Program-made: the position numbers and the translations under genes
The notes under the pieces: model-generated
Databases searched by the model: none
What the model was told of the DNA's origin: nothing
What the model saw: the letters and a program-made list of their open reading frames with translations, nothing else
Source: Pseudomonadota bacterium
GTDB taxonomy: Bacteria; Bdellovibrionota; FAC87; UBA2466
Direction of reading: 5' to 3'
DNA length: 11,358 nucleotides
Assembly (NCBI GenBank): GCA_043767805.1
Contig: JAYUGC010000121.1
Span: 1 to 11,358 of the forward strand
Part shown: positions 1-11,358 of the stretch, in pieces
How positions within the stretch are numbered: the first letter of the stretch is position 1
Layout: each line of letters opens with the position of its first letter

Positions 1-586
1 TGCCATACAACCGATTCAAACGAGTCACGTCTCCGTAACGTTCGCCGAGAGAATCGCGAAAGCCCGACTCACTGGTCACCGAAAGATCGTGAGCGAGAAC
101 GCCAAGCTCGAGGCGCACCTCACGCACTGGGCCTTCCGGCGCGAAGTAGAGCTTTACGATGCGATACACTTCTTCGAGAAAGCCGACGAAAGCTTCACGG
201 ATTTCAGGATGAGTCACGGAAGGCACTCGTTTCAAGCTTACCGGTCCGCGCTCGCCTTCCCACAAAGCCAGAGGCACGAGGGCTTGGGGCTCGAGCGGGT
301 GGGTCCACTGCGGAAAGGCTTCCGGATGCGACGGGAAACCGACGACGAGATCGACCTCGAATCCCTTTTCGTGCGCGGTGGACAAAAGCCGCTCCAGCCG
401 GAGCCGAGTGGGCTTACTGAACTCACGAATGCCGCGCAGCTGCTCGTGCATGCCCCAAAGCACGGGGACCGTGACTCTTTGCGCGCCCTCAATTCGGATG
501 GAATCGAAACGAAGTCCCCAAACGGAGGGCGCAAGGGCGGCGTAATCGAAAGTAACCTGGGCCGACTGGCTACTGCTCGTTTCCAA
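1..586 (-). CDS. GH35/GH42 beta-galactosidase-like TIM-barrel protein, N-terminal part only (runs off the left edge); acid/base motif looks degenerate
   Basis: Not in the ORF track; translated by hand. The frame is open from TTG at 586 to position 2 (195 codons) with an upstream in-frame stop at 620-622. Translation: METSSSQSAQVTFDYAALAPSVWGLRFDSIRIEGAQRVTVPVLWGMHEQLRGIREFS...APEGPVREVRLELG...GFRDSLGERYGDVTRLNRLYG. It resembles the GH35 N-terminal pattern (HYxRxPxxxW...YVPWNxHEPxxGxFDFS), the GGP(I/V)I strand and the GH42-like FRxWLxxRYGxIxxLNxxWG helix. Confidence 0.7.
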   Translation of the reverse strand, partial: METSSSQSAQVTFDYAALAPSVWGLRFDSIRIEGAQRVTVPVLWGMHEQLRGIREFSKPTRLRLERLLSTAHEKGFEVDLVVGFPSHPEAFPQWTHPLEPQALVPLALWEGERGPVSLKRVPSVTHPEIREAFVGFLEEVYRIVKLYFAPEGPVREVRLELGVLAHDLSVTSESGFRDSLGERYGDVTRLNRLYG

Positions 587-594
587 TGAGGTTA

Positions 595-623
595 AGTATA
601 GGTTTGCGATCCCGCAAACTCAA
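595..623 (-). promoter_or_regulatory. Putative sigma70 promoter for the GH-like gene, with an inverted repeat in the spacer
   Basis: Minus strand reads TTGAGT (623-618), a 17-nt spacer, then TATACT (600-595). The 7-bp inverted repeat GTTTGCG-atcc-CGCAAAC lies at 602-619. Confidence 0.5.
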
Positions 624-635
624 GGATTCGGCTTT

Positions 636-1103
636 TCAGCACGGTCCTTTGCACTGACAACGCCCCTTTTCGCATTTGGCGCGAATGGTGTTGGTCTGGG
701 GCGCAAGCAAACAAGACGTTTCTCCAGGTACCGGCGCCGGAGGCGGGCAACCGAGGGTGCGGAACTCTTTCAGCTTGTTCGAAAACTCCGACGAGAGAGA
801 CACCTTCTTGGCTCGTTGCGAAACGCCGCCGGGAACGCTCACGCCTCCCAATTTGTCGCATTCCCGGGAACGGCCGAATCTTGCCGCCATTGTGGGAACC
901 ACCACGCATTCTTTGTCCTTACTGCACTCTTCCGGCTTCGAATCGACGCGAGCCAACGCTTCGCTTTGGGTGCGCTGTGCCCATTCGAGAATGGCCGCGC
1001 ATGTTTCCTTGATCTTGGTTTCGTCAGGCGCCGGGGGTTTTGCGAGGGCAACGCGGCCGATGGCAACGGACGCAAATAAAAAGAGACTCGCTTTGAGATT
1101 CAT
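636..1103 (-). CDS. Secreted cysteine-rich hypothetical protein (155 aa, 10 Cys)
   Basis: ATG lies 20 nt after the lpxH stop. Signal-peptide-like N-terminus (MNLK-ASLFLFASVAIGRVALA/K). Cys patterns CSKDKEC and CEKGRCQCKGPC. Confidence 0.7.
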   Translation of the reverse strand: MNLKASLFLFASVAIGRVALAKPPAPDETKIKETCAAILEWAQRTQSEALARVDSKPEECSKDKECVVVPTMAARFGRSRECDKLGGVSVPGGVSQRAKKVSLSSEFSNKLKEFRTLGCPPPAPVPGETSCLLAPQTNTIRAKCEKGRCQCKGPC

Positions 1104-1123
1104 AAATTTCTTTCGGGTAGGGC

Positions 1124-1864
1124 TCAGACTTCTTTAACCGGGTGAGTCCGAGTATAGAATTGCGATCCATCGAACTCAAGGTACGTGAAGTGGCGCACCC
1201 AATCACCGGTATTGATGTACCGGCACTGCCTGCCATCAACCTCGACGCGATAATCGTCGGGAATGTGGGTGTGCCCCATGAGAACAATGTCATAACCCTT
1301 CTTGAAAAGGGTCTCCGCCGAGCGCCGGTACGTCTGACGGATGAGCTCTTCCTTCGTCGGAAAGTGGCCTTGGTACTTGCGGCTGAGCTTCGAGCTGTTC
1401 AAGCCCAGGTTGAAGATCCATTCCTGCGGAAAAAAGTTCTTCACCATGTGAACGGTCTCACGACGCAAAAGGTACCGAAGCGCCTTGTACCCATGATCTT
1501 TGGGGTTACCCAGATCGCCGTGCACCATGCACACGCGCTGTCCGTTCCATTCTTCGGTAATCGAATCGGGATAAACCTGGATGCCCAAGGCGTCTGAGAA
1601 ATAATCGCCCAGGTGAAAATCGTGATTCCCCTCGAGGTAATGAACGGAATGCCCGTCCTCGACGAGCCGCTTGAGAGTTTGGATGACCGGCTTATAGGTG
1701 CGCACGAGATGCGCGCTCGTTCCGGGCCAGACGTCGAAAAGGTCGCCCAGGATGTAAATGCGCTCGAAACGAGAGGCAACCTGTTGGAAGAATTTGATGA
1801 CCAGCTTGGTTTTCACGCTGCCGGCGTCCCGCAGGTGAACGTCTGAAAGGAAAATCGCAGTCAT
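1124..1864 (-). CDS. lpxH: UDP-2,3-diacylglucosamine diphosphatase (LpxH-family calcineurin-like metallophosphoesterase)
   Basis: Motifs SDVHL, LGDLFDVW, EGNHDF, HGD, MGHTH and NTGDW; 246 aa; close to a lipid A operon. Confidence 0.85.
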   Translation of the reverse strand: MTAIFLSDVHLRDAGSVKTKLVIKFFQQVASRFERIYILGDLFDVWPGTSAHLVRTYKPVIQTLKRLVEDGHSVHYLEGNHDFHLGDYFSDALGIQVYPDSITEEWNGQRVCMVHGDLGNPKDHGYKALRYLLRRETVHMVKNFFPQEWIFNLGLNSSKLSRKYQGHFPTKEELIRQTYRRSAETLFKKGYDIVLMGHTHIPDDYRVEVDGRQCRYINTGDWVRHFTYLEFDGSQFYTRTHPVKEV

Positions 1865-1906
1865 TCCAATGTGCTGTTAACACGATTCGGAAGGGTGAAA
1901 AACCCT

Positions 1907-2197
1907 TTATTGAGCCGAGGGAGGCACGAGCGGGCCCTGAGAAGGAATGCGGCCTTCCCCATTAGAGGAAGCTCTGGGGGGACGGTTCTCGGAGGGGACT
2001 TTGGCTAGGGCATTTTCCATTTCCAAAAGCTGGGAAACGGCCGGATCGACGACCTGAGCCTCCGCACGGAAGCCCCCACTCTGGAAATTACGATTGGGAA
2101 CCCTGAGGCTAGTGCCCTGGTTCATCATCATATATGCAGTCAGCAGTACCCCCATGAACACGCTGATCGTATAGGCGTATTGAAGTTTGTTCTTCAT
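1907..2197 (-). CDS. Small membrane-anchored or exported hypothetical protein (~96 aa)
   Basis: ATG at 2197 (the track starts at TTG 2203). Basic N-terminus MKNK, a hydrophobic helix YAYTISVFMGVLLTAYMMM and a Pro-rich C-terminus. Co-oriented upstream of lpxH. Confidence 0.6.
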   Translation of the reverse strand: MKNKLQYAYTISVFMGVLLTAYMMMNQGTSLRVPNRNFQSGGFRAEAQVVDPAVSQLLEMENALAKVPSENRPPRASSNGEGRIPSQGPLVPPSAQ

Positions 2198-2277
2198 ATG
2201 CAACTGACTTGAGTGCTAACTACCCCTCGCGAACTATTACTCCCGCCAAAATGGCGCAGAGCGACAGGGGTGAAGAG

Positions 2278-2293
2278 TTCAAGTTTCGTGCCG
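2278..2293 (-). promoter_or_regulatory. Possible variant sigma54 (-24/-12) promoter for the small membrane protein gene
   Basis: Minus strand reads CGGCACG-AAAC-TTGAA versus consensus TGGCACG-N4-TTGCW. Spacing is correct but GA replaces the conserved GC at -12. Confidence 0.3.
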
Positions 2294-2454
2294 CGCTGCG
2301 ACGGCATAAGAACCTGAAGTGATTGGCCTTTTTTGAGGCCTCCCGAGGGATTCTGTATAGGCTTTGCACAAGCCGGATACAGGACTCCTAGTCTGGGGGG
2401 CTAAGCGGTTGACGACCTGCTGGATTTGAAAATTCTCGAATAACTGGAAACCCT

Positions 2455-3477
2455 ATGGCCGCCCGACCAAAGAAAATACGACTTTTGTCCCCCGCCAAAC
2501 TGAACCTAGGCCTTTGGATCGTGGGCCGGCGGCGAGACGGGCTCCATAGACTGGAAAGCCTCTTTTGGCCGGTCGACCTGGTGGACGAGATTGAAGTCGA
2601 ACCGCAAGCCGATGAGCCGGGCGTTTTCATGGAATGGGCAGGGGACTCTCCCGTTCGCATGCCGCTTCCTCAGGAAACCGAAAATATCGTCGGTAAGATC
2701 CGTCAGGTGTTTCCCAAGGCCTTGGGCGACGATCTCGCCATCCGCATTCAAAAGCGGATTCCCCTCGGCGGAGGGCTCGGCGGAGGCTCGTCGAACGCGG
2801 GCGCACTCATCGCGCGGTTTGCTAAAAACGTCCCCGATATCGAGGAAAAAGCGGCCGAAGTAGGGGCCGACGTCCCCTTCTTTTTGAACCCGTTCCCGAC
2901 TTGGGTTACTGGCATCGGCGAGAAGCGCAAACAATTGAAGTTCTCGGTGGACTCTCTCAAGTCGGTTCACTTTCTCGTGGTTTGTTTGCCCGAGCCCACG
3001 CTCACCGCGCGGGTCTTTGGCGCGATGCGAGAATCTGATTTTACCTTTTCGCCTTCCCGCACTCCGTTTCCTACGAAATCGGTGCAACGCAAGGCACTCT
3101 TTAATTATTTGAAGTGGGCGCGCAACGATTTGGAAGCTTTTGCCGCGAAGGATTATCCGCTCATCGGCGAGGTGCTTTCGGCACTCCGCAAAACCCCGTG
3201 TCTTTTCGCGGGGATGTCGGGGAGCGGCTCGACGTGTTTTGCCATTTTTGAAGACGCCCTGGACCGTGAGAAAAGCGCTAAAGAACTCTCATCCTTCTTC
3301 CGAGAAAGAGGCTGTACGAGCCTTTTTGTGGAGACGTACAAAGCGCATCGAGACATTCACCGGTCAAGGAGCACAACATGGAAATCACCGAAGTCAAAGT
3401 CTTCCCCGTCAACGAAGATAAGCTTAAGGCGTACGTCACCATCATCTTCGACAACTGCTTCGTCGTCAGAGACTTAA
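2455..3477 (+). CDS. ispE: 4-diphosphocytidyl-2-C-methyl-D-erythritol kinase (GHMP kinase, MEP pathway)
   Basis: Motifs SPAKLNLGL, KRIPLGGGLGGGSSNA, GADVPFF, GIGE, NDLE and MSGSGSTCF. The C-terminal tail overlaps spoVG by 100 nt. Confidence 0.93.
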   Translation: MAARPKKIRLLSPAKLNLGLWIVGRRRDGLHRLESLFWPVDLVDEIEVEPQADEPGVFMEWAGDSPVRMPLPQETENIVGKIRQVFPKALGDDLAIRIQKRIPLGGGLGGGSSNAGALIARFAKNVPDIEEKAAEVGADVPFFLNPFPTWVTGIGEKRKQLKFSVDSLKSVHFLVVCLPEPTLTARVFGAMRESDFTFSPSRTPFPTKSVQRKALFNYLKWARNDLEAFAAKDYPLIGEVLSALRKTPCLFAGMSGSGSTCFAIFEDALDREKSAKELSSFFRERGCTSLFVETYKAHRDIHRSRSTTWKSPKSKSSPSTKISLRRTSPSSSTTASSSET

Positions 3478-3704
3478 AAATCATTCACGGAAACACCGGA
3501 CTCTTCGTCGCCATGCCGAGCAAGAAGAGAAAAGACGGAACCTTCCGCGACATCGCTCACCCGCTCAACAGCGAGATGCGCACCAAGATCGAGCAAACGA
3601 TCCTGGCCGAGTACAAAGGTGAGCTGAAGAAGATGTCGGAATCCGCCCAGAAGAGCATGGCGGAGCTCGACGCTCCCAAGCGCGATTACGACGACGAGTC
3701 GTAA
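3378..3704 (+). CDS. spoVG: SpoVG-family nucleic-acid-binding regulator
   Basis: MEITEVKV...LKAYVTIIFDNCFVVRDLKII...GLFVAMPS...DGTFRDIAHPLNSEMR is the SpoVG signature. Shine-Dalgarno AAGGAG at 3366-3371. Confidence 0.96.
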   Translation: MEITEVKVFPVNEDKLKAYVTIIFDNCFVVRDLKIIHGNTGLFVAMPSKKRKDGTFRDIAHPLNSEMRTKIEQTILAEYKGELKKMSESAQKSMAELDAPKRDYDDES

Positions 3705-3752
3705 ACCAAAGCTCGTGAAGACCGGGCGAACACGCTGTCTGCGTTTTCGACG

Positions 3753-3812
3753 GTGGCCTGGAGCCCGAACGAATCCGAGTTTTCTCAATCGTTCCGAGCC
3801 TCCCCAGGCCGC
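3753..3812. repeat. Long imperfect inverted repeat (stem-loop) between spoVG and the cytochrome c gene
   Basis: Nested pairs GGCCTGG/CCAGGCC, GAACGA/TCGTTC and GAG/CTC around a 4-nt loop. Additional G-U-containing pairs form only on the minus strand. Confidence 0.6.
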
Positions 3813-3883
3813 ACTCCCACTCAAACGCCCGCTAGTTACCTTTTTCTACGTGGGCACTTCCCGTGTGCGTGGCTTTGAGCCCG

Positions 3884-3899
3884 TGGCACTGGGGTTGCA
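3884..3899 (+). promoter_or_regulatory. Sigma54 (RpoN) -24/-12 promoter
   Basis: TGGCAC-TGGGG-TTGCA matches TGGCAC-N5-TTGCW with exact GG-N10-GC spacing. It is intergenic; the predicted start is near 3910, followed by SD AGGAG (3941-3945) and ATG at 3952. Confidence 0.75.
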
Positions 3900-3951
3900 A
3901 CTATTAGCCAACACAGGGACGCGTAATGTGGACGTTGGCTAGGAGTGCGGT

Positions 3952-5232
3952 ATGGTTCCCGGTAGCAGAGCCCTCTTTTTTTTAGTTTCTCTCTTCTTTT
4001 TAATCTTCGTTTATTGCACTCATTGCACTTTCGGCGAAGAACAGCACGACGCTTCCGGGCAATCGGGAGACGCGATCAATCGCCGCCTGGCCCCCGGAGC
4101 CGAGCTGACCGATCCAAAAATCGAGCTCCTTTCCAAAGTTTTCAGGCTGGAGCCGTCCTTTCTGAAGGACCGCTATTCTTACCGCTACAACTCGGCCGCC
4201 GCCGAAGCTAGCCGCGGGAATTTTAAGCCGCTCGCGGGGATCGTGGCAGAGCTCTTCGGAACGTTGAACAACAAGCAGCTCGATGAGCTTCTGGTTACGA
4301 CGAAAACCCGGAAGACAGAGGAGCTTTCGAAAACGCCGCCGGATCCCCGCTTCGTTTCCTTTCTCGATAAGTTCATCGCCGCGGGCGAGCGAATCCAAGA
4401 TCCCAAGTCGACCCCTCCCGATGAGGAGACCGGTAAGTTTCTCGAAGCCTTCGAGGGGGAGTTCACGAAGATCAAGGAATCGAACACCCGGTTTCACGAG
4501 AAAGTGCAGCAGGCTTTGGCGGGAAACCGCCAGGCGAAAGATTTCTTGCGCAGCAACTACGATCCAAAATCCCTTCTTTCCTTCATGGACGCGCAACGGG
4601 CGAGCGGAAATCAGGAGCTCGCGCGCAGTCTCGCTAAGTCTCTAGGTGAGTTCGACGATTCCGGAAACCACTCAATCGACTTCGTGGGGCCTCAGGGCAG
4701 CAAGGAAAGACTGAAGCTCGGATCTTCGGATGCGGACGTAGACAAAGCCTTGAACCGATTCAGTTCGGAAGAAGGCTTCGGCAGCCGGGCGTTCTCGCCG
4801 CTGCGGCACGCGCGGCCGGACAAAACGTTTGAGTTCCCCCCTGGGGGCGGCGACACAAAAATCACCGAGTTACCCGCAGGCGAGACCGCCATTCAACCCG
4901 GTCCCGTGGAAGCCGACAAAGGCGCGCGCTCGGCAGAACCTACCGTCCCAGCGGGTAAGCCCGCGAGCAAAGCTGCGGAAGATTTCTTGAAGGCGACTTG
5001 CGTACGCTGTCACGGTCCAGGCGGGCGAGCGACAGAAGATTTCGCGTTGAACGCAAACGGTACGTTAAATCTCGTGAAGAATAAGATGTCGCTCTCCGAC
5101 GCCATGACCCGGGTGCTCACTCGCACCTTGGTCGACAAGGATATGCCTCCGACCGGCGGACCGTTGAAGCCCGCCCAAGAGGGGATCCTGAAGGCGTGGG
5201 CCAAGGAACAAGACGTCACGCTGCCTAAGTAG
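3952..5232 (+). CDS. Exported protein with an unknown N-terminal region and a C-terminal monoheme cytochrome c domain
   Basis: Hydrophobic N-terminus (LFFLVSLFFLIFVY), a Pro/Ala-rich linker, CVRCH at residues 350-354 (4999-5013) and DMPP...L...ILKAW with Met398 as candidate distal ligand. Good SD. Confidence 0.8.
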   Translation: MVPGSRALFFLVSLFFLIFVYCTHCTFGEEQHDASGQSGDAINRRLAPGAELTDPKIELLSKVFRLEPSFLKDRYSYRYNSAAAEASRGNFKPLAGIVAELFGTLNNKQLDELLVTTKTRKTEELSKTPPDPRFVSFLDKFIAAGERIQDPKSTPPDEETGKFLEAFEGEFTKIKESNTRFHEKVQQALAGNRQAKDFLRSNYDPKSLLSFMDAQRASGNQELARSLAKSLGEFDDSGNHSIDFVGPQGSKERLKLGSSDADVDKALNRFSSEEGFGSRAFSPLRHARPDKTFEFPPGGGDTKITELPAGETAIQPGPVEADKGARSAEPTVPAGKPASKAAEDFLKATCVRCHGPGGRATEDFALNANGTLNLVKNKMSLSDAMTRVLTRTLVDKDMPPTGGPLKPAQEGILKAWAKEQDVTLPK

Positions 5233-5956
5233 TGCGGTGCAGCTGCTCGAGAGTCACGACGCCATGGATATGATCCATCATGAACATCACGACCTGCTTG
5301 ATATCCAAAGAGGTCGTATCGACGATGACGGCATCTTTCGCGCATTTGAGCGGCGCGATCCGCCGCGAGGAATCCCGCTCGTCCCGTTCTTCAATTTGCT
5401 GAGTCAGGTCTTTTAGGCTCGGCGCCTTTAACCCTTGGCTCTCTAATTGCTGCTTGCGTCTCATCGCGCGCGTCTTGGAATCGGCGGTGACGAAAAACTT
5501 GAAGCGCACGTCCGGAAACACCACCGTGCCGATATCTCGTCCCTCGACGACCACCGGGCACTTCTTGCTCCAAGTCTTCGCAATATCTCTTTGTTGCTTG
5601 GTAAGCAGTTTCCTGACGCCGGACTCTTTGCTGACCAGAGAAGCCATGTGGCTGACTCCCTGACTACGAAGTTCGTTGCCCGGATTATGGCCATCCACCA
5701 GGATTTTCTGGGAGTCCTTCTTGATCTCGAATTTCAATTCGCGCGAGATCTTCTCGAACTCCGCGGGCGTCTCCGCGCCAATGCGCATGGCATACCAGGC
5801 GACACTCCGGTACATAGCGCCGGTATCGAGCAGTACGCCGTCCAAGGCCTCCGCGAGCTTCTGGCTCACGGTGGATTTACCGGCGCCCGAAGGCCCGTCC
5901 ACGGCGACGATGAGCGCCGTGAGTTTCTTCTTACTAGCCGACTGTGCCTTTTTCAC
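5225..5956 (-). CDS. cmk: Cytidylate kinase
   Basis: P-loop DGPSGAGKST, LDTGAMYR, EGRDIGTVVFPD and RDERDSSRRIAPL. GTG start overlaps the upstream GT2 gene by 23 nt. Confidence 0.96.
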   Translation of the reverse strand: MKKAQSASKKKLTALIVAVDGPSGAGKSTVSQKLAEALDGVLLDTGAMYRSVAWYAMRIGAETPAEFEKISRELKFEIKKDSQKILVDGHNPGNELRSQGVSHMASLVSKESGVRKLLTKQQRDIAKTWSKKCPVVVEGRDIGTVVFPDVRFKFFVTADSKTRAMRRKQQLESQGLKAPSLKDLTQQIEERDERDSSRRIAPLKCAKDAVIVDTTSLDIKQVVMFMMDHIHGVVTLEQLHRTT

Positions 5957-6695
5957 CGGATTCCAGCTCCCATAATTTGGCCCACTTCAAAAAAACCGCG
6001 TAGGCCGCCGAGACAGAGATGATGAGGCCCGGGTACCCGTCGAGAAAACCGCGCTTTAGCAGGTAGGTCTCGAGAAACTTCGAGGTCGTCTTGACGCAGA
6101 GCCAGGCGAAAGAGAACGACACTCCTTTGGCCTTTAGCCCGCGAGCGCCCAAAGACGAATAGGTATTGTTGCGCGCGACCTGATCGGCAAGATTATCAAA
6201 AGAATAGTGGAGTAAGTCCGCGGTCAGCTCGCCCCGCTCTCCCTCGGTATGCCAGTACTCGTGCACTTCGTTCCCGCGCCACTCTCCCTGACTTTTGCGG
6301 AAGAGACGAAACAAACGATTGGGATACCAGCCGCCATGGCGGATCCACCTGCCGAAATGAATCGTTTTTCTGGGAAAACTGTAAGCGGCTTTTGCTTCGG
6401 GAAGGCGAATCGCCGCGAGAAGCTCGGCGCGAAGCTCGGCGGAGACCTCTTCATCGGCGTCAATGGACAAAATCCATTCGGACTCGGCAAAGCTCAGGGC
6501 TTTTTGCCGTTGGTCTACGAATCCGAGCCAGGGCAAGATATACACCTTCTTGGTGTAGCGTTGCGCGATGGCCACGGTGCCGTCGATGCTTTCGGCGTCC
6601 ACCACCACGATCTCGTCACAAAAAGAAAGACTCTGAAGACAGCGCTCCAGATTGCTTTCCTCGTTTTTGGTGATGATGACCGCGCCGATAGCCAT
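5934..6695 (-). CDS. Glycosyltransferase family 2, WaaE/KdtX-like LPS core beta-glucosyltransferase
   Basis: IITKNEE, DEIVVVD, SIDADE (DxD), HGGWYP..RLF, VHE, LLHYS and GFLDGYPG. Start overlaps the upstream stop (TAATG at 6693-6697). Confidence 0.88.
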   Translation of the reverse strand: MAIGAVIITKNEESNLERCLQSLSFCDEIVVVDAESIDGTVAIAQRYTKKVYILPWLGFVDQRQKALSFAESEWILSIDADEEVSAELRAELLAAIRLPEAKAAYSFPRKTIHFGRWIRHGGWYPNRLFRLFRKSQGEWRGNEVHEYWHTEGERGELTADLLHYSFDNLADQVARNNTYSSLGARGLKAKGVSFSFAWLCVKTTSKFLETYLLKRGFLDGYPGLIISVSAAYAVFLKWAKLWELESGEKGTVG

Positions 6696-8581
6696 TACTT
6701 CTCTTTGACCTCGATAAGATTGCCCCTAAGGGAGCCTATCTTTACCTTGGCGTCAAATTTCACCAGATACCGCTTCGAATCATCGCTCACCCAGAGATAG
6801 GACTCGCCCATCTGTTGGAGATTGTTATTCAGAGAAATCTGGATGCCTAGCTTCCAGCACTGAAAGACGCCGACCTTGGTGGTCACCAGCTCGTTAGCCA
6901 CGGGGGTGATGATGACCTCCATGTTCTTGCCCTTTTCATAGACGTAGAATCGTACCGGCTTATTCAGCTCGTACTCGAACATGCGAAGGGCATAGATGCC
7001 GCTGTACATGTCTCGCCCGCCCGGGACGAAAGCATCGGTTTGATCGAGCACCTCGTCTCCCCACTTGGTAGAGATTCGCTTCGACCAATAAAAGGCCTGG
7101 GATTTAAGATGATCGAAAGCGACTCGAGTTTCCTTTTTCTGGCTACTTTCGACCATGTGAAGCTGAAACTTATAGGGAACCGCGCCCTTCGCGTCGATGT
7201 AGGACTCGACCGTGTTATCCACGTGATAAATCGCGTCGACTAAACTGGACGAGAGCACATTGCCCCAAAGCTGAAGCGTTTCCCGCCCATTGATCGGGTC
7301 GGCCTTGCGCACTTCGAGAATCACCCGGCCCGCGGGAAGTGCCATCCAATGCAGCTCGAGCTCCATTTTTTCGCCGGCCTCAAAGGGGAGCTTCGGGTAC
7401 TCGGTCATGACGTAAGCCGGCGGCGGAGGCGGCGCGACTGGCGCCGCGACTACCGTCTTTCCTTTTTTCTTTTTGGATTTTTTCGTTTCCTTGGAAGGAG
7501 CTTTGGACGGCCCCGTGATTCCCATGGCTTCGGCGTGAGACACCGCCGCGGGCGAGTCGGTCGCCGGGCGCACGATAGGTACGGAAACTTTTGGCTCGGG
7601 CGGGAGCTCGATGCCAGTTTGAGCCGGACCGCCGCTCGCGCAACCCCAAAGCAGAAACGCCATCGCGGCTAGCCTAACGGGCGGCTTCCAGCGCGGCTCG
7701 CCTCGGTATTCTTTCCATCGACGGTGAAGCCAGAGCCACTGTTCGGGGTACCTTCTAATGATGCGTTCCATGGCGTCGTTCAATTGTTGCGTTCTTTGGT
7801 AAAGCCGCGTTTCTCGGGCTTCGCCGAGATTGGTAAATTGAAAGGGGGCCTCGATCTGAATGCGAGAGGTTCCTTTCGAGTCGCGATAAATATAGGTGAG
7901 AAGCACGGGAACGTCCCGGCGTTCCAGAAGTAAGGCCAGGGAAACCGCCGTACCCGCTTTGCGGCCGAAAAATGTCACCGGCAGCCCAATAGGCGGGCCC
8001 ATGAATTGATCCAGTAAGTAAGCGATCGCTTTTCCGCTACTGAGCGCTTTCAGGATGTCGTGATGCGTACCACTCTCGACTAAAAGCGAAGCGCCCATCT
8101 TGGCCCGGTACCAGTTCAAGAAGGCATCGCCCGCGGGACTTTTCGACCGCTTCACTACCGCTTGAAGGGGAAGGCCATGAGCGACCGCCGAGCCTAGAGC
8201 CAGCTCCCAGCTACCCAAATGAAACGTGAGAAAGAAAAAGCCGCGGCCTTGCTTTAAAAGAGTTTTCGCGTGCTCCATGCCGTCGATGGGAACGCGCGCC
8301 GCATAGTTCTTCGGAAGCCAGGTCAGCGACAAAAGAAAATCGATCACCATGCGCCCATAGTGCTGGTAGTTGGCCCGTGCCAAACGCTCGATCTCTTGCT
8401 CTCCGATCGCGGGCGCCAAGGCCAAGCGCATGTTCTCCAGAACGAACGCCTTACGGAATCCAATCACCTGATAGACCAAGGATCCGAAACCGGCGCCCAG
8501 CCAGGAGACGAAGGAATAGGGAAACAGGCGCAGCGTCCACGAGCAGAGGGAAAGTAAAAGGATGGTTAGGCGGAGTTTCAT
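6695..8581 (-). CDS. Fusion: LpxL/HtrB-type lipid A late acyltransferase + internal lipobox-like segment + DUF3108-like domain
   Basis: Residues ~1-290 carry TFHLGSWE (HxxxxE catalytic motif), LLDQ, VTFFG and PEQWLWLHRRWK. Then come RLAAMAFLLWG-C314 and a Pro/Lys-rich linker. From ~398, LPFEAGEKMELELHW..PAG and a beta-rich region ending WVSDD..RYLVKFDAKVKIGSL resemble DUF3108. ATGA overlap with the lpxK stop. Confidence 0.85.
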   Translation of the reverse strand: MKLRLTILLLSLCSWTLRLFPYSFVSWLGAGFGSLVYQVIGFRKAFVLENMRLALAPAIGEQEIERLARANYQHYGRMVIDFLLSLTWLPKNYAARVPIDGMEHAKTLLKQGRGFFFLTFHLGSWELALGSAVAHGLPLQAVVKRSKSPAGDAFLNWYRAKMGASLLVESGTHHDILKALSSGKAIAYLLDQFMGPPIGLPVTFFGRKAGTAVSLALLLERRDVPVLLTYIYRDSKGTSRIQIEAPFQFTNLGEARETRLYQRTQQLNDAMERIIRRYPEQWLWLHRRWKEYRGEPRWKPPVRLAAMAFLLWGCASGGPAQTGIELPPEPKVSVPIVRPATDSPAAVSHAEAMGITGPSKAPSKETKKSKKKKGKTVVAAPVAPPPPPAYVMTEYPKLPFEAGEKMELELHWMALPAGRVILEVRKADPINGRETLQLWGNVLSSSLVDAIYHVDNTVESYIDAKGAVPYKFQLHMVESSQKKETRVAFDHLKSQAFYWSKRISTKWGDEVLDQTDAFVPGGRDMYSGIYALRMFEYELNKPVRFYVYEKGKNMEVIITPVANELVTTKVGVFQCWKLGIQISLNNNLQQMGESYLWVSDDSKRYLVKFDAKVKIGSLRGNLIEVKEK

Positions 8582-9576
8582 GGCGCCCCCAGCTTACTTT
8601 CGATGAACGAAAAACAGGCCTCGGGAACCACGACTTCGAACCGAAGGAAGGCGACACGCCGTCTCCAGGCCTGCGGCAACTTCACCCAGTCTTTTTCAGT
8701 CGTAACGAGAGTAGCGGCGAGCGCGGTCGCGCGGCTTTCGAGTTTTTTTACCTCGAGCTCGCAGTAAACGTGGTGATCGCCAAAAGCCTCGAAGCCCACG
8801 AGCCGGCCGAGCGAGGCGACGTCTCGCCGGAAATTTTCGGGAACCGCGATACCGCAGAATGCATACAGCGGGATTTCGGCAAGCGAAGCGATCTTCCCAT
8901 CCAGCTGAAAGCCACCGCTTTCGCGCTCGCAGGTAAAGCACGGCTTGGAAGGAAAGCGCGTCGCAAGCCAAGCCTCCCAAGTCTCGTCTTTGCCGACCAT
9001 CAAAAACGCGGAAGCTCTCTCCAAGCCGGACAGCGGCTCGCGCAAGTCGCCAAGCGGAAGGCAGAAGGCGTCCTTCGGTCCCCGGTCCGCGGGAAGCAAG
9101 ACGAGATCGACGTCGCGGTGTAAGGCCCGGTGCTGAAACCCATCGTCCAAAAGAATGAGCCCCGGCAGCGAAACGCTGCTTTCCAGGCTTTTGGCCCCTC
9201 GGCAGCGATTCGCGTCGACTAAAACGGGAAACTGACCCCTTGACGCCATCATCCAGGGCTCGTCGCCATACTTGTCCGCTCCCTGGGCGTCTGTCTTATC
9301 GACTAAGGCGCCCGCGCGGCTCGCGCTTCCCCCGTATCCACGGGACAAAACGGCGGGCGATCTCCGGGAGAGACCTTTAGCCAAAGCTAGAACCACCGGA
9401 GTTTTTCCGGTGCCGCCCGAGTGCACGTTTCCGATGCTCACGACGGGAAGCTTCGAGTGGTGGCGGACTCGGGCGAAACGAAGCCTAAGGCGGGATACCT
9501 CTTCCCATAGCAGAGACAGCGGGAGGAAGGCCGCAAGACAACCAAGCCGGAGCTTTTCAAGCCGGGAGGGGCTCAA
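8578..9576 (-). CDS. lpxK: Tetraacyldisaccharide 4'-kinase
   Basis: PVVSIGNVHSGGTGKTP, LSRGYG, GDEP, LDDGFQH, LPLGDLREP, FGDHH and TTEKD. TTG start overlaps the end of lpxB by 20 nt. Confidence 0.95.
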   Translation of the reverse strand: MSPSRLEKLRLGCLAAFLPLSLLWEEVSRLRLRFARVRHHSKLPVVSIGNVHSGGTGKTPVVLALAKGLSRRSPAVLSRGYGGSASRAGALVDKTDAQGADKYGDEPWMMASRGQFPVLVDANRCRGAKSLESSVSLPGLILLDDGFQHRALHRDVDLVLLPADRGPKDAFCLPLGDLREPLSGLERASAFLMVGKDETWEAWLATRFPSKPCFTCERESGGFQLDGKIASLAEIPLYAFCGIAVPENFRRDVASLGRLVGFEAFGDHHVYCELEVKKLESRATALAATLVTTEKDWVKLPQAWRRRVAFLRFEVVVPEACFSFIESKLGAP

Positions 9577-10714
9577 GAACGCCTCCTCGAAGTAGCGGAC
9601 CCGAAGCCTGACTTATCTCCGCGGCAGCTCGGCGGCTCGCGCCGGGACCGCCGAGCAAAAGCCGGCAAGCGGTCAAATCTTCCAGACACTGCGCTCGTGC
9701 CGCCGCCGACTCGATAAAGCGAGCACATTCCTCGAAGAGAGCATCCGCGGAGGCGTTCTGCTGAAAAAATTCTTTCACCGCTTCTTTTTTTAGAAGCACG
9801 TTAGGCATTCCGATGAACCCGCGGTAGCGCACGAGGAAACGAAACGCGAACGCGCTGAACTTGCTCATCCGGTAAAAGAGAGCAAACGGCACTCCCACGA
9901 GCGCCGCCTCCAGAGTCGCGGTACCCGAGGCGATTAGCGCGCAGTCCGCCCACTCGTAAACCGAGCGAGCGCCTCCCGCTACGAATTGCACCATGGGGTT
10001 TTTGATGTGAGCTCTCACTTGCCCTTCCTTAATCGTGGAAGCGAGAGGCACTCGAAACTCGGCCTGAGGGTAACGGGCCCTTAAGCGCGCGACGACCTCG
10101 TCCAAGAGGGCCCCATGATGGGCAAGCTCGCTCAAACGACTTCCGGGCAGAAGCCCAATACGGGGCCTGGTCTTAACTTCACTTTGAATTCGATAGTCAG
10201 TGCGCGGCTCGATGGATTCCAGAAGCGGATGCCCGACGAAAGTCACCTCCACCTTATGGTTCCGGTAAAAGGCTTCCTCGAAGGGAAAGACCACGAGCAT
10301 TTTGTCGACGTAACGCCGGATCTTGCGGATACGGTATCGGCGCCAGGCCCAAACCTGAGGGGAGATATAATAGTAAACCGGTATCCCCGCTGCCTTGAGC
10401 TGACTCGCGAGCTTTAAATTGAAATCGGGAAGATCGAGCAAGATGGCGAAGTCCGGACGGCGAGAGTCGATGAGACCAGCCACCTTGCGAAAGCAGGCTA
10501 AAATATCTTTCAGCCGATCCAGCCAATCCGTGAGGCCCACGACGTTCAAAGCTTCACTGGGCACGACGATGTCCACGCCGCGAGCCGCGAGCTCCGTGCC
10601 GCCGACTCCGTACAGCTCGATGTCTGGCGAAATTTCCTTCAGGCAATCGACCAGGCGGGCCGCATGGGAATCAGCGGAGGCTTCTCCCGCCACTATGAGA
10701 ACCTTCGGAGCCAT
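9557..10714 (-). CDS. lpxB: Lipid-A-disaccharide synthase
   Basis: IVAGEASAD, DLPDFN, YYISPQVWAWR, FVGHPL, LLPGSR, ASGTATLE and IGMPN. Start corrected to ATG 10714 (MAPKVLIVAGE), 4 nt after the upstream stop and with AAGGGG upstream; 385 aa. Confidence 0.96.
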   Translation of the reverse strand: MAPKVLIVAGEASADSHAARLVDCLKEISPDIELYGVGGTELAARGVDIVVPSEALNVVGLTDWLDRLKDILACFRKVAGLIDSRRPDFAILLDLPDFNLKLASQLKAAGIPVYYYISPQVWAWRRYRIRKIRRYVDKMLVVFPFEEAFYRNHKVEVTFVGHPLLESIEPRTDYRIQSEVKTRPRIGLLPGSRLSELAHHGALLDEVVARLRARYPQAEFRVPLASTIKEGQVRAHIKNPMVQFVAGGARSVYEWADCALIASGTATLEAALVGVPFALFYRMSKFSAFAFRFLVRYRGFIGMPNVLLKKEAVKEFFQQNASADALFEECARFIESAAARAQCLEDLTACRLLLGGPGASRRAAAEISQASGPLLRGGVLEPLPA

Positions 10715-10718
10715 CGCT

Positions 10719-11358
10719 TTAAGGCCCCTTCGAAAGCTCGGCTTCCATCCGCGCCGGCCTAGAGCCAGGGCGCTCGAGAATTTTTTGAATGATGATTTTG
10801 GCGTAGCGCAAGGCGCGGATGCCATCCTCGCCACTGACCACCGGGCGCCTCTTTAGCCGGACGCATTCCACGAAATCGGCGGTCTGCTCTCCCAGCGGAT
10901 CGAGAGAGATACTGTCTTGATGCACGAGCTGAATCGATTTGTCGGCGGCGCGAGTATAGACCTTCACGGTATTTTCCCTGAAATCCAGGGAAGCGTAGGC
11001 GCTATCGAAGAATACCCGGAATTTTCGAACCGGATCGAGGGAGACGCGGCTAACGCTCAAATTGACGGCGGCTCCGGTGAGAAACTCGAGACGCACGCTC
11101 GCCATGTCCACTTGATCGGTGAGGACGCTGACTCCGATAGCTGAAACATGAACGGGATCTTCTCCCATCAAAGCCAAAACGAGATCCAGATCGTGGATCA
11201 TCAAATCGGTGACCACATCGGCCTTCGCGTCCCGCGCGAGGCTTGGGCTCAGGCGCTGCGCTTCGATGAAACGGACGGCGCCTTTAGCGGCATCGCCGGC
11301 CAGAGCGCGGTACCGAAACCTCTCGATCAAACCAACCTGCAGAACGAGATCCCTCTCC
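10719..11358 (-). CDS. Gfo/Idh/MocA-family oxidoreductase, GnnA-like (UDP-GlcNAc 3-dehydrogenase), 5' end beyond the window
   Basis: The frame is open to the right edge (ERDLVLQVGLIERF...). DVVTDLMIHDLD, SVSRVS..VRKFRVF and FVECVR..PVVSGEDG are present. It lies immediately upstream of lpxB. Confidence 0.8.
   Translation of the reverse strand, partial: ERDLVLQVGLIERFRYRALAGDAAKGAVRFIEAQRLSPSLARDAKADVVTDLMIHDLDLVLALMGEDPVHVSAIGVSVLTDQVDMASVRLEFLTGAAVNLSVSRVSLDPVRKFRVFFDSAYASLDFRENTVKVYTRAADKSIQLVHQDSISLDPLGEQTADFVECVRLKRRPVVSGEDGIRALRYAKIIIQKILERPGSRPARMEAELSKGP

What the first reader, a model, noticed from the sequence alone, without database searches (positions are those of the whole stretch)
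6695..8581. Lipid A late acyltransferase fused through an internal lipoprotein signal to a DUF3108-like domain
Seen: one uninterrupted 628-codon frame. The acyltransferase ends at its usual C-terminal motif (WLWLHRRWK) and is followed directly by a basic-hydrophobic-lipobox segment, WKPPVRLAAMAFLLWG-C314-ASGG (Cys codon at 7640-7642). The only nearby in-frame ATG is 7 residues before the Cys, too close to make a separate signal peptide. Established: LpxL/HtrB enzymes are ~300-aa inner-membrane proteins that act on the cytoplasmic side, and lipoboxes are normally N-terminal and processed by Lgt/LspA. Inference: either (a) a trans-inner-membrane protein couples cytoplasmic lipid A acylation to a periplasmic beta-rich domain that may handle lipid, or (b) a polyprotein is cut by signal peptidase II into enzyme plus lipoprotein at 1:1 stoichiometry. 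Either way the fusion links an uncharacterised domain family to lipid A/LPS biogenesis.
Basis: partly seen in the sequence, partly recalled or inferred. Interest (0 to 1): 0.82.

Follow-up and report, generated by a model that had tools for sequence, protein, structure and literature searches.

The report
Lipid A acyltransferase fused to lipoprotein
In one lineage of Bdellovibrio-like bacteria, the enzyme that finishes the lipid anchor of the outer-membrane lipopolysaccharide has fused with the exported lipoprotein encoded next to it, and the lipoprotein's export-and-lipidation signal survives in the middle of the protein, which ties an uncharacterised protein family to outer-membrane lipid assembly.

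Summary
A 628-codon frame on the minus strand (6695-8581) joins an LpxL-type acyltransferase (Pfam, residues 12-290) to a DUF3108 domain (409-621). Between them lies a basic, hydrophobic, lipobox-like segment ending at Cys314 (7640-7642).

It is not an assembly artefact. 105 of 109 database relatives carry both domains. 25 of 29 genomes of the same order have one open frame. Contigs from four sequencing runs show no indel.

The organism belongs to the Bdellovibrionota. Elsewhere in the phylum, DUF3108 is a separate lipoprotein gene inside the lipid A operon. lpxK lies upstream in 65 of 67 loci with enough sequence, and lpxL sits between them in 29 of 80 loci. The fusion arose once.

The internal Cys is kept in 97 of 103 fused proteins. 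Its lipobox quality (77/103) matches that of the free-standing relatives (42/55). The hydrophobic stretch has signal-peptide length.

I therefore favour processing by Lgt and LspA into enzyme plus lipoprotein (about 0.5) over an uncut two-sided membrane protein (about 0.3). No computation here can decide between them.

The DUF3108 part folds as a LolA/EipB-like beta-spiral and probably binds lipid. This is a new variant of known kinds. I found no paper describing it.

The parts
6695..8581 (-). Fused ORF of 628 codons plus stop: LpxL-type acyltransferase, internal lipoprotein signal, DUF3108
   Evidence: The start ATG overlaps the lpxK stop (ATGA). The stop TAA overlaps the ATG of the next gene (TAATG).
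8531..8578 (-). N-terminal hydrophobic helix (residues 2-17), the presumed membrane anchor of the acyltransferase
   Evidence: AlphaFold2 full-length model, helix 2-17, pLDDT 95-98. The anchor role is inferred from what is known of LpxL/LpxM (recalled).
7712..8548 (-). Lip_A_acyltrans domain (residues 12-290), the only one in the genome
   Evidence: Pfam. The own-genome search found a single match.
8204..8221 (-). H121-x4-E126, the putative catalytic dyad of the acyltransferase
   Evidence: H121 and E126 are invariant in the 84-sequence alignment. That HX4D/E is the catalytic motif is recalled knowledge.
7688..7738 (-). Conserved C-terminal tail of the enzyme: WLWLHRRWK (282-290) and RGEPRW (293-298)
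   Evidence: W282, W284, H286, R288, K290, G294 and W298 are invariant.
7640..7687 (-). Internal signal-peptide-like segment: basic n-region K299-R303, hydrophobic L304-G313, lipobox L-W-G-C with Cys314 (7640-7642)
   Evidence: AlphaFold2 gives only an 11-residue helix, 304-314.
7577..7618 (-). TGIELPPEPKVSVP motif (322-335), specific to the fused clade, 7-9 residues after the Cys in most
   Evidence: Found in 103 of 103 fused proteins. T322, G323 and I324 are at least 90% conserved; P327 and P335 are invariant.
7388..7576 (-). Low-complexity Lys/Pro-rich linker (336-398)
   Evidence: pLDDT 46-74. Free-standing relatives have linkers of similar composition.
6719..7357 (-). DUF3108 domain (409-621), an all-beta spiral or barrel, the only one in the genome
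   Evidence: Pfam. Single match in the own genome. Model pLDDT 90.7. Fold matches.
8578..9576 (-). lpxK (tetraacyldisaccharide 4'-kinase), translationally coupled upstream
   Evidence: Pfam LpxK, E 1.4e-76.
9557..10834 (-). lpxB (lipid A disaccharide synthase)
   Evidence: Pfam LpxB, E 1.3e-81.
5934..6695 (-). Family 2 glycosyltransferase, coupled downstream; possibly an LPS core transferase (inference)
   Evidence: Pfam Glycos_transf_2, E 6.6e-18.

Best explanation
This is a genuine, clade-wide fusion of two neighbouring genes of the lipid A operon of Bdellovibrionota: lpxL, the genome's only late (secondary) acyltransferase, and the DUF3108 lipoprotein gene that follows it elsewhere in the phylum. 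The lipoprotein's signal peptide was retained and now lies internally.

Proposed mechanism. The N-terminal helix anchors the enzyme with its catalytic domain on the cytoplasmic face (inferred). The basic tail (HRRWK...RGEPRWK) stays inside. The short hydrophobic segment 304-313 inserts like a signal peptide, and the C-terminal 315 residues are exported through Sec (inferred). Lgt then puts diacylglycerol on Cys314 and LspA cuts between G313 and C314 (inferred, not shown). This would release a mature DUF3108 lipoprotein and leave LpxL with an extra C-terminal membrane segment. The two products would be made in a 1:1 ratio.

The DUF3108 part is a LolA/EipB-like beta-spiral that probably holds acyl chains. 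Given its phylum-wide place in the lpxB-lpxK(-lpxL) operon, its ligand is most likely lipid A/LPS or a precursor on the periplasmic side (inferred).

The confidence of 0.5 is for the whole chain including the cut. That the fusion is real, that DUF3108 is exported, and that it is linked to the lipid A operon each stand at 0.9 or more.
For: The fusion is real and old. 105 of 109 hits carry both domains. 25 of 29 genomes of the order have one open frame. All 25 fused rows fall in one clade with 100% SH-aLRT support on a long stem (1.16), and the sister groups have separate adjacent genes.

The ancestral state is a lipoprotein. All 12 free-standing DUF3108 frames printed (10 from other families, 2 split forms within the fused family) show a hydrophobic stretch ending in Cys ahead of the domain. 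Of 80 loci, 24 are fused and 29 have lpxL directly upstream. lpxK lies upstream on the same strand in 65 of 67 loci with at least 2600 nt of upstream sequence. Five of six loci without lpxL read GFO/IDH-lpxB-lpxK-DUF3108-glycosyltransferase.

The lipobox is under selection. The Cys is present in 97 of 103 fused proteins: 96 by my filter plus P0024 read by eye. Position -3 is Leu in 64 of 96. Position -1 is G, S or A in 89 of 96. Position +2 is A, S or T in 89 of 96. A PROSITE-like lipobox core pattern (recalled) matches 77 of 103 fused junctions against 42 of 55 free-standing signal peptides, with only 1 hit elsewhere in the fused proteins. The rest of the hydrophobic stretch is not conserved in sequence.

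The segment has signal-peptide dimensions. The uncharged stretch before the Cys has a median of 15 residues (range 12-19) in fused forms and 13 (range 10-20) in free-standing forms. AlphaFold2 gives only an 11-residue helix.

There is no conserved internal start. 5 of 25 junctions, the window's among them, have no in-frame ATG, GTG or TTG 12-40 codons before the Cys, and 1 of 25 has a Shine-Dalgarno-like site.

The machinery is present: 3 LspA and 2 Lgt genes in this genome.

The covalent link is dispensable. In G015 the LpxL part was deleted in place, leaving lpxB-lpxK-remnant-DUF3108 with a normal N-terminal lipoprotein signal.

The Cys is not explained by a disulfide. C314 and C575 are lost independently: 6 sequences lack only C314, 8 lack only C575, and none lacks both, out of 84.

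Fold. The model has pLDDT 90.7. VIA-align matches: 6ntr EipB/DUF1849 Z 14.7, PA1994 Z 11.3, VioE 9.4, 4fvs 9.1, YmcC 8.3, LolA proteins about 8. Foldseek matches: 3fzx (a DUF3108 member) E 5.9e-5, plus LprG, LppX and RseB.
Against: No lipidation or cleavage was observed. Everything about processing is inferred from sequence conservation.

A lipobox more than 300 residues from the N-terminus fails the positional rule for bacterial lipoproteins. I found no paper on cleavage at an internal lipobox.

The window's own lipobox (L-W-G-C) has Trp at -2 and fails the recalled PROSITE core pattern. Five relatives have Arg at -1.

Six of 103 fused proteins lack the Cys but keep the hydrophobic segment. 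So an uncut anchor, or a signal-peptidase-I product, is viable in some lineages.

Fused hydrophobic stretches are slightly longer than free-standing ones.

The LPS link rests on gene order only. The Pfam DUF3108 model also hits Thermus and Deinococcus, which make no LPS (recalled), so the family as a whole cannot be LPS-specific.

This genome has LptC, LptE and LolA, so no known LPS-transport slot is vacant.
Confidence: 0.5

Rival explanations
1. Uncut two-sided membrane protein. The hydrophobic segment acts as a second transmembrane anchor. LpxL stays covalently tied to a periplasmic DUF3108 domain held at the outer face of the inner membrane, perhaps where flipped lipid A emerges.
For: The single frame is kept in 25 of 29 genomes of the order. 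Six of 103 relatives have no Cys but keep the hydrophobic segment, which is longer in several of them. A clade-specific motif, TGIxLPPDP, begins 7-9 residues after the Cys in most sequences and is modelled with high confidence, so the barrel would sit close to the membrane that holds the anchor. The DUF3108 domain changed considerably after the fusion (stem 1.16).
Against: A plain anchor does not explain a Cys kept in 97 of 103 sequences with G/S/A at -1, Leu at -3 and A/S/T at +2, at the same rate as true lipoprotein signals. The uncharged stretch (median 15) and the 11-residue modelled helix are short for a membrane-spanning helix. In G015 the two functions are separated again.
Confidence: 0.3
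2. The DUF3108 half is made separately by internal translation initiation, so the long frame is only a by-product of overlapping genes.
For: M271 lies 43 codons before the Cys. 20 of 25 junctions have some in-frame ATG, GTG or TTG 12-40 codons before the Cys.
Against: The window has no ATG, GTG, TTG or CTG in codons 272-306. Candidate starts are not at a conserved position. Many are the Leu codons of the WLWLH motif, and only 1 of 25 has a Shine-Dalgarno-like site. 5 of 25 have no candidate at all.
Confidence: 0.04
3. Assembly or sequencing artefact: a lost stop or frameshift joins two genes in this metagenome-assembled genome only.
For: The genome is a 204-contig assembly. One relative (G006) shows a frameshift at exactly this junction.
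Against: About 100 independent fused homologues exist. The fused state defines a clade. Contigs of 4 runs, including a 95-99% strain variant, show no indel or stop at the junction. The G006 split leaves no usable start codon for the second half, so it looks like the error or pseudogene.
Confidence: 0.01
4. This rival concerns function only and is compatible with either processing model. DUF3108 has no specific role with lipid A. It is a general envelope-integrity or lipoprotein-handling factor (EipB-like, or a LolB-like receptor) that merely travels with envelope genes.
For: The closest solved bacterial fold is EipB, a periplasmic envelope-integrity protein with no shown LPS role (abstract of 10.1101/551135 read). 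LolA, LolB, LprG and LppX match at Z 7-8. No LolB was found by Pfam in this 100%-complete genome, although LolA is present. DUF3108 also occurs in Thermus and Deinococcus.
Against: lpxK lies upstream in 65 of 67 loci across the phylum, even where lpxL is absent. That is tighter than generic envelope clustering. Earlier unchecked notes of this scan place DUF3108 next to other lipid A or LPS genes in three other phyla.
Confidence: 0.25

Closest known systems
LpxL/LpxM (HtrB/MsbB) late lipid A acyltransferases, Pfam PF03279
   Same: There is a full-length domain match (profile positions 21-294 of 295). The H-x4-E dyad is invariant. There is an N-terminal hydrophobic helix. The gene follows lpxB-lpxK. 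It is the only copy in the genome.
   Different: About 340 extra C-terminal residues cross the membrane. Scores stay far below every NCBIfam equivalog cut-off (best 116.5 bits against 297.8). So which acyl chain and which position it serves cannot be named.
DUF3108 (PF11306), solved as BF2203 of Bacteroides fragilis (PDB 3FZX, 'YmcC-like fold'); also 4FVS
   Same: The Pfam match is above the cut-off. Foldseek matches 3fzx (E 5.9e-5) and 4fvs (E 3e-5). It is an exported protein.
   Different: Here it is fused behind an enzyme, with a clade-specific TGIxLPPDP motif and a Lys-rich linker. One paper (PMC4364669, passage read) calls DUF3108 proteins outer-membrane beta-barrels. The lipoprotein signal and the similarity to soluble LolA/EipB-type proteins argue for a lipid-anchored soluble barrel instead (inference).
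EipB (DUF1849) of Brucella abortus, PDB 6NTR, and PA1994 (DUF1089), PDB 2H1T
   Same: These are the best bacterial structural matches: Z 14.7 over 211 residues (rmsd 3.6) and Z 11.3 over 161 residues. EipB is a periplasmic 14-strand beta-spiral resembling LolA/LolB and is needed for envelope integrity (abstract of 10.1101/551135).
   Different: Identity is 10% or less, and the window protein has no Pfam DUF1849 match. EipB is a soluble periplasmic protein, not a lipoprotein, and is not reported in a lipid A operon.
LolA/LolB, LprG/LppX and RseB (lipid- or acyl-chain-binding half-barrels)
   Same: The general fold is shared (Z 7-8; Foldseek E 0.004-0.03). LolB, LprG and LppX are themselves lipoproteins. 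RseB senses LPS (recalled).
   Different: The matches are in the range the tool describes as common. There is no sequence-family membership. The genome has its own LolA.
Bacterial precursors cut at an internal signal peptide, such as the cytochrome b/c1 precursor FbcH of Bradyrhizobium (recalled; my search did not retrieve the paper)
   Same: A membrane protein is followed in the same frame by an exported protein whose signal peptide is retained internally.
   Different: That case uses signal peptidase I. An internal Lgt/LspA (lipobox) site in a natural protein was in no paper that my searches found.

Membership tests
LpxL/LpxM late acyltransferase (Pfam Lip_A_acyltrans, PF03279) | Profile match over the curated cut-off, covering the whole domain | tested here: met
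   146.4 bits against a cut-off of 22.3; profile positions 21-294 of 295
LpxL/LpxM late acyltransferase (Pfam Lip_A_acyltrans, PF03279) | Catalytic H-x4-D/E dyad (motif recalled) | tested here: met
   H121 and E126 are invariant in 84 sequences
LpxL/LpxM late acyltransferase (Pfam Lip_A_acyltrans, PF03279) | Equivalog-level identity as LpxL, LpxM or LpxP (NCBIfam cut-offs) | tested here: not met
   Best hit TIGR02207, 116.5 bits against a cut-off of 297.8. All 17 models are below their cut-offs. The superfamily is certain; the exact enzyme is unassigned.
LpxL/LpxM late acyltransferase (Pfam Lip_A_acyltrans, PF03279) | Acyl-ACP-dependent acylation of Kdo2-lipid IVA | not testable with these tools
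   Needs an enzyme assay
DUF3108 (PF11306) | Profile match over the curated cut-off | tested here: met
   94.9 bits against a cut-off of 26; profile positions 3-207 of 209
DUF3108 (PF11306) | YmcC-like beta-spiral fold, as in 3FZX | tested here: met
   Model pLDDT 90.7. Foldseek: 3fzx E 5.9e-5, 4fvs E 3e-5, 2in5 E 0.012.
Bacterial lipoprotein (substrate of Lgt and LspA) | Lipobox [LVI]-[ASTVI]-[GAS]-C after an uncharged stretch and a basic n-region (consensus recalled) | tested here: inconclusive
   In the window, K299 and R303 are followed by LAAMAFLLWG-C. Positions -3 (L) and -1 (G) fit; -2 (W) does not. The recalled PROSITE core pattern fails for the window but holds in 77 of 103 relatives.
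Bacterial lipoprotein (substrate of Lgt and LspA) | Signal peptide at the N-terminus of the precursor (Cys within roughly the first 40 residues) | tested here: not met
   The Cys is residue 314, and no usable internal start exists. So this is not a canonical prolipoprotein. It may still be processed like one.
Bacterial lipoprotein (substrate of Lgt and LspA) | Lgt and LspA encoded in the genome | tested here: met
   2 Lgt and 3 LspA matches over the cut-off
Bacterial lipoprotein (substrate of Lgt and LspA) | Diacylglycerol modification and globomycin-sensitive cleavage | not testable with these tools
   Needs labelling, western blot or mass spectrometry
EipB / DUF1849 | Sequence-family membership | tested here: not met
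   No DUF1849 hit in Pfam at E 0.01 or better. There is fold similarity only: Z 14.7 at 10% identity.
LolA / LolB | Sequence-family membership | tested here: not met
   No LolA or LolB Pfam hit on this protein. The genome's LolA is elsewhere. Fold similarity is Z 7-8.

The most novel reading that the evidence does not exclude
This would be a natural bacterial polyprotein processed at an internal lipobox. Lgt and LspA would act more than 300 residues into a membrane enzyme and release an equimolar lipoprotein. That lipoprotein (DUF3108) would be a so far unrecognised periplasmic lipid A/LPS-handling factor, and a core member of the lipid A operon throughout the Bdellovibrionota. It might serve the maturation of their phosphate-free, mannosylated lipid A, or the handling of prey lipid A.
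Probability: 0.3. Interest if true: 0.8.

Novelty: new variant of a known kind. Interest (0 to 1): 0.62.

Why it matters
DUF3108 is a widespread envelope protein family with two crystal structures and no known function. A phylum-wide, near-invariant place in the lpxB-lpxK(-lpxL) operon, plus a fusion to the acyltransferase itself, gives it a concrete, testable link to lipid A biogenesis.

The Bdellovibrionota make an unusual lipid A in which mannose replaces the phosphates. Early work also reported that Bdellovibrio incorporates prey lipid A (passages of PMC13689555 read). That makes the link more interesting in this group.

Separately, a lipobox conserved more than 300 residues inside a protein is a clean natural test of whether Lgt and LspA need their substrate's signal peptide to be N-terminal. 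If they do not, lipoprotein predictors that scan only N-termini will miss lipoproteins of this kind.

Tried and rejected
1. Assembly error. Rejected by the homologues, the tree and the contigs.

2. Internal start codon. No conserved start and no Shine-Dalgarno site.

3. Cys314 kept for a disulfide with the other conserved Cys (C575). Rejected, because the two are lost independently.

4. DUF3108 as a stand-in for a missing LptE or LptC. Rejected, because both are present in the genome.

5. DUF3108 as a LolB substitute. Not excluded: LolB was not found by Pfam and LolA is present. Nothing positive supports it either.

6. Sequence search of the C-terminal half against solved structures. Nothing significant; the best hit had E 1.5.

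7. Literature. 'DUF3108' occurs in 5 papers. I read passages in 2 and saw 3 only in the search listing. 'Internal lipobox' occurs in 0 papers. A search on internal signal peptide, signal peptidase II and polyprotein returned nothing relevant. A search on LpxL, lipoprotein, gene fusion and Bdellovibrio returned nothing relevant. A search for the FbcH precedent did not retrieve it.

8. RNA evidence. No RNA holder was listed. All four runs were contigs from one study, so they say nothing about expression.

9. The split in G006 as evidence for two genes. It is a frameshift, and the second half has no usable start.

10. The first MAFFT run timed out. I repeated it with faster settings.

11. I had no SignalP, LipoP or TMHMM tool. 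I replaced them with counts of my own and a recalled PROSITE-type pattern.

So I could not inspect a hydrophobic cavity or confirm what the TGI motif touches.

13. The top VIA-align hit, 9fqr chain Xh (bovine sperm axoneme, Z 16.8), could not be interpreted.


Full report
OBSERVATION

The window holds an uninterrupted 628-codon frame at 6695-8581. Its translation contains the motif WLWLHRRWK at residues 282-290. It also contains the segment WKPPVRLAAMAFLLWG-C-ASGG, with Cys314 encoded at 7640-7642.

Pfam places a full-length Lip_A_acyltrans domain at residues 12-290 (E 1.4e-42) and a full-length DUF3108 domain at 409-621 (E 7.9e-27). Both are far above their curated cut-offs.

In-frame start codons near the Cys are M307 and a CTG at 310. 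The next ones upstream are M271 and a TTG at 267, with nothing between codons 272 and 306.

CONTEXT

All neighbours on the minus strand belong to one tightly packed unit:
- a GFO/IDH/MocA oxidoreductase (10719-11357)
- lpxB (9557-10834)
- lpxK (8578-9576)
- the fusion (6695-8581)
- a family 2 glycosyltransferase (5934-6695)
- cmk (5225-5956)

The lpxK stop overlaps the fusion's start as ATGA. The fusion's stop overlaps the glycosyltransferase's start as TAATG.

The fusion carries the only Lip_A_acyltrans domain and the only DUF3108 domain of a genome rated 100% complete. It must therefore supply the cell's late acyltransferase. H121 and E126 are invariant among 84 aligned relatives. This is the H-x4-D/E dyad of this enzyme class, a motif I recall rather than tested.

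NCBIfam scores stay far below all equivalog cut-offs. The enzyme can be placed in the LpxL/LpxM superfamily but not named more exactly.

NOT AN ARTEFACT

A search of 5.8 billion clustered proteins returned 109 hits. Of these, 105 carry both Pfam domains, mostly at 580-670 residues and 40-70% identity.

Among 41 related genomes, 25 of the 29 in the same order have one open frame without stops spanning both halves. The four exceptions are:
- G008, where the gene is cut by contig ends
- G028, where a short N-terminal piece sits in another frame
- G006, which has a frameshift
- G015, described below

Logan contigs of four runs from one study cover the junction without any inserted or deleted letter. 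Two of those runs may be the source of this DNA. Run X3 is identical over 7073-7832. Run X4 holds a strain variant of 95-99% identity over 7523-7781, with 11 substitutions and no gaps. Translated, those substitutions change only PPVR to PAAQ ahead of the hydrophobic stretch.

ORIGIN OF THE FUSION

Record titles place the relatives in the Bdellovibrionota. The fused forms come from MAGs labelled Pseudobdellovibrionaceae or Bdellovibrionales.

In other families of the phylum the two halves are separate, adjacent genes. All 12 free-standing DUF3108 frames that I printed show a hydrophobic stretch ending in Cys, with a typical lipobox, ahead of the domain. Examples are LMFSC, LSGC, LTAC and LASC.

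Of 80 loci found with a DUF3108 profile, 24 are fused. Another 29 have lpxL directly upstream on the same strand. The remaining 27 have no lpxL beside them, and 5 of those have too little upstream sequence to judge.

The loci without lpxL are still in the lipid A operon. Five of the six examined read GFO/IDH/MocA (or lpxA)-lpxB-lpxK-DUF3108-glycosyltransferase. Overall, lpxK lies upstream on the same strand in 65 of the 67 loci that have at least 2600 nt of upstream sequence.

A maximum-likelihood tree of the DUF3108 domain has 81 rows. It puts all 25 fused rows in one clade with 100% SH-aLRT support on a long stem (1.16 changes per column). Three other rows fall in the same clade: L027 (no upstream sequence), L047 (the G006 frameshift) and L038 (G015). 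The sister groups have adjacent separate genes. The fusion therefore arose once, by loss of the lpxL stop, and has been kept.

THE TWO SPLIT RELATIVES

In G006 the frames differ by one base just after RWK. The second half has no usable start codon: only TTG or GTG codons 2-8 residues before the Cys. This looks like an error or a pseudogene.

In G015 the locus still reads lpxB-lpxK. Only a remnant of about 40 residues of LpxL precedes a DUF3108 protein, which now starts with its own Met and a normal lipoprotein signal. A more distant LpxL paralogue lies on another contig. So the covalent link can be lost without losing the lipoprotein.

THE JUNCTION

Of 103 fused proteins with the HRRWK motif, 97 have the Cys: 96 by my filter plus P0024 (FSHC) read by eye. 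Six lack it: P0012, P0014, P0045, P0056, P0082 and P0089.

Around the Cys, position -3 is Leu in 64 of 96. Position -1 is Gly, Ser or Ala in 89 of 96. Position +2 is Ala, Ser or Thr in 89 of 96. The rest of the hydrophobic stretch varies freely.

I wrote a PROSITE-style lipobox core pattern from memory. It matches 77 of 103 fused junctions and 42 of 55 free-standing signal peptides, essentially the same rate. It matches once elsewhere in the fused proteins. The window's own LWGC fails this pattern because of Trp at -2. One free-standing relative has the same WGC.

The uncharged stretch before the Cys has a median of 15 residues (range 12-19) in fused forms and 13 (range 10-20) in free-standing ones. 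AlphaFold2 models only an 11-residue helix there, residues 304-314, at pLDDT 52-63.

Candidate internal starts are not conserved. Five of 25 distinct junctions have none, and only 1 of 25 has a Shine-Dalgarno-like site.

I also considered that the Cys is kept for a disulfide with the other conserved Cys, C575. The two are lost independently: 6 sequences lack only C314, 8 lack only C575, and none of 84 lacks both.

The genome encodes 2 Lgt and 3 LspA proteins.

A second feature is specific to the fused clade. The motif TGIxLPPDP..P begins 7-9 residues after the Cys in most sequences and is present in 103 of 103. P327 and P335 are invariant. It is modelled at pLDDT 95-97. That suggests it packs against the barrel and would hold the barrel close to the anchoring membrane, but I could not inspect coordinates to confirm the contact. 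A disordered Lys/Pro-rich loop follows. Free-standing relatives have linkers of similar composition.

THE DUF3108 HALF

The model of residues 314-628 has mean pLDDT 90.7 and pTM 0.85.

Foldseek against the PDB finds:
- 6ntr (DUF1849)
- 4fvs and 3fzx; 3fzx is the solved DUF3108 member, described as a 'YmcC-like fold'
- VioE
- more weakly, LolA3, LprG, LppX, RseB and YmcC

VIA-align against 48,161 chains gives:
- 9fqr chain Xh, Z 16.8 (a bovine sperm axoneme protein that I cannot interpret)
- 6ntr, Z 14.7 over 211 residues
- PA1994, Z 11.3
- VioE, Z 9.4
- 4fvs, Z 9.1
- YmcC, Z 8.3
- several LolA and LolB proteins, Z 7-8

6ntr is EipB of Brucella. It is a periplasmic 14-strand beta-spiral that resembles LolA/LolB and is needed for envelope integrity (abstract of 10.1101/551135 read).

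One paper calls DUF3108 proteins outer-membrane beta-barrels (PMC4364669, passage read). The lipoprotein signal, the lack of a C-terminal aromatic residue (the protein ends ...EVKEK), and the kinship with soluble lipid carriers make a lipid-anchored soluble barrel more likely. This is inference.

MECHANISM

Shown:
- The fusion is real and has a single origin.
- The lipobox and the signal-like dimensions are retained.
- The processing enzymes are present.
- DUF3108 belongs to the operon across the phylum.
- The fold is LolA/EipB-like.

Inferred:
- The enzyme's C-terminus is cytoplasmic.
- The segment 304-313 inserts in the signal-peptide orientation.
- The C-terminal 315 residues are exported.
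- Lgt lipidates Cys314 and LspA cuts before it.
- The result is LpxL with an extra C-terminal membrane segment, plus a mature lipoprotein in a 1:1 ratio.

I put this at about 0.5. The uncut two-sided protein stands at about 0.3. The six Cys-less relatives show that an uncut or differently cut form is viable. They also suggest that outer-membrane anchoring is not essential for function.

The residues after the Cys (Ala/Ser, then Ser) carry no Asp at +2. That would mean outer-membrane sorting by the E. coli rule (recalled), but the rule for this phylum is unknown.

For function, I commit to a periplasmic binder of lipid A or LPS acyl chains, on the strength of gene order. Three caveats apply. 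The Pfam family also occurs in Thermus and Deinococcus, which lack LPS (recalled). The closest characterised fold relative, EipB, has only a general envelope phenotype. This genome already has LptC, LptE and LolA.

EARLIER NOTES OF THIS SCAN

These are unchecked AI notes. They report DUF3108 in several other settings:
- next to rfaE-kdsB in Kiritimatiellia
- next to an LpxJ-type lipid A acyltransferase in Woeseiaceae
- next to lipid A phosphatases and an ArnT-like transferase in SAR11
- fused to a TonB-like anchor in Betaproteobacteria

They also report other fusions that keep an internal signal peptide: a CotH fusion and an FTR1-barrel fusion. I did not test these. If they hold, the lipid A link is wider than one phylum, and internal signal peptides left by neighbour fusion are a recurrent pattern.

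COMPARISON AND NOVELTY

Both halves belong to known families, and databases already list the two-domain architecture under automatic names. I found no paper describing any of the following:
- the fusion itself
- the operon membership of DUF3108
- cleavage at an internal lipobox

I rate this a new variant of known kinds, with moderate to high interest. It offers a testable function for a structurally solved but functionless family, and a natural test of whether Lgt and LspA need an N-terminal substrate.

Noticed in passing
own genome, contig C186: 39744-40175 (-), 40250-40675 (-), 46496-46918 (+), 47066-47476 (+); also C60:3975-4703 and C76:8012-8725: The genome has three LspA (signal peptidase II) genes, two of them in tandem. 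The third lies directly before the LolA gene. There are also two Lgt genes. This is an unusual multiplicity of lipoprotein-processing enzymes.
   Followed up: no
window 10719-11357 (-); also L087, L095, L099: A GFO/IDH/MocA oxidoreductase precedes lpxB here and in distant Bdellovibrionota. It may be a GnnA-like enzyme for a diamino-sugar lipid A backbone. That idea is recalled, not tested.
   Followed up: no
window 1124-1864 (-) and 2455-3477 (+): A calcineurin-like phosphoesterase resembles LpxH (126.8 bits against a cut-off of 134). An ispE-like GHMP kinase lies in the same window (171 bits, below its cut-off of 204). So a further lipid A gene candidate sits 5 kb from the operon.
   Followed up: no
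window 3952-5232 (+): A 426-aa ORF has no NCBIfam match and only a weak C-terminal cytochrome c hit (E 3e-4, below cut-off).
   Followed up: no
L014 / L038 (G015:C176) and L025 (G015:C18): This looks like a secondary undoing of the fusion. The LpxL part was deleted in place, leaving a remnant of about 40 residues. The DUF3108 part gained its own Met start and a normal lipoprotein signal. A more distant LpxL paralogue (37% identity to the query) lies on another contig.
   Followed up: partly
L013 / L047 (G006:C56): There is a one-base frameshift exactly at the junction, just after RWK. No usable start codon exists for the second half. This is probably an assembly error or a pseudogene.
   Followed up: yes
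proteins P0108 and P0109: Other fusions of the same acyltransferase domain exist: one with a 4'-phosphopantetheinyl transferase domain (PF01648), and one with LpxK (PF02606).
   Followed up: no
model m3d19d3ecc5e6, residues 36-311: The best structural match of the DUF3108 domain is chain Xh of the bovine sperm axonemal doublet microtubule structure 9fqr (Z 16.8, 223 residues, 8% identity). I have no explanation for it.
   Followed up: no
window 7670-7685: In the strain variant of run X4, six of the 11 substitutions over 7523-7781 cluster in 16 bases. Those bases encode the boundary between the basic and hydrophobic parts of the internal signal. The Cys codon and lipobox are unchanged.
   Followed up: partly
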